From Acidimicrobiia bacterium (GTDB lineage: Bacteria; Actinomycetota; Acidimicrobiia; Spongiisociales; ZC4RG35): a stretch of DNA of 60,137 nt. The notes below the pieces were generated by a model, which worked only from the letters and a program-made list of their open reading frames with translations, did not search any database and had not been told where the DNA came from. Shown piece after piece: positions 1 to 60,137 of the stretch. Each line of letters starts with the position of its first letter. The first letter of the stretch is position 1. The stretch covers positions 1 through 60,137 of the forward strand of contig DATKCM010000082.1 of the NCBI GenBank assembly GCA_035513195.1, given 5' to 3'. Made by a program: the position numbers and the translations under genes.

Positions 1-11
1 GATGCGCGGCC

Positions 12-1475
12 TTACCGCACCGAGTCTTGGCTGATCTGGAGGGTCTTCACGTCGGAATGGAAGTCGAGGGCGTAGTCGCCGCCTTCGCGGCCGATCCCTG
101 AGAGTCGGCAACCTCCGAAGGGGGCGGTCAGATCCCTGACCAGGAAGGTGTTGACCCAGACAGTGCCGGCGCGAATCGCCCGTCCAACTCGATCGGCGCG
201 TTCTGCAGACCCGGTGTAGACGATTGCCGAGAGGCCGTACCTCGTCGAGTTGGCCAGGTCGATTGCCTCGGCCTCGTCTTTGAACGTCTGGTAGGTGAGG
301 ACCGGCCCGAAGACCTCGCGCTGAACGATCTCGGAGTAGTTCGACGCCGGGGCGATCACTGTCGGCTCGTACCACAACCCGTCTTCGCTATGACGCTGCC
401 CGCCCCGGAGGACCCGGTCGCCGTTGTCACGGGCCCGGTCCACGAAGCCCTCGACGCGGCGCATGTGATCGGGGTGGATCATCGGCGAGATCGTGGTCGC
501 CGCCGCCCGGCTGTCACCCAGGATGTGCTTGTCGGTGTAGGCGGAGAACCGCTCGTAGAACTCGTTGCTGACCGACTCCTCGACCAGAAGCCGCGTGCCG
601 GCGAGACACACCTGACCGGAGTCGTCGAACTGGCCGGCCGCCTTCTGGGCCGCCGCCTCGATGTCGGCGTCGGCAAACACCAGGAAGGGTCCCTTCCCGC
701 CCAGCTCGGCGGTGAACGGGGTGATGTTCCGGGCAGCGGTCTCACCGATGTGGACTGCAGTCTCGGGCGATCCGGTGAAGCTGATCCTGCGTACCCTCTT
801 GTCTCCCACCAGGGCAGCGCCGACTTCGTCACCGATTCCCTGGACGATGTTGAGCACCCCGGGAGGGATTCTCGCCTCGGCGGCAAGGTCGGCAAGCAGC
901 GACGCCGAAAGCGGCGCCCATTCCGCGGGCTTCAGGATCACGGTGTTGCCGGCGGCCAGAGCCGGAGCGATCTTCCAGGTGGAAAGCAGCCAGGGGGCGT
1001 TCCAGGGCGTGATGATCACCGCAGGGCCGGCCGGCATCCGTTGCACGACGTTGTTGGTTCCCTTTGACGACCACTTCCGCTCAACGTGACTGACGGCCAG
1101 GTCGGCGTAGTTGCGGAAGTTCTCGGCGCCGCGGTGAATGACGCGGGCTTCGAGGCTCTCCAGCAGCATCGCCATGTCGACACACTCGATCGCGGCGACC
1201 ATCTCGATGTTCTCGTCGATGAGGTCGGCGAGACGCCGCAGGTAGGCACCCCTTTCCTCAACACTGAGGGCAGCCCAAGCGGGGAATGCGGCCACCGCGG
1301 CCGAGACTGCCGCGTCAGCGGTCAGGGCATCGCCGCGGGCGACATCGGCGAGTTTCCAGTCCCAGTCCAGTGGCGAGCGCACCTCGAACGTGGTGTCGGA
1401 GCTCACACGCCGACCGTTGATGTAATGGTCAGGGGAAATTGCGTATTGGGAGATCTCGGCACGGGTCGAAGGCAT
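12..1475 (-). CDS. NAD(P)+-dependent aldehyde dehydrogenase (semialdehyde dehydrogenase of a meta-cleavage-type pathway, by context)
   Basis: ORF 12..1646(-). The translation shows ALDH motifs ELGGKGP and FTGSPETA, and the catalytic Cys context QVCLAGTRLLV. I trimmed the start to ATG 1475 (MPSTRAEIS...) because GGAGG lies 5 nt upstream. The 57 upstream codons are Arg/Ser-rich and lie in the divergent promoter region. Confidence 0.85.
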   Translation of the reverse strand: MPSTRAEISQYAISPDHYINGRRVSSDTTFEVRSPLDWDWKLADVARGDALTADAAVSAAVAAFPAWAALSVEERGAYLRRLADLIDENIEMVAAIECVDMAMLLESLEARVIHRGAENFRNYADLAVSHVERKWSSKGTNNVVQRMPAGPAVIITPWNAPWLLSTWKIAPALAAGNTVILKPAEWAPLSASLLADLAAEARIPPGVLNIVQGIGDEVGAALVGDKRVRRISFTGSPETAVHIGETAARNITPFTAELGGKGPFLVFADADIEAAAQKAAGQFDDSGQVCLAGTRLLVEESVSNEFYERFSAYTDKHILGDSRAAATTISPMIHPDHMRRVEGFVDRARDNGDRVLRGGQRHSEDGLWYEPTVIAPASNYSEIVQREVFGPVLTYQTFKDEAEAIDLANSTRYGLSAIVYTGSAERADRVGRAIRAGTVWVNTFLVRDLTAPFGGCRLSGIGREGGDYALDFHSDVKTLQISQDSVR

Positions 1476-1710
1476 CCGCACCTCCTCTGGTTCGAAGTCT
1501 TGAGCGACCTGTCGCTTAAATACTTGTGGCTTCTCTCCGGCCTTCGACGCCCCTGGCGGCGTCGAAGATGCTCGCCGCAGCTTCCGGCTGCGACTGCGCT
1601 CTTCTCCTTGCCAGCTGACGCCGATGACTCGGAGACACGCGCACACTATTCAAGCGACAGGTCACTAGGAACCTAAGGATAAACTGGGTCCCACGCCAGG
1701 CGGAGAGACC

Positions 1711-2256
1711 GTGCCCGTACCTCTGAGCCAACACGATCCCGATGAGCTCCTCGAAGCAGAGCGTGATATCCGCGCCCGCCTCGACGGAAGGCCTTTCGAC
1801 TTCGAGGCGATGCTTGCGGTGTCCAACATCTACAGGGCAGCGAATGCGGTCCGGAACCGGATGGAACGCGACGTGCTCGGCCCCGAAGGTCTGAGCTGGG
1901 GTGGGTTCACCATCCTGTTTGTCCTCTGGGTGTGGGGAGAGCGGGAAACGAGTGAGCTGGCTGATGAATGCGGGCTGGCCAAGGGGACTCTGAGCGGGAT
2001 GCTGACAACCCTGGAGAAGTCGGGACTGATCGGGCGTTCACGGCATCCCGATGATGGGCGCCGTGTGGTCGTGGCACTTCTCGAGGAGGGCGAAGAGACC
2101 ATCGAGCGGGTGTTTCCTGAGTTCAACAAACACGAGGCGATGTTCACTGATCGGCTCGACGACTCCGAGGTGCATGAAATGGCAAGGCTTCTCCGGGTCG
2201 TCACCGCCACCGCTTCGGATGCGCCGCTCGTAGCGGGCGGCGACCTATCCCGGTAG
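1711..2256 (+). CDS. MarR family transcriptional regulator
   Basis: 181 aa. Winged-helix stretch SELADECGLAKGTLSGMLTTLEKSGLIGRSRHPDDGRRVVV is typical of MarR. GTG start has GGAGAG just upstream. It is divergent from the ALDH gene and upstream of the dioxygenase. Confidence 0.8.
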   Translation: MPVPLSQHDPDELLEAERDIRARLDGRPFDFEAMLAVSNIYRAANAVRNRMERDVLGPEGLSWGGFTILFVLWVWGERETSELADECGLAKGTLSGMLTTLEKSGLIGRSRHPDDGRRVVVALLEEGEETIERVFPEFNKHEAMFTDRLDDSEVHEMARLLRVVTATASDAPLVAGGDLSR

Positions 2257-2259
2257 AAT

Positions 2260-2279
2260 TTCGTTAGCTTCCTAACGAA
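2260..2279. promoter_or_regulatory. perfect inverted repeat TTCGTTAG-CTTC-CTAACGAA between marR and the dioxygenase gene
   Basis: 8-bp arms read directly from the sequence, and AT-rich relative to the surroundings. It lies 4 nt after the marR stop and 25 nt before the dioxygenase ATG. A similar half-site, CCTAAGGA, lies at 1672-1679 in the marR/ALDH divergent region. Confidence 0.35.
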
Positions 2280-2304
2280 GTCCGATGAGCTTGAGGAGAT
2301 TGAC

Positions 2305-3180
2305 ATGGGCGAAATAGTGGGGGCCGGACTGATAAGTCACGCGCCAACCATCATGTTCGATGAGGAGACCCGCAGAGAGCTCAACGACGGTAAGGAGATC
2401 TCGCTGGTCCCGGGCCTGAATCGGCTGAAGTCCGAAGTGTTCGCGAGGCTGAACCCTGATCTCATCGTTATCATCGACTCGCACTGGGCGTCGACCGTCG
2501 AGCACATCCTCACCGCCCAGCCCAGCCAGAAAGGCGTCTTTACCTCCTCAGAGCTTCCCCGGGGGATGGCCGGGATCGAGTACGAGTACCCCGGCGATCC
2601 TGAGTTCGCCCGTCTCGCCGCCAGCCTCGGCGACGAGCTGGGCACACCGACTCACGCTTCGGAGGATCCGCACCTGCCTCTCTATTACGCCACTATCAAC
2701 CTGGTGCATTACCTCCGCAGTGATGAGAGAGTCGTGTCGGTGTCACTGGTCCAGACCGGGGAGACTGACGACTTCATGACCATGGGTGCGGCTATCGGAG
2801 AAGCGGTGGCCCGACTCGACCGGAGAGCAGTCGTTCTCGCGTCCGGAGGCATGAGCCACACGTTCTGGCCACTCAAAGAGATCGCAAAGCACGAAGCGTC
2901 CGACCCGATCCACATCATCACGCCTGAGGCTCGAGCGGCAGACGAGGAGCGCCTCGAGTGGATGAAAGCCGGAGATCACGCCCGGATCGTCGACACCATG
3001 GAGGATTACTTCGAGCACGCCCCGGAAGGCGACTTCGGCCACTATCTGATGATGCTGGGCGCCATCGGTGGTCGTGACTGCGTAGCGACCGGGAAGATGT
3101 TCTCTGACTACGAGAACGCCACCGGGACCGGCCAGGTTCACGTCTGGTTCGACAAGCCGGAGAATGGTTGGACCGGCTGA
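2305..3180 (+). CDS. class III (LigB-type) extradiol ring-cleavage dioxygenase
   Basis: 291 aa. N-terminus GAGLISHAPTIM, IVIIDSHW and SGGMSHTFWP resemble the LigB/HpaD-like extradiol dioxygenase catalytic subunit. GAGGAG SD lies 8 nt upstream of the ATG. Confidence 0.75.
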   Translation: MGEIVGAGLISHAPTIMFDEETRRELNDGKEISLVPGLNRLKSEVFARLNPDLIVIIDSHWASTVEHILTAQPSQKGVFTSSELPRGMAGIEYEYPGDPEFARLAASLGDELGTPTHASEDPHLPLYYATINLVHYLRSDERVVSVSLVQTGETDDFMTMGAAIGEAVARLDRRAVVLASGGMSHTFWPLKEIAKHEASDPIHIITPEARAADEERLEWMKAGDHARIVDTMEDYFEHAPEGDFGHYLMMLGAIGGRDCVATGKMFSDYENATGTGQVHVWFDKPENGWTG

Positions 3181-3216
3181 CACGGATACAGACATGCATC
3201 GTGCCACAATTGGGGC

Positions 3217-4638
3217 ATGACATCGAATAGTCGGAGGCTCCCGCGACCCGATTCGATTCGGGCAGTTGCCGACGATCTCGAAGAGTTACTTGAACCGGAC
3301 GGCGGGTGGGTGGACCCGGTGATCGAGAGGGATCTCGACCGAATCGTCTCCACCATCCGGAACTATCTCGAGCCGCGCCTTGCCAACAGAAATGCCCCGT
3401 TCAATGTTGTGTTCGTCGGTCCCACCGGTAGCGGCAAGTCGACGATTGTGAACAGCCTTGCAGGCCGGACTGTGAGTCCGTCGGGTTCGATTCGACCAAC
3501 GACAAACAAGCCTGTCGTCTTCTCTGACGAGAAGTACAAAGAGGCGGCTTTCCTTGGCTCGGTCGACGCTGACGTGGCGACGGGAGAGGTCCTTTTCAGC
3601 GCCAATGTCTCTCTGGTCGACACTCCTGACATCGACTCGACATGTGTCTCCAACCACCGCACGGCCCTGCGGGTCCTTGCGGCAGCGGACGTGGTTGTGT
3701 TCGTCGCCTCGGCCCTGAGATACGCGGATCTAGTCCCGTGGGAGGTACTTCGTTCAGTAACCGAGCGTGGCATTCCGGTGATTCATGTGCTGAATCGGGT
3801 GTCTTCTCAGGACTCTGGGGCCATCATCGACTTCAGGAGGCGTTTGCGCGCGGCGAGGATGACGCCGAGGATCGCGCCCGTCGCTGAACACCGTTTGGGA
3901 GACGGAGGACTCCTTCCGCTGTCGACAATTCGAAGACTGAAGGAAGAGATCGAGGGCCAGACACGGGATCTGAATCGTGCGGAATGCCTGGACCGCGCAT
4001 TTGCCGCAGTCCGGTCGGACCTTTCCGCCATCGCTCACTCGGTCAATGCCGACTTGCTTCGGGTCCAGCGCGTTGTGAGCCGCATCCACCCCGAGTCGCT
4101 CAACTTCGAAGGCTATGACCCGACCGAGAAGCTCGCCAGGTGGGAGTCCGAGCTGGAGGGCACTCTGTTCTCGAAGACATTCGGTCGTCGCAAATTCCGG
4201 GCGAGACTTGAAAGGCTCGGGGACGAGGTCAAATCCGAGTTGATCACCCTGGTCGAACGGGACCTCCGTCTGTTTGCCCTTGAGCGAGGTGGCATGGTTA
4301 TCGACCTGACCGGCGGAGACGATCTCCGTCATCTCGAAAGGGTCGACTCGGTCATCGAAGGGTGGTACGAGTCTCTCGCTGGTGAAACCCCCACTACTGA
4401 CCTGAGCACTACGGCATTGGTACGTCGTATCGAGTCTGCGATTTCGGTGTTCCGTGAGGTAACCGTCGCCGGGCAGGATCTGTCGGTGGAGGCAACCGAG
4501 TTGAGGAGTGTCGTTTGGGAGATCTACGAGGCTTTCAGCGACGAATTGGTCGCTGACACCAACCACGCCCGAATCCTGAAGGCGGTCCAGGGGGCCCGTG
4601 CGCGGATACGGCCGGAGCCGGCACTCGCTAGCGCATGA
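3217..4638 (+). CDS. dynamin-like / HSR1-type GTPase domain protein (first of a tandem pair)
   Basis: 473 aa. P-loop GPTGSGKST, G3-like LVDTPDID, degenerate G4 LNRVSS, then a long helical C-terminal half with no TM segment. Confidence 0.7.
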   Translation: MTSNSRRLPRPDSIRAVADDLEELLEPDGGWVDPVIERDLDRIVSTIRNYLEPRLANRNAPFNVVFVGPTGSGKSTIVNSLAGRTVSPSGSIRPTTNKPVVFSDEKYKEAAFLGSVDADVATGEVLFSANVSLVDTPDIDSTCVSNHRTALRVLAAADVVVFVASALRYADLVPWEVLRSVTERGIPVIHVLNRVSSQDSGAIIDFRRRLRAARMTPRIAPVAEHRLGDGGLLPLSTIRRLKEEIEGQTRDLNRAECLDRAFAAVRSDLSAIAHSVNADLLRVQRVVSRIHPESLNFEGYDPTEKLARWESELEGTLFSKTFGRRKFRARLERLGDEVKSELITLVERDLRLFALERGGMVIDLTGGDDLRHLERVDSVIEGWYESLAGETPTTDLSTTALVRRIESAISVFREVTVAGQDLSVEATELRSVVWEIYEAFSDELVADTNHARILKAVQGARARIRPEPALASA

Positions 4639-4674
4639 GCCAAGTGGCCCGTCGCAGACCACTAGAGCTCTTCG

Positions 4675-5901
4675 ATGTATGAAACTCTCGTCGGGATCCT
4701 CGACACGGCGGACCGGGCACTAGCTGCAGCGCTGGCTGCCACCCCTCCAGGCGGGCTCGACCGGATGGGTCACCTCATACTCCGTTTGAGGCATCGGGTC
4801 GACTATCCCGAGGACCTGGCACTCGTCGCCCTCGCTGGAGGCACCGGATCGGGCAAGTCGTCGTTGTTCAATGTATTGCTGGACTCCGATGTCGCCGAGG
4901 TCGGCGGTATTCGTCCCACGACCTCGGTTCCGCTTATCTCGACACCGCGCGGACGTGCCCGTGAGATCGAGGGTTATCTGCGATGGTTCGACCCATCCGA
5001 AAGGGCAACTCACGACGGGCTCGATGGCGTGGTCTTGATCGACCTGCCCGATACCGACAGTGTCGAGACCGACCACCGGATGGTGGTCGAGTACCTGTTG
5101 CCCCGCCTCGATGCAGTGGTCTGGGTGGTTGATGTCGAGAAGTACCGTGACGACTCCCTGCATCGGGGATTTCTCCGGCGCTATGTCGACCACGGCGATC
5201 GCTTCCTCTTCGCCCTGAACCAGGTGGACCGGCTCCCCTCGGCCGAAGTCGCTCCGGTGGCAGCGGATTTCAAAGTGGCTCTGACCGAAGACGGCTTTTC
5301 CTATCCTGCCGTCTTTCCGATAGCCGCGGGGCCGCCGATCGGGCCGCTTTCAGGAATCGATGAATTGCGCACCGCGATCCAGGAGCTTGCCGGCCATTCC
5401 GTTGTTGCCAAACAGGTGAGCGACCTTCTCGAGACCGTGGCAGGGATCACCGAGGCGATCGGAAGGGCAGGCCTCGATTTCGAGCGACGGTGGCACGAGG
5501 TGCGCACGACTGCGGCTTCCCTCGCCGTCGGGGGTGATCCCGTGGGTGGTGGGCGGGCGGCGGCCGCTTTCTTCTCCGACATTGCCGGCGAAATGCACGG
5601 AGAGCCCGCTGAGGTTGCCCTCGGCCTGTCCGCCCATGTTGGCGAGCGTCTGGGTGAGTTCGCCCGTCAGGGGAAGAGCGCGGTCCCGCCGGTCGTCTCC
5701 CCGGCCGGTGGTTGGTTTCGGCGCAATCGTCCCGCCAAGGACTCGAATATGACAGATCGAGTCACCTATGTGGCCGAGAGCCTCGACCGGTATGCAGGGG
5801 ACCTAATTCGGCCCGTTTTGCAGCGCCGCGCCGAGGCCATCGCCGCGCTGTCATCGTTGGCCAGCGCGATACAGAGTTGGCGTGCAACGTCCGGAAGTTA
5901 A
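4675..5901 (+). CDS. dynamin-like / HSR1-type GTPase domain protein (second of a tandem pair)
   Basis: 408 aa. P-loop GGTGSGKSS, G3-like LIDLPDTD, G4-like LNQVDRL, helical C-terminus. Lies 36 nt after the first GTPase gene. Confidence 0.7.
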   Translation: MYETLVGILDTADRALAAALAATPPGGLDRMGHLILRLRHRVDYPEDLALVALAGGTGSGKSSLFNVLLDSDVAEVGGIRPTTSVPLISTPRGRAREIEGYLRWFDPSERATHDGLDGVVLIDLPDTDSVETDHRMVVEYLLPRLDAVVWVVDVEKYRDDSLHRGFLRRYVDHGDRFLFALNQVDRLPSAEVAPVAADFKVALTEDGFSYPAVFPIAAGPPIGPLSGIDELRTAIQELAGHSVVAKQVSDLLETVAGITEAIGRAGLDFERRWHEVRTTAASLAVGGDPVGGGRAAAAFFSDIAGEMHGEPAEVALGLSAHVGERLGEFARQGKSAVPPVVSPAGGWFRRNRPAKDSNMTDRVTYVAESLDRYAGDLIRPVLQRRAEAIAALSSLASAIQSWRATSGS

Positions 5902-5910
5902 TCTCAGCGG

Positions 5911-6735
5911 ATGCTCGAAAACCTGATTGGGAGGGAGAACCAGGGAAACCTGATCGGCTCACTCGTCGCGATAGCCGTATTCATCCTCCTCTATTTCCTG
6001 CTGAAACGCGTGAGTCGCCGCGTGCTCACCCGCATCGCCGGGCGGGGCCCGGCCGGGGAGAGCCGGGTCGTCACATTGGAACAAGTGACACTCCGTTTCG
6101 GACAAGTGGCGATCCTTGTCGCTTTCCTGATCGTGATCGGGGGAATCTGGGAGATCAACCTCGGAGGGGTGCTCGCCCTGGGTGCGGTGTTCGGCGCCGC
6201 CCTCGGGTTCGGGGCCCAGGATTTGGTGAAGGACTTGATCGGTGGCTTCTTCATCCTGTCCGAGGACCAGTTCCACATCGGTGACGTGGTCAGGATCGCC
6301 GACACCGAGGGCACCGTGGAGGACATCCAGTTCCGGGTGACCGTGCTGCGAGATGTGGAGGGCAACAAGCATTTTGTTCCCAACGGCCAGATCACAGTAA
6401 GCAGCAACTACACAGCGATCTACGCCCAACCTGTTCTCGATGTCGGCATTGCCTACAAGGCCGATGTCGACCGCGCCCTCGCCGTCATGAAGGATGAGCT
6501 CGAATCCATGGCGAACTCCGAGGAGTTCAGGGACTCATTCGTGGAGCCACCGGAGGTGCTCGGCGTTCAGGATCTCGCCGACAGTGCCGTCATTATCCGG
6601 GCCAGGTTGCGGGTGCTTGCCGATCAGCGCTGGACGGTGTTACGGGAGGCAAGGAGGCGGATCAAGATCCGTTTCGACGAGGAAGGCATCGAGATCCCGT
6701 TCCCGCACATGACCGTCTATCAGGGTGAAGCCTGA
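5911..6735 (+). CDS. mscS: small-conductance mechanosensitive channel (MscS family)
   Basis: 274 aa. Three N-terminal TM helices, then the MscS beta-domain signature GGFFILSEDQFHIGDVVRI...GTVEDIQFRVTVLRD. Starts 9 nt after the second GTPase gene. Confidence 0.85.
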   Translation: MLENLIGRENQGNLIGSLVAIAVFILLYFLLKRVSRRVLTRIAGRGPAGESRVVTLEQVTLRFGQVAILVAFLIVIGGIWEINLGGVLALGAVFGAALGFGAQDLVKDLIGGFFILSEDQFHIGDVVRIADTEGTVEDIQFRVTVLRDVEGNKHFVPNGQITVSSNYTAIYAQPVLDVGIAYKADVDRALAVMKDELESMANSEEFRDSFVEPPEVLGVQDLADSAVIIRARLRVLADQRWTVLREARRRIKIRFDEEGIEIPFPHMTVYQGEA

Positions 6736-7649
6736 CTTCTGATCAACATCAGTGAATCGGGCACCCACGTGACTGTCACACGGTCGGCCATGCCGAGTGA
6801 CTCACCGTCAGCCTGTACTGCGACCGGTGGGTCTGCCTCAGCCTCCAGTTTCTCGACCCCTTCCCAGATCTCGATCTCGGGGATCGCTTCCAGGTCTCGC
6901 CGTGCGATTACCCGCGCTGCGATCGAGGGCACGCGCCGGCGGCGAAGGCGTTCGATGAGAAGGGCTGTCATCGGGTCGGGCTTGGCAGCAGAGAGAGTCA
7001 GGGGCAGGCGTCCGAAGTAGGTGTAGACGTCACGGAACTGGAAGACAGCCGCGGAAACAAGTGACGAGCGGTCTTCGGACGTGACGGCGACATGGGGGCG
7101 TCGCTTGGGAAAGGAGCGAAAGGCAACGCCGAACGCGGTTGAGGCGTAGTGGATCGACCCGAATCGGTATTTCTTGTACGGGTCCTGGTCGGCCCTGATG
7201 ACAACGTCTGCATCCAGGCCCAACCCGCACGCGAATAGTGAGTGGTGAGTCGAAACGGTTGCGCCCCGGTGGAGGACCAGCTCCGCAGTCCCTGTCATAA
7301 CCGGGGGAGAAGGGGCGGTCAGGAGCCGGGCGGCCTTGGTCGGGTTGGAAGGCAAGTGGAGCAAGCGGCTGACGACATTTGTCGTTCCAACCGGTATCAC
7401 ACCCAATGGCACGGCAGTGTTGATCAATCCCTGGGCGACATGATGGACCATGCCATCGCCGCCCATCGCCACCACAAGAGAAGCGCCATCCTCTACGGAG
7501 CGGGCAGATGCCTCGCTCGCCTCGGCCCCCGAAGCGGGCCAAATGGCCGACACGTCGAATTTCTTGTTGAGGATTGCCATCACATCGCGGTGAGAACCAC
7601 CGGTGAACTGGGATGCCGCGGGGTTGGCGATCACCACTGCTTTTTCCAT
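6720..7649 (-). CDS. diacylglycerol kinase family lipid kinase (YegS/BmrU-like)
   Basis: 309 aa. N-terminal VVIANPAASQ and the GGDGMVHHV DAGK catalytic-domain motif. Its 3' end overlaps the mscS 3' end by 16 nt (convergent). Confidence 0.8.
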   Translation of the reverse strand: MEKAVVIANPAASQFTGGSHRDVMAILNKKFDVSAIWPASGAEASEASARSVEDGASLVVAMGGDGMVHHVAQGLINTAVPLGVIPVGTTNVVSRLLHLPSNPTKAARLLTAPSPPVMTGTAELVLHRGATVSTHHSLFACGLGLDADVVIRADQDPYKKYRFGSIHYASTAFGVAFRSFPKRRPHVAVTSEDRSSLVSAAVFQFRDVYTYFGRLPLTLSAAKPDPMTALLIERLRRRRVPSIAARVIARRDLEAIPEIEIWEGVEKLEAEADPPVAVQADGESLGMADRVTVTWVPDSLMLIRSQASP

Positions 7650-7683
7650 TGCAGGCTACGGTACCCATCTACTGTGGTCAGTC

Positions 7684-8649
7684 ATGACTGAGCCTCGATT
7701 TTCCCTGGTGTTCGGAGAGGGTGACGGCGCATTGCTCGGCCTAGCCGCCGGTGACACAGCAGGAGGAGCCTGGGAGCTGGGTTACTCCGCAGTGACCGAA
7801 CAAGCAACCGTCATTTCCTATGAGTTGATCGCCGAGGGCAAGCTCGACCAGCAGACCCTGATCGAGCAATTTCTCGAGCTCGACGGCTCGATGGACGAGG
7901 AGCCTGTGTTCAGGGCCGAGAGCCCTGAGTTTCGCGCGTGGCTCGACCGCGCAGTCATGGGCACCCCGACGCCCGACGAGACCCCAAGTCTCGACCCGGC
8001 CGGTCGCTCCGCGCCTCTGGGCGTCGCATATCGCACCGCACCAGACGACCTCCACCGTGAGGTGATCGGGCTGAACCGCTTGTTCCACACCGACGCAGGA
8101 TCGATTCTGGGCGGGGTAGCAATCGCGTCTGCCGTTGCTGCGTCGTGCTTCGGTCAAGGAGGGCGGGACTTGCTTCTGGGGGTCGCTCAGTCGGTCGGCG
8201 TTGCGATGGACGAGTTGGGTGGAAGCTCGATGGGCCTGAGCGGAGTGGATGCGATCGAGGGGTTCGATGAAAGAGTGCGACGACTTGTGGAGGGTTACGG
8301 TATCCGTGGCGCCAGGGACGCAATCAACTTCGTCGCGGCCGGAGCGGAGCCCGATCACCTCCAGAGCGTGCTTGCCTGCCTGCTCCTCACCTCCCACAAT
8401 GCAGAGAAGCCTTACGAACCGCTGGCCGAATCGGCGCGGATCGGCGGGAGCAACCTCGGTGCCGCTGCGGGTGCAATAGTCGGAGCCCGAGTCGGTATTC
8501 GTGCCTGGCCATGGGCATTCGCCAACGACACCTGGTTCGCCGAGATCGGCCGTCGTCTTGTCCGGGGACCACAGGAGATCCGGGACTTGCCGATTCCTTA
8601 CGCGGTGGAACAACACCTCATTTCGAGGGCGCGCCAGAATCACCCGTGA
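7684..8649 (+). CDS. ADP-ribosylglycohydrolase (ARH/DraG) family protein, metal-site motifs degenerate
   Basis: ORF 7603..8649, start trimmed to ATG 7684 (MTEPRFSLVFGEG...). N-terminal LGLAAGDTAGG resembles the ARH GDALG motif. The C-terminal IGGSNLGAAAGAIVGA aligns to the family GGDTDT...AG motif but lacks both Asp. Confidence 0.6.
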   Translation: MTEPRFSLVFGEGDGALLGLAAGDTAGGAWELGYSAVTEQATVISYELIAEGKLDQQTLIEQFLELDGSMDEEPVFRAESPEFRAWLDRAVMGTPTPDETPSLDPAGRSAPLGVAYRTAPDDLHREVIGLNRLFHTDAGSILGGVAIASAVAASCFGQGGRDLLLGVAQSVGVAMDELGGSSMGLSGVDAIEGFDERVRRLVEGYGIRGARDAINFVAAGAEPDHLQSVLACLLLTSHNAEKPYEPLAESARIGGSNLGAAAGAIVGARVGIRAWPWAFANDTWFAEIGRRLVRGPQEIRDLPIPYAVEQHLISRARQNHP

Positions 8650-9895
8650 CCACCGGAAGGTCGATGTCTCCCCAAACACGGATCCGGTCGTCGACACTCC
8701 GGAGTACCCACCATCCGACGAATATGAAACCGGCGAGGGCGCCCATTGCAACCGATCTGCCGAGGTGGAGCACGTCAACAATGAGCGCCCATACGGTTGG
8801 CCCAATAATGGTGGCAAACCTCCCCACAGTTGCGTAGAGGCCATAAAACTCGCCGATGAACCGGGGTGGCGAAATGCGGGTCATCACCACCCGGTCACTC
8901 GCCCACGTCGCACCAAGGGCGAGTCCCCCCATCGGCCCGATGGTCCAGGCGATCCAGGGTTGATCGGTGAAGGCGGCGACGATGCCGCTCCCGATCGCGA
9001 CGATCCAGACGATCAACACCCAGCGGAGAACCCTTCTCGGCCCATACCGATCGACGAACCGGCCGGCGAATAGCCCTCCGAAGATGGCGGCGGTTATGGC
9101 AGCGACGAGCAGGCTGGTGACGAATCGTCTATCCAATCCGAGCTCCTGGATGACGAAGATCGTCAGGAATCCGCCAATCAGGGTGTTTATCGCATCGGTG
9201 TAGAAGAACCTCCCGATCAAGAACCGCACCACGCTGGGATATCGAGCGGCGAGCTTCCAGGAGGTGACGATCCGACGTGGCACGTCAATGAGCTTCGGCA
9301 TGGGCTCTTCGGTGTGCGCTCGCCGTTCCTTGATGAAGAAGAACGCAGGTAGGGCGAACACGAGAAAACCCAACGCAAGTGCCCGGAATGTGGCGGGGTA
9401 GCCCCAGCCGAGGAGGTCGAGCGTGACCACTCCGATCAATACGCCCAGATAGGACCCGAAGTAGCCGACCCCCACCCCGCGCCCGGAGATGAGTCCCCGG
9501 TTGCTCTCGGTGCTCACGTCGATCAGCAACGCGTCGTAGACAACCGATCCGATATTGACCGCGACCAGAGCGATTCCCAGGAAGACAACCGAGGTCGGCA
9601 CATTGATCCCCAGGAGCCCGGTGGCGACAACCGCCACCAGCGTCGTCACGACAAGGGTGGGGATCCGGGTCCCCTTGACATCACTTCTTGCCCCGGCCCA
9701 CGGCGCAACGAAGACGACGATCAGCCCTGCGACGGCTTCGACACTGGCGAGGAGGCTGTCGGGCCGATCGAGTGAGATGAGCCAATCGGGGAAATAGAGG
9801 CCAATGACACCCAGGGCGAAGATCGTGTTGGCCAGGTCGTAGATGATCCATGACCAGACAGATCGGCGACCGTCCACCCCGGCCCGAGCCGTCAT
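8618..9895 (-). CDS. MFS transporter (UMF1/Atg22-like)
   Basis: 425 aa with about 12 predicted TM helices. N-terminus WSWIIYDLANTIFALGVI is typical of the UMF1 subfamily. ATG lies 1 nt after the upstream ADH stop. Confidence 0.7.
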   Translation of the reverse strand: MTARAGVDGRRSVWSWIIYDLANTIFALGVIGLYFPDWLISLDRPDSLLASVEAVAGLIVVFVAPWAGARSDVKGTRIPTLVVTTLVAVVATGLLGINVPTSVVFLGIALVAVNIGSVVYDALLIDVSTESNRGLISGRGVGVGYFGSYLGVLIGVVTLDLLGWGYPATFRALALGFLVFALPAFFFIKERRAHTEEPMPKLIDVPRRIVTSWKLAARYPSVVRFLIGRFFYTDAINTLIGGFLTIFVIQELGLDRRFVTSLLVAAITAAIFGGLFAGRFVDRYGPRRVLRWVLIVWIVAIGSGIVAAFTDQPWIAWTIGPMGGLALGATWASDRVVMTRISPPRFIGEFYGLYATVGRFATIIGPTVWALIVDVLHLGRSVAMGALAGFIFVGWWVLRSVDDRIRVWGDIDLPVVTGDSGAPSK

Positions 9896-9896
9896 C

Positions 9897-10976
9897 TCAG
9901 AATGTGACGGCTACGGAGATCAGTTCTTCGCGTCCGAGAAGCCCGGCCGCTGCCTGCAGGGCACGCGGGGCTTCGGAAAGTGGGAATTGATGCGATACAA
10001 GGTCATCGATCCTGGGATCTGTCTCGAGTTGGCGTGCAGCCCACTGGTAGCCGACCGTTGTCGCGCTCATTGCTCCTCTGATGGTCAGCTGCTTGGCGAC
10101 GATTACATCGGATAGGAAATGAAAGGCGCGGTTGCCCTTGGTGGACGCGAGTACCACTCGCCCCCCGCTCCGCACCACGTCAAGCGCAGTGAACACGGCT
10201 TCGGGGTCATTCGAGGTGACGTCGACCAGTACGTCAGGCCGTCGCCCGATCGCCTCAGCTATTGCTCCGGCGATGTCGGTGGTTTCGATGTCGACAGCGA
10301 TGTCGGCACCGAGCCGCAATGCCAGATCGAGCCGATCGCGATCGTGGCTCAGACCCGAGATCCCAACCCACCGCGCCCCGGAGGCTTTGGCCGCAATGAG
10401 ACATGCGAGGCCCCGCGGTCCAGGGCCGAGGATCATCACGTCTTCGCCGGGTTGGAGAAGAGGGAGTTCGACTGCCCAGGAATGCCCGGCAGCCAGTGGG
10501 TGGACGAAGGTAGCGACCTCGGCGGGGACGTCGTCGGTCACCTCGTGGACGCGCGCCAAGGGGTCGAGGTAGAGGGTTTCAGCAAGGCCACCCCAGAGAC
10601 CTGGCGGCTCGGTGGAGGGAATGAAACCGTATGAGTTGATCGGCCGTCTCCTCGCACACGTTGCGAGGTTATTGAGGCAGCGGTGGCATTCGCCACAATG
10701 CATCCTCGGTTCGACCACAACCCTGGTTCCCACCGGGTAAGGAATGTTGGGGCTGGCTGTGGCGATCCTCCCCACGACCTCGTGTCCGGGTATAAGGGGG
10801 TACACGATGTCCCGGGCCTCGCCGCTCCACACCTGGACATCGGCGCCTGAAATAGAGGTTGCTTCGACTGCGAGCCATCCGCCCCCCTCGACACTTGTCG
10901 TGGGAATGGTGGTCATAGAGAAGTGTTTGGGCTCGACGAGCATCATGGCCCGTGCATCACTACCGGTGTCCATCAC
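9897..10976 (-). CDS. zinc-dependent medium-chain alcohol/polyol dehydrogenase
   Basis: 359 aa. GHEVVGRI zinc-ligand motif, structural-zinc Cys cluster CGECHRC, Rossmann VMILGPGPRGL. The start may instead be the internal ATG at 10946 (MMLVEPKHF). Confidence 0.8.
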   Translation of the reverse strand: MMDTGSDARAMMLVEPKHFSMTTIPTTSVEGGGWLAVEATSISGADVQVWSGEARDIVYPLIPGHEVVGRIATASPNIPYPVGTRVVVEPRMHCGECHRCLNNLATCARRRPINSYGFIPSTEPPGLWGGLAETLYLDPLARVHEVTDDVPAEVATFVHPLAAGHSWAVELPLLQPGEDVMILGPGPRGLACLIAAKASGARWVGISGLSHDRDRLDLALRLGADIAVDIETTDIAGAIAEAIGRRPDVLVDVTSNDPEAVFTALDVVRSGGRVVLASTKGNRAFHFLSDVIVAKQLTIRGAMSATTVGYQWAARQLETDPRIDDLVSHQFPLSEAPRALQAAAGLLGREELISVAVTF

Positions 10977-11012
10977 TGCTGGTGAGTGTAAACCAGGTTG
11001 TGATCGTCGAAG

Positions 11013-12191
11013 TCACCCTCTGACGATCGCCGCGATTCGCTCGATGCCTCTCTCGATATCTTCGTCGCGGGTGGCGTAAGAGAGCCTGAGGAACCCCGGG
11101 GCCCCGAACGACTCGCCTGGCACAAGAGCCACAGCGCCCTCCTCGAGAATCTGGGTCGCCAGGTCGATTGAAGTCGACCAGCGTTCGCCGAGAAGCTCAG
11201 TCACGTCCGGGAACACGTAGAACGCTCCCTGCGGCTCGATGCATGTGATCCCGTCGATGTCGTGCAGCATCGAAAACATCAGCTTTCGCCGCCTGTCGAA
11301 GGCAAGGCGCATCTCTTCGACAGTGTCCTGCGGCCCCCGCAACGCAGCCAGCGCTGCTTGTTGGGAAACGTTCGCCACGTTCGAGGTGGCGTGAGACTGA
11401 AGCCGCGCTGCAGCGTTGATGATGTCGGCCGGGCCGACCATCCAGCCCACCCGCCACCCAGTCATCGCGTATGCCTTGGCGACACCGTTTATGAGAATCC
11501 AGTTCTCGAACCGGGGCGTCACTGCAGCGATCGAGCTCGCGGCTTCTCCGTGGTAGACAAGGCGTTGATAGATCTCATCAGCCATGACCCAGATGTCGTT
11601 GTCCCTCGCCCACTCCCCGATGGCGCGCGCCTCCGATCCCGTGTAGACCGCACCCGTCGGGTTCGAAGGGGAGACAAAGACGAGCATTCGTGTCCTGTCG
11701 GTCCGCTTCCGCTCGAGCTGGTCGACGGTGACCTTGAAACCTTGCTCGATTCCGGTCTCGACGGACACGGGGACGCCATCGGCCAGCGTCACACCTGCGG
11801 GGTAGGTGACCCAGTGCGGTGAGGGGAGAAGCACCTCGTCACCAGGATCGATCAGAGCAGCAAATGTCTCATAGACCGCCTGCTTTGCGCCATTGGTGAC
11901 CATGACCTCGGATGAATCGACTTCGACTCCCGAGTGGTCGAATGTGTACCCGGCTATCGCTTCCCGGAGGGGGGCGAGGCCGGCATTTGCGGTGTAGTGG
12001 TGGTTGGCCGGGTCATGAGCCGCTCTCGCTGCCGCCGCGGTTATGTACTCCGGTGTCGGGAAGTCGGGCTCGCCGGCGGCGAATGCAATCACGTCGCGGC
12101 CCTCCGCTTCCATTTCCCTGGCGCGCGCCGCAATCGCCATCGTCGCCGAACCGGGTAGGGAACGGAGGCGTTCTGAAACGCGTCGGATCAA
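11013..12191 (-). CDS. aspC: aspartate aminotransferase (class I PLP-dependent aminotransferase)
   Basis: 392 aa. SPSNPTGAVY and the PLP-lysine motif NGVAKAYAMTGWRVGW. N-terminus RLRSLPGSATMAIAARAREME is typical of AspC. TTG start with GGAG upstream. Confidence 0.85.
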   Translation of the reverse strand: MIRRVSERLRSLPGSATMAIAARAREMEAEGRDVIAFAAGEPDFPTPEYITAAAARAAHDPANHHYTANAGLAPLREAIAGYTFDHSGVEVDSSEVMVTNGAKQAVYETFAALIDPGDEVLLPSPHWVTYPAGVTLADGVPVSVETGIEQGFKVTVDQLERKRTDRTRMLVFVSPSNPTGAVYTGSEARAIGEWARDNDIWVMADEIYQRLVYHGEAASSIAAVTPRFENWILINGVAKAYAMTGWRVGWMVGPADIINAAARLQSHATSNVANVSQQAALAALRGPQDTVEEMRLAFDRRRKLMFSMLHDIDGITCIEPQGAFYVFPDVTELLGERWSTSIDLATQILEEGAVALVPGESFGAPGFLRLSYATRDEDIERGIERIAAIVRG

Positions 12192-12210
12192 AGGAACTCC
12201 AGGAGTCGGT

Positions 12211-12582
12211 CTAGAAGGAGCCCCCGCCGTCCTTGGCCTCTTCGGCTTCTGCGGTGACCTTTTCGGCTGCTGTTTCTGCTGCGTCGGCGGTCTTTTCGGC
12301 TGCTGTTTCTTTGCTCTTGTCGGCGAATTCCGACACCTTCTCCCCGAGGGATTCGATCACCTCGGACGCCGACTCCATGGCTTTCTTTGCCATCGGCTCG
12401 GCCTTCTTGGCGAGCTCCGAAGCACTCTCTTTCGCCTTCTCCATCATCGGCTCCGCTTTCTCCAGGGCATCCGAAGCGAAATCTTTGGCCTTCTTGGCCA
12501 TTGGCTCGGCTTTCTCGGCGAGGTCCGCCGCGCCTTCTTTGGCGGTCCCCATCCACTCCTTGAGCTTGTCCATGAATCCCAT
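12211..12582 (-). CDS. small Ala/Lys/Glu-rich helical repeat protein (LEA/phasin/CsbD-like stress protein)
   Basis: 123 aa. Three tandem ~19-aa repeats built on KAEPMAKKAxxSASE, then an AAEK/TAE-rich tail. AAAGGAACGAT precedes the ATG. Both long plus-strand ORFs over this region are shadows. Confidence 0.6.
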   Translation of the reverse strand: MGFMDKLKEWMGTAKEGAADLAEKAEPMAKKAKDFASDALEKAEPMMEKAKESASELAKKAEPMAKKAMESASEVIESLGEKVSEFADKSKETAAEKTADAAETAAEKVTAEAEEAKDGGGSF

Positions 12583-12743
12583 ATCGTTCCTTTGTCAGGT
12601 GCGCCTCCCATCGTAGGGCTTGTCTAGGGCGGTCGCGTCAATATCGTTCCGGGGTGTTCAAGGTCCCTTGATATCGCCGCCTTTGCCGGGGTGTCGAGCA
12701 CACCCTTGATGGATCTGCCCGCCTGTGTGACCTTTCTTTCCGA

Positions 12744-14837
12744 TCAACGTCTCAGCGAATGACCGCTCGGACCCTCGTCGGCGAGCCAGACGACAACATC
12801 GTTGTAGCCGGGATGGAGAACGTTCGGGGGAATCAATACTTCGAAGCTTGCCGACGCTCCCTCGGGATCGAACACGCGTGTTGCAGCCACCACAAACCCG
12901 TCAGCCGAGACGACCAGGATCTCCTCGCCGGTGGCCGTCCGGTCAAACACAATTTCGCCGGAGAGGTAGACAGGGAGGAGGTCGGACTCGGGAGGCAGCG
13001 ATGCGAGCAAACCCTGCTGGTTTACTGTCACCGACACCTCGGGCGCGTCAACGGCGCTGATATCCGACATGGAGAGACCCAACCATTCCCTCCAGCCGGG
13101 AGGGGCCAGAGACCACGGGTCGCCCGCAGGGAACCACTTCTCCTTGGCGGCCGCCGCGATCAGCTTCTCGGTCCCATCGATGCCGAATCTCACCGGGCCT
13201 TTGCGGCCGAGCATCACCGAGCTCTTGCGGAGCTCGCGATCGGGGTCCAACAACGAGAGCCCCCCGACATCCCATGGCAGGTTGACTCCAATGACATCGG
13301 CCACAGTCGGCACCAGGTCCACGGTCTCCGCCCTGACATCGTCGATCTGTCCCGGCTCGATCCCGGGTTGCCCGCTCGGATACTTGACGAACATGGGCAC
13401 TGCCGCAATTGTGCCCACCGTCTCGGCTGTGATCAGTCGTTGATTCTCAACCCCTGGCTCGATGGTTATGCCATGGTCAGCGACAACAAGCAGCATCGAC
13501 TCCTCGTAGATTCCTTCCGTCTTCATTCGCTGGATCACTTTTCCCAGGATCGTGTCGGCGTACTGAGCCTGAAGGATGTGACGCTGGTATCCCTGAGCCA
13601 CCAGCCATTCATCGTCGCCCCATCCCGCCCCTTCTCCGCCCGGCGAGTTGCCTGCTCCGGTCCGTTGACCATCAGCCGTGACCTCCCACGGGTGGTGGGG
13701 ATAGAGAAAGTGGGCGAATCGGAATGGAGGCTCGGGACCGTTGAACTCGAAGGTCGTCAGGAGACGATCGACTTCCAGTCGTCGGTCGTCGTCAACGCCC
13801 GCCAGGAACCGGTCGATGATATCGAATTCGGATTCGGCGCCTGTAATGAAATTACCCCATGTCCGGTCGATCGCCGGAAGGTTGTCGGAAATCGAGCGGG
13901 GTAGGGTGAGGTGGCCGTACACCACCGAGAGGTCAGCTGCCAAAGCGCTCCAACGCGTTCCGAATGGCTCGATCCTTCGACTCGAATTCGAGCACACGAA
14001 TACCGGGCAGAGATCGGTGACGGTCTCCACAGCAGCAACGTCATACGTGTCCGACAGCAGCGTGAACAGGGTGAGGGGATGATCCGAAGAGGTGGGGATG
14101 CTGTCCGAAGTGGCGCCTACGCCGGAAAGGATCGTCGGAATTGCTTCCTCGGACTGTTGTCGGACTCCCACACCGTTTCGGTACCAGACTCCGTCAGCGG
14201 CGAGCTGGGAGAAATTGGGGAAGAGGTTCGCAAGCAGATCGCCATCAGAGTCGATGATGGTTGCAACTGGGAACTCGTCGAAGATCAGAAAGACAATAGG
14301 GACCGGATTGCCGACATCTCCGGTCCGCGGAATTTCGCTCGAGTTGGCAAATGCGAAGTCGCCCGCCGGAGTCATAACCAGAAACCAGGCGGCGAACGCC
14401 ACAAGCGCCCAGGCCGCATGTCCGACGATCGCCCGTGCGAGCTGAAACCGGACGTAGGACCGTGCGAGGAGGGCGCCGATGGAGACAGCGACGATGGTGA
14501 AGACGATTGCTGGCGAGTTGCTCCCGAACAGGGCAACCCATGCGGAGGCGATCAGCATGGTGAACAGAACCCCGAGGACTGCTGCATGCGCGGCCCCCGC
14601 GCTGGTGGGACCAACCCACCGGAGGGCAAGCACCGGCAGAGCGAGTAGGGCCAGCACGGCCATAGTCACCAATGGGAAGAGCGTTACATCCAGAGGTGTG
14701 AAGCCCTGGGCTATGAAGAATTCGGGATTGCGCCCCAGTAAATCGAGGAGAGGTTGGCTGAATCCGAACGCTCCGACCGTCGCCAGTGATAATGGCACTT
14801 TCCACCACGGGCCGGACCCGAGTTGGGCAAACGTCAT
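12744..14837 (-). CDS. membrane-anchored sulfatase / alkaline-phosphatase-superfamily transferase (LTA-synthase-like architecture)
   Basis: 697 aa. About 5 N-terminal TM helices, then IVFLIFDEFP and LLVVADHGI motifs of the sulfatase/AP superfamily, plus an extra ~150-aa C-terminal domain. Its ATG overlaps the upstream methyltransferase stop (ATGA). Confidence 0.7.
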   Translation of the reverse strand: MTFAQLGSGPWWKVPLSLATVGAFGFSQPLLDLLGRNPEFFIAQGFTPLDVTLFPLVTMAVLALLALPVLALRWVGPTSAGAAHAAVLGVLFTMLIASAWVALFGSNSPAIVFTIVAVSIGALLARSYVRFQLARAIVGHAAWALVAFAAWFLVMTPAGDFAFANSSEIPRTGDVGNPVPIVFLIFDEFPVATIIDSDGDLLANLFPNFSQLAADGVWYRNGVGVRQQSEEAIPTILSGVGATSDSIPTSSDHPLTLFTLLSDTYDVAAVETVTDLCPVFVCSNSSRRIEPFGTRWSALAADLSVVYGHLTLPRSISDNLPAIDRTWGNFITGAESEFDIIDRFLAGVDDDRRLEVDRLLTTFEFNGPEPPFRFAHFLYPHHPWEVTADGQRTGAGNSPGGEGAGWGDDEWLVAQGYQRHILQAQYADTILGKVIQRMKTEGIYEESMLLVVADHGITIEPGVENQRLITAETVGTIAAVPMFVKYPSGQPGIEPGQIDDVRAETVDLVPTVADVIGVNLPWDVGGLSLLDPDRELRKSSVMLGRKGPVRFGIDGTEKLIAAAAKEKWFPAGDPWSLAPPGWREWLGLSMSDISAVDAPEVSVTVNQQGLLASLPPESDLLPVYLSGEIVFDRTATGEEILVVSADGFVVAATRVFDPEGASASFEVLIPPNVLHPGYNDVVVWLADEGPSGHSLRR

Positions 14838-16195
14838 CGGGGCTGGAGAGAAAAAAGGGCACGGGTCCCTGACGACAGGTTGGTCTCGTCGACGATGTCA
14901 AAAATCTCCTCGGCCAGTACACGGAAGCTGACCTCGTCGCGATTCGGGTGCAACTCATGGGCAAGTTTGTTTCCTATCAACTTGCCCACCATCTCATCGG
15001 CGGGCGAAACGAATTCGACGACGACCGGGCACTCGAACGTGCGCAACCACCTGACTACCTCCCGGGGTGGGATGCTGGCGTGATATATGAGGTGGTGGAT
15101 CAGCCCATAAGCGATCACCAGATCGGGGTGTGCGCGATCGGCGACCGATGATCTCTCGGTTCCGGCCCATCCTTGGGCTGGAGAAGGGTTGGCTAAGTCG
15201 GTGAGGACAACCGCGATGCTCAAGCCTTCGCCGCGACGGTAGAGGTCGTCCAGGACTGCCTCGTCGCTATCCACTGCGATGATGTCGGCTCCGGCCTCGG
15301 CAGCCATTTTCGAGAAATGTCCATCGTTGGCGCCAAGATCGAGGACCCTCCGGGGATGGGTGCGCTCGATCGCGGACTTCAGGAACTCACTCTTGGCTGT
15401 CCGATCCCGGGAAACGTGATCGCAGGAGCCGTAACCAGACCAACCGTCGCCGCTATGGGCCCATTCGAAGGAGGACACCAGGGACCGAAGTTTTCTCACA
15501 TTGGCTTGGATCAGCTCAGCACTGAACCCGGCCGTCTTCAGGTCGTCCCTAACCGACCGCCCGGCCATTCGCGCCTCAACCCGGGCTTGGAGGCGAACGT
15601 GAAGGAGGGCGCCTGCATTGAACCACTTCTTTCTCCCGAGGAGTCGAGCCATCTGGGCCGGAGTAGGGCCTTCCATGTCTCCCCGCAACCAGGGCTGGAA
15701 CGGCACTCCGATCCACGCCCGTAGCATCAGCGGGAACAGGAACTGACGGGTGAACTGGCGATAGCCAATCCAAGGCTCTCCCGGCTGGTAGGCCTCGAAA
15801 GACCCGATGTCGATGAACATCGGTCTTCCCTGGACGAATTGGATGTTGTAGGGAGTGGCGTCCTTGATCGTCAAGCCCGCCGACAAGGCATCTCTCAACA
15901 GGTCGAGCTGCAACAGGGCTGCATCCTTCAGCATGGTGAACGTCCACTCGTACGGGTAGCTGATGAAAGGAAGCCTGGGGTGTTCCAGGGCTCTGGCACT
16001 GCCGGGAGGGACGTTGCTGATTTCGGTAGTTTCGATCAGCCGTCGATCCGCGACCGCTGAGCTGAAGAAGTCAGTCCCGGCCAGGGCGCGCCAGCCTTCC
16101 AGCCCACGCGAATCGAGCAAGCGCAGAACCCTGGTCCCATCCAGGACGATTCGAGAGGCCGGGTCTCGAAACGATCCGGGGTCGGGCGAGACCAT
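14834..16195 (-). CDS. class I SAM-dependent methyltransferase with large N-terminal domain (NoeA-like)
   Basis: 453 aa. SAM-binding motif VLDLGANDGHFS...IIAVDSD in the C-terminal half. N-terminal GSFRDPASRIV domain resembles NoeA-type methyltransferases (from memory). Confidence 0.75.
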   Translation of the reverse strand: MVSPDPGSFRDPASRIVLDGTRVLRLLDSRGLEGWRALAGTDFFSSAVADRRLIETTEISNVPPGSARALEHPRLPFISYPYEWTFTMLKDAALLQLDLLRDALSAGLTIKDATPYNIQFVQGRPMFIDIGSFEAYQPGEPWIGYRQFTRQFLFPLMLRAWIGVPFQPWLRGDMEGPTPAQMARLLGRKKWFNAGALLHVRLQARVEARMAGRSVRDDLKTAGFSAELIQANVRKLRSLVSSFEWAHSGDGWSGYGSCDHVSRDRTAKSEFLKSAIERTHPRRVLDLGANDGHFSKMAAEAGADIIAVDSDEAVLDDLYRRGEGLSIAVVLTDLANPSPAQGWAGTERSSVADRAHPDLVIAYGLIHHLIYHASIPPREVVRWLRTFECPVVVEFVSPADEMVGKLIGNKLAHELHPNRDEVSFRVLAEEIFDIVDETNLSSGTRALFSLQPR

Positions 16196-16202
16196 CCTGA
16201 GA

Positions 16203-16400
16203 TCAGGACTCGGATGGCAAGGAGGTGTCTTCGATGGATTCTGTTGCTTCTCCGTCGCCTGGCACGGCAGCGTTCTTGCCCCGTCGCAACTGATACTTCT
16301 GCCTGAAAGCCCTGAACGCGACAGCGATCCCGGCGGCGCCTCCGATCACAACCTGCAGAATCATGCTGCCCGAACCAGGGTCCAAGTATCCCAAAATCAT
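16203..16400 (-). CDS. small single-pass membrane protein
   Basis: ORF 16203..16421 trimmed to ATG 16400 (MILGYLDPGSGSMILQVVIGGAAGIAVAF...). GGAGGAAC lies 8 nt upstream of that ATG. It ends 7 nt before the methyltransferase start. Confidence 0.55.
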   Translation of the reverse strand: MILGYLDPGSGSMILQVVIGGAAGIAVAFRAFRQKYQLRRGKNAAVPGDGEATESIEDTSLPSES

Positions 16401-16571
16401 TTGTTGTTCCTCCAGGAGCATCGCCTAAACCGTTGCCGAAGTCATTATTATCCAGCACTGGAGTCAAGCAAACCGCCTCGCTCTATTCCGACCCCGCCCG
16501 TGGTTGTTGTGCTCGATGCTTGAACGGCCATTCGGCGAGAATATTGCGGCCATGACTCCGGGGGTTGATCG

Positions 16572-17399
16572 TCAATAGCGGGCCCGGGCCACAACATTTC
16601 CGGATTCGTCGAGCAGCAGTGCCATATCGCCGTCGTTGTTCCAGATGGGTGATCCTGTGCACCAGGAAAATCGGCTGGCACAGCCCGACCTGACTTCGAT
16701 TCGCTCGCCGGGCGCAAGTATTGTTCCTTCGGGGAAGGTCATCCTGTTGCGCGACGACTCGTCCCTGAGGGTCCACCCAGTGATGTCAACGATCTCCAGC
16801 TCATTGTTCACCACCACTACGTACTCGTCGTCCAATCGGTCTCCATCGGCACCCTGGGGGTCGATGACGGAGCCCTCGAAATCGAAACCGACATCGGGCC
16901 GCGGACCGCCGGGCCCGCAAGCGGTTGCCGACCAGAGCCCCAGCCCTGATTCATGGGCCTCTTGTTCAGCCGCCACCAGGGCCGCGCCGTTGGGGTTCTC
17001 CGGGCCCGGAGTTTGGGCGATGGCCAGGCCCAATGCCACAAGCGTGAAGTTGACCAACTCCTCCTCGAGCCAGATATTGGCGAGGGCACGTTCGAACTGG
17101 TCGGTAGCCACGATCTCAACACCAACCCTGGTGTCGATGAGCCTGTCGATCAGGTAGTTGCGGGACTCTTCGGAGTAGCACTCGCCCTCTTCATTGGCAT
17201 TGACACCGATCATCCGGACCGCGATGATCTCGCCGCCCATATCGACGTCGATGCTGTCGCCGTCGCTCACATCGCTCACCGTGCCGAAGTCCAGCTCGTC
17301 CGATGGTTGCAGTTGAAGATCGGAGGGACCGGTCGTCCCAGCGGTGGCGCAGGATGAACTGGCTAGTATGCACGCCGCCACGAGAGTGGAGCGGATCAG
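16572..17399 (-). CDS. secreted/lipoprotein thermonuclease (SNase) fused to a lamin-tail (LTD) domain
   Basis: Signal/lipobox-like IRSTLVAACILASSSC. SNase-like core VRMIGVNANEEGECYSEESRNYL...ALANIWL...AEQEAHESGLGLW. C-terminal LTD-like YVVVVNNELEIVDITGWTLRDES. The start is uncertain: the only start-like codon before the signal peptide is CTG 17399, overlapping the upstream TGA (CTGA). Confidence 0.6.
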   Translation of the reverse strand: MIRSTLVAACILASSSCATAGTTGPSDLQLQPSDELDFGTVSDVSDGDSIDVDMGGEIIAVRMIGVNANEEGECYSEESRNYLIDRLIDTRVGVEIVATDQFERALANIWLEEELVNFTLVALGLAIAQTPGPENPNGAALVAAEQEAHESGLGLWSATACGPGGPRPDVGFDFEGSVIDPQGADGDRLDDEYVVVVNNELEIVDITGWTLRDESSRNRMTFPEGTILAPGERIEVRSGCASRFSWCTGSPIWNNDGDMALLLDESGNVVARARY

Positions 17400-17701
17400 A
17401 ACTCCGTCTTCCCAACTCGCTTCTTCCGTTTGCTCCTCCGGTAGAGGAAGCTGATCAGCTGATCGAAGGTGAGGGTGAGCACGACTACCAGCATGATGAT
17501 CACACCGGCGCTCATCGTGATGTCCCAGAAAAGGAATTGGATCCGGGTCTCGTCGGTGTTCTGGACCACGAAGATGGCGAGCAGCGCGGCCCCGAGAAGG
17601 AAGGCGACGAAACCCCACGCTATGCCCAATGGCGCGTCGGCGCTGGGGACGGTGGTGCTCTCCTCTATCGGCTCTTCGAAGTTGTTTCTTTCATCTTCCA
17701 T
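17396..17701 (-). CDS. LapA-domain (DUF1049-like) small membrane protein
   Basis: 101 aa. Two TM helices flanking VVQNTDETRIQFLFWDITMS, and a basic C-terminus. GAGGAGCAA precedes the ATG. Confidence 0.6.
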   Translation of the reverse strand: MEDERNNFEEPIEESTTVPSADAPLGIAWGFVAFLLGAALLAIFVVQNTDETRIQFLFWDITMSAGVIIMLVVVLTLTFDQLISFLYRRSKRKKRVGKTEF

Positions 17702-17775
17702 TTGCTCCTCAGCCTACTCAACGCGGCCGCGACCGTGAGGTCGGACTATTTCCGTTCTGTGCATAAGCTTTCGCG

Positions 17776-18969
17776 ATGCGCCGATTGGCATCTCGAGCCA
17801 CACTGGTGATCATCCCTTTGATCGTTCTCGCCTCGGGCTGCAGCAACGACCAGCAGCCCGGCACCACCCTTCCCGGAACAACGGAAACCACCGCTCCGTC
17901 GACGACGGCCACAACCGAAGAGCCAACCACCTCCACCGCGCCGACTACCACGACGACCACGACGCTACCGCCGCTCCAGTCGCTCGCCTATGAGGAGGTC
18001 GCCAGCTTCAACTCCCCGGTTCAAGTGATACCCGGCGCCGTGTCCGGGATGATCTATGTGGTCGACAAGGTCGGGTACCTATGGTCGATGGTCGACGGCG
18101 AGGTCAATGAGGACCCGGTCCTCGACATCTCAAGCCTTGTCAGCGGAGGAGGCGAACAGGGTTTCCTCGCCGCAACCCTGCACCCCGACGACCCGAGCCG
18201 GCTTTTTGTCCATTACACCGACACGGCCGGTGACACGGTGGTAGCCGAGTACACGCTTGCTGACCCTCTAGGCGCCGACCACGAGAGTGCCACCGTCCTA
18301 CTGGCGGTAGACCAACCCGCAGGCAATCACAACGGCGGGATGATTCTTTTCGACGCCGAGGGAAGGCTTCTCGTGGGTCTCGGCGATGGTGGAGGCGCCA
18401 ACGACGTCCATGGCAACGGCCAGAACACTGGAACGCTGCTCGGTGGGATTGTGGTTGTCGACACATCCGGCGGGGGAGGAACCCTGTTCAATTACGGGCT
18501 GCGCAACCCATGGCGGTTCTGGCTGGACGGGGACAGGATATTCATCGCCGATGTCGGCCAGAACGCATACGAGGAAGTGAACGTCGCCCCAATTCAGCCC
18601 GACCTCAACTTCGGATGGCCGATCACCGAAGGCCTTCATTGCTTCAGCCCGTCATCAGGCTGCGACATTGCGGGTATCACCATGCCAGTGGCCGAGGTGG
18701 CCCACGGCGACGCCAGCTCGTGTTCAATAACCGGAGGCGTCGTATATCGGGGAGCACAAATCCCGGAGCTCGACGGCCATTACCTGTTCAGTGACTATTG
18801 CGGTGGCTACCTGCGCAGCTTCGAGACGACCGCCGACGAGATCGAGGTAGTCGACTGGACTGACGATGTAGGTGTTCCGGGAATGATCACCGGCTTCGGG
18901 ATCGACGGTGATGGTGAGGTGTACGTTTCCACTACGGGCTTGGTGCTGAAACTCGTCGCTGTCCGCTGA
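17776..18969 (+). CDS. PQQ-dependent sugar (glucose/sorbosone) dehydrogenase, lipoprotein
   Basis: 397 aa. Lipobox LASGC, Thr/Pro-rich linker, beta-propeller motifs QPAGNHNGGMILFD and GLGDGGGANDVHGNGQN typical of YliI/sGDH-like enzymes. Confidence 0.8.
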   Translation: MRRLASRATLVIIPLIVLASGCSNDQQPGTTLPGTTETTAPSTTATTEEPTTSTAPTTTTTTTLPPLQSLAYEEVASFNSPVQVIPGAVSGMIYVVDKVGYLWSMVDGEVNEDPVLDISSLVSGGGEQGFLAATLHPDDPSRLFVHYTDTAGDTVVAEYTLADPLGADHESATVLLAVDQPAGNHNGGMILFDAEGRLLVGLGDGGGANDVHGNGQNTGTLLGGIVVVDTSGGGGTLFNYGLRNPWRFWLDGDRIFIADVGQNAYEEVNVAPIQPDLNFGWPITEGLHCFSPSSGCDIAGITMPVAEVAHGDASSCSITGGVVYRGAQIPELDGHYLFSDYCGGYLRSFETTADEIEVVDWTDDVGVPGMITGFGIDGDGEVYVSTTGLVLKLVAVR

Positions 18970-18993
18970 CGACGGCGGGTTAGGCTCCGCTTG

Positions 18994-19416
18994 ATGTCGT
19001 CGTTATTCACCAGGATCATTGAAGGCGAAATACCCGGAACATTCGTCTGGAAGGACGATCTCTGCGTGGCCTTCATGACCATTGCCCCGCTTCGCCCGGG
19101 CCACACTCTTGTTGTGCCTATCGAAGAGGTCGATCACTGGATCGACCTCACGCCCCGGCTCAGGCGCCACCTCTTCGACATTGCGGCGAAGATCGCCGCG
19201 GCAATACAGGACGCGTTCGACCCGACGAAGGTGGGCCTCATGATCGCCGGCCTCGAGGTCCCCCATGCCCACCTCCACCTCGTCCCCATCGACGCGGTCC
19301 ACGACCTCGACTTTTCCAACGCCGACGACTCCGCTCGACGGGAGGACGTCGAGGACTCGGCCGCCAGGATCCGACAAGCTCTCGAGATGAGAGGCGCCTC
19401 CGGGGTAACCGGATAG
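18994..19416 (+). CDS. HIT (histidine triad) family nucleotide hydrolase
   Basis: N-terminus SLFTRIIEGEIPG, and the histidine triad HAHLHLVP. ATG 18994 is preferred to TTG 18991. Confidence 0.85.
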   Translation: MSSLFTRIIEGEIPGTFVWKDDLCVAFMTIAPLRPGHTLVVPIEEVDHWIDLTPRLRRHLFDIAAKIAAAIQDAFDPTKVGLMIAGLEVPHAHLHLVPIDAVHDLDFSNADDSARREDVEDSAARIRQALEMRGASGVTG

Positions 19417-19439
19417 TGCCCGGGACGGGCTCCTAGATA

Positions 19440-20270
19440 GTGGAAGTCCTGCTGGGGGGGATCACCTCGATTCTCTACGGGGTGGCCGATTTCCTTGGAG
19501 GCGAGGCTTCCCGCAAGGTCACCGCTGCCACCGTCGTGGTCTGGTCCGGCATCTTCTCGTTCCCGTTGCTCCTGGTCGTGGCATCTTTGGCCGGCGGAGG
19601 CGCGTCGAATGCGGACTACCTGATCGGATTCGGAGCAGGCATATCCGGAGCAATCGGGCTGGTGATTCTGTTTACCGGGCTGGCCAGGGGTCGCGCCGCG
19701 ACGGTGGCGCCCCTTTCGGCTGCTCTGGGTGCAGTGGTCCCGGTGGTCGTCGCGGTGATAGCGGGCGACCGCCCTTCCATCCTGGCCTGGGTCGGTGTCG
19801 GAGTCGCGGTTCCGGCCATCGCCCTGTCGGCCTGGACCGATGACGAAGCAGGATCGACTCGCTCCGGCCTTGTCTACGGGGCAGGTGCCGGCCTCGGCTT
19901 CGGCGGCTTTGCCGCGATTATCGGGCTCACGGACGACAACTCGGGGTTGTGGCCGCTGGTGACTGCGCGGGGCGGCCTGGTCGCGGTTGTTGTGATTCTG
20001 GCGGGATTGGGCGCCTGGAAACTGCAGGCATTTTCTGCTGCGCCGAGGGCGATCATTCTTGGTAACAGCGCCCTCGATGTCTCTGCCAACATCATGCTGA
20101 TCTTCGCGCTGCGAGCAGGGTCTTTCGCACTTGCTGCAGTCGCAGCGTCATTCTATCCCGCGGTAACCGTGATCCTTGCCAAGGTCGTGAATGCCGAGTC
20201 GCTGAGAGGACGACAGGTAGTGGGGATCGTGATGACGTTGGTGGCAATGGCGCTCATAGCATCCAATTAG
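19440..20270 (+). CDS. polytopic membrane protein, probable EamA/DMT-type transporter
   Basis: 276 aa, Gly/Ala/Val-rich, about 9-10 TM helices in two halves. GTG start. The family call is weak. Confidence 0.5.
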   Translation: MEVLLGGITSILYGVADFLGGEASRKVTAATVVVWSGIFSFPLLLVVASLAGGGASNADYLIGFGAGISGAIGLVILFTGLARGRAATVAPLSAALGAVVPVVVAVIAGDRPSILAWVGVGVAVPAIALSAWTDDEAGSTRSGLVYGAGAGLGFGGFAAIIGLTDDNSGLWPLVTARGGLVAVVVILAGLGAWKLQAFSAAPRAIILGNSALDVSANIMLIFALRAGSFALAAVAASFYPAVTVILAKVVNAESLRGRQVVGIVMTLVAMALIASN

Positions 20271-21400
20271 AGTGCCGGCCTCCGGCTGGCTTCAATCCTG
20301 TAGTCCGAAATCGTCCTTTTCAGATAGGAAAGCGCCACGTCGTATCCCCGTGTCACGTAGTTGTCCGTGTAGTGGAGCACCCGCCCGGTCCACATTCTGA
20401 AGAGGAGGCCTTCCCATGCGGCGTCGCCGAGTCGGAATAGCTCACTGGCCGCCGCCAGGAATATCCACCACGTCTCCTCGTCGAGGAAGGTGAGATCGCC
20501 TTTCTCGATCATCCGGCTTATCAATGCCGGGAACGAGTCGGGGAGACGTTCGATGGCGTCCCCCTCACCCGGAGCCAGCTCCATCGAGAGCAGCGGTCGC
20601 GTCTTCTCAACGGAGTATCCGGTCTGGACGCGCAGAGTCTCCGGTGCCGGCGACTCGGGATCCCGCGCGTGATCTGTGGCGGGCAGGGTGTCGTCGGGGA
20701 GCCCGATCACAGCGTCGAAGCACTCCACGAGCATCGTCCTGAGCTCTTCGAGCGACCCATAGAGTGTGTGTGACTTCCCTGATGCCACGTGGTGCTCAAA
20801 GATGGGAAATCCGTTGGCCACCATCGCATGGGTGAGCACGGTGTCGATTCCCCAGTCGGAGCGCTCCGCGACACCGGGAAACGCAGCGACCTTTTGGATA
20901 GCGGAACCGTTGAGGAGCAGTTCGCCTCCCAGCGGCTGGCCGATCTGCGAGAGGACTGAGCCAGGGAACTTCATAGCGAGCATGGGCCTGGTTACCAACC
21001 ATGTGATCATCGCGTCTGTAGCAGCCCGGGGAAAGGAGTGACGTACTGCATCGAACCCGGCGTCGGCAGCCTTCTCCGCGCCGTCGATCCACTCTGAGTC
21101 GAAATTGGTGATGTCGGCGTCGTAGAAGTGGAGCCTGTCGACTCCTTCGGCTGCCGCCCGTTGCAAAGCGGTGTTCATCGCGTCGCCTTTTCCAGGTCGA
21201 TAGGTTCCGATTCGCTCCTCGGGAATCACCTCGACCCCGGAGCCGGAGGACCGGGCGATTTCACCTGCGTGCTTGTTGACCTGATCGGATCTTCCCACAG
21301 CCCAAACCGTGTCGACTCGAGGGTGACTTGCCGCGGTCTGCACGTTGGCCAGGACCAGGCCGGGGTCTTCGTCCATGAAGGGGATGGCAACCGTGCTCAT
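20267..21400 (-). CDS. mgs: mannosylglycerate (or glucosylglycerate) synthase-like GT-A glycosyltransferase (GT78-like)
   Basis: 377 aa. Blocks AIPFMDEDP..AASHPRV, RPGKGDAMNTAL, HFYDADITNFD, RHSFPRAATDAMITW, QPLGGELL, RSDWGIDT, LRTMLVECF and LLFRMWTGRVLHYT match my recollection of Rhodothermus marinus mannosylglycerate synthase. This is memory-based and needs a search. Confidence 0.55.
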   Translation of the reverse strand: MSTVAIPFMDEDPGLVLANVQTAASHPRVDTVWAVGRSDQVNKHAGEIARSSGSGVEVIPEERIGTYRPGKGDAMNTALQRAAAEGVDRLHFYDADITNFDSEWIDGAEKAADAGFDAVRHSFPRAATDAMITWLVTRPMLAMKFPGSVLSQIGQPLGGELLLNGSAIQKVAAFPGVAERSDWGIDTVLTHAMVANGFPIFEHHVASGKSHTLYGSLEELRTMLVECFDAVIGLPDDTLPATDHARDPESPAPETLRVQTGYSVEKTRPLLSMELAPGEGDAIERLPDSFPALISRMIEKGDLTFLDEETWWIFLAAASELFRLGDAAWEGLLFRMWTGRVLHYTDNYVTRGYDVALSYLKRTISDYRIEASRRPAL

Positions 21401-21438
21401 GGCGCAACGATAAAGGGGTTCCCATGCCGCAACCGAGT

Positions 21439-21462
21439 TCTGTCATCGGCGCCGTCTACGCT
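21439..21462 (+). promoter_or_regulatory. RecA-NDp/PafBC-like DNA-damage promoter motif upstream of herA (TCTGTCA-N11-TACGCT)
   Basis: TGTCA at 21441-21445, then 3+8 nt, then the TANNNT hexamer TACGCT at 21457-21462. The herA ATG lies 8 nt after the hexamer with no SD. Spacing matches the tTGTCRgtg-8nt-TAnnnT consensus. Confidence 0.45.
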
Positions 21463-21470
21463 CGCGGCGC

Positions 21471-23141
21471 ATGGCAGATTTGGTCGGAAGGGTCATCGGC
21501 ACCCGGGACTCCACTCCGCTGGAGTTTTGGGTGGGCGTAGCGGAGGGCGAATACCTCCAGCTTGACGACGTCGTGGCCCTCGAACGGGTGCTTCCGACCG
21601 GCGAGATGGTCAAGATGTACGGGATGGTGGGCCAGGTCGTTGCCCGCCACGAGGGCGCCCGATTCGATTCCGATGTGTTTCTGATCGAAGAGGGCATCCT
21701 CCCGGCCCAGGTGACCGAGGCGGCGCAGGTGACATCCACACGCTTCGAGCCGGAAGTCTTCGTGCCACCCATCCCGGGCCAGGCCGTCCGGATCGCCACC
21801 GGGGACGAGCGAGACAAAGCATTGTTTTTCGATCGGATGGAAGAGCGATTCCCGGTTGGCCTCGCACGGAACGGCGAGCCACTCTGGGTGAACTTCGAGT
21901 TCCTAAACGGTGATCGAGGAGCTCACGTCAACATCTCAGGGATCTCGGGGGTCGCCACGAAAACGTCCTACGCCACTTTCTTGCTCCATTCCCTATTCAC
22001 CAGCGGCGTGCTTGGTAGCGCTTCGGTCAACACCAAAGCCTTGATCTTCAATGTGAAAGGCGAGGACCTTCTCCACCTGGACCGCCCCAACAAGAACCTC
22101 GACGACGACCAGCGTCTTGGTTATACCCGTCTCGGCCTCCCCTCGACGCCTTTCGACTCGGTCGGGATGTTCGCCCCTCCCCGCATTGGCGACCCGAGAG
22201 CGACTGCCGATGTCGCCTCGCGGACTGACGTCACCTCATTCTTCTGGACGATCCACGATTTCTGCTCCGGTGACCTCATGCCGTTCTTGTTCTCTGATGC
22301 CGAGGACGACCGGGCCCAGTACACAACCGTGGTCTACAACGTTATGGCCCAACTGCGGCACGCTGAGTCGACCGACACCGGTGCCGCGATTCTGGAGGGC
22401 GTGAAGCTCCGAACCTTCCGCGAGCTGGTCGACCTGATCACAGACCGGGTCCAGGATGAGGAAACCAGGCGGGTATGGGCCGGACCTGCGATCGGAATGG
22501 GAACGGTCAATGCCTTTGTCCGTCGGCTTCAGGGGGCGGTCCGGCATATCGAGCGTTTGGTCCGGGCCGACGTGCCCAACCCGGAGAAGCACCGAGTTCG
22601 GCTGGATGTGAACCAGGTCACCGTTGTCGACTTGCATAATTTGAACGACCGGGCCAAGCGGTTTGTGGTTGGTGTGACCCTGCGCAAAGCGTTCGAGGAC
22701 AAGGAACGGGCCGGACAGAGCCGCGAGTTGTTGATGGTCGTCCTCGATGAGCTCAACAAATATGCCCCCAGGGAGGGCACCAGCCCGATCAAAGAGGTGC
22801 TTCTCGACATGGCAGAGCGTGGCCGTTCCCTCGGAGTGATACTCATCGGTGCCCAGCAAACCGCCTCGGAGGTGGAACGGCGCATTATCGCCAACTCGTC
22901 GATCCGGGTGGTAGGCCGGCTCGATTCGGCTGAGGCGTCGCGAGAAGAGTACGGCTTTCTCCCGGCGGTCCACAGACAGAGGGCAACGATCATCAAGCCG
23001 GGAACGATGATTCTCAGCCAGCCCGAGATCCCGGTGCCGCTCGTCCTCGAGTTCCCGTTCCCTGCTTGGGCGACCCGCGCCGCAGAGGCGATCGAAGAGG
23101 TCGGTGCTCACATTCCGGACGACCCGTTCGCGGGATTGTGA
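21471..23141 (+). CDS. herA: HerA-type (DUF87/FtsK-HerA superfamily) hexameric ATPase/translocase
   Basis: 556 aa. N-terminal HAS-barrel-like segment GRVIGTRDSTPLEFWVGVAEGEYLQLDDVV, P-loop region NISGISGVATKTSY, Walker B LMVVLDELNKYAP, and GVILIGAQQTASEV downstream. Confidence 0.75.
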   Translation: MADLVGRVIGTRDSTPLEFWVGVAEGEYLQLDDVVALERVLPTGEMVKMYGMVGQVVARHEGARFDSDVFLIEEGILPAQVTEAAQVTSTRFEPEVFVPPIPGQAVRIATGDERDKALFFDRMEERFPVGLARNGEPLWVNFEFLNGDRGAHVNISGISGVATKTSYATFLLHSLFTSGVLGSASVNTKALIFNVKGEDLLHLDRPNKNLDDDQRLGYTRLGLPSTPFDSVGMFAPPRIGDPRATADVASRTDVTSFFWTIHDFCSGDLMPFLFSDAEDDRAQYTTVVYNVMAQLRHAESTDTGAAILEGVKLRTFRELVDLITDRVQDEETRRVWAGPAIGMGTVNAFVRRLQGAVRHIERLVRADVPNPEKHRVRLDVNQVTVVDLHNLNDRAKRFVVGVTLRKAFEDKERAGQSRELLMVVLDELNKYAPREGTSPIKEVLLDMAERGRSLGVILIGAQQTASEVERRIIANSSIRVVGRLDSAEASREEYGFLPAVHRQRATIIKPGTMILSQPEIPVPLVLEFPFPAWATRAAEAIEEVGAHIPDDPFAGL

Positions 23142-23162
23142 TTCAGGGTCGGCAAAACCGAA

Positions 23163-23186
23163 TCTGTCACACCGGGCCAATACGAT
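23163..23186 (+). promoter_or_regulatory. second RecA-NDp/PafBC-like motif, upstream of mre11/sbcD (TCTGTCA-N11-TACGAT)
   Basis: TGTCA at 23165-23169, 3+8 nt, TACGAT at 23181-23186. GTG 23194 lies 7 nt after the hexamer. Same core and same spacing as the herA copy. Confidence 0.45.
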
Positions 23187-23193
23187 CGAGATC

Positions 23194-24327
23194 GTGACAG
23201 TGAAAATCCTCCATACATCCGATTGGCATGTTGGCCGGCGAATCGGCGGGCACGACAGGTCGGCAGAGCATCGTTTGGTCCTCGACGAGATTGTCGGCCT
23301 GGCCGCCGACAACAGTGTCGACTTGACGATTGTCGCCGGAGATCTCTTCGATACGGCCACACCGACGCCGCAAGCCGAAGCCATTGTCTGGCGGTCCTTG
23401 TTGGAGTTGTCGAGTGTGTCTCGAGTCGTCGTTGTTGCTGGCAACCACGACAACGCCGCCCGACTCGAAGCGGTCGCACCTCTCCTTGCATTGGGCCGGA
23501 TCACAGTTTGCGCGACAGCAACCAATCCGGCCGATGGTGGTGTGCTTGAACTTCCTGAACTGGACACCCGGGTCGCAATGCTTCCGTTCATCTCCCAACA
23601 GGGGATCGTGCGGGCAACCGAGATCATGAACCTCGATCCTGATCAACACGCCGGGCTCTACGGCGAGCGCATCGCGGTGCTGATAGAGCGACTCACCTCG
23701 GAGATGGGTCCCGACTCGGTGAATGTCCTTACCGGCCACCTAACGGTTTACGGAGCACTGGCCGGTGGCGGGGAGCGCCAGGCTCACATCTTCGGTTACG
23801 CAATTCCATCGTCGGCATTCCCCGGACATCTCTCTTATGTCGCCCTCGGTCATCTCCATCGACAACAGAAGATGCCTCACGGCGCTGCGGTCTGGTACTC
23901 AGGATCACCGCTTCAACTCGACTTCGGAGAGGTCGACGACCAGAAAGGGGTCCTGCTGGTCGAAGCCGCCCCCGGTCTCCCAGCAAAGGTCACCTCGATC
24001 CCGCTACGGGAGGGGAAACGGTTGGTCACCCTGCGTGGCACGCTCGACCAGGTGCTCGCCCGAGCTGGAGACCTGGGGGACGTCTATGTGAAGGTCGAGC
24101 TCGACGAGAAAGCCCGGGTCGGCCTCGCCGACCGGGTCCGCGCGGCCATCCCCGATGTGGTTGACGTGAAGCTCCGTGCGAGCGGTGGGGTGGGGGGACG
24201 ACAACTCGAAGACCGGACCTCCGTTACCGGGCCGGAAGCATTCAAGAAGTACCTTGAGGACAACGGCGTCGACGATCCGAAAGTCGAGGCCCTCTTTGCC
24301 GAGCTTCTCGAGGAGGTGAGTTCCTGA
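23194..24327 (+). CDS. sbcD: Mre11/SbcD family DNA repair nuclease
   Basis: All five calcineurin-like phosphoesterase motifs are present: HTSDWHVG, VAGDLFD, VAGNHDN, LTGHL, ALGHLH. The start is GTG 23194 (leaderless by promoter spacing) or GTG 23200 (MKILHTSDWH). The first 30 codons of ORF 23104.. are unlikely to be coding. Confidence 0.85.
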   Translation: MTVKILHTSDWHVGRRIGGHDRSAEHRLVLDEIVGLAADNSVDLTIVAGDLFDTATPTPQAEAIVWRSLLELSSVSRVVVVAGNHDNAARLEAVAPLLALGRITVCATATNPADGGVLELPELDTRVAMLPFISQQGIVRATEIMNLDPDQHAGLYGERIAVLIERLTSEMGPDSVNVLTGHLTVYGALAGGGERQAHIFGYAIPSSAFPGHLSYVALGHLHRQQKMPHGAAVWYSGSPLQLDFGEVDDQKGVLLVEAAPGLPAKVTSIPLREGKRLVTLRGTLDQVLARAGDLGDVYVKVELDEKARVGLADRVRAAIPDVVDVKLRASGGVGGRQLEDRTSVTGPEAFKKYLEDNGVDDPKVEALFAELLEEVSS

Positions 24328-26684
24328 GACCTCTGTCCATAGAGTTGGAAGGCTTTTTCGCCTACCGGAAGCGGGCCCTGGTCGACCTTTCCGGGATTGA
24401 CTACTTCTCACTCGAGGGCCCAACCGGTTCGGGAAAGTCGAGCCTCATTGACGCCATGATTTTTGCCCTCTACGGAAAGATTCCACGGCTTGGCGGGAAC
24501 ACCGTCGCCCCCGCGATTTCCGCAGGAGCCGATAGGGCGCGGGTGTCCTTCAGCTTTCTGTCAAATGGTGTCGAATACACGGCAACCAGGCAGTTGGAGC
24601 GAACGCAGGCGGGAGGAGCCAGAGCGACCGAGGTGCGACTCGAAAGCGGTGAAGATGTAATCGCCTCCGGGAGTGCAGATGTGAGCCCCGAGGTCACCCG
24701 AATTCTGAACCTCTCATACGAGGACTTCACCCGCACTGTCGTATTGCCTCAAGGTGAGTTCGCCCGTTTCCTGACAGCGACACCAAAGGATCGTCAGGAA
24801 CTGCTGCGCGGCCTTCTCGGTCTCGACCTGTACCGCACGATGGGCTCGCTGGCGCGCACACGAGAGCAGGTCGCCCGCTCGGAATCGCTCTCCGCTTCGA
24901 GTCGCCTGAATGACCTAGCGGTGCCTTCCGAGGAGGATCAGAGAGCAGCCAGGGAGCGGCTCACGGCGATCGTAGAGCTCTCCGGGAGAATCGACAACGA
25001 CGAGGAGGAATTGAAGCGCCTCGAGGACAGCGTTGGCTCGCTCAAGGAGAGCGCTGACCAAACGAGCGGTGCCCTGGCACGGCTACGGGAGTTGAGTCCC
25101 CCGCCAAACCTCGAAGAGCTTTCGGCGTTGCTTGCCCGTGCCTCGGAAGAGACAGACATGAATGTTGCCAAGCTGGATGAGCTGGAGAAACGGCAAACGG
25201 CTGCAGCCGAAGAGTTGAAATCCCTTCCCGACATCGGGAGCCTGACCCGATTCGTCGACCTCTATGCCCGCCTTGAAGGGATCGAGGAGGAGATCGCGGG
25301 CATAGATCTCGTCGGTGCCCGCACCCGCCTCGAGAACGCGGAGGCCGCAGTGGTCGAGGGGAGGGAAGCACTTGCTGCGGCACGACGAGAGCAGGAGGAT
25401 GCGAGAGCCGGCCATGCCGCCCACGACCTCGCCCGACGCCTGACGCCCGGAGACCAGTGTCCGGTCTGCCAACAGTCGGTGGCAGTCCTGCCTGAGCCGA
25501 CGGCACCCGTCGATCTCGACGCCATCGATGCTGCCGCCGAGGTGGCGGCTGCCCGGCTCGACAACGCCCGCGAGGCAGTTTCGGGTTTCACCCGTGACCT
25601 GGCCAACGAGGAGGCAGCCCGGAAACAGCTCTTGATCAAACGAGAGGAGCTGACTGCAGATCTCGCCCTGGCCCCTGACCGTGGGGCGATCCCTGGTCTC
25701 ACGGCGAAAATCGAAGCAGCCTCCAGGGCCGTGGCAGACCTCGACGAGCAAAAGCATGCAGTCGCCCGCCGGACAGCCGAAGCGGAGGAGCAGCGGTCAC
25801 GTCTCGCTGAAGAGCAACGGTCGCTCGGCAAGCTCCTGATGGGGCAGAGGGAGAAGCTGGTCGATCTGAAGCCTCCGATAGCCGAGAGTGAGGACATCCT
25901 CATTCAGTGGAAGGAGTTGCTCGCCTGGAAGGAAGTGCTCCTTGTGGACATGGCTGGAGCCGAGGTCGGGCTCCGGGAGCAGATCGGTGCCGCCACCGCA
26001 CGCCTTGCCGCCTCCGTCGCCGAGCTGAACGCGAGGCTGGAGGCTGTGGGGATCGTTGCGGGGAAGTCTCCTTCGGTGGCGGTTGCCCGCGCCGAAGAAC
26101 AAGTCAAACAGTCGGTTGCCATCCAAGCCCAGATAATCGAACAGGCAGCCGTGCTGCGTGACGAAGTGACTGCAGCGTCCGAGAAAGCCTCCGTCGCTGA
26201 GTCTCTTGCCAGGCATCTCCGGTCGGATGGCTTTGAAAGATGGATGATGGTGGGAGCGATTGCAGAGCTCGTCTCGGGAGCAAACACCATCCTCGACGAG
26301 CTGTCTCGCTCGTCGTATTCACTGCATTCGGATGAAGGCGGATCCTTCGACATCGTCGACCACACAAATGCAGACGAGATCCGGCCAGTATCCACCCTGT
26401 CGGGTGGCGAGACGTTCCTGGTCTCCCTGGCCCTCGCCCTTTCCCTGGCTGAGACCCTCGCGTCGGGAGGTGGGTCCCAACTCGACGCAATCATCCTCGA
26501 CGAGGGTTTCGGTACTCTCGACGACGAGTCGCTGGATGTCGTCGCGTCGGTGCTCGAGAGCCTCACGACGTCGGGTCTCATGGTCGGGATCATCACGCAT
26601 GTCAAGGCTCTGGCGAGCAGGGCCCCCGCCCGGTTTGTGGTGAACAAGGGGCCTGCCGGCTCCCGGGTTGAGGCTGTCGAGTGA
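24324..26684 (+). CDS. sbcC: Rad50/SbcC family SMC-like ATPase
   Basis: Walker A GPTGSGKSS, long coiled coil, central zinc hook CPVC (25458-25469), signature LSGGETFLVSLALAL, Walker B AIILDEGFGTLD, H-loop GIITHV. The track start is TTG 24345. The conserved first strand RPLSIELEGF begins at CTG 24324, which has GAGGAGG 7 nt upstream and overlaps the sbcD stop (CTGA). Confidence 0.85.
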   Translation: MRPLSIELEGFFAYRKRALVDLSGIDYFSLEGPTGSGKSSLIDAMIFALYGKIPRLGGNTVAPAISAGADRARVSFSFLSNGVEYTATRQLERTQAGGARATEVRLESGEDVIASGSADVSPEVTRILNLSYEDFTRTVVLPQGEFARFLTATPKDRQELLRGLLGLDLYRTMGSLARTREQVARSESLSASSRLNDLAVPSEEDQRAARERLTAIVELSGRIDNDEEELKRLEDSVGSLKESADQTSGALARLRELSPPPNLEELSALLARASEETDMNVAKLDELEKRQTAAAEELKSLPDIGSLTRFVDLYARLEGIEEEIAGIDLVGARTRLENAEAAVVEGREALAAARREQEDARAGHAAHDLARRLTPGDQCPVCQQSVAVLPEPTAPVDLDAIDAAAEVAAARLDNAREAVSGFTRDLANEEAARKQLLIKREELTADLALAPDRGAIPGLTAKIEAASRAVADLDEQKHAVARRTAEAEEQRSRLAEEQRSLGKLLMGQREKLVDLKPPIAESEDILIQWKELLAWKEVLLVDMAGAEVGLREQIGAATARLAASVAELNARLEAVGIVAGKSPSVAVARAEEQVKQSVAIQAQIIEQAAVLRDEVTAASEKASVAESLARHLRSDGFERWMMVGAIAELVSGANTILDELSRSSYSLHSDEGGSFDIVDHTNADEIRPVSTLSGGETFLVSLALALSLAETLASGGGSQLDAIILDEGFGTLDDESLDVVASVLESLTTSGLMVGIITHVKALASRAPARFVVNKGPAGSRVEAVE

Positions 26685-27598
26685 GGTTCACGGTCGAGTC
26701 ATGGGATCCGGACTACGGGTCCCCATCGACAGCTGAACTGGAGGACGCCTCCGAAAACGTTGACGTCAACGTCGAGATGCCATCAGCCCAGTGGTCTCCG
26801 GTATTGCCCGAAGCCGAACCACTGTCCGACATGCTCTTCGTAGACGGGGTGCGGCGCGTCGACGCCAGTCTATGGATCGAACAACCGCCGGACTTTCCCG
26901 GCTTCGCTCTTGCCGCAACATACGCCGCAGGAGCGGTGAGATGCAACAGCCGCGCTGTCCTCGAGTCCGCGGATGTTGGCCGCGGCCTTTTCACCTCGTC
27001 CGCGGCTGACGACATCGACTCGGTTGTGGGCCTCTACAAGGTCAAGGCAACCAAAGGCACGACGTCGGAAGAGCTGTGGCTCGGCATCCAACAGCGCATG
27101 GCCGATCTCGAGGCGAAGGTAGCCCGCGAAGCAGGGCCGGCTGAGGTTGTGGTTGTCGACGGTCCGCTGTCACATCATCGTGAGATCGAGAACGCAGTTG
27201 GGTACATCAAGACACAGAAGGTCCAGTACCTCCCGATTGAACTGCGGCAGGTGCTCACCTCCTTGCTTCCCGGGTTCAGGACTCCGCTGTTCCTCACCAC
27301 CACGTCCTGGAGCCGATTCTCGTGGTATCTCCGCCTGTCCAACCACTCCGGCCCAGCAGGCGGCCTGGTTCGATGCGAGATCGACGGGGACATCGATCGG
27401 GTGCAAGCGATCCGACTGGCAGACCGCGTCAGCGCATCCCTGCCCCGGTACGCTTCCGACCGGCACAAGGATCCGCGCGCTCCCCAGAATCTTTATCCAA
27501 TCGGTGGGCTGGAGCGTGATCTGCGGCACCGCCTCGGCGACCGCGAAATGGCTATCCGAGCGTTGCGTCGGGCGGCGGTCGACGTAGGAGCCCGTTGA
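26681..27598 (+). CDS. nurA: NurA-like 5'-3' nuclease (HerA partner)
   Basis: 305 aa. Acidic-motif pattern MLFVDGVRRVD ... VVVVDGPLS ... GYIKTQK is consistent with the NurA RNase-H-like fold. GTG overlaps the rad50 stop (GTGA). It holds the last position in a herA-mre11-rad50 cluster. Confidence 0.6.
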   Translation: MRFTVESWDPDYGSPSTAELEDASENVDVNVEMPSAQWSPVLPEAEPLSDMLFVDGVRRVDASLWIEQPPDFPGFALAATYAAGAVRCNSRAVLESADVGRGLFTSSAADDIDSVVGLYKVKATKGTTSEELWLGIQQRMADLEAKVAREAGPAEVVVVDGPLSHHREIENAVGYIKTQKVQYLPIELRQVLTSLLPGFRTPLFLTTTSWSRFSWYLRLSNHSGPAGGLVRCEIDGDIDRVQAIRLADRVSASLPRYASDRHKDPRAPQNLYPIGGLERDLRHRLGDREMAIRALRRAAVDVGAR

Positions 27599-27608
27599 AA
27601 ACGCAAAC

Positions 27609-27633
27609 CGGGGGGCTCAGACAAAACCCCCCG
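27609..27633. terminator. GC-rich hairpin (CGGGGGG-N11-CCCCCCG) between convergent nurA and anti-sigma genes
   Basis: 7-bp G/C stem read directly from the sequence, 11 nt after the nurA stop. No U-tract. Confidence 0.4.
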
Positions 27634-27647
27634 ATTGCGATGTGGAG

Positions 27648-27665
27648 GACCGCACGGATGCGGTC
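27648..27665. terminator. hairpin GACCGCA-CGGA-TGCGGTC
   Basis: Perfect 7-bp stem with a 4-nt loop in the same convergent intergenic region. It could terminate either strand. Confidence 0.4.
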
Positions 27666-27729
27666 AAGTCAGCGATGGTTTCCCGGTCCGCCGACCCTTT
27701 CTGCATTCAGGGAGGAATGCGTTAGGGGT

Positions 27730-27981
27730 CTATTCGGCAGCGATCGAGCCTATGTCGGAAATGTCGGCATTCCGAATAGCGAGTAAATCGCCCGCCGGGA
27801 GAAAGTCGAGATAGCTGACATCGCTGTCGACCAGGGTTGTCTGGCTCGGAGCTGCAAGTGGCGTGGTCCCCGACGGGATAGGCACTCCGAGGCGGGCCGC
27901 TGGCGTAGCGCTGATCGCGACGATGATGACAAGGGCCGTCAGGGCCATCGCCCCGGACTGCGCCAGAGGCTTGGCGAGCAC
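27730..27981 (-). CDS. single-pass membrane protein, probably the TM + extracytoplasmic part of a frameshifted anti-sigma factor
   Basis: 83 aa from GTG 27981 with one TM helix (AMALTALVIIVAISA). The frame stays open upstream back to the sigma-factor stop. An N-terminal ORF (ATG 28124, MHSEMQRPEPPKIDRFVETLDRRL...) joins this frame if one base is added in the G6 run at 28011-28016. Confidence 0.4.
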   Translation of the reverse strand: MLAKPLAQSGAMALTALVIIVAISATPAARLGVPIPSGTTPLAAPSQTTLVDSDVSYLDFLPAGDLLAIRNADISDIGSIAAE

Positions 27982-28739
27982 CTTGAGCTCGCGAACAGGT
28001 TCCGAATCGAGGGGGGAAGATAAGCCCGTCGATAAGCCAGCGTCTCGAGTCGAAGCCTGCGGTCGAGGGTTTCGACGAAACGATCTATCTTCGGCGGCTC
28101 GGGCCTCTGCATCTCAGAGTGCATAGCCCGCCTCCTCCTGACCTGCTCCGACGACCACGCTGTTGTCGAGGTGGCTTCGCAACGTCTTGCGGGCGCGGGA
28201 AGCCGCAAGCGCGCAGCATTCGGCGTGATGTCCAGCGTGACGGCGGCTTCGCTGGGGCTCAGCCCGTCATAGGCGACCAACTCGAGAACCTCCCGCTCGG
28301 ATCGTGTCAGCCGCGCCATGGCCTCCTCCAGAGCCGGCGCCTGCCTGGCTGCATCGATGGCGGAAGCCACGGCGTCGTCCTCAGCTGCCGTGAAAACAGG
28401 GAAGACGTTGGAAACCTTGACCTCCAACCTCCTGTTGCCGACGTACTTCCTGCGCTGCTTGGCGAGGAGACGGCGGGCGATGCCGAAGAGCCACGGCAGG
28501 GCAGTGTCTGTCTCAGGCCGATAGCGATGCGCCGCTTGAAGTGCGACAAGGGATGTCTCGCCGACGAGATCGGCTACGTCATCAGGGTTGGCGCAGCGCC
28601 TTATCGAGTATCGGGTTATGGGCTCTACGTGCCGACGGAAGAACGCGGAGTATGAGTCGGCTGAGCCCGCTGATGCTGCGACCAGTAATTCCGCGTCTGA
28701 ACGGTCCACCACGGCTGCATTATGCCCTTGTGTGAGCAT
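27939..28739 (-). CDS. ECF (sigma-70 family) RNA polymerase sigma factor, C-terminus apparently frameshifted
   Basis: ATG 28739 (MLTQGHNAAVV...). Region 2 is LVGETSLVALQAAHRYRP..LPWLFGIARRLL and region 4 is LTRSEREVLELVAYDGLSPSEAAVTLDITPNAARLRL. After RLRL the expected RARKTLRSHL...* continues in another frame and stops at 28114-28116. As sequenced, the ORF runs on to 27939. Confidence 0.7.
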   Translation of the reverse strand: MLTQGHNAAVVDRSDAELLVAASAGSADSYSAFFRRHVEPITRYSIRRCANPDDVADLVGETSLVALQAAHRYRPETDTALPWLFGIARRLLAKQRRKYVGNRRLEVKVSNVFPVFTAAEDDAVASAIDAARQAPALEEAMARLTRSEREVLELVAYDGLSPSEAAVTLDITPNAARLRLPAPARRCEATSTTAWSSEQVRRRRAMHSEMQRPEPPKIDRFVETLDRRLRLETLAYRRAYLPPSIRNLFASSRCSPSLWRSPGRWP

Positions 28740-28786
28740 CCGTGTCAGGAAACTGCCCCCTTTGCGACATTTGGCGCGCTCAGCCG

Positions 28787-29203
28787 CTACAGCCCGATCT
28801 GGATATCGTGACGCTCGCCTTCTGCGAGGAGACGGTTCCTCTCCTCGGGGTCGAGTATCCGGTCGACGAGTACATGGCGTTTCCGATTTGTGGTCACCAG
28901 CACCAACCCACGTCGACGTGGCTTGACAATTGCAGCTATCTCCTCCCACGAAAGTGAGTGGTGTCGGAGGAGGCACACCCTGACCAGGCCGTTGGCGTTC
29001 ACTTCGACCGCCAGGGGGAAGTCAAATACGACAACGGCGCCGAGGAGGGTCCCGAGAGCGCCGAAGACAATCGGAACCGCGATCGGGGAACCCACGGAAA
29101 GTGTCAGTAGGGCCATCGCCAGGAGGAGTGGCGGCGTCGCCAGGGCGAGTATGACGCGAACCGTCGACTCGGAGATGCGCATCGGTTCCGTGGGTTTTTC
29201 CAT
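28787..29203 (-). CDS. membrane protein with C-terminal bacterial PH-like domain
   Basis: 138 aa. Two TM helices, then GLVRVCLLRHHSLSWEEIAAIVKPRRRGLVLVTTNRKRHVL, which resembles bPH-type domains. Confidence 0.5.
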   Translation of the reverse strand: MEKPTEPMRISESTVRVILALATPPLLLAMALLTLSVGSPIAVPIVFGALGTLLGAVVVFDFPLAVEVNANGLVRVCLLRHHSLSWEEIAAIVKPRRRGLVLVTTNRKRHVLVDRILDPEERNRLLAEGERHDIQIGL

Positions 29204-29236
29204 CGTCGTCTTACTCCCCGGGAAAGCGAAGCTATG

Positions 29237-30169
29237 TCACGTTAAGGAGTTTCCTAGATCTGAGCGACTGAGAGTGGCCCGTCGCGAGGCCAGAGCGGCA
29301 CCGACAATGACCATACCGACTCCGGCCCCGGCGATCGGTGCGATGACCTCGTTTCTGAATACGACACCGAGGATGAGCGCCACCACCGGGATCACATATG
29401 TGATGAATGTCGCCCGGGTCGGGCCGACCCGCCCGATCAGATTACTCATCATCACAAATGCAATGCCGGTCCCGAGCACCCCGACTGCCATTGTCGCAAG
29501 CAGAGAGTCCCAGGCGAACGAAGAGTTGGCCGCGCCGTAGACGCCGTAGGGGAGGACGAGGACCGCACCCATCCATTGCAGCCGTGCCATGATTGCCAGA
29601 GATCCGTATTTCTGCTGGAGCGGAGCGACGATGTTGGAAGCGAATGCGTAGCAAATCGTGGCGACGAGAACCAAGAGCACGCCGATCGCCGCCGTCGATT
29701 TCGAGCCGGCCGAGGGAAGAGCGATCGCGACCACTCCACCGAAGCCAATCAACAACCCGCCCACCTGGCGCCGGCCCGGCAGCTGTTTGAGTATCAAGGT
29801 GGCCACTACCGCGGTGAAGATCGGCGTGGCGCCATTGAGCATCCCGGCCACACCCGAGTCGATCCACTGCTGGGCGATCGGAAAGATGGTCATCGGGATA
29901 GCAATCCAGATCACGGCGAGCGTTGCCAGTGCCGGCCAGTCCGAGCGCGGAATTTTGGTTGGCCGGGTCTTCGATACCCCGTACATGACCATGGCACCGA
30001 AACCAACCCGGAGCAGGGTCACCAAACCCGGGTCGAAAGCGTCGAGCCCGATCGCCATGAACAGGAATGACGAGCCCCAGATCGCGCTGAGCCCGGCAAA
30101 CAGACCCCAGTCGGTACTGGAGAACGCCTCTCGGTTGGTTCCGTGGCTTGTTGTGAGTACGCGGGTCAT
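29237..30169 (-). CDS. EamA/DMT family transporter
   Basis: 310 aa with 10 TM helices in two EamA-like halves. FAGLSAIWGSSFLFMAIGL is typical of the first EamA repeat. Confidence 0.75.
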   Translation of the reverse strand: MTRVLTTSHGTNREAFSSTDWGLFAGLSAIWGSSFLFMAIGLDAFDPGLVTLLRVGFGAMVMYGVSKTRPTKIPRSDWPALATLAVIWIAIPMTIFPIAQQWIDSGVAGMLNGATPIFTAVVATLILKQLPGRRQVGGLLIGFGGVVAIALPSAGSKSTAAIGVLLVLVATICYAFASNIVAPLQQKYGSLAIMARLQWMGAVLVLPYGVYGAANSSFAWDSLLATMAVGVLGTGIAFVMMSNLIGRVGPTRATFITYVIPVVALILGVVFRNEVIAPIAGAGVGMVIVGAALASRRATLSRSDLGNSLT

Positions 30170-30221
30170 ATATCTCTGAACCCCAATTGGAACAGCTTGG
30201 TTGCTTTACTCTGACTCAGAG

Positions 30222-30857
30222 CTAACGCCGGTAGGGGTTGAGATAGTCCGGGAGATTAATTCCCGAGCGCAGGGCGGGATCGGGTATGGGTGTGCCCGAC
30301 ACCATCGCCAGGGGGACCACCCCTGCCCAGACATCTGACGCGAGGTCTCCTTCGTCGTCATCCGGCAAGCCACTGCTCACCTTGGCGGAGACGTTCTCCA
30401 GCGGGACTTCGATGGTTGCTGTCTGGCGGATCTCGCTTTCGGTGGGCCTCCGCAGTTCCTGGAGGCGGCCCGGGAGGAGAGCCTCCACCGTCCGATCGAG
30501 CGCGTCAATGTGCTCCTCGCCTTCAAGGATTCGTCCGTGACCGTGAACCACGACGCTGCGGTAGTTCGCCGATGAGTTGAATCCACTTCGCGCCACAACC
30601 AGGCCGTCGACGTGTGTGACGGCGATGCTGAGCGGGCTGTCCCGTCGTACCGCGCCCGCTATGCCTGAGGATGTCGAACCGTGGAGGATCATCGATTGGC
30701 CCCTGCGCACGTAGAGCGTGGGAATCACCACCGGGCGCTCCTGGGTGATATACGCCACGTGGCAGACGAAGCCCTCATCAAGGATCTGATAAATCGTCTC
30801 GACATCGGAGACAGCCTTCTCGGCCAGTCTCCGGATCCGGGTGGGTTCCGATGCCAT
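30222..30857 (-). CDS. pyridoxamine 5'-phosphate oxidase-like FMN-binding split-barrel protein
   Basis: 211 aa. CHVAYITQERPVVIPTLYVRRGQSMILHGS and SVVVHGHGRILEGEE match the PNPOx-like/flavin-nucleotide-binding family pattern. Its ATG overlaps the gpsA stop by 1 nt (TAATG). Confidence 0.7.
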   Translation of the reverse strand: MASEPTRIRRLAEKAVSDVETIYQILDEGFVCHVAYITQERPVVIPTLYVRRGQSMILHGSTSSGIAGAVRRDSPLSIAVTHVDGLVVARSGFNSSANYRSVVVHGHGRILEGEEHIDALDRTVEALLPGRLQELRRPTESEIRQTATIEVPLENVSAKVSSGLPDDDEGDLASDVWAGVVPLAMVSGTPIPDPALRSGINLPDYLNPYRR

Positions 30858-31852
30858 TACTCGGGTTTTGCTTCTCTCGTCATCAGGCTGAGCATGGCTT
30901 CTTTCGGATCCATCCCTTCGTACAGCACCTTGCCGACGTGGCTAGCTATTGGCATGTCCACATCGAACCTGGCGGCGAGATCGAGGACAGCCCTCGTCGT
31001 GTTAACCCCCTCAGCCACCATGTTCATGTCATCAATCACTTCCGTCAAAGAATTTCCGCGTGCCAACCCGAAACCAACCCTGTGGTTTCGGCTTTTGTCC
31101 GAGACGCAGGTCGCGATCAGGTCGCCCATTCCGGCGAGACCAGCGAAAGTCCCGGGCCGTCCACCGAGGCGAACGCCGAGCCGGGTCAACTCTGCAAGCG
31201 CTCGTGTGATGAGAGTGGCGCGTGTGTTGTCTCCAAAACCCAGCCCGTCGGACATCCCGGCGGCAATCGCCATGACGTTTTTGAGCGCACCACCCAATTC
31301 GGACCCGACAACGTCGTCGTTGGTGTAGACCCGGAAGAGGGGAGCCATGAAGACGCTCTGGACTCTCTCAGCAGTCTCGGAATCGCCTACCGCGATCACT
31401 GTTGCTGTCGGCTGTGACGAGGCTATTTCGCTGGCGAGGTTTGGCCCGGTGAGCACTCCGATCCGAAGGGGGTCGTGGCGGGGCATCAGTTCATGGATGA
31501 TTTCGGTCATCCGAAGCAGCGACTCCTGCTCGATTCCTTTCGTGAGGGAGATGACCGGAGTCCGATCGGGTACGAGCGGGATGATCTCCGTGAGGACGCC
31601 TCTGAAGCCATGTGACGGCACGGCCATCGCGATCATGTCGACGCCGTCGACCGCCCGGGACAGGTCGGCTGTCGCCTCTATTGCGGAAGGGAGCTCACAC
31701 CCCGGCAAGTATTGGCTGTTGGTCCTCGAGGAGTTGATTTCTTCGACGACATCCTCCCGTCGCGCCCAGAGTTGGACAGAGGTGTTGGCAGCGGCGAGCC
31801 AGGCCGCGGTGGTTCCCCAGGAACCGGCGCCGATAACCGCGATCTTCTCCAT
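30857..31852 (-). CDS. gpsA: NAD(P)H-dependent glycerol-3-phosphate dehydrogenase
   Basis: Start trimmed to ATG 31852 (MEKIAVIGAGSWGTT). GALKNVMAIAAGM and GDLIATC motifs are present. TACCGT lies at -12..-7 of the ATG with no SD. Confidence 0.9.
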   Translation of the reverse strand: MEKIAVIGAGSWGTTAAWLAAANTSVQLWARREDVVEEINSSRTNSQYLPGCELPSAIEATADLSRAVDGVDMIAMAVPSHGFRGVLTEIIPLVPDRTPVISLTKGIEQESLLRMTEIIHELMPRHDPLRIGVLTGPNLASEIASSQPTATVIAVGDSETAERVQSVFMAPLFRVYTNDDVVGSELGGALKNVMAIAAGMSDGLGFGDNTRATLITRALAELTRLGVRLGGRPGTFAGLAGMGDLIATCVSDKSRNHRVGFGLARGNSLTEVIDDMNMVAEGVNTTRAVLDLAARFDVDMPIASHVGKVLYEGMDPKEAMLSLMTREAKPE

Positions 31853-31902
31853 GAATCCACGGTAGTGGTGTACTGGTTGCGACGGCCTAACCTGCAACGC
31901 AG

Positions 31903-32985
31903 ATGAGCCTCTCCATGGGCATCGTCGGGCTCCCCAACGTCGGAAAGTCAACGCTGTTCAATGCGCTGACGAATGCCGGGATCCTGGCTGCCAACTATCC
32001 CTTCGCGACTATCGAGCCCAATACGGGTGTCGTCGCCATACCTGACGACAGGCTCCCCGCCCTCGCCCGTTTGTTCGATACCCGAAAGGTTGTGCCTGCA
32101 ACCGCAACATTCGTCGACATAGCCGGCCTGGTCAAAGGTGCGAGCGAGGGTGAGGGACTGGGAAACAAGTTCCTCGCGATTATCAGAGACGTCAATGCTA
32201 TCTGTCACGTCGTACGCGCCTTCGACTCAGAGAGCGTGGTGCATGTTGATGGCATCCAGGACCCGGCGCGCGATATCGAAACCATCGAAACCGAGTTGGC
32301 CATCGCCGACCTGCAGACAATCGACAAACGTCTGGCCCGACTGGAGAAGGAAACGAAGATCGACCGGACGCTGGTCCCGAAGCTCGAAATCGTCCGGGAG
32401 CTCCGCAACGTTGTCGGTGCAGGTGAGATGGCCTCGTCCCGCCCCGACCTCATGAATCGAGTCGAGCTCTTCGCCGACTTCCACCTGCTCACCGCCAAGC
32501 CGGTCATCTACGTGTTCAACTGCGACGAATCAGTGCTCGGCGATGTCGCCGCCCGGGAGTCCCTCGAAGCGCTGGTTGCCCCCGCCATGGTCATCTTTCT
32601 CGACGCGCAAATCGAGGCGGAGCTGACCGAGCTCGACGACGGGGAAAAGAGGGAGTTGCTTGCATCGGTCGGTCAGGAGGAGCCGGGGTTGAATTCGGTG
32701 ATCAGGGCCGCCTACTCGACCCTTGGGCTCCAGAGCTTTCTGACGGGTGGCGAAAAGGAGGTCCGAGCTTGGACGATACGGCAGGGGGCAACCGCCCCGG
32801 AAGCAGCGGGTGTGATCCACACAGACTTCCAGCGCGGGTTCATCGCCGCCGAGGTCGTCGACTACGAGGTGTTGATCGAAGCCGGTTCCTGGGCGCGGGC
32901 CCGAGCGTTGGGAAAAGTGCGCACCGAGGGCAAAGGGTATGTCATGCAGCCCGGGGATGTGGTCGAGTTCAGATTCAACGTTTGA
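31903..32985 (+). CDS. ychF: redox-regulated ATPase YchF (Obg-family)
   Basis: 360 aa. [39 protein letters not shown]-terminal TGS-like [10 protein letters not shown]. Confidence 0.95.
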
Positions 32986-33054
32986 GAGCGTTCGGCTAAC
33001 TTGCTTTCCGTGCTCTCAGCAACTGCCGCAACCGGCAACTCCTTCTCCGCTCCA

Positions 33055-35208
33055 ATGAGTGAGCACGAGGTATTGGTTTTTCTCGTCCAATTGTTTCTAC
33101 TGGTGGCGGTGGCCCGCGTCCTTGGATGGGTGATGAAAAGCGTGGGCCAACCACCGGTTGTGGGCGAGTTGCTCGCCGGGGTGATTCTCGGTCCGACAGT
33201 ATTCGGCCGAATCGCACCCGAGGCCTTCGAGTGGGTCTTTGGCGGGGCGACCGTGCGGTCGGTGATGTTCGGACTCGCCTGGCTCGGGGTGATCATGCTT
33301 CTGGTTGTGATCGGATTCGAAACCGATCTGGGGATCATCGCTCGCTATCGCGGTGCCGCTCTTTCGGTCTCGGCCGGAGCCCTTCTCCTGCCCCTTATCG
33401 TGTTCGGCAGTATTGGATTCATCGCCCCGGACTCGTTTGTGGGGATAGGGATGGACGCAGCCGGTACCGAGCGCTTCGTCTTTTCTGGTTTCTTTGCGCT
33501 TGCGTTCTCGGTCACAGCGTTGCCGGTTGTGGCGAAGATCCTGCAAGACCTCGGGTTTCTCAGGCGGAACTTCGGCCAAATCACACTTGCGGCCGGGATG
33601 ACGATGGACTCGGTCGGGTGGCTGATCCTTGCCGCCCTGTCCGGGATCGCGCAGGATGGGTTTCAACCCGACCTGTTGCTCCGATCTTTCCTCGGTTTGG
33701 TCCTCTTCATCGTCCTGGCATGGACACTGGTCAGGTGGATTCTCGACAAGGTGTTGAGATTCGTCATGGCCAAGGGCTCGTCGGTGACGGCTGCCCTTTC
33801 AATCACTCTCGCTGTTGCCCTGCTGGGAGGCGTCATCACACAGGCTCTCAGACTCGAAGCCATCCTTGGTGCTTTTGTCATGGGGATTGTGGTTGCCCGG
33901 CTCCGGCATCAACTACCCCAGGTGAGAGACACCCTGGAGACCGTCACTGCCGCCTTCTTCGCTCCGATCTTCTTTGCGTTCTCGGGTTTGCGGGTGGACA
34001 TTGGACTGCTCGACTCGGCTGAGACGATCTGGTGGACCGCTGGGCTCATCGTGCTGGCCTTGGTTGCCAAGATCATCGGGACCTTTGTCGGAGGCTGGTT
34101 CGGGAAGATCCGCGGCCGCGAAGCGCTGGCGCTGGGAGCCGGCCTTTCCGCTCTCGGAGCGATGGGAATCGTAGTTGCCATCGTCGGGCTCAACCTTCAG
34201 GTCGTTTCGGAGACCGGCTACACCGTGATGGTTTTGGCCGCCATCGTGACCTCGGTTGTTTCCCCCCAACTTCTCCGCACCGTGGTCCGCGGATGGGAGG
34301 TCCCTCGGGAGGAGGCAGAGCGACTCGAGGCGGAAGAGATAAAGGATGCCTCCGAGATACTCGGCTCACGGCGAATTCTCATCCCGACTCGAGGCGGGCC
34401 CAACATCGCCTACGCCGCGCGATTGGTTGCGGCAGTCTTTCCCGATGCCGAAGTCACGGTTCTTGTGGTCGACGAGGCGGGGAGGGGGCCGCTCCGGCGT
34501 CTCCTCCGAAGGGCGGAAGGAACACCTGGAGACCCTGCGGCAGTAGTCGAGGTAATTCCAGACGCCCGCAAGGTCCGACGGCTGGCCTGGGACGCTGCAA
34601 GTGCCATCGCCAAGGAGGCCGCCCTCGGCTACAACCTGGTTGTGATGGGTGCAACCGAGTCCGGCGGTTCGATGTTCAACTCGATCATCGACCGGGTGCT
34701 GGGGAGAATCGACACTCCGATCATCGTCGCGAGATTCCCGAAATATCTGGAGGGCTTCAGTGATCTCCCCAAGCGCGTGCTGGTGCCAGTGGCCGCTACC
34801 AGATCCACGCGTGCGGCTGAGGAGTTGGCCTATTCGGTCGCCAAGACTGCGGGTGCCACCACCTTCGCTCTCCATGTTGTGAACCGACCCGAGGGCCAGG
34901 GAATGATGCTCAAGTCAGCGTCGGTTGAAGAGTCGCTGAGGGCTGGCCAGGAGATGGTGAGCAGCGCCGCGGCCTTTGGCGAGCGGCTGGGAGTTTCTGT
35001 CGAGACCGGTGTGCGGGTCGCGCCCAACGCTGAGGAGGAGATCCTCGGCTTCGCCAACTCCGGAGCATTTGACCTTCTGGTTCTGGGAACCAGCACCAGG
35101 GCGCTGACCGACCGCCCGTTTTTCGGGCACCGGATCTCCTACATCCTGGAAAACGCTCAGCTACCAGTGGTGGTTGTAAGTCTCCCACCAGCGAATTCGG
35201 GCACTTAA
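33055..35208 (+). CDS. CPA2 (Kef-type) cation:proton antiporter fused to two C-terminal universal stress protein (USP) domains
   Basis: Start trimmed to ATG 33055 (MSEHEVLVFLVQLFLLVAVARVLG...). About 12 TM helices including GELLAGVILGP. The C-terminal ~280 aa hold two USP-like units (RILIPTRGGPN... and RVLVPVAATRS...FDLLVLGTS). Confidence 0.8.
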   Translation: MSEHEVLVFLVQLFLLVAVARVLGWVMKSVGQPPVVGELLAGVILGPTVFGRIAPEAFEWVFGGATVRSVMFGLAWLGVIMLLVVIGFETDLGIIARYRGAALSVSAGALLLPLIVFGSIGFIAPDSFVGIGMDAAGTERFVFSGFFALAFSVTALPVVAKILQDLGFLRRNFGQITLAAGMTMDSVGWLILAALSGIAQDGFQPDLLLRSFLGLVLFIVLAWTLVRWILDKVLRFVMAKGSSVTAALSITLAVALLGGVITQALRLEAILGAFVMGIVVARLRHQLPQVRDTLETVTAAFFAPIFFAFSGLRVDIGLLDSAETIWWTAGLIVLALVAKIIGTFVGGWFGKIRGREALALGAGLSALGAMGIVVAIVGLNLQVVSETGYTVMVLAAIVTSVVSPQLLRTVVRGWEVPREEAERLEAEEIKDASEILGSRRILIPTRGGPNIAYAARLVAAVFPDAEVTVLVVDEAGRGPLRRLLRRAEGTPGDPAAVVEVIPDARKVRRLAWDAASAIAKEAALGYNLVVMGATESGGSMFNSIIDRVLGRIDTPIIVARFPKYLEGFSDLPKRVLVPVAATRSTRAAEELAYSVAKTAGATTFALHVVNRPEGQGMMLKSASVEESLRAGQEMVSSAAAFGERLGVSVETGVRVAPNAEEEILGFANSGAFDLLVLGTSTRALTDRPFFGHRISYILENAQLPVVVVSLPPANSGT

Positions 35209-35239
35209 CTCACTTACGCGTAAGATGGCCTCCGCCGAC

Positions 35240-35325
35240 AAAGCCGGTCGGGAGAGTCCCATTGGGACGCCGAAGGGGCAACATCCTCCAGAATCTCTCA
35301 GGCCTAATGGACCGTCCGGAACAGG
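35240..35325 (+). promoter_or_regulatory. glycine riboswitch, single aptamer
   Basis: GGGAGAG-TCCCATTGGGA-CGCCGAAGGGGCAA-...-AATCTCTCAGGC-CTAAT-GGACCG matches the conserved glycine aptamer core (GGAGAG ... CCGAAGGGGCAA ... CUCUCAGGC..GGAC). It lies 55 nt upstream of the gcvP ATG. Confidence 0.8.
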
Positions 35326-35379
35326 CGACGCTGAAGGCGGGGCCGACAGCGGGAGGGCAGCGAGTCAAGGAAACCCGAA

Positions 35380-38211
35380 ATGCCCAACCCAAACGAAAGC
35401 TTCGCTTCACGGCACATCGGCCCGGACGCCTCGGACGTAGCCACGATGCTCGATGTCGTGGGAGCGGATTCCCTCGATGACCTGATCAGACAGACGATCC
35501 CTGCCGCGATACGTGACGAAGCTCTTGAGTTACCTGCTGCCTTGAGCGAAACGGAAGTCGTGGAACGACTGCGTCAGCTGGCCGGGAAAAACACCGTGGT
35601 GCCATCGTTGATAGGCCTCGGCTATCACGACACCATCCTTCCACCGGTGATACAGCGCAACGTCCTCGAGAATCCCGCCTGGTACACCGCATACACCCCC
35701 TATCAGCCCGAGATCTCCCAGGGGCGCCTGGAGGCACTGCTCAACTTTCAGACAATGGTGTCGGATCTAACGGGGCTTGACATCGCCAACTCGTCCCTTC
35801 TCGACGAGCCGACGGCTGCTGCTGAGGCAATGGCGATGTGCCGTCGGATTGCAGGCGGACACCGCAATGTGTTCTATGTCGACCCCGACTGCCATTTACC
35901 GACAATGGCGGTGGTGAACACCAGGGCCGGCGCCGCCGGGATCGATATCCGCATACTGGATGACGAGGCAGATCCTTCCGTGGCGTTCGGGGTATTGGTC
36001 CAGTATCCCGGCTCATCGGGCTCGATCATCGACCACACCGATCTTGCCGAGCGATTCAGAGAATCCGGGGCTGTAGTCGCTGTTGCCACCGACCTCTTGG
36101 CCCTCACTCTCCTCCAGCCGCCCGGGGAATGGGGGGCAGACATCGCTGTCGGCTCGGCTCAGCGGTTCGGTGTCCCCCTCGGGTATGGCGGCCCCCACGC
36201 CGGATTCATCGCAACGCGGGAAGGGCACGTCCGGAGTCTCCCGGGTCGGTTGGTGGGTGTCTCGAAAGACCCGGCGGGAAGAATGGCCTACCGATTGGCA
36301 CTCCAGACCAGGGAGCAGCACATCAGGAGGGAGAAAGCCACATCCAACCTATGCACGGCCCAGGTGCTGTTGGCGGTGATGGCTGGTCTGTACGGGTCCT
36401 GGCACGGCCCGGACGGTTTGCGGGACATCGCCCATGAGGTCAATCGGATCGCTTCTGCTTTCGCCTCCTCTGTGGTTGGCGGAGGGCTCGAGCTTGTCAA
36501 TAGTCACTGGTTCGACACCATCTCGGTGCGGGTGCCGGGAAGGGCCAGGGAGATCCAGACTGCCATCCTCGAGCGGGGGCTCAACGTCGGCTTCGTCGAT
36601 GACGACACGGTCAGGGTCGCGTTCGACGAGACATCGAGCGACGCGACTTTGGCAATCCTCGTCGAAGGTTTGGAAATCGAGGCACGCGAGCCGCTCCAGT
36701 CCGGTGTGCCTGAGGGGCTCAGACGGATCACCGACTACATGACGCACCCGGTCTTCAACAACTACCACTCGGAGCACGAGATGCTCCGCTACCTGCGTCG
36801 TCTGGCCGACCGTGATCTCGCACTGGACCGGTCCATGATTCCGTTGGGATCGTGCACGATGAAGCTGAACGCGACTTCGGAGATGATCCCGATCACCTGG
36901 CCTGAATTCTCAGGCATCCACCCGTACGCCCCGATTGACCAGGCTGGCGGATATCTCGAACTCATCACCGAGCTCGAGTCGTACCTCTCCGAGGCGACAG
37001 GTTATGACCGGGTGTCGATCCAACCGAACGCAGGGTCTCAGGGTGAGCTGGCAGGTCTTCTCGCCATCGCTGCCTACCACCGCGACCGCGGCGAAGGCGA
37101 TCGCAACGTGTGTCTGATCCCGGCCTCGGCTCACGGCACCAATGCCGCATCAGCCGTGATGGCGGGCATGCGTGTGTTGGTGGTCAAGACCGATCATGCA
37201 GGAAATGTCGACCTCGATGACCTCAAGTCGAAGGCGGCTGAGAACTCGGAGACGCTGGCATGCGCGATGGTGACGTATCCCTCGACACACGGCGTCTTCG
37301 AGGAAGGTATCACCCGCCTCTGTGAGATCGTCCACGAGCACGGGGGGCAGGTGTATGTCGACGGAGCGAACCTCAACGCACTTGTCGGCCTGGCGCGACC
37401 TGCCACGTTCGGAGCGGACGTGAGCCATCTCAACCTTCATAAGACGTTCACCATCCCCCACGGTGGCGGTGGGCCAGGGGTGGGGCCGATCGGCGTGCGG
37501 AGCCACCTCGCCCCGTACCTCCCCAATCACCCCCTCCTCGACGAGGCAGGGCCTGCGACCGGAATTGGCCCCATCTCCGGCGCGCCGTTCGGCTCTGCAG
37601 GAATCCTCCCGATCCCCTATTCGTACATCCGATTGATGGGCGCCGACGGTCTTCGCCGGGCGACGAGAGTGGCGATTCTGTCCGCCAACTACGTGGCTTC
37701 AAGGCTGCACCCCTATTACCCGGTCCTCTACCAAGGGGCGGGCGGAAGGGTGGCCCACGAGTGCATACTGGACCTTCGGCCGATGACCAGGCAGTCAGGC
37801 GTGACGGCCGAGGATGTCGCCAAGAGACTGGCCGACTATGGATTCCACGCGCCGACCCTTTCCTTCCCGGTACCCGGCACTCTCATGGTCGAGCCGACCG
37901 AATCGGAGAGCCTGCGCGAGCTGGATCGTTTTTGCGATGCAATGATTTCGATTCGAGGTGAAGCCGACCGGGTTGCATCGGGCGAGTGGGGCAGAGACGA
38001 CAATCCGCTGGTGAACGCCCCTCACACCGCGGAGGATCTGGTCACCGAGTCGTGGGGCCACCCCTATACAAGGCGGACGGCGGTCTACCCGGCTTCGGGG
38101 TCGGCGGCGGATAAGTACTGGCCACCTGTGGGCAGGGTCGACGGGCCTGGAGGCGACAGAAACCTGGTCTGCGCCTGCCCACCCCTGGATGCCTATGTTG
38201 ATTCCCCTTGA
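35380..38211 (+). CDS. gcvP: glycine dehydrogenase (decarboxylating), glycine cleavage system P protein
   Basis: 943 aa single-chain P protein. N-terminus [31 protein letters not shown] site [16 protein letters not shown]. Confidence 0.95.
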
Positions 38212-38285
38212 CATTGCTTAGATCGGTGGGAAGGTAATACTCTGGGATCAAGCCGTACGGGCGGCTGGCTGATTGGTGCATCACT

Positions 38286-39593
38286 TTGAGATTCACAGGA
38301 CAAGTCAAGATCCCTGACCTGGATTATCCAGGGGTGCCGGCAAGCGTCCTCGTCGAGGGCAAGCAGGTCGAGCTGTTTGTCGCAGACGAAAGCATCGGCC
38401 GGTGGTCGCTCGTCGACGTCCGCGCCGAACGTCTGATATCGAGCGCATTCTCACTCAAGCTTGCCGATGAGGAAGTCACCTTCATCGCTGACCAGCCCAC
38501 AGAATTCGCCTACGGCGGCGTGGAGGAGATGGCCAACGTCTGGGCCAGGCACCGGACCATGCGCTTCCCGAGGCGCATCGTGGCCAGTAGTCGTTCTCGA
38601 CAGGGAACCAAGCCGTCGCGTATCGGCGACCTCAGAGCCGCGATAGAAGAATCCCTGAACGGAGCCCCGGCGGCGCTGGTCTCCGGCGGGGAGCCTGTGA
38701 GAAAGACGGCGGCGGGTGTCGAGTCCCTGCGCAGGTCTCAAACGCAGGAGCCTCCAGCTGAAAAAGCGCGCGTCGAAGACAAACCTCCAGCCCGACCTCC
38801 CGAACCAGCAGCTGAGCAACTTCCCGAGCCCGAGCAGGCCCCGGTCGAGGACGCGGTGCCGCCCACACCCGAGCCGGAGGCGCCTGCAGAGCTTGTCGCC
38901 GCCGATCCGGTTCCTGAGGCGCTGGACACTCCCGATGTGGTCCTCGCCGAACCGGCTCCCGAGCCTGCCACAACTCCACCGGTCACCGACTCGGTGTTCA
39001 AGGAGAGTGTGCCGTGGGCAAAGCGGGAGGAAGTCGAAGTGGATGACGAGCCGGACCAGGCCTTGCCGTCCGAGCCAACTCCTGAGGTCGTCGAGGATGT
39101 CCCGGCACCGATTGGCGTGGATTCCGCCCCTGAGGAACGGACACCCGAGCCAATGCCACAGTCCTCGCTACCGTCAGCCCCACCTGGTTCCGTCCCGTGG
39201 ATCGATCCCACGGCTCTTGGCCCCACATCACCTGTGCCCGGGCCCGACGAAGAAGAGACCGAGGCAAGCCAGGCTGAATCGATCACCAAGAGGCCTGCGC
39301 AACGGCCACCATACGTCGTCGACCTTGGCGTTTTCGAGGATCCCGGGGAGGAGGAACCACTTCATCCGACGCCTGACACCGACCGCAGCGAGCTGGTGCC
39401 CGCCGACGAGGAATCGCAGCCAGAGTTGGCCACTGCATCGGCAAGGGGAGGCATCATGGGCGCGGTCCGCTCGGCTTTCGTTCGCAATCGTGTCGAGCAC
39501 ACCCACGAATTCGTCGAGGCGCCCGGTGGTCTGGGTATCAGACGCCATATTTGCGCCCAATGCGGGCACATATCGATCGGAATCAGCGAATAG
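38286..39593 (+). CDS. hypothetical protein: small N-terminal domain, ~270-aa acidic Pro/Glu/Ala-rich linker, short C-terminal His/Cys motif
   Basis: 435 aa, TTG start. This frame is chosen over the overlapping 38716..39609 frame, which is Arg/Ser/Pro-rich and typical of an off-frame. C-terminus is HTHEFVEAPGGLGIRRHICAQCGH. Confidence 0.55.
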   Translation: MRFTGQVKIPDLDYPGVPASVLVEGKQVELFVADESIGRWSLVDVRAERLISSAFSLKLADEEVTFIADQPTEFAYGGVEEMANVWARHRTMRFPRRIVASSRSRQGTKPSRIGDLRAAIEESLNGAPAALVSGGEPVRKTAAGVESLRRSQTQEPPAEKARVEDKPPARPPEPAAEQLPEPEQAPVEDAVPPTPEPEAPAELVAADPVPEALDTPDVVLAEPAPEPATTPPVTDSVFKESVPWAKREEVEVDDEPDQALPSEPTPEVVEDVPAPIGVDSAPEERTPEPMPQSSLPSAPPGSVPWIDPTALGPTSPVPGPDEEETEASQAESITKRPAQRPPYVVDLGVFEDPGEEEPLHPTPDTDRSELVPADEESQPELATASARGGIMGAVRSAFVRNRVEHTHEFVEAPGGLGIRRHICAQCGHISIGISE

Positions 39594-39628
39594 GTCATCC
39601 ACGGGCTAACCGTTAGTACCGTGTCCCC

Positions 39629-40657
39629 GTGAGTCAACTTCGTTGTGTCGTGCTGTCAGGTGGGTCAGGGACCCGCCTGTGGCCGCTGTCCGTCGAAGCC
39701 CGGCCGAAACAGTTCCTTGATCTCCTTGGCGGCAAGAGTCTGTTCGATGCAACGATCGAGAGGGCGACGGACATCCCGGGTATTGCCGGGGTGACAGTCG
39801 TTACGGGCTTGTCCCATGCCCACCTCGTACGTGAAGCGATGTCAGGGTGCGATATCCAATCGGTTGTCCTTGTCGAGCCCGAGCCGAGGAACACGGCTCC
39901 GGCGATTGTGGCGGCGGCCCTTGTATCCGATCCGGATGATGTGTTGGTGATCCTTCCATCGGATCATCTGGTTCTGGATTCGGATGCTTTCAACGAAGCC
40001 GCGGAAACGGCTGCGGCGATTGCTGTATCCGGTGGCGTCGTTGCCTTCGGATGTGTACCTGACCGTGCCGAAGTCGGGTACGGGTGGATCCGTCCCGCAG
40101 AACCTTTCCAAGGGGGATTCAGGATCGCCGAGTTCGTCGAGAAACCCGGCCAGGAGCGCGCCGAGGAATTGCTCAGTCAAGGCTGCCTGTGGAACTCCGG
40201 CATGTTCGTAGCCAGAGCGGGAACAATTCTCGAGGAGGTTGACGATCCGGCCATGATTGATGCTGTGACGAGGTCGGTGTCGGAGCGAACCGACGGAGTT
40301 TTGTCGAGGCGCTTCCTCGAGGTTCCGTCGATCTCATTCGACCACCAGGTGATGGAGAAGACACGCCAGGGAATCGTCGTTCCTCTCGACGCCGGTTGGA
40401 GTGACATCGGGTCGTGGCGAGCGATCTGGGAAATGGCGGAGAAGGACCGGGCCGGCAACGTGATAGTCGGAAATTCCGTGGTGCTCGACACCACCAACTC
40501 TCTTGTCAGGTCGACGGGTCGGAGAGTGGCGGTTGTCGGTCTGGACAGTGTCGTGGTGGTGGAGACGGAGGACGGGGTGTTGGTCATCCCCCGTGAGAGA
40601 GCTCAGGAAGTCAGAGGAATTCCGGCCCATTTCGAGGGAAATGACCCCGGCCCGTGA
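39629..40657 (+). CDS. manC: mannose-1-phosphate guanylyltransferase (GDP-mannose pyrophosphorylase)
   Basis: 342 aa. N-terminal VVLSGGSGTRLWPLS and EPEPRNTAPAI, LPSDH, FVEKP motifs. No C-terminal isomerase domain. Confidence 0.8.
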   Translation: MSQLRCVVLSGGSGTRLWPLSVEARPKQFLDLLGGKSLFDATIERATDIPGIAGVTVVTGLSHAHLVREAMSGCDIQSVVLVEPEPRNTAPAIVAAALVSDPDDVLVILPSDHLVLDSDAFNEAAETAAAIAVSGGVVAFGCVPDRAEVGYGWIRPAEPFQGGFRIAEFVEKPGQERAEELLSQGCLWNSGMFVARAGTILEEVDDPAMIDAVTRSVSERTDGVLSRRFLEVPSISFDHQVMEKTRQGIVVPLDAGWSDIGSWRAIWEMAEKDRAGNVIVGNSVVLDTTNSLVRSTGRRVAVVGLDSVVVVETEDGVLVIPRERAQEVRGIPAHFEGNDPGP

Positions 40658-40959
40658 TGCGTGCCGGCACTGTATGTCTGATTCTCCTGGTTGCGGCCGC
40701 ATGCACGGGCCGGCCGGCAGAAGATGCCACCGGGGAGGAGATCTACCTCCAATTGTGCTCGAACTGCCACGGCGACGACATGGCTGGAACTATCGGCCCG
40801 AACCTCGGCCCCGGCTCCGAAGCGGCAGAGCAACCAGACGAGTTCCTTGTGATCAGCATCCTTCAAGGTCGCGGGCGAATGCCCTCTTTCCGATCTTCGC
40901 TGAATGACGAACAGCTGGACCGGCTGATCAGCCATATCCGCATGGTGCAGGATCGATGA
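40654..40959 (+). CDS. class I c-type cytochrome, lipoprotein-anchored
   Basis: 101 aa. Signal/lipobox LLVAAAC, haem site CSNCH, distal Met in GRGRMPSF. The start (GTG 40654 or ATG 40657) overlaps the manC stop, and its stop overlaps the menC ATG (ATGA). Confidence 0.8.
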   Translation: MMRAGTVCLILLVAAACTGRPAEDATGEEIYLQLCSNCHGDDMAGTIGPNLGPGSEAAEQPDEFLVISILQGRGRMPSFRSSLNDEQLDRLISHIRMVQDR

Positions 40960-41915
40960 GCGAGCTCCTCGAGGCAATCGAGTTGCACCCGATCCGTATC
41001 CCGATGCGATACCGGTTCAGACGCGTCGACCATCGCGAGGCGGTTCTGGTGAGGGGGCCGGCTGGCTGGGGCGAGTTCTCACCGTTTCCTGATTACCCCG
41101 CCGAGGTAACCACCAGGTGGCTGGCCTCAGCGCTCGAGGCAGCCTGCTCAACCCTGCCCGAGCCGGGTCGAAGCCGGATACCCGTCAACGTCACGATCCC
41201 GGCGGTTTCCCCCGAGATCGCAGCCGCGCTCGTCATGGAATCCGGAGCGAGAACCGCGAAGGTGAAGGTCGGTGATCCGGGTACGAGTCCCGAGGATGAC
41301 GAAGAGCGACTCGATGCTGTGGTGGAGGCCCTCGGGCCTGGCGGCCAGGTGAGGATCGATGTCAATGCTCTCTGGACTCTTGACGAGGCCACTGAGCGGT
41401 TGCGCCAGCTATCACGCTTCGAATTCGAATACGTCGAACAACCCGTCGCGACCATCGAGGAGATGATCGAGCTCCGAAGACGCACCGGGGTCCGTCTCGC
41501 TGCAGATGAGTTGGTCAGGTTGAGCCCTGACCCGCTCCGCGTTGTCGAATCGGGAGCGGCCGATGTCCTGGTTGTGAAGGTCCAACCGATGGGAGGCGTT
41601 GGCAGGGTTGTCGACTTTGCTAGCCGTTCTCAGATTCCCGTCGTCATCTCCTCGGCCCTGGAGACCTCCGTGGGCATGTACTCAGGCCTTCTCGCCGCTT
41701 CGCTCCTCGAAGACCTGCCGTACGCGTGCGGGCTCGGAACTGTGTCCCTTCTCCAGGGAGACCCGACTCTGGAGCCGCGAGTCGGTTTCGACGGTTACAT
41801 CGAAGTCAAGCGTGTCGACCCCGATCCTGAGCTGCTCGAGCGCTGGCGCCCTGACCGGGTCCGCTCGGCGGAGATGCTGCGCAAGGTTCGGGCCGCAGCA
41901 AGAGTTCTGACGTGA
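40956..41915 (+). CDS. menC: o-succinylbenzoate synthase (enolase superfamily)
   Basis: 319 aa. Short actinobacterial-type MenC pattern: KVKVG, IDVNALW, EYVEQP, LAADE. Directly coupled to menD. Confidence 0.8.
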   Translation: MSELLEAIELHPIRIPMRYRFRRVDHREAVLVRGPAGWGEFSPFPDYPAEVTTRWLASALEAACSTLPEPGRSRIPVNVTIPAVSPEIAAALVMESGARTAKVKVGDPGTSPEDDEERLDAVVEALGPGGQVRIDVNALWTLDEATERLRQLSRFEFEYVEQPVATIEEMIELRRRTGVRLAADELVRLSPDPLRVVESGAADVLVVKVQPMGGVGRVVDFASRSQIPVVISSALETSVGMYSGLLAASLLEDLPYACGLGTVSLLQGDPTLEPRVGFDGYIEVKRVDPDPELLERWRPDRVRSAEMLRKVRAAARVLT

Positions 41916-43588
41916 GCCATCCCAATCCGAGCAGCGCAATGGCATGGGTAGTCGTCGACGAACTCGCCAGAAGCGGGGTCACCCACTCGGTTGTCTCCCC
42001 GGGTTCCCGGTCGACTGCGCTCGTCCTGGCGCTGAACAATCACGCCGGTTTCAGCCTCGTCATGCACATCGACGAGCGTTCGGCCGGATTCCGCGCCCTC
42101 GGCACTTCAGTCGCCAGCAGGACTCCGGGGCTCGTCGTGACCACTTCGGGCAGTGCTGTGGCCAATTTGCTTCCGGCGGTGGTCGAAGCGGATCGCTCGT
42201 CAACGCCGCTGATCCTGCTGACTGCCGATCGGCCCGCGGAGATGGTTGAGCGGAGATCCAATCAGACGATGGATCAGAGGTCCGTTTTCTCGGGTTATGT
42301 CCGCAGTCGGGTCGATCTCGGTCCGGCGGTTGACGCGAAAGGTGAGCCCGAACGATGGCGGAAGGCGATTGCCCGGGCGGTTGCTGCCGCTCGCGGAGCG
42401 GCGGGTGCGCCTGGACCGGTGCAGATCAATGTCGCCTTCGAGGAACCGACCGTTCCCATGTCTGATGATGGCCGGTCGGTCGCGGCGCCCTATCAGACCT
42501 CGACAGATCCCCTTGGCTCCCCTTCCGAATCGCTGACCGATCGGGAACCGGATGAAGACCTGCCGTTGATCAGTCCGGGGAGGCGTTCCGTCGTGATCGC
42601 GGGCCGGGGGGATTATGACATCAGAGGGCTGCTGGAGATCTGCGGGGAGCACGATATCCCGGTTCTCTCGACTGCCCTGTCTGGCGGCCGTGGGGGAGGT
42701 GTGATCTCGTCTTACCACCACATCCTGGTCTCCGGGGCGCCGCATCACCTCCTGCCGGATTGGGTGATGGTTGTGGGCCAACCCGGGCCGAGTGACCGAC
42801 TTGCAAGTCTGATGACCACCGGAGCACCGGTGATTCATGTCGATCGGTGGGGCCAGTTCTCCGACACCTCCGGCACGATGAGCCAGGGCGTTCGCGCCGA
42901 CCCGGTCAGCCTGCTCTCACAGATCGCATTCGACCAGGAGGCCGGATGGTCATCGGCATGGCGCGGGAGCGACCGCGTCGTCCGTGCTGCTCTTGATGAG
43001 GTTCTCGATGCCGCCGGCGAGCCTACAGGCCCGGGGATAGCCCGAGAGCTCAACCACGTCGACTGGACAGCACTTGTTGTCGCCTCGTCGTTGCCAATCC
43101 GCGACGTCGACTCACAGCTGGTGCGCTCCGGTTGGGTTCATTCGAACCGGGGAGTATCCGGCATCGACGGCTTTGCTTCCACCGCCCTGGGTGTTGCCTC
43201 CTACATGGAGAAGACACTGGCCATGGTCGGAGATCTCTCGTTCCTCCACGATGCCAACGCATTTCTTGCGGATGTGATCCCTCCTGTTGTGTTTGTTGTC
43301 ATTGACAACCAGGGAGGGGGCCTCTTCGACCTGCTTCCGCAGGCACGGTTCGCCGCTGACTTTGACCGGCTCTTTGTCACGCCGCCACGAAGGGATCTAT
43401 CAGGGTTGGCCGAGTTTCACGGACTCGACTTCGTGTCACTCGAGTCGGTCGGCTCAATCAAGGACCGGGTGACGGAGGCGATCACCGGCAACAGGGCGAC
43501 TCTTGTTCGTGTTGGAGTGGATCGGGGTAGTGATGTCGCGATGCGGAAGATGCTCGACGACGCGGCGGTGGAGGCTTCAGCTGGTTGA
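41912..43588 (+). CDS. menD: 2-succinyl-5-enolpyruvyl-6-hydroxy-3-cyclohexene-1-carboxylate (SEPHCHC) synthase
   Basis: 558 aa ThDP enzyme. SPGSRSTAL, LTADRP, GVSGIDG, GDLSFLHD motifs. GTG overlaps the menC stop (GTGA). Confidence 0.9.
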   Translation: MSHPNPSSAMAWVVVDELARSGVTHSVVSPGSRSTALVLALNNHAGFSLVMHIDERSAGFRALGTSVASRTPGLVVTTSGSAVANLLPAVVEADRSSTPLILLTADRPAEMVERRSNQTMDQRSVFSGYVRSRVDLGPAVDAKGEPERWRKAIARAVAAARGAAGAPGPVQINVAFEEPTVPMSDDGRSVAAPYQTSTDPLGSPSESLTDREPDEDLPLISPGRRSVVIAGRGDYDIRGLLEICGEHDIPVLSTALSGGRGGGVISSYHHILVSGAPHHLLPDWVMVVGQPGPSDRLASLMTTGAPVIHVDRWGQFSDTSGTMSQGVRADPVSLLSQIAFDQEAGWSSAWRGSDRVVRAALDEVLDAAGEPTGPGIARELNHVDWTALVVASSLPIRDVDSQLVRSGWVHSNRGVSGIDGFASTALGVASYMEKTLAMVGDLSFLHDANAFLADVIPPVVFVVIDNQGGGLFDLLPQARFAADFDRLFVTPPRRDLSGLAEFHGLDFVSLESVGSIKDRVTEAITGNRATLVRVGVDRGSDVAMRKMLDDAAVEASAG

Positions 43589-44626
43589 AAGTCCGAGAGC
43601 GTCGAACATGGGCTTGAGCTTCCATATCGTTTCCTCGAGCTCGTCGTCCGGATTCGAACCGGAGACGATCCCGGCGCCACTGTGGAGGATGGCGGTGTCA
43701 GCGTCGAGGATGCCGCAGCGGAGCGCCACCGCGAATTCACAATTGCCGGACAGGTCAAACCACCCGACGGGGCCTGAGTAACGCCCCCGTGAGGTTTCTT
43801 CCATGTCGCGGATAATCGAAAGAGCGGCATTCGTTGGTGTTCCGGCCACGGCGGCGGTGGGGTGGAGATGGGGGAGGATGTCGCCGAAATCGAACCCAGG
43901 CGGGGTGGGCCCCTCGAACCTGGTTGCGAGGTGTCGCAGCTCACCCACTTCGACGACGCTCGGTTCGGTTCTCGTGAACGTGAGTCCCGCAGCGACGAAC
44001 GCGCCCTCGACCGAATCCGCAGCAAGGCGGTGTTCGAAAGCGTTCTTGTGCGTCCGCAAGTCAGACCTTTCGTCGGTGGCCGAGCCAGCGAGAGGGGTCG
44101 ACTCGATGAGCCCGTCTCCCGTGCGCAAAAGCAACTCCGGGCTCGCCCCCACCAACCCCTCCATCGCATAAACACGACAGCCTGGCTGGGATTCGATCAA
44201 CTGCGAGGCAACTGCGAATGGATTGAGGGCGCGGTCAAATGTTGCCCTGATCCGTCGGGAGAGCACCACTTTCTCCACCCTGCCCCGGTCGATCTCGACA
44301 AGTGCCTCTCGGACCATCTTGGGCCATCGCTCAGCATCATCATCTTCGAGAACTCCGGCCGGCCGTCCAATGCCTGGCGGCGTGAACGAGTGCTCCACCT
44401 TCTCGGGGATGATGATGACGGATCCTTCTTCGTTGGGGTCGAATGTGAAGGATGCGAATGCAAGCGCTGCGTTAGCCTCTTCGAGGATCTCCAGCGAACG
44501 GTGATAACGGCCCGGCCCGGTCCCGGGATCGCGGATCTGCTTACGTCCGGTCCCGGCGAGCGTCAAACCGGGGCGTGCCCACAGGGCGTTGTAGTCGGTT
44601 CCAGGAATGTTGCGCTGACTCTCCAC
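43577..44626 (-). CDS. menF: isochorismate synthase (chorismate-binding enzyme)
   Basis: 349 aa. Chorismate-binding C-terminal motifs HPTAAVAGTP, RGRYSGPVGW, GAGIVSGSNPDDE. Context is next to menD. GTG start. The 3' ends overlap by 12 nt. Confidence 0.75.
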   Translation of the reverse strand: MESQRNIPGTDYNALWARPGLTLAGTGRKQIRDPGTGPGRYHRSLEILEEANAALAFASFTFDPNEEGSVIIIPEKVEHSFTPPGIGRPAGVLEDDDAERWPKMVREALVEIDRGRVEKVVLSRRIRATFDRALNPFAVASQLIESQPGCRVYAMEGLVGASPELLLRTGDGLIESTPLAGSATDERSDLRTHKNAFEHRLAADSVEGAFVAAGLTFTRTEPSVVEVGELRHLATRFEGPTPPGFDFGDILPHLHPTAAVAGTPTNAALSIIRDMEETSRGRYSGPVGWFDLSGNCEFAVALRCGILDADTAILHSGAGIVSGSNPDDELEETIWKLKPMFDALGLSTS

Positions 44627-44633
44627 TAGTTAC

Positions 44634-45407
44634 CTATAAGGGTAGAACCCCATCGGGGAACGAAATTCCTGCCACCGTTTTACTCAATTCTGCGAACTGT
44701 GAGGCATCGCCGCTGACCATCGCCCGCAACGATCCCTCGTGGCAGTCTTCGGTGTGGACGAGGCGAGCCTGACGGGCAACGGCATGAGCGGGATCGATGA
44801 TTGTGACCTGCGGTCCCACCACATCGCTTATCGCGTCGACGAGGAAGGTGAAATGAGTGCACCCGAGGACCAGAGTGTCGGCCCCGGCGTCGAGAAGGGG
44901 TGATGTGTGGGCTCTGATCTGATCGATCACCTCGCGACCGTTAACGTGTCCTGATTCGACGAGGGTCACCCACTCGGGGGCGGCCCGGGTGATCACCTCG
45001 ATGCCTTCGGCATACTGGTCGAGCAAGCTCGCGAACAACCTGCCCTGGAAGGTGGCGGCAGTGGCCAGGACACCAATCTTGCCGGTATCGCTTGCCGAGG
45101 CCGCGGGCTTGATCGCAGGTTCCATGCCGACAAAACGTGTCGAGGGGAACTCGCCTCTCAGGGAATCCAGCGCTGCGGCGGATGCGGTATTGCAGGCGAG
45201 CACCAGAGTTGTGGCGCCCGCGCCAATGAGGGTCCTGGCATGGAGGTGCGCTAGACCTCGAACTTCGTCGAGAGACCGGGTGCCGTATGGTGCGTTGACC
45301 CGGTCTGCTGCATACACAACGTGGTCAGCAGCAAAGTCTGGAAGCATCTCGCGCAGCACGCCAAGACCGCCAATACCCGAGTCAAAGACGCCAATCATCG
45401 GTGCCAT
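44634..45407 (-). CDS. murI: glutamate racemase
   Basis: 257 aa. IGVFDSGIGGLGVL and the two catalytic Cys motifs LACNTASA and LGCTHF. Confidence 0.95.
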   Translation of the reverse strand: MAPMIGVFDSGIGGLGVLREMLPDFAADHVVYAADRVNAPYGTRSLDEVRGLAHLHARTLIGAGATTLVLACNTASAAALDSLRGEFPSTRFVGMEPAIKPAASASDTGKIGVLATAATFQGRLFASLLDQYAEGIEVITRAAPEWVTLVESGHVNGREVIDQIRAHTSPLLDAGADTLVLGCTHFTFLVDAISDVVGPQVTIIDPAHAVARQARLVHTEDCHEGSLRAMVSGDASQFAELSKTVAGISFPDGVLPL

Positions 45408-45467
45408 CTCAGCAGGAGCAGCGCCCGATCACTGGTACCGTCACCGACTTCTCGCTGAAAGGAAACA

Positions 45468-46238
45468 ATGAAAGTCGACGGGTCGGTTGCATTGGTCACC
45501 GGGGGGGCGTCAGGTCTGGGACTGGGTGCGGCGCGTTCTTTCGTGAGTGCAGGAGCGCAGGTAGTCCTCGTCGACATAAACGAAAACAGGGGAGCCGAGG
45601 CCGTAGCGACCCTCGGCAATAATGCGCGCTTCGTCACGTGTGATGTCTCAGACGCCGCTGATGTGGCCGAAGCAGTGAAGACAGCGGCAGGGGCATTTGG
45701 CCGCTTGGACATTCTGGTCAATGCTGCCGGAATCGCGCCGGCGCAACGAGTGGTCGCCCGCGATGGAACTCTCCATGATCTCGAGGTCTTCCGGCAGACG
45801 ATCGGAATCAACCTGGTCGGCATGTTCGACGTGATCCGGAACGTTGCCGGCGTCATGGCAGGAAACGAGCCGTCGGAAGATGGCGAGCGGGGAGTGATCG
45901 TCAACGTCGCCTCGATCGCGGCTTATGACGGACAAATTGGCCAGGCCGCATATTCGGCATCCAAAGGAGGCATCGTCGGCATGACCTTGCCCCTGGCCAG
46001 GGATCTTGCCGGTCTCGGCATTCGGGTGATGACAATCGCTCCGGGCATCATGGACACCCCCCTGCTGGCCAGCGCACCTCAGGAGTTGAAGGATTCCCTG
46101 GCCAACCTGGCCGCTTTCCCGAAACGTCTCGGCACACCGGACGACTTCGCCAAACTGGTGGTGGCGATCGTCGAGAACACAATGCTCAACGGCGAAGTCA
46201 TCCGCCTCGACGCCGCCGCCAGAATGCCAGCCAAGTAA
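45468..46238 (+). CDS. short-chain dehydrogenase, 3-hydroxyacyl-CoA dehydrogenase type-2-like
   Basis: 256 aa. TGGASGLG, NAAGI, catalytic YSASKGGIVGMT, PGIMDTPL. Confidence 0.85.
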   Translation: MKVDGSVALVTGGASGLGLGAARSFVSAGAQVVLVDINENRGAEAVATLGNNARFVTCDVSDAADVAEAVKTAAGAFGRLDILVNAAGIAPAQRVVARDGTLHDLEVFRQTIGINLVGMFDVIRNVAGVMAGNEPSEDGERGVIVNVASIAAYDGQIGQAAYSASKGGIVGMTLPLARDLAGLGIRVMTIAPGIMDTPLLASAPQELKDSLANLAAFPKRLGTPDDFAKLVVAIVENTMLNGEVIRLDAAARMPAK

Positions 46239-46241
46239 TTG

Positions 46242-46262
46242 CAAGGGGGGCGACCCCCCTTG
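46242..46262 (+). terminator. hairpin CAAGGGGGG-CGA-CCCCCCTTG directly after the SDR stop
   Basis: Perfect 9-bp stem with a 3-nt loop, starting 4 nt after TAA 46236-46238. No U-tract, as is often the case in high-GC genomes. Confidence 0.55.
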
Positions 46263-46352
46263 TATCCCCCCGACAGGGTGGTTGGCGTCGGTGGTTTGGG
46301 CTGGGATACATGACTTGAGTGCGGGCGGGTTGGTGATTCGGACTGTGATATG

Positions 46353-46370
46353 GCAAGGGGGGCGACCCCC
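46353..46370 (+). repeat. second copy of GCAAGGGGGGCGACCCCC (first copy 46241-46258)
   Basis: 18-nt exact direct repeat 112 bp apart. It is followed by a second direct repeat, CATCTCTCC(G/C)ACCAGAGC, at 46370-46387 and 46406-46423 (17/18 identical). Confidence 0.7.
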
Positions 46371-46627
46371 ATCTCTCCGACCAGAGCCAGCGCCGGCGGC
46401 GTATTCATCTCTCCCACCAGAGCGATAGCGGTGGGGGGAGTACCGCCGGCCGGAGGCCGGTTCCCACCAACGGTGTTTGGGACGCGCCCGCTCTCAACTT
46501 GGAGAGTTTCAAGCCCCCTTACCTCCCGGCCCTTGGAGGGCCGGGCAGGGGGCCGACTTTTCCCCCCGTTCGGCTCCGCCTCCGGGGGAACAGAGGGGGT
46601 CCGTCGGTGTTCCCTCCCGCGACGTTT

Positions 46628-46633
46628 TAGTAT
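46628..46633 (+). promoter_or_regulatory. -10 hexamer TAGTAT placed for a leaderless fba transcript
   Basis: The TANNNT hexamer ends 6 nt before the fba GTG (46640). There is no Shine-Dalgarno in between. Confidence 0.4.
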
Positions 46634-46639
46634 CTGCCT

Positions 46640-47668
46640 GTGCCCATATCATCACCAGCTAAGTATCGCGAGATGCTCGACTCAGCCCGCGTCGGCGGTT
46701 GGGCCCTCCCCGCGATCAACGTCACGTCCTCGACGACAATGCTCGCCGCTTTCGAGGGATTCTCCGAGGCGGAGTCCGACGGCATTGTTCAGGTCTCTTA
46801 CGGAGGAGCCGAATTCGCTTCGGGCCAATCCAACAAGTCGATGAAGGTGGGTGCCGTCGCCCTCGCCGAGTTCGCCCATACTGTCGCCGACCAGTACCCG
46901 ATAAACATTGCCCTCCACACCGACCACTGCCCTCCTGACCGGGTAGACGGTTTCATCCGTCCGCTTCTCGAAGTGAGCCGGGACACCCTGGCCAATCGGG
47001 GCGGGCCCCTCTTCCAGAGTCACATGCTTGATGCGTCCGTGCTTCCGATGGAGGAGAACCTCGCGCTCGCTGCAGAGTTGCTGGAGGAGTGTGCATCCCT
47101 TGACATCGTTCTCGAACTCGAGATCGGCATCGTGGGCGGGGTTGAAGACGCCACCGACCACACTGACGTCGACCGGTCGAAGATGTACACATCTCCCGAA
47201 GACATGGTCCGTGTGTCCGAGGTTCTGGGCACGTTCGACAAAGGCATCTATCTGCTTGCGGCGGTCTTCGGAAACGTCCACGGCGCCTACAAGCCCGGTG
47301 CCGTGCAACTCGACCCGACGATCCTCCGTGACGGTCAACAGGCAGTCGAAGAGCGTTTCGGGGCCGATTCTCGCCACTACCTGGTGTTCCACGGCGGCAG
47401 CGGTTCGTCCGTCGACGAAATCCACGAAACACTCGGTTACGGCGTCGTCAAGATGAATGTCGACACCGATTGCCAGTACGCCTACACCCGCCCCATCGTC
47501 GACCACATGTTCACCAACTACAACGGCGTCTTGAAGGTCGACGGTGACGTCGGGGACAAGAAGACATATGATCCGCGCACCTACATGAGGAAGGCCGAGT
47601 CGGGTATGGCGGCGCGGGTCGTCGAAGCCTGCGTCCAACTGAGGTCGGACGGAAGAACCATCGGCTGA
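46640..47668 (+). CDS. fba: class II fructose-bisphosphate aldolase
   Basis: 342 aa. MPISSPAKYREMLD...GWALPAINV, LHTDHC, FHGGSGS motifs of actinobacterial class II Fba. GTG start. Confidence 0.95.
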   Translation: MPISSPAKYREMLDSARVGGWALPAINVTSSTTMLAAFEGFSEAESDGIVQVSYGGAEFASGQSNKSMKVGAVALAEFAHTVADQYPINIALHTDHCPPDRVDGFIRPLLEVSRDTLANRGGPLFQSHMLDASVLPMEENLALAAELLEECASLDIVLELEIGIVGGVEDATDHTDVDRSKMYTSPEDMVRVSEVLGTFDKGIYLLAAVFGNVHGAYKPGAVQLDPTILRDGQQAVEERFGADSRHYLVFHGGSGSSVDEIHETLGYGVVKMNVDTDCQYAYTRPIVDHMFTNYNGVLKVDGDVGDKKTYDPRTYMRKAESGMAARVVEACVQLRSDGRTIG

Positions 47669-47671
47669 CCC

Positions 47672-49033
47672 ATGGACCAACAACCGGGATACTTTCCATG
47701 GGCGACCTCGGATCGCATCATACCCAAGACATTCGTCAGACCTTTTATCCGATTTACCCAGATCGAGGCGTCATCGGGAATTGTCCTCCTCATTTCGGCG
47801 GTCATCGCAATCATCTGGGCGAACTCGGCCTACTCGGGCACCTACTTCTCGATGCTCGAGGAGCATCTGACCATAAGCATCGGCGGCTTCCACTTCGACG
47901 AGTCGGTGCTTCACGTAATCAACGACGGCTTCATGGCCATTTTCTTCTTCGTCGTCGGCCTCGAGATAAAGCGGGAGATGGTCCTCGGCGATCTTCGCGA
48001 CCGGAAGGCAGCGGCGCTACCGGTCATGGCCGCACTCGGCGGGATGATCATCCCGGCTCTGATCTACCTGGCATTCAATTTCGGCACTGGCGCCGGCCAC
48101 GGCTGGGGGATCCCGATGGCGACAGACATCGCCTTTGCGATCGGGGTTGTTGCCCTCCTCGGGAGCAGGGTCCCCCCTGGAGCCAAGCTGTTCCTCCTGG
48201 CACTGGCGATCGCCGACGACATCGGTGCGATCTCGGTGATCGCAATCTTTTACACGGCCGACCTGAACATCGGATATCTGGGGGCGGCGATCCTCGGCCT
48301 GGCACTCGTCTGGTTGGCCAACCGGGTGAACGTCCGTGCTCTCATCTTCTATATCCCCATGGCCCTCCTGATCTGGTATTTCACTCTGGAGTCGGGGGTC
48401 CATGCCACCCTGGCCGGCGTGGCGCTGGGGTTCCTCACACCTGCGAGGGCCTACTTCAACCCCCGCCAATTCGATACGAGAGCGAGGGCGATACTCGACC
48501 TATTCCCGGTCGAGCCGGAGTCGCCGGCCGCTCAGGAGCGGTCCGAGCACGAGGTGGTTGAGATGATCCAGACCTCTCAGGAGTCGATCTCACCGCTGAG
48601 CCGCATGGAGCACAACCTTGTCGGGTGGAGCTCTTATGTGATAGTCCCTCTGTTCGCTCTGGCCAATGCGGGAGTCGACTTTCGGGGCACTTCCATAACC
48701 GAAGCGGCGACGTCGGCAATTGCCCTCGGTGTGGCATTGGGTCTCGTGGCCGGGAAGATGGTTGGGATCAGCCTGTTCACCGTCGCCGCGGTCAAATTGG
48801 GAATGGGCAGGCTTCCCACCGGAACGACATGGGTCCACGTCGTCGGCTTGTCGGCTGTAGCCGGCATCGGATTCACGGTCTCGTTGTTCGTGGCCGGTCT
48901 TGCCTTCACCTCTCCCGAGCAGGCGGATTTGGCCAAGGTGGGGATATTCGTAGGCTCGCTCGTCGCCGGCGTCATCGGCTCGCTCGTCCTTCTCACCACC
49001 AGAAAACCCGGAGATCTGGTCTCTCGAGAGTGA
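47672..49033 (+). CDS. nhaA: Na+/H+ antiporter NhaA
   Basis: 453 aa. FFFVVGLEIKRE, GWGIPMATDIAFA, LALAIADDIGAI motifs. Starts 3 nt after the fba stop. Confidence 0.95.
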   Translation: MDQQPGYFPWATSDRIIPKTFVRPFIRFTQIEASSGIVLLISAVIAIIWANSAYSGTYFSMLEEHLTISIGGFHFDESVLHVINDGFMAIFFFVVGLEIKREMVLGDLRDRKAAALPVMAALGGMIIPALIYLAFNFGTGAGHGWGIPMATDIAFAIGVVALLGSRVPPGAKLFLLALAIADDIGAISVIAIFYTADLNIGYLGAAILGLALVWLANRVNVRALIFYIPMALLIWYFTLESGVHATLAGVALGFLTPARAYFNPRQFDTRARAILDLFPVEPESPAAQERSEHEVVEMIQTSQESISPLSRMEHNLVGWSSYVIVPLFALANAGVDFRGTSITEAATSAIALGVALGLVAGKMVGISLFTVAAVKLGMGRLPTGTTWVHVVGLSAVAGIGFTVSLFVAGLAFTSPEQADLAKVGIFVGSLVAGVIGSLVLLTTRKPGDLVSRE

Positions 49034-49224
49034 GAAACTCGCCACAGCAGTACGACTGCATCGAGTGCGGGGGCACCGCCCACCTCATCGGCTACCTTCC
49101 AGAAGACGGCGAAGTCGAGCCGGGTTCTGCCCTGGCGTACCGGTGCTCAGACTGCAACGATCGATTCGATGTGGTGTGGGAGGCGGAGGACGGGAGCGAT
49201 CTCACGCCCAGCGATGGACATTGA
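49030..49224 (+). CDS. small zinc-ribbon protein (CxxC...CxxC)
   Basis: 64 aa from GTG 49030, which overlaps the nhaA stop (GTGA). Sequence RNSPQQYDCIECGGTAHLIGYLPEDGEVEPGSALAYRCSDCNDRFDVVWEAED. It is hidden in the track inside the longer off-frame ORF 48625..49224. Confidence 0.5.
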   Translation: MRNSPQQYDCIECGGTAHLIGYLPEDGEVEPGSALAYRCSDCNDRFDVVWEAEDGSDLTPSDGH

Positions 49225-50071
49225 TCGATTCCGGGTCGACACCGAAACGGGCGCAGAATTCGAGGAACCGTTCTTCCGGAACACCCTTCCATTCCAGGTC
49301 CTCCAGGGTCTCACTGATCGGCGCGTCGAGGCGGAGGGTCGTCAGCTCCCTGAACAGGAGGGCGTCGTCCATCCCGGCAGCAAGAGTTGCCGCCAGTTTC
49401 TCCGCTCCGCGCACCGTGATCCCCCAATCGGCCGGTGACGGTGGGATCAGTTCGAGACGGGGAAACCTGCCAAGGACAGATGAGGCGGACTTGGCACCCC
49501 ACCCGGGCAGTCCGGGTACGCCATCGGCGGTGTCGCCAACCAGGGCCAGGTAATCGGGTATCGACTCGGGATGGATCCCGAACTTCTCCACCACCCCGGC
49601 CTCGTCGACCACCCTCGACTCGCGTCGGTTATAGGTGACGATCTTGTCCCCGATCACCGCCTGGCAGAGGTCTTTGTCCGGTGAGCAGATGACGACCTGG
49701 TCGACGTCGTCTACCCAGCGCACTGCCGCTGCCGCCAGCGTGTCGTCAGCTTCGAACTCGATGTTGCGCCAGACCACCACTCCGATGGCCTCGAGTGCGT
49801 CCTCTGCCCACGGGAACTGGCGCAGGAGTATCTCGTCCATGCCAATCGAGCTCTTGTAGGCCGGAAACATCACGTTCCTGAAGGATTCGATCACTGTGTC
49901 GAAGCTGGCCGCCAGGTGTGTGACCCCGGGTTCCCGCAACAACTGCAGGGTGGAGTCGACAATGCCGATCGTTGCCCTGATGTCTTCGCCATCTTTCGAG
50001 ACAATTGTGTCCTTGCGGCCGAAGTGGGCACGGAACAACTCATAGGTAGCATCTAACAGGTGGAGATTCAC
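49202..50071 (-). CDS. 5'-3' exonuclease / flap endonuclease (Pol I N-terminal domain-like)
   Basis: 289 aa. NLHLLDATYELFRAHF, ASFDT, SPDKDLCQ, IPDYLALVGDTADGVPGLPGWGAKSA (H3TH). GTG start with TAGGAT at -13..-8. Confidence 0.85.
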   Translation of the reverse strand: MNLHLLDATYELFRAHFGRKDTIVSKDGEDIRATIGIVDSTLQLLREPGVTHLAASFDTVIESFRNVMFPAYKSSIGMDEILLRQFPWAEDALEAIGVVVWRNIEFEADDTLAAAAVRWVDDVDQVVICSPDKDLCQAVIGDKIVTYNRRESRVVDEAGVVEKFGIHPESIPDYLALVGDTADGVPGLPGWGAKSASSVLGRFPRLELIPPSPADWGITVRGAEKLAATLAAGMDDALLFRELTTLRLDAPISETLEDLEWKGVPEERFLEFCARFGVDPESINVHRWA

Positions 50072-50407
50072 GACACCGATCCTACGACAGATTCACCGGC
50101 GGATCCCTGGGACGAAGTGACCGACCGGTTCGGCGAGCTTGGAGACCAGCTCAAGTCGACGTATCGAAAGGTTGCCGACGAGCACGGCCCCACCGAGGAG
50201 GAGATCAGAGGCGCATTCACCACCCTGGCAGGAGCCTGGGACCAGGTCGCCGACTCGGTCACAGACATCCTCCGCGACCCCGGGACACGCGCGGGCTTGA
50301 AGAGGGCGGCCAGTTCGCTCGCCAATGCCCTCGGATCCACCTTCACCCAGCTCAGCTCGGAGTTTACGCCGGGCCGAAGCCAGCAGCAGTCGTCGGAAGA
50401 GGAATAA
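50060..50407 (+). CDS. hypothetical small acidic protein
   Basis: 115 aa. Codon third positions are G/C-rich in this frame, and the antisense ORF 50068..50418 is Ser-rich and shadow-like. The start is uncertain: GTG 50060 overlaps the divergent exonuclease start. Confidence 0.45.
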   Translation: MEIHDTDPTTDSPADPWDEVTDRFGELGDQLKSTYRKVADEHGPTEEEIRGAFTTLAGAWDQVADSVTDILRDPGTRAGLKRAASSLANALGSTFTQLSSEFTPGRSQQQSSEEE

Positions 50408-51367
50408 CTACTCGACATCTGCGTTCTCGATCAGGCCATTGAGGAGAGCCGAGCCGGTCGGTGCGTCGTCGACTGTGATGACGAATTGGTGCCCGTCAGA
50501 AAACGTGAGCGCCAGTGCCTCGCCTGCCCTCAGGATCAGGGCAGTCTTATCGGGGTGTGCCTTCCATCCCCGACCGCCAAACCCCGCGGGATCGACATCG
50601 ATGGTTACCGCCGACGATATTTCCCTCAGCGGGAACCTGCGCACAGGGATACCCCCGAGGCGCACCCGCACGCCGTCGTTGGTTACGTGTGCTTCCACTT
50701 GGGAGAACACCACCCCCACGCCCGCGGTCAAGACGAATACCCACAAAGGCAATTCGGGCAGGGCAAAAAGGAGAAGGACTGCAACGGTGAATGTCATCAG
50801 CGCCACGCCTTTGACCCGTGCCCGCCCGACCCAGCTCACCCGCTCTCCCGGCTCGACATCGATGACGTCGTCGAGCCCGATCCGACGTGGGATCGTCTTG
50901 ATTGGATACCACTGCCGCCCCAGGATGATTCCCCCGACAAGACCGAGCGCCGGCAATCCAAACAGAACGAAGATCGCGACGAGGCCAATCTCGTCGGCCT
51001 GTGCCCAATCAGCGAGCCCGTGGTTTGCCGACGTCGTCACACCGACGACGGCGGTTGCCAGACCACCACTCATCCCGATCAAAGCGAAGGCCTCCATCGA
51101 CGGTTCCCTGCCAACCGAGAACACCGGGGTAAGGGCGAATCCGAGCAACAGGAGAGCGACTGCCGACACCGGGACCATCCAGAGAGGTGCCGAGCCATCG
51201 GCCACGCCGGCGGAATTCCAGTGGATCGCCACCGGGTCGGGCAACGCAGCAAACGCCACAAGAAAGATCGTCAAGCATGCGACCAGCCATGAAACTCCCC
51301 AAGCTACGAGGCGGATGTTGTCCTTGATCACTGCGGTCCGGGATCCATCCGGTGAAAATAGTCGCAT
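50408..51367 (-). CDS. membrane protein, DUF1648-like N-terminal region plus C-terminal PH-like domain
   Basis: Start trimmed to ATG 51367 (MRLFSPDGS...), since upstream codons would overlap the rhodanese gene. DPVAIHWNSAGVADGSAP resembles DUF1648. About 6 TM helices. Confidence 0.55.
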   Translation of the reverse strand: MRLFSPDGSRTAVIKDNIRLVAWGVSWLVACLTIFLVAFAALPDPVAIHWNSAGVADGSAPLWMVPVSAVALLLLGFALTPVFSVGREPSMEAFALIGMSGGLATAVVGVTTSANHGLADWAQADEIGLVAIFVLFGLPALGLVGGIILGRQWYPIKTIPRRIGLDDVIDVEPGERVSWVGRARVKGVALMTFTVAVLLLFALPELPLWVFVLTAGVGVVFSQVEAHVTNDGVRVRLGGIPVRRFPLREISSAVTIDVDPAGFGGRGWKAHPDKTALILRAGEALALTFSDGHQFVITVDDAPTGSALLNGLIENADVE

Positions 51368-51394
51368 GTAGCCGAGAACTGCTGAAATGAACCC

Positions 51395-52192
51395 GTGACT
51401 CAAACCCTGATAGACGTCGGCACCCTGTCGACCAACCTCGACCGGATCCATCTCTTCGACATCAGGTGGAAGCTCAACGATCCCGACTATGGGCATCAGG
51501 CTTATCTCGGAGCTCACATCCCGGGCGCCATCTTCGTGGACCTCGATCGCGATCTCAGCGCCCCTCCCGATCGGGGACGCCATCCTCTCCCTTCTCCCGC
51601 GACATTTGCCGGAACACTGGGCAGACTGGGCGTCCGGCCAGGGGACGCCGTAGTGGTCTACGACGATGTCTCCGGGACGATCGCGGCACGGATGTGGTGG
51701 ATGCTCCAGGCGATCGGCCACAGCGAAGTCCAGCTCCTCGACGGTGGGTTCGGCGCCTGGCTCGAGGCTGGCCTCCCGGGTTCTACCCACGTGGAGGCCC
51801 CCGAACCTGTCACGTATCCGACTCCGGAGGCTTTCACAGGTGTGGTCGAAATGGACGATCTCGAGGATCGGACGTTGCTCGACGTCCGCGCCAGGGAGCG
51901 CTACGAGGGAACAATCGAGCCGGTGGATCCCCTACCCGGGCATATCCCGGGTGCAATAAATGTCCCGGCGTCAGAAGCCCTGGAAGGCGGGACCTTCAAA
52001 GAGCCATCACGACTGGCGGCCCTCTACGGGCAGTTCGATCAGCCGGTGGTCTCATGCGGCTCGGGGGTGGTGGCATGCCATACCGCTCTCGCAGTCGCCG
52101 CGTCCGGCAGACCGGTCCCCGACCTCTATGTGGGGTCCTATTCCGAGTGGTCGCGATCGGGAATGCCAGTCAGCACCGGGGCGACACCTTGA
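51395..52192 (+). CDS. sseA: 3-mercaptopyruvate/thiosulfate sulfurtransferase (tandem rhodanese)
   Basis: 265 aa, two rhodanese domains. Active-site loop SCGSGVVACH is the CG[ST]GV type typical of 3-MST. GHIPGA motifs appear in both domains. Confidence 0.8.
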   Translation: MTQTLIDVGTLSTNLDRIHLFDIRWKLNDPDYGHQAYLGAHIPGAIFVDLDRDLSAPPDRGRHPLPSPATFAGTLGRLGVRPGDAVVVYDDVSGTIAARMWWMLQAIGHSEVQLLDGGFGAWLEAGLPGSTHVEAPEPVTYPTPEAFTGVVEMDDLEDRTLLDVRARERYEGTIEPVDPLPGHIPGAINVPASEALEGGTFKEPSRLAALYGQFDQPVVSCGSGVVACHTALAVAASGRPVPDLYVGSYSEWSRSGMPVSTGATP

Positions 52193-53169
52193 CAGACAGT
52201 CGCACAATCAAGGCGATCGAGGCCTCAGACACCGACGAGCTGATCCGGATCGTCGACGGCCTTTGCAAGGCGCGGGATTGGGACGCTCTCGTACAGCTAC
52301 GGGGCCGGTGCCAGGAGGCGGTCACCCGTGGCAAGCAGCTTTGGGGGGTGGACGAACACATCCGTTACCGGCTGGCCCTCGAGGCACCCGCGCAGTGGGC
52401 TGCAGCTGTTGTGGCGGAGGGAAGGACAAGGTTCACACCGGGGCCGCTGCCCGAGGTGGCTGCGAGCACCAAGACCTGGGCTGAGATGGCGGCCCATCTG
52501 CCGCCCGGGCCGGAGAGAATGACGTTCGCCGCTGAGAGAATCGTGAGGGGCGACACCCCGGACGAGCAGGGACCGCTACCTGCGATCCAGGAATGGGAGC
52601 CCGAGTACCCGCTGGCCACATACAAGGCGAACAAGGTGGAGACCCCGCGCCCCAAGCTTCCCCCGCGGGTCTCCACCGAGCTTCCCGATGATGTGACAGT
52701 GATCGACGACCCGGAGTCGGAGGCCGCCCTCACCGATCTCGTCGAGCCCTGGATCGATCAATCAAACGGGCGATGTCAGACGGTCTCGGTCGAAGGCGGT
52801 GCGCTTGCAGCCATCGCTGCCCTGGGACTTCCGGCGGCAGGAATAGCCAGGCTCGATATGTCGGAAGCCATGGCACATATGGCATGGGCCGCGGCCTCGG
52901 GCGGAGCCCACGGGCAGCGGCGAGGCGCAGCGGCGGGCCGGTATATGGCATGGTGGGTGGTCGCCTCTGTCTCCGATCTCGATTGGCCGGCGGAGCCAGG
53001 CAATGTCGCAGAAGAGGCCGAGCACATCAACTGGTACTGGTTCGACGACGACAGCCCACCGGGGGGCTGGGAACTCAGGCTCGCGTTGGAAGACCCCGAG
53101 CTGAACCTGGGATGGGCGATCTCGGCGAACGACATCGCTGATCAGGAGACCGTTATCAGCACCGAGTGA
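52189..53169 (+). CDS. conserved hypothetical acidic protein, translationally coupled to the sulfurtransferase
   Basis: 326 aa from TTG 52189, which overlaps the sseA stop (TTGA). This is the 3' part of the 567-aa track ORF 51466..53169, whose 5' part is an off-frame of sseA. I recognised no motif. Confidence 0.5.
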   Translation: MTDSRTIKAIEASDTDELIRIVDGLCKARDWDALVQLRGRCQEAVTRGKQLWGVDEHIRYRLALEAPAQWAAAVVAEGRTRFTPGPLPEVAASTKTWAEMAAHLPPGPERMTFAAERIVRGDTPDEQGPLPAIQEWEPEYPLATYKANKVETPRPKLPPRVSTELPDDVTVIDDPESEAALTDLVEPWIDQSNGRCQTVSVEGGALAAIAALGLPAAGIARLDMSEAMAHMAWAAASGGAHGQRRGAAAGRYMAWWVVASVSDLDWPAEPGNVAEEAEHINWYWFDDDSPPGGWELRLALEDPELNLGWAISANDIADQETVISTE

Positions 53170-54671
53170 TAGCCGGTGGCGCCGTCGGGGGCAGGCGGTC
53201 GGATCTCATCGGTCTGGGTGTTTCCCTCACCATCGGTTGCCCGGACCCGCAAGCGGTGCCGGCCGGGGGCTGGATCCGCCCAGTCGGCTTTCCACTGAAC
53301 CCAGGCGTCATCCGACAGGGGTATTGAAAGCTCGGCTTCACCCCAATCGGCGTCCTCACCGAGCTGAACCTCGACCTTGGAGATCCCCCGGGTCGGAGCC
53401 CACGCGACACCCGCAACGGTCCGCGGTTGGGCTCCGATTGTGGAGCCATTCATGGGCGTGTCGATCCGGCTCTGGGTCTTGATCGGCGCCTCCTTGGCCC
53501 AGCCCCGTGGCACCCAATAGGCGTCGAACTCGTCCCAGCCGGTCAACTCGATCTCACTGAGCCACTTGGTCGCCGAGACATATCCATAGAGCCCGGCGAC
53601 CACGAGTCGGGCCGGAAAGCCGTGCTCGAACGGCAACGGCTCGTCGTTCATACCCACAGCCACCAGGGCATCGCGGCCGTCAAATGCTGCTTCCAGCGGA
53701 AAGCCAACGGTGAAACCGTCGACGTCGCGGCCCACAAGTTGCTCGGCGTCGGCGGCAGGCCGAGCCCGTGTGAGAATGTCGACAAGGGGGACACCAAGCC
53801 ACTTGGCGTTGCCTACCAGGTTCCCCCCCACCTCATTGGAAACACAGGACAGGGTGATCGTCCGTTCGACCATCGGCATGTCCAACAGGTCGGCGTATGT
53901 GATCTCGTAGGGGCGTTCCACCCTTCCGGTCAACTTCAGCCGCCATTCGGGAAGGTTGACCCGGGGAACGGCGAAAGCGGTGTCGATCCGGTAAAAGTCT
54001 TCGTTGGGCACAATCGCCGGGGCCAGACCATCGATACCGAACTCCGCACCTGACGGGACCGGGGGTGCTGCCTCGACCGGGGTCGGAAGCACCACCTCGG
54101 CGCGACCCGCGGCGATGATCCTGCCACGCTCGAGCAACATCCGCCCGAATCCAGCGGAGAGGGCGGCGGCACCAACGACCGCGCCCGTGGCGATGATGAA
54201 GGCCCTGCGTGAGGTGCTGTCCAATTCCGAAACATCCCCGGTTTCGCCGAGCGTGTAGAGCCACTGCAACGCCCCCAGCCCGGTAAGCGCGGCCAGACCG
54301 GCGGGGATGATGGCGACACCTAATGAAACCGCAGGATTGCGGGCTCCCGCCAGCGACGCCAGCACCGCAAAGGCTCCGAAGACGCCCATGGCGATCCAGA
54401 AGTGCTTGCGGGACACGATCCCGACCACAGTCCCGAGCAGCAACGTGACAACCGCAATGCCGATGAGAAGAGCGAGCTTGTCGTTGGTGCCAAAGGTCTC
54501 GATGGCGAAGTCCTTCACGGGAAGTGGCACGATGTCGATGACCCAATTGCCCAGACTCTCGATCAATGAGGGCAGGCTGGCAACGAGGCCAGCGACAAAC
54601 TCGGACACACCCAGGGCGAGTCCTGCCGCAACGGCACCAGCAATCCCATCACGCAGTTTTGTCGAGGTCAC
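53142..54671 (-). CDS. membrane-anchored molybdopterin-dependent oxidoreductase (sulfite-oxidase family)
   Basis: 509 aa. About 5 N-terminal TM helices, then the SO-family Moco domain (TLSCVSNEVGGNLVGNAKWLGVPL, GFPARLVVAGLYGYVSATKWL) and an Ig-like dimerisation domain. GTG start. Confidence 0.8.
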   Translation of the reverse strand: MTSTKLRDGIAGAVAAGLALGVSEFVAGLVASLPSLIESLGNWVIDIVPLPVKDFAIETFGTNDKLALLIGIAVVTLLLGTVVGIVSRKHFWIAMGVFGAFAVLASLAGARNPAVSLGVAIIPAGLAALTGLGALQWLYTLGETGDVSELDSTSRRAFIIATGAVVGAAALSAGFGRMLLERGRIIAAGRAEVVLPTPVEAAPPVPSGAEFGIDGLAPAIVPNEDFYRIDTAFAVPRVNLPEWRLKLTGRVERPYEITYADLLDMPMVERTITLSCVSNEVGGNLVGNAKWLGVPLVDILTRARPAADAEQLVGRDVDGFTVGFPLEAAFDGRDALVAVGMNDEPLPFEHGFPARLVVAGLYGYVSATKWLSEIELTGWDEFDAYWVPRGWAKEAPIKTQSRIDTPMNGSTIGAQPRTVAGVAWAPTRGISKVEVQLGEDADWGEAELSIPLSDDAWVQWKADWADPAPGRHRLRVRATDGEGNTQTDEIRPPAPDGATGYHSVLITVS

Positions 54672-54728
54672 CAGGGTAAGGGTATGGATGCTCCTGCTAA
54701 TACGGGGTAAATCGTGGGAGAGTGAGCC

Positions 54729-55325
54729 TCAGCAGGGCCTGGCGAAGTCGACGCGAGCAGACTCGACCTCGGTCCGGGCGACACATCCCACCAGGTGATC
54801 GTTCACCAAACCCATCGACTGCATGAAGGCATAGGCCGTGGTCGGACCGACGAAGCGGAAACCCCGGCGCTTCAACTCGCCGGCCAGCTCGATTGACTCT
54901 GGAGATGTCGCCCGTCGTGGATCGGAGGCGGCGGCCTCGTATCGCCAGACGAAGGCGGCCAGCGAACCTTCTTCGTCGATCAGCTCGAGAGCACGGCCGG
55001 CGTTGTTGATCGAGGCCTCGATCTTTCCCCGATGCCGGATGATGCTGGAATCCTCGAGCAGACGTTCGACATCCTCGCGGCCCATGGCCGCCACCCTCTC
55101 GATATCGAAGTCATGGAAGGCTGCCCTGAAGGCTGGGCGCTTGCGCAGGATTGTCAGCCAGGAGAGCCCGCTCTGGAAGCCTTCCAGACACAGCTTTTCG
55201 AACAGGCGCTGGTCGTCGGCTACCGGAAATCCCCACTCCCCGTCGTGATAAGCGACGTAATCGTCATGGGCGACGCACCAGCCGCACCTGGGAACCCCGT
55301 CCGGGCCGGGAACCACTTCGAGCAT
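54729..55325 (-). CDS. tag: DNA-3-methyladenine glycosylase I
   Basis: 198 aa. RCGWC..DDYVAYHDGEWGFPV, FEKLCLEGFQSGLSWLTIL, FVGPTTAYAFMQSMGLVNDH. TAGAAT lies at -12..-7 of the ATG. Confidence 0.9.
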   Translation of the reverse strand: MLEVVPGPDGVPRCGWCVAHDDYVAYHDGEWGFPVADDQRLFEKLCLEGFQSGLSWLTILRKRPAFRAAFHDFDIERVAAMGREDVERLLEDSSIIRHRGKIEASINNAGRALELIDEEGSLAAFVWRYEAAASDPRRATSPESIELAGELKRRGFRFVGPTTAYAFMQSMGLVNDHLVGCVARTEVESARVDFARPC

Positions 55326-55391
55326 CGGCCGATTCTATTCCGCTCCTCCGGGGCGGCCCGCGCCGGATCGAATCTCTAAGGTCTCTTCGAC

Positions 55392-56528
55392 ATGGATCGC
55401 CCGGAGTTCACCATCGGAATCGAGGAGGAGTATCTGGTAGTCGACCGCGAGACCCGCGATCTGATCAAGAGCCCACCTGACGTGATCTGGAAGGAACTGG
55501 AGAATATCCTCGGATCGCAGGTGACCCCCGAGTTCCTCAAGGCCCAGATCGAGGTGGGAACCCGGGTCTGCTCTACCGTCGCCGAGGCGCGCGAAGACCT
55601 CACCCGCATGCGGCGCGGCCTGTCGGAGGTGGTCAACGAATACGGGGCGGCGATCATCGCCTCGTCAACCCATCCATTCGCCAACTGGTCAGAACAGGAA
55701 ACAACGGACGACCCCCGCTACAGGAGCCTCGCCGCTGACTACCAACAGGTTGCCCGGCAGCTGGTGATCTGCGGGATGCACGTCCACGTCGGAATCGGTG
55801 ACCCCCACCTCCGGATCGACCTGATGAACCAGGTGAGGTACATGCTCCCGCATATGCTTGCTTTGAGCACCTCATCGCCTTTCTGGGCGGGCCAACCAAC
55901 CGGCCTCCTCGCCTACCGGCTTGTGCTCTTCCAGAACCTGCCTCGGACCGGAGTTCCCGAAGAGTTCGCCTCCTGGGGTGAATACGAGCGAACAGTCGAG
56001 ATCCTCGTCAATGCCGGCCTTATCGAGGATGCCTCCAAGCTGTGGTGGGATATCCGCCCTTCCAGCAGGTACCCGACTCTGGAGATGCGGGTCAGCGACA
56101 TCTGCACCCGCCTCGAGGATGCGATGACCGTCGCCGCGCTGTACCAGTGCCTTCTCGGATTCCTCTACCGGCTGCGCCGGGAGAACCAGCGTTGGCGCAC
56201 CTACTCACCGATGATGATCGAAGAGAACCTGTGGCGGGCCCAGCGGTACGGTGTGGATGGCTCTCTCGTCGACTTTGGCCGCGGAGAGCTTGTCAGGTAC
56301 TCCGACCTCATCGAGGAGTTCATCGAGTTGCTTGCCCAGGACGCAACCGAGTTCGGGGTACGGGAGGAGCTGAGGCACGCCAGGACCATCGCGAGCGAAG
56401 GCACGAGCGCTCACCGGCAGCTGGCGACCTACGAGACGGCTAAGGCGGACGGGGCTGACGACAGGGAAGCTCTGAACCAGGTCGTCGACGAACTGATCGC
56501 AGACACGATGTACGGTTTGGGCCCATGA
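55392..56528 (+). CDS. ybdK: carboxylate-amine ligase, glutamate-cysteine ligase family 2 (YbdK-type)
   Basis: 378 aa. FTIGIEEEYLVVD, AQIEVGT, CGMHVHVG, WWDIRPS..YPTLEMRVSD motifs. Confidence 0.85.
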   Translation: MDRPEFTIGIEEEYLVVDRETRDLIKSPPDVIWKELENILGSQVTPEFLKAQIEVGTRVCSTVAEAREDLTRMRRGLSEVVNEYGAAIIASSTHPFANWSEQETTDDPRYRSLAADYQQVARQLVICGMHVHVGIGDPHLRIDLMNQVRYMLPHMLALSTSSPFWAGQPTGLLAYRLVLFQNLPRTGVPEEFASWGEYERTVEILVNAGLIEDASKLWWDIRPSSRYPTLEMRVSDICTRLEDAMTVAALYQCLLGFLYRLRRENQRWRTYSPMMIEENLWRAQRYGVDGSLVDFGRGELVRYSDLIEEFIELLAQDATEFGVREELRHARTIASEGTSAHRQLATYETAKADGADDREALNQVVDELIADTMYGLGP

Positions 56529-57307
56529 CCTACAAAGTGAGAATCGGAATCCAACTCCAGCCCCAGCACGCCGACTACGCCGGCATCCGGCGCGCTGTCA
56601 TCGAAGCGGAGGAAATGGGGATCGACGTCCTTTTCAACTGGGACCACTTCTTCCCGCTCTCGGGCGACCCCAACGGAAACCACTTCGAGTGCTGGACGAT
56701 GCTCGGCTCCTGGGCAGAGATCACCGAAAGAGTCGAGATCGGTGCCCTCGTCACCTGCAACAGTTACCGCAACCCCGAGCTCCTCGCCGACATGGCCAGG
56801 ACCGTGGATCACGCTTCTGCCGGGCGGCTCATTCTCGGTATCGGGGCAGGCTGGTTCGAGAGAGACTATGACGAGTACGGGTACGAATTCGGAACCGCAG
56901 GATCGCGCCTGGCCGACCTGAAGCAGGCACTGCCTCGCATCGAAGAGCGCTGGTCAAAACTGGTCCCTGCGTCAATGCGCAGGATCCCGATTCTCATCGG
57001 CGGTGGTGGCGAAAAGAAGACCCTGCGCTACACAGCCCGCCATGCTGACATATGGCATGGCTTCGGCGGTGCCGACGTGCTTCGCCACAAGAACACCGTC
57101 CTCGACAAGTGGTGCTCTGAAATCGGCCGCGATCCCTCCGAAATCGAGAGGTCGGTGGGAGCGAATCCCCGGTCGGTTGACAGGGCGGATGGCCTGCACG
57201 ACGCCGGAGCGACACTGATAACACTAAGTGTCGACGGCAGGAGCAACTACGACCTCTCGCCCGTGCCGGAGTGGCTCGCCTGGAGAGACGCCAAGAACAA
57301 CTCGTAG
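56525..57307 (+). CDS. LLM-class F420-dependent (luciferase-like) oxidoreductase
   Basis: 260 aa. RLILGIGAGWFERDYDEYGYEFG and ILIGGGGEKKTLRYTARHAD are typical of the short F420-dependent LLM subgroup. Its ATG overlaps the ybdK stop (ATGA). Confidence 0.75.
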   Translation: MTYKVRIGIQLQPQHADYAGIRRAVIEAEEMGIDVLFNWDHFFPLSGDPNGNHFECWTMLGSWAEITERVEIGALVTCNSYRNPELLADMARTVDHASAGRLILGIGAGWFERDYDEYGYEFGTAGSRLADLKQALPRIEERWSKLVPASMRRIPILIGGGGEKKTLRYTARHADIWHGFGGADVLRHKNTVLDKWCSEIGRDPSEIERSVGANPRSVDRADGLHDAGATLITLSVDGRSNYDLSPVPEWLAWRDAKNNS

Positions 57308-57368
57308 CGCCGGCGCGCTCAAGCCACAACTGCAATATCGAACCGAGTCGTGGCTAAAGTCGACGCTC

Positions 57369-58550
57369 GTGAGCGATCTGTTAACCGCCGCCGCCGAAGC
57401 CCTGGGGACGCCACCGGAATTGGTGAGCCGCTCAGCCGCCGCACGCGCCGAGGCCAACGGCACCACGACGGAGGAGATCCTCGAAGCGTGGGCAGGCGGT
57501 GCTCCCGCAGCAGTCCCGAAGCCTGTGACCGAACCGGCACCGGCTGAAGCCGGCGAGGAGCCGGCGGCGGCCACGGCGCAGCCCGAGGCCGAGCCCGCGG
57601 AGATGCCGCCTCCGACCATCTCTGAGACTGCGGAGCCGGCGGTTCCATACACCGAACCCGAGCCGGCTGAAGAACCCCTCGAGCCAGTGGCCGTCCAGGA
57701 GAGACTCCGCACGACAGGGAGGATTGGCACATGGACTGGCTCGGTCCTCGGGCTGTTCGCATTTGTCATGGCCTCCTCCTCGTGGTCACAAACCGTCAGT
57801 GTCAGCGGAGAAGAGACATTCAGCCCCATATTCGTCGCCGACTCCGGGGCGCTCCTCATCGCAGTCGCCCTGGTCAGCGTGGTCTTTGGAGGATTGGTGG
57901 CCTCATTCGCCCGCGCTGCCGGGAGCTGGGTGAACCCGGGCATGCAACTCCAGTCGCCCAAATCGTCAACTGCATGGATCGGAGGGGCCCTCGGATTAGT
58001 GCTCGGGATCGTGGCCGGGGCAATTCTGGCCAATGCGGTCGGAACCCCGATCGAAGGGACTGAGGGCCTCGTCGAGCTCCCGGTGCTGACAACACTGATC
58101 ATCATGCTGCTTGGAGGAGCCCTGCTCGGAGGGGTCACCACCGTGGTGACCCAATTCTTCGGAGTGCCCGCAAGCGTCGAAGAATCCGATCAAGCCGAGG
58201 TCACAGCAGTCCGGGCCCGGCTCGGCAACGCCATAGGTATCCCCCTCGCCGGGTTGGTGCTACTGGCCCTCCTCGTCCTACCTTTCGCCTGGACGCTGAT
58301 CGAGTCCAATCACCTCACTTCCGGAGGTGCTTCGATCGTCGCGATCATCACCGCGTCGGGGATTCTTGCATTTGCATCCCTTGCCGGTTCCAGACCCAAC
58401 ATGAAGATCGGCCTCGGCGAGTTCCTCATCGCAGTGGCCGGGATCGGGATCGTCGTGCTGATGCTTTTCGCAGTTCTCAACAACCTCGGTGGGTCCGAGG
58501 AGGAAGAGCCAGCCGGCGAAGAAGCCGGCATCGAATTGGTTGTTAATTAA
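57369..58550 (+). CDS. hypothetical polytopic membrane protein with Ala/Pro/Glu-rich N-terminal linker
   Basis: Start trimmed to GTG 57369 (SDLLTAAAEALGTPPELVSRSAAARA...), because upstream codons of ORF 57228.. overlap the LLM gene. About 7 TM helices and an acidic C-terminus. Confidence 0.5.
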   Translation: MSDLLTAAAEALGTPPELVSRSAAARAEANGTTTEEILEAWAGGAPAAVPKPVTEPAPAEAGEEPAAATAQPEAEPAEMPPPTISETAEPAVPYTEPEPAEEPLEPVAVQERLRTTGRIGTWTGSVLGLFAFVMASSSWSQTVSVSGEETFSPIFVADSGALLIAVALVSVVFGGLVASFARAAGSWVNPGMQLQSPKSSTAWIGGALGLVLGIVAGAILANAVGTPIEGTEGLVELPVLTTLIIMLLGGALLGGVTTVVTQFFGVPASVEESDQAEVTAVRARLGNAIGIPLAGLVLLALLVLPFAWTLIESNHLTSGGASIVAIITASGILAFASLAGSRPNMKIGLGEFLIAVAGIGIVVLMLFAVLNNLGGSEEEEPAGEEAGIELVVN

Positions 58551-59508
58551 CCAGTTGGTCCCTGTTCAGCGCGGTGGCGAGGTCTCCGTCGACCAGTACC
58601 GCAGCGACGTTGGCTGCTACTTCCACGGCCACGTGCACCTGCGCCTCCGCCGTTGACGCGCCCAGATGCGGTGTCAACGTCAGCCTCGGGGCATTCCGGA
58701 GCGGAGAGCCTTCACCCAGGGGCTCCTCCTCGTATACATCGAGGGCAGCCCCACCGAGATGGCCCGATTCAAGGGCGTCGGCGAGATCCGACTCCACAAC
58801 CACCCCGCCCCGCGAAGCGTTGATCACGTAGGTGCCCGCCTTCATCATCGAGATCGATTCCCTGTTGATGATCCCCCAGGTCTCATCGGTGAGCGGGACA
58901 TGCAGCGAGATCACGTCGGCGGTATGCACCACCTCGTCGAGGTCGGTTAGCCGGCAACCGATCTCTTCGGCACGGTCTTCCGAAAGGTATGGGTCGTAGA
59001 TGATGACGTCCATCCCGAACGACTGGCACCTGGTAGCCACTTCCCTTCCGATCCGGCCGGCGCCGATCAGTCCCAGACGGCGGCCGAGCAGCTCAGACCC
59101 CTGGAAGCTGGCACGGTCCCATTTCCCGGCCCGCAGCGAGGCGTCGGCTGCCACAACATGACGCATCGTGGCCAGGATCAGGGCCATGGTCATCTCTGCT
59201 GCAGCGATTGTGTTGCCGAAAGGGGCGTTGACCACTGCAATCCCCCGCCGGGTGGCAGCTGGTATGTCGATGTTGTCGACCCCCACCCCGGCCCGGCCAA
59301 TCACCTTGAGATTTGGCGCTCCGGCCAGCATCTCGGTATCGACGGTCGTTGCACTGCGGACGATAAGGGCATCTGCACCGGACAGCGCAGCGACGAAGGA
59401 TTCACTCGCCGAGTCGTGTTCGAATAACACATAGAACCTGTCGTCCCCCACGATGTGGCCGAGCCCCGACTCGGAGACCTTGTCAGTGGCGACCACTGTG
59501 TAGGTCAA
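58543..59508 (-). CDS. serA: D-3-phosphoglycerate dehydrogenase-like D-2-hydroxyacid dehydrogenase
   Basis: Start trimmed to TTG 59508 (TYTVVATDKVS...), which overlaps the upstream stop (TTGA). NAD motif GLIGAGRIGREVA; catalytic region NASRGGVV..ALDVYEEEP..TPHLG. Confidence 0.7.
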   Translation of the reverse strand: MTYTVVATDKVSESGLGHIVGDDRFYVLFEHDSASESFVAALSGADALIVRSATTVDTEMLAGAPNLKVIGRAGVGVDNIDIPAATRRGIAVVNAPFGNTIAAAEMTMALILATMRHVVAADASLRAGKWDRASFQGSELLGRRLGLIGAGRIGREVATRCQSFGMDVIIYDPYLSEDRAEEIGCRLTDLDEVVHTADVISLHVPLTDETWGIINRESISMMKAGTYVINASRGGVVVESDLADALESGHLGGAALDVYEEEPLGEGSPLRNAPRLTLTPHLGASTAEAQVHVAVEVAANVAAVLVDGDLATALNRDQLVN

Positions 59509-60137
59509 GTGAGGGCCCCTGCGACCACGTCGAGCAGGGCATTCAGCTCCTCGACGGTGTGATCGCCCATGTGACCGATCCGGAAAGTTGCATCGGAGAT
59601 CTTCCCGTAGCCACCGCCGATAACCCACCCGGCGTCCCTGACCCGACTGACCACCTCAGGGGCGCCCTCGCCGCCGGGCATGGTGATGCAGGTGACCGTC
59701 GGCGAGCGGTGGCCCTCCGCTGCGAATATGCCGACATCGATACCGGCATCATTCATCTCCCGAACCCATTCGAATGTTCTGTTTTGCATGGCCAGATGTC
59801 GTTTCCACCTGGCCTCCATTCCCTCCCGGGCAATTCGCTCCAACTGCGTCTGCAAGGCGTAGAGCAGCGAGACCGCAGGCGTCGCCGGGCTCTGGTATTT
59901 GACTCCCAGAGCCATCAGCTCGATGAGATCGAAGTACCAGCCTTTATGGGTCGCCTGCGCCGAGCGCTCCATCAGCGCCTCCGAGGCCACACCGAAGGCA
60001 AGCCCCGGGGGGAGGGCCACAGCCTTTTGCGAGCCGGTGAGGATGAAATCGGGCCCCCACTCGTCGGTGTGGGTTTCAGCCCCACCGATCCCGGTCACCG
60101 AGTCGACCAGAAGCAGTGTTCCCTCATACCTCCCGAC
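59505..60137 (-). CDS. class V PLP aminotransferase (serine-glyoxylate / phosphoserine aminotransferase type), 5'-truncated by the window edge
   Basis: C-terminal ~210 aa are visible. PLP-lysine motif LTGSQKAVALPPGLAF. The frame stays open to the window end. It is coupled to the serA-like gene. Confidence 0.7.
   Translation of the reverse strand, partial: VGRYEGTLLLVDSVTGIGGAETHTDEWGPDFILTGSQKAVALPPGLAFGVASEALMERSAQATHKGWYFDLIELMALGVKYQSPATPAVSLLYALQTQLERIAREGMEARWKRHLAMQNRTFEWVREMNDAGIDVGIFAAEGHRSPTVTCITMPGGEGAPEVVSRVRDAGWVIGGGYGKISDATFRIGHMGDHTVEELNALLDVVAGALT

Follow-up and report, generated by a model that had tools for sequence, protein, structure and literature searches.

A bacterial-type herA–sbcD–sbcC–nurA cluster with predicted DNA damage-type promoters in an Acidimicrobiia bacterium

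The stretch of DNA analysed here (the window; 60,137 nucleotides, contig DATKCM010000082.1, of an uncultured bacterium in the actinobacterial class Acidimicrobiia) carries herA, sbcD, sbcC and nurA as four co-directional ORFs on the forward strand, as seen in its ORF list, and a motif scan found the catalytic motifs intact in all four products (Table 1). We propose that these genes probably form a damage-inducible module on the chromosome, with SbcCD processing DNA ends and HerA–NurA resecting them. What is new here is that motifs resembling PafBC/RecA-NDp promoters lie directly 5' of both herA and sbcD and are conserved across relatives. The four-gene cluster itself is real and is common in the lineage, and is hence a solid but not an unprecedented finding. 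An earlier note made from the sequence had given the gene order correctly; it had taken herA to run from 21439, a position just 5' of the first promoter-like motif, and the start codon is the ATG at 21471.

Table 1. Coordinates of the cluster and associated features in the window
Feature	Position	Strand	Description
Promoter motif before herA	21441..21462	+	PafBC/RecA-NDp-like, TGTCAT-N10-TACGCT
herA	21471..23141	+	bacterial-type HerA hexameric ATPase/translocase, 556 aa
Promoter motif before sbcD	23165..23186	+	PafBC/RecA-NDp-like, TGTCAC-N10-TACGAT
sbcD	23194..24327	+	Mre11-family nuclease subunit; start 23194 or 23200
sbcC	24324..26684	+	Rad50-family ABC ATPase, 786 aa
Zinc hook CPVC	25458..25469	+	SbcC aa 379–382, coiled-coil midpoint
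nurA	26681..27598	+	bacterial-type NurA nuclease, 305 aa
G+C-rich hairpin	27606..27636	.	8 nt past nurA stop

Gene junctions and protein identities

The last three genes are translationally coupled. As the earlier note claimed, they are joined by the start/stop overlaps CTGA and GTGA: the sbcD stop codon TGA (24325–24327) overlaps the CTG at 24324 that is the first codon of sbcC, and the sbcC stop codon TGA (26682–26684) overlaps the nurA GTG at 26681. There is no overlap between herA and sbcD, which are separated by a spacer of 52–58 nt holding its own promoter-like motif. The start of sbcD is probably GTG 23194, which would be leaderless, or GTG 23200. The non-canonical CTG start of sbcC, opening MRPLSIELEGF and with a GGAGG Shine–Dalgarno sequence 7 nt upstream, recurs unchanged in an independent contig from a metagenome, and relatives have ATG, GTG or TTG at the same position; an alternative start is the TTG at 24345. 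The hairpin beyond nurA has its T-tail on the minus strand, and may therefore serve the convergent downstream gene or possibly both directions.

SbcD contains all five phosphoesterase motifs expected from the earlier note (DWH, GDLFD, GNHD, GH and GHLH) and matches the NCBIfam model TIGR00619 (sbcd) at 1.1e-47 (162.9 bits; cut-off 77.65), together with Pfam Metallophos (4e-12) and SbcD_C. In SbcC the Walker A (GPTGSGKSS), signature (LSGGE) and Walker B (ILDEGFG) motifs were likewise present, as were ITHV and the CPVC hook, the last exactly where it had been placed; the protein matches the NCBIfam sbcc model at 9.9e-71, which is under the subfamily cut-off, as well as Pfam AAA_23 and SbcC_Walker_B.

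The assignment of the first ORF to HerA, rather than to another ATPase family, was borne out by a full-length match to Deinococcus radiodurans HerA (PDB 7F6D_B, E=9.3e-148), whereas in Pfam nothing exceeded the threshold (HAS-barrel, E=0.019). Walker A (GISGVATKTS, aa 157–166), Walker B (VVLDELN, aa 423–429, at the predicted place) and a catalytic acidic residue within NVKGED (aa 194–199) could be located, and in the alignment K164/T165 and D426/E427 correspond to K175/T176 and D487/E488, which are essential in D. radiodurans HerA (PMC9960219). The 305-aa ORF proved to be NurA, with a Pfam PF09376 match of 28 bits (gathering score 21) and a predicted model for which Foldseek placed 1ZUP and 7F6D_G at the top (E~2e-12, TM~0.6). 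Its motifs are FVDG, VVVDGP, GYIKT and KDPRAPQN. The mapped residues are W8, a pin-like segment at 10–15, D55, D160, K177 and R266, among which D55, K177, R266, W8 and P10–P15 correspond to D53, K201, R309, W8 and pin 10–15, described as essential for D. radiodurans NurA (PMC9960219). By sequence, the PDB matches of NurA were D. radiodurans NurA (7F6D_H, 1.3e-16) and Thermotoga TM1739 (5e-7), with no archaeal NurA structure found in that search, and its relatives carry the NCBI name 'DNA double-strand break repair nuclease NurA'. Judged on these comparisons, HerA and NurA belong to a bacterial, Deinococcus/Thermotoga-type clade.

The gene order equals that of the archaeal herA–mre11–rad50–nurA operon, for which Constantinesco and colleagues in 2004 are reportedly the source. 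One explanation for this is recent horizontal transfer of such an operon from a thermophilic archaeon, and the Thermus literature does take bacterial HerA to be archaeal in origin (PMC5448004). The proteins make such a transfer highly improbable. SbcD scores 1e-47 with the bacterial sbcd model but only 3e-13 with the Sulfolobus Mre11 model (NCBIfam), and the 1e-70 of SbcC with sbcc compares with 1.5e-29 for Rad50. Among PDB entries both proteins rank E. coli above Thermotoga above archaea: SbcD matches E. coli SbcD (4LTY/6S6V) at 2e-32 and Pyrococcus furiosus Mre11 at 4e-8, and SbcC matches E. coli 6S6V_C at 4e-40, Thermotoga Rad50 at 6e-31 and archaeal Rad50 at 2e-17 or weaker. Archaeal HerA gave no match at E<=1 in a single-sequence PDB search with HerA; with the family profile, which scores D. 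radiodurans HerA at 1.6e-215, it reached only 1.6e-7 and 6e-5, and defence-type HerAs did at least as well. The G+C content of the cluster (0.61–0.63) is uniform with that of its flanks, and other phyla hold different orders of the same bacterial-type proteins. The description of the operon as 'archaeal-style' thus holds for the order of the genes, which is all that looks archaeal, and not for their products, which are of bacterial type.

Damage-type promoter motifs and distribution of the cluster

Searching both strands of the 60-kb window for the actinobacterial PafBC/RecA-NDp consensus tGTCgg-N10-tA-N3-T returned only two matches, directly 5' of herA and sbcD. The -10 element before herA (TACGCT, 21457–21462) has the ATG 8 nt downstream, a leaderless-type arrangement, and GTG 23194 lies 7 nt past the -10 element before sbcD. 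In relatives, a relaxed motif was present 5' of herA in 64 of 78 regions (shuffle mean 0.56) and the motif preceded sbcD in 42/74 (shuffle mean 0.44); most loci without it have the herA stop directly adjoining the sbcD start. When a start codon was required as well, 1.2 Mb of loci yielded 71 matches, of which 68 belonged to herA or sbcD and one to RmuC. The motif was not found at the Streptomyces and Nonomuraea clusters. The consensus and mechanism of RecA-NDp have been described (PMC5656591, PMC8635444), and herA and nurA were not found as reported PafBC-regulon genes in these two papers. The genes appear to form two expression units, herA and sbcD–sbcC–nurA; a -26/-10 promoter of the PafBC/RecA-NDp type with a leaderless start for each unit predicts LexA-independent induction, and on this basis the cluster appears to be induced by DNA damage.

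In a survey of related genomes at species level (80 from Acidimicrobiia, Nitriliruptoria and Euzebya), 59 share the four genes and their order, and contig ends cut 14 more; the cluster was clearly missing in only two, where the partners were not within 8 kb of herA. Median gaps in these relatives are 5 nt for sbcD/sbcC and 9 nt for sbcC/nurA. Unrelated genes split herA from sbcD in 13 loci, and in some lineages herA occurs without the other genes; given the split loci and the two without partners, HerA is bound to the set less tightly than the other three are. The same order is also found in Streptomyces and Nonomuraea. At least five more phyla have clusters of the four genes, in some cases with a permuted order; the permuted ones are in Cyanobacteria, Chloroflexota, Coprothermobacterota, candidate division WS2 and one further lineage. 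The statement that bacteria carry sbcCD alone or herA–nurA alone is therefore wrong for this HerA family. The earlier note had also allowed that the arrangement might be both common and characterised in this lineage: common it is, but experimentally characterised it is not. HerA/NurA homologues in Actinobacteria had already been noted in a review (PMC8708640).

Another possibility is that the cluster serves anti-phage or anti-plasmid defence, in which the HerA-type and SMC-like ATPases would work with the nuclease to degrade foreign DNA, as in Sir2–HerA, DUF4297–HerA, Lamassu or Wadjet-type systems. HerA and SMC-like ATPases are frequent defence components, and PADLOC gave a weak LmuB match to SbcC (2.4e-26) as well as mad8 and defence HerA matches (1e-10 to 1e-4) on the C-terminal half of HerA; these, however, reflect generic P-loop/SMC likeness and fall far below the matches to SbcC, SbcD and D. 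radiodurans HerA. A Streptomyces plasmid copy adjoins Wadjet-like TIGR02680/TIGR02678/DUF2397 genes and ImmA/IrrE, and one cyanobacterial copy, close to a transposase, is carried by a conjugative plasmid, yet the HerA family was found in only 6 of 72,556 plasmid records and in two distant phage matches. Unlike patchy defence islands, the cluster is near-universal in the lineage at a fixed position. Its flanks are housekeeping genes in the window annotation, as the earlier note held; many species share this synteny, in which the mannosylglycerate synthase gene upstream is a stable neighbour. WYL-type DNA-damage-sensing regulators do control some defence systems (PMC10693628, PMC12392091), but the motif found here fits the actinobacterial DNA-repair regulon and also precedes RmuC. 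We consider defence, as a whole, improbable and, in agreement with the earlier note, prefer a repair role.

Proposed role and comparison with known systems

We propose that each of the two units would be driven by its own PafBC/RecA-NDp-type promoter. SbcD would act as an Mre11-type Mn2+ nuclease and SbcC as a Rad50-type ABC ATPase dimerizing through the CPVC zinc hook, the pair, by analogy, recognizing and clipping blocked or hairpin DNA ends. Duplex DNA would then be threaded through the central pore of the HerA hexamer into the NurA dimer, where the N-terminal pin segment may part the strands and the RNase H-like sites digest, leaving a 3' tail for RecA. Analogy with archaea suggests that SbcCD and HerA–NurA may cooperate physically or functionally, and the role in vivo would be break processing.

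The identities could also hold with a cellular role other than productive end resection in recombination: the proteins may break down or hold back recombination intermediates, they may act on stalled forks or palindromes, or HerA may serve in DNA translocation/segregation or as a RecJ partner. Cleavage of hairpins and palindromes is the best-known activity of E. coli-type SbcCD, and herA is the loosest-linked gene of the set. Background on that cleavage is given in PMC2288612. RecJ interacts with D. radiodurans HerA (PMC4663267), and PMC5448004 describes pleiotropic heat and UV phenotypes for hepA, the Thermus thermophilus herA homologue. Deletion of nurA–herA in D. radiodurans gave ~10-fold higher resistance to UV and mitomycin C (PMC9960219), so that simple pro-repair resection cannot be taken as established, even for the bacterial model; the same paper reports that D. 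radiodurans NurA–HerA makes resected ends in vitro. Break processing is suggested by how tightly nurA is coupled to sbcCD and by the damage-type promoters, and taken together these options seem rather unlikely; they differ from the resection we favour in physiological outcome, not in biochemistry.

Among known systems, D. radiodurans HerA–NurA (7F6D, 7WRW, 7WRX) belongs to the same clade, with HerA at ~50% identity by eye, and the residues needed there for ATPase, nuclease and unwinding activity (PMC9960219) are all conserved here. There, nurA–herA is a two-gene operon unlinked to sbcCD, whereas here nurA is coupled to sbcC and herA lies upstream of sbcD, and the predicted regulation is PafBC-type, an actinobacterial system. 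The archaeal operon (Sulfolobus, Pyrococcus, Thermococcus) has the same four roles, order and co-directional tight packing, and resection by HerA6–NurA2 with Mre11–Rad50 is the functional model for the present cluster; however, none of the four proteins is archaeal-type, NurA has 305 aa against 395–430 aa in the archaeal chains matched by Foldseek, and there are probably two promoters rather than one polycistronic mRNA. The NurA–HerA contact in D. radiodurans is also described as mainly ionic and not hydrophobic as in archaea (PMC9960219). Oceanithermus profundus nurA–hepA(herA)–sbcD–sbcC likewise links bacterial HerA–NurA to bacterial SbcCD, with sbcD and sbcC downstream of herA as in the Cyanobacteria, Chloroflexota and WS2 loci, in a different phylum; this linkage had already been noted, and its authors proposed an archaeal-like double-strand-break repair function (PMC5448004). 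E. coli SbcCD (6S6V) is the closest solved relative of SbcD and SbcC and shares the CxxC hook along with all motifs of the nuclease and the ABC ATPase, but the coiled coils here are short, much shorter than in E. coli as judged from 786 aa against 1048 aa, and sbcCD is linked to herA and nurA. The promoter motifs have the same 22-nt architecture as mycobacterial PafBC RecA-NDp (tGTC-N12-TA-N3-T; PMC8635444, PMC5656591), with the -10 element at identical spacing from the GTC triplet and no -35 element; positions 5–6 are A/C-rich here and GG in the mycobacterial motif, and control by PafBC is predicted.

The four proteins and their junctions

Four consecutive plus-strand ORFs occupy 21471-27598 (see table), and G+C stays at 0.60-0.65 throughout the window with no local deviation. 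The stretch marked by the earlier note begins at 21439; herA itself starts at 21471. A spacer of 52-58 nt separates herA from sbcD, and the remaining genes overlap: the sbcD stop TGA (24325-24327) shares bases with a CTG at 24324 that opens a canonical SbcC N-terminus (MRPLSIELEGF), and the GTG of nurA at 26681 overlaps the sbcC stop (26682-26684). This CTG (24324-24326) appears to be the sbcC start and is not an error: an independent metagenome contig (L001) shows the same bases, a GGAGG precedes it by 7 nt, and between the upstream in-frame stop and the TTG at 24345 there is no canonical start. The homologous sbcC start codon is TTG in the closest relatives and ATG or GTG in others. That sbcD, sbcC and nurA are translationally coupled suggests that their products are made together in balanced amounts. 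The hairpin beyond nurA probably terminates the gene that converges on it from downstream, and may act in both directions.

Features of the cluster and its immediate surroundings
Feature	Position	Strand	Remarks
Mannosylglycerate synthase gene	20267-21400	-	divergent from herA; Pfam MGS_GT 3e-82 and MGS_C
TGTCAT-N10-TACGCT	21441-21462	+	in 70-nt herA leader region; ATG 8 nt after -10 hexamer
herA	21471-23141	+	556 codons
TGTCAC-N10-TACGAT	23165-23186	+	in herA-sbcD spacer; GTG 23194 7 nt after
sbcD	23194/23200-24327	+	about 377 codons
sbcC	24324-26684	+	786 codons
Zinc hook CPVC of sbcC	25458-25469	+	aa 379-382 of 786
nurA	26681-27598	+	305 codons
Hairpin	27606-27636		G+C-rich, 13-bp stem; T-tail on minus strand; 8 nt 3' of nurA stop
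ECF-type sigma factor gene	27939-28976	-	Sigma70_r2 and r4_2

Every motif listed in the earlier note was found, the zinc hook at exactly the position it gave. The identity of HerA rests on searches against PDB sequences, as Pfam returned no match to this ORF at E<=0.01 and the HAS-barrel model remained below threshold (E=0.019). Residues 2-551 align with residues 12-611 of the HerA chain of the Deinococcus radiodurans HerA-NurA complex (7F6D_B, E=9.3e-148), a full-length alignment that takes in the HAS-barrel at the N-terminus as well as the RecA-like core and the inserted helix bundle. K164/T165 (Walker A) correspond to K175/T176 and D426/E427 (Walker B) to D487/E488, D. radiodurans residues that mutagenesis of that complex showed to be essential (PMC9960219), and NVKGED, with the catalytic acidic residue after beta-2, aligns with the KGED segment; all of these residues are invariant across a 29-sequence family alignment. 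The full-length match and the conserved Walker motifs confirm the HerA-type ATPase proposed in the earlier note. A profile of 29 diverse family members matched D. radiodurans HerA at 1.6e-215 and archaeal HerA (9X1L, 4D2I) at 1.6e-7 and 6e-5, no better than defence-associated HerAs. On sequence, HerA is assigned to the bacterial-type D. radiodurans HerA clade of the FtsK-HerA superfamily.

The Mre11/SbcD and Rad50/SbcC identities were likewise borne out by motifs, Pfam, NCBIfam and PDB matches. SbcD carries the five phosphoesterase motifs (aa 7-10, 47-51, 81-84, 178-181 and 217-220) and passes both Pfam Metallophos and NCBIfam TIGR00619 (1.1e-47, 162.9 bits, cut-off 77.65), while the Pfam model of the C-terminal SbcC-binding domain (SbcD_C) is matched at 23.4 bits, just short of its gathering score, 24.4. 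Its PDB matches rank E. coli SbcD (2e-32) above Thermotoga Mre11 (8e-18) and Pyrococcus Mre11 (4e-8). SbcC has a split ABC head with Walker A, Q-loop region, LSGGE signature, Walker B and H-loop, its zinc hook being central in the coiled coil, and it exceeds the Pfam thresholds for AAA_23 and SbcC_Walker_B. Against NCBIfam TIGR00618 'sbcc' it reaches about 1e-70 and 238.9 bits, under the subfamily cut-off of 478.5, a shortfall in keeping with a coiled coil that is much shorter. The most fitting description of the protein is SbcC-like (SMC family ATPase), as in the NCBI annotation of its relatives; among PDB matches E. coli SbcC (4e-40) again comes first, ahead of Thermotoga Rad50 (6e-31) and archaeal Rad50 (at best 2e-17).

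For the 305-aa ORF the earlier note had proposed HMM searches and structure prediction, and both returned NurA. Pfam NurA PF09376 scored 28.0 bits (gathering score 21), and sequence matches were obtained to D. radiodurans NurA (1.3e-16) and Thermotoga TM1739 (5.3e-7). An AlphaFold2 model of moderate quality (pLDDT 58.7, pTM 0.62), built from a shallow alignment (>=73% identity) and serving for fold-level confirmation only, gave as its first Foldseek matches 1ZUP_A (2e-12, TM 0.60) and the NurA chain of the D. radiodurans complex (7F6D_G, 2.6e-12), after which came archaeal NurA (9X1N_G, 3TAI_B). The product is thus predicted to have the RNase H-like NurA fold; proteins closely related to it already bear the NCBI name 'DNA double-strand break repair nuclease NurA'. 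With a 20-residue offset in PDB-chain numbering derived from alignments, D55, K177, R266, W8 and P10-P15 correspond to D53, K201, R309, W8 and the pin 10-15 of D. radiodurans NurA, which mutagenesis likewise showed to be essential in that complex (PMC9960219). None of D55, K177, R266 and W8 varies among 24 homologues, and the catalytic D, K and R are also present in unannotated NurA-homologue neighbours from other phyla.

Conservation within the lineage and linkage beyond it

The exact HerA sequence recurs on environmental metagenome contigs with identical neighbours, and a scan of one genome per species gave at least 576 HerA relatives. Conservation was assessed in the best 80 of these (at least 576) relatives, with the four proteins located by tblastn; nearly all of the 80 are titled Acidimicrobiia, Nitriliruptoria/Euzebya or just Actinomycetota or bacterium, and a few MAG titles name other phyla. 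The order herA-sbcD-sbcC-nurA on one strand was kept at 59 of the 80 loci. Another 14 are consistent so far as they extend before being cut by a contig end, one has a flank that stops before nurA, four are too short to judge, and in two the partners were not found within 8 kb of herA. The co-directional gene order herA-mre11-rad50-nurA read by the earlier note is therefore present in the window and in 59 related loci; that note had counted it against its reading if the arrangement proved common and already characterised in this lineage, and common it is.

Median gaps in the relatives are 5 nt for sbcD/sbcC and 9 nt for sbcC/nurA, whereas the herA-sbcD gap is variable, being at most 300 nt in 46 loci and 0.5-3.8 kb of unrelated genes in 13. 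We therefore regard sbcD-sbcC-nurA as the tight core and herA as its near-constant neighbour. The inserted genes were considered as extra partners and rejected, since they are unrelated ORFs resembling FAD-type oxidoreductases (by eye), DsbA or mannosylglycerate synthase. Mannosylglycerate synthase, a compatible-solute enzyme best known from thermophiles and halophiles, also lies divergently beside herA in the window, and this synteny is kept in many Acidimicrobiia loci down to about 75% HerA identity. In a Microthrixaceae MAG (L066), tandem repeats of roughly 'caacacgcccccgggcaacacgcccccg' were observed some 80 nt before the point where herA starts in the alignment.

Wider contexts were sampled by clustering the HerA family at 50% identity and taking representatives with the contigs that encode them; a profile search with the diverse HerA alignment added no taxonomic breadth, its best 120 matches all being Actinomycetota. 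The order of the window recurs in Nonomuraea gerenzanensis and on a 451-kb linear plasmid of Streptomyces sp. BB1-1-1 (NZ_CP134205.1; L086 1-7322). The order nurA-herA-sbcD-sbcC was found on a conjugative plasmid of the cyanobacterium Sphaerospermopsis, in candidate division WS2, in one further lineage and in Dehalococcoidia (Chloroflexota), and sbcD-sbcC-nurA-herA in Coprothermobacterota. The Dehalococcoidia cluster has one extra SMC-like gene directly 3' of sbcC (L089 13598-14776), encoding a 392-aa SMC_N/AAA_15/AAA_23 ATPase that could be a fifth partner. Linkage of herA, nurA and sbcCD is thus widespread, with at least five other phyla and at least three gene orders. The partner set is not universal, as herA stands without NurA or SbcCD neighbours, amid housekeeping genes, in three distant representatives (L095, L096 and L097; 33-40% identity). 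In Oceanithermus, sbcD and sbcC have been noted downstream of a herA homologue (PMC5448004). The literature searched on HerA/NurA in Actinobacteria, Streptomyces and cyanobacteria yielded no description of the four-gene cluster.

Promoter-like motifs and genomic setting

The motifs preceding herA and sbcD resemble the actinobacterial LexA-independent DNA-damage promoter, given as 'tTGTCRgtg-8 nt-TAnnnT' (PMC5656591). The in-vivo PafBC motif is 'tGTCgg(N10)tA(N3)T', whose GTC triplet is strictly conserved throughout the actinobacteria, and through 'sigma adaptation' PafBC takes the place of -35 recognition (PMC8635444). Both motifs fit this consensus, with the GTC triplet and a -10 element at fixed spacing, and they are the only two matches on either strand of the 60-kb window, strict or relaxed [TC]GTC-N12-TAnnnT, where about 0.74 strict matches are expected by chance. 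A sigma-70 consensus scan of the region found no promoter, which fits a promoter lacking a -35 element and is uninformative alone.

Upstream of herA, the relaxed motif occurs in 64 and the strict motif in 37 of 78 regions (the window and 77 loci), with shuffle means of 0.56 and 0.14, and in most regions the start codon follows the -10 element by 7-8 nt. The corresponding numbers upstream of sbcD are 42 and 22 of 74 regions (shuffle means 0.44 and 0.09); in both cases the shuffles do not correct for kinship among the loci. Loci that lack the sbcD motif are mainly those in which sbcD begins right at the herA stop codon, so that one promoter would serve both genes. Bases between and around the two promoter elements vary among diverged loci, as would be expected of a functional footprint. 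When the motif had to be followed by a start codon and an ORF of 100 codons or more, both strands of the 80 loci (1.2 Mb) gave 71 matches, of which 45 belonged to herA, 23 to sbcD and three to other genes. One of these three is an RmuC recombination gene (Pfam 2e-50) on the minus strand of L076, with GTC-N12-TAnnnT near 1200 in plus-strand coordinates and a start codon 6-9 nt downstream, which hints at a wider damage regulon in the lineage. Neither the Streptomyces and Nonomuraea loci nor the non-actinobacterial ones carry the motif. As to a single transcript, a second promoter-like motif precedes sbcD, and at 13 loci unrelated genes stand between herA and sbcD. The conserved pair of putative PafBC-type leaderless promoters is a new observation; it predicts damage-inducible, leaderless transcripts which, if confirmed, would extend the known reach of the regulon.

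The earlier note had preferred a core repair role to a defence island, citing housekeeping flanks with no mobile-element signs, and this preference is supported. The flanking genes encode a GSDH-like dehydrogenase, HIT, EamA, mannosylglycerate synthase, an ECF-type sigma factor, GpsA, the glycine cleavage P-protein, Na+/H+ antiporters and others, that is, ordinary metabolism and transport, and no integrase or transposase was found among the 19 flanking ORFs scanned. The ECF-type sigma factor has an Arg/Pro-rich N-terminal extension of about 110 aa, and its start may have been annotated too far upstream. That the cluster belongs to a known defence system was rejected, as PADLOC-DB gave no specific system match and only generic, partial ones (LmuB, mad3, mad8 and the C-terminal region of defence HerA models). 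HerA relatives are on 6 of 72,556 plasmid records, one of the six really being an 11.8-Mb chromosome, and in phages on two records only, at about 25% identity; NurA relatives are on four plasmid records. A core function is argued from the near-universal and position-stable presence across species of the lineage. A caveat to this repair reading is the Streptomyces plasmid copy, which adjoins an ImmA/IrrE metallopeptidase gene and genes annotated TIGR02680, TIGR02678 and DUF2397 that we take to be Wadjet/JetABC-like, a defence-island-like context unlike that of the window.

Proposed function and comparison with known systems

From homology to structurally solved and assayed counterparts, SbcCD would be expected to bind DNA ends and clip them, and a HerA hexamer to pass duplex DNA to a NurA dimer, which would separate and digest the strands. 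We infer cooperation between SbcCD and HerA-NurA from the gene linkage and, by analogy, from archaeal work. The physiological outcome is uncertain, because deletion of nurA-herA raised, and did not lower, the resistance of D. radiodurans to UV and mitomycin C (PMC9960219). A broader proposal, which we regard as possible but rather doubtful, is that the bacterial-type HerA-NurA pair is ancestrally and typically part of a four-component machine with SbcCD, the two species studied, Deinococcus and Thermus, being atypical in lacking the linkage, and that in Acidimicrobiia and Nitriliruptoria this machine belongs to a PafBC-like, LexA-independent DNA-damage regulon and acts, beside or in place of RecBCD, AddAB or AdnAB, as a principal route of double-strand-break resection.

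In the usual teaching, end resection in bacteria is the work of RecBCD, AddAB, AdnAB or RecQ/RecJ, and HerA-NurA is treated as archaeal. Here HerA-NurA is stably retained in one cluster with SbcCD by a large actinobacterial class, most of it uncultured, and the question posed in the Deinococcus literature, whether SbcCD works with HerA-NurA in bacteria, becomes approachable where the four genes are linked.

The observation made in the earlier note stands, and its interpretation is supported in part. The cluster has the same four roles, order and co-direction as the archaeal herA-mre11-rad50-nurA operon, so that 'archaeal-style' holds for gene order; it does not hold for protein type or orthology, as all four proteins are closest to bacterial counterparts, and a recent archaeal transfer was rejected for that reason. 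The proteins, their likely biochemistry and their names in automatic annotation are already known, and this is not a new kind of system. What is added is the breadth of the linkage, together with a promoter pair that makes a damage-inducible repair role testable. The cluster is a bacterial-type HerA-NurA pair joined to SbcCD, common in this lineage and recurrent in other phyla.
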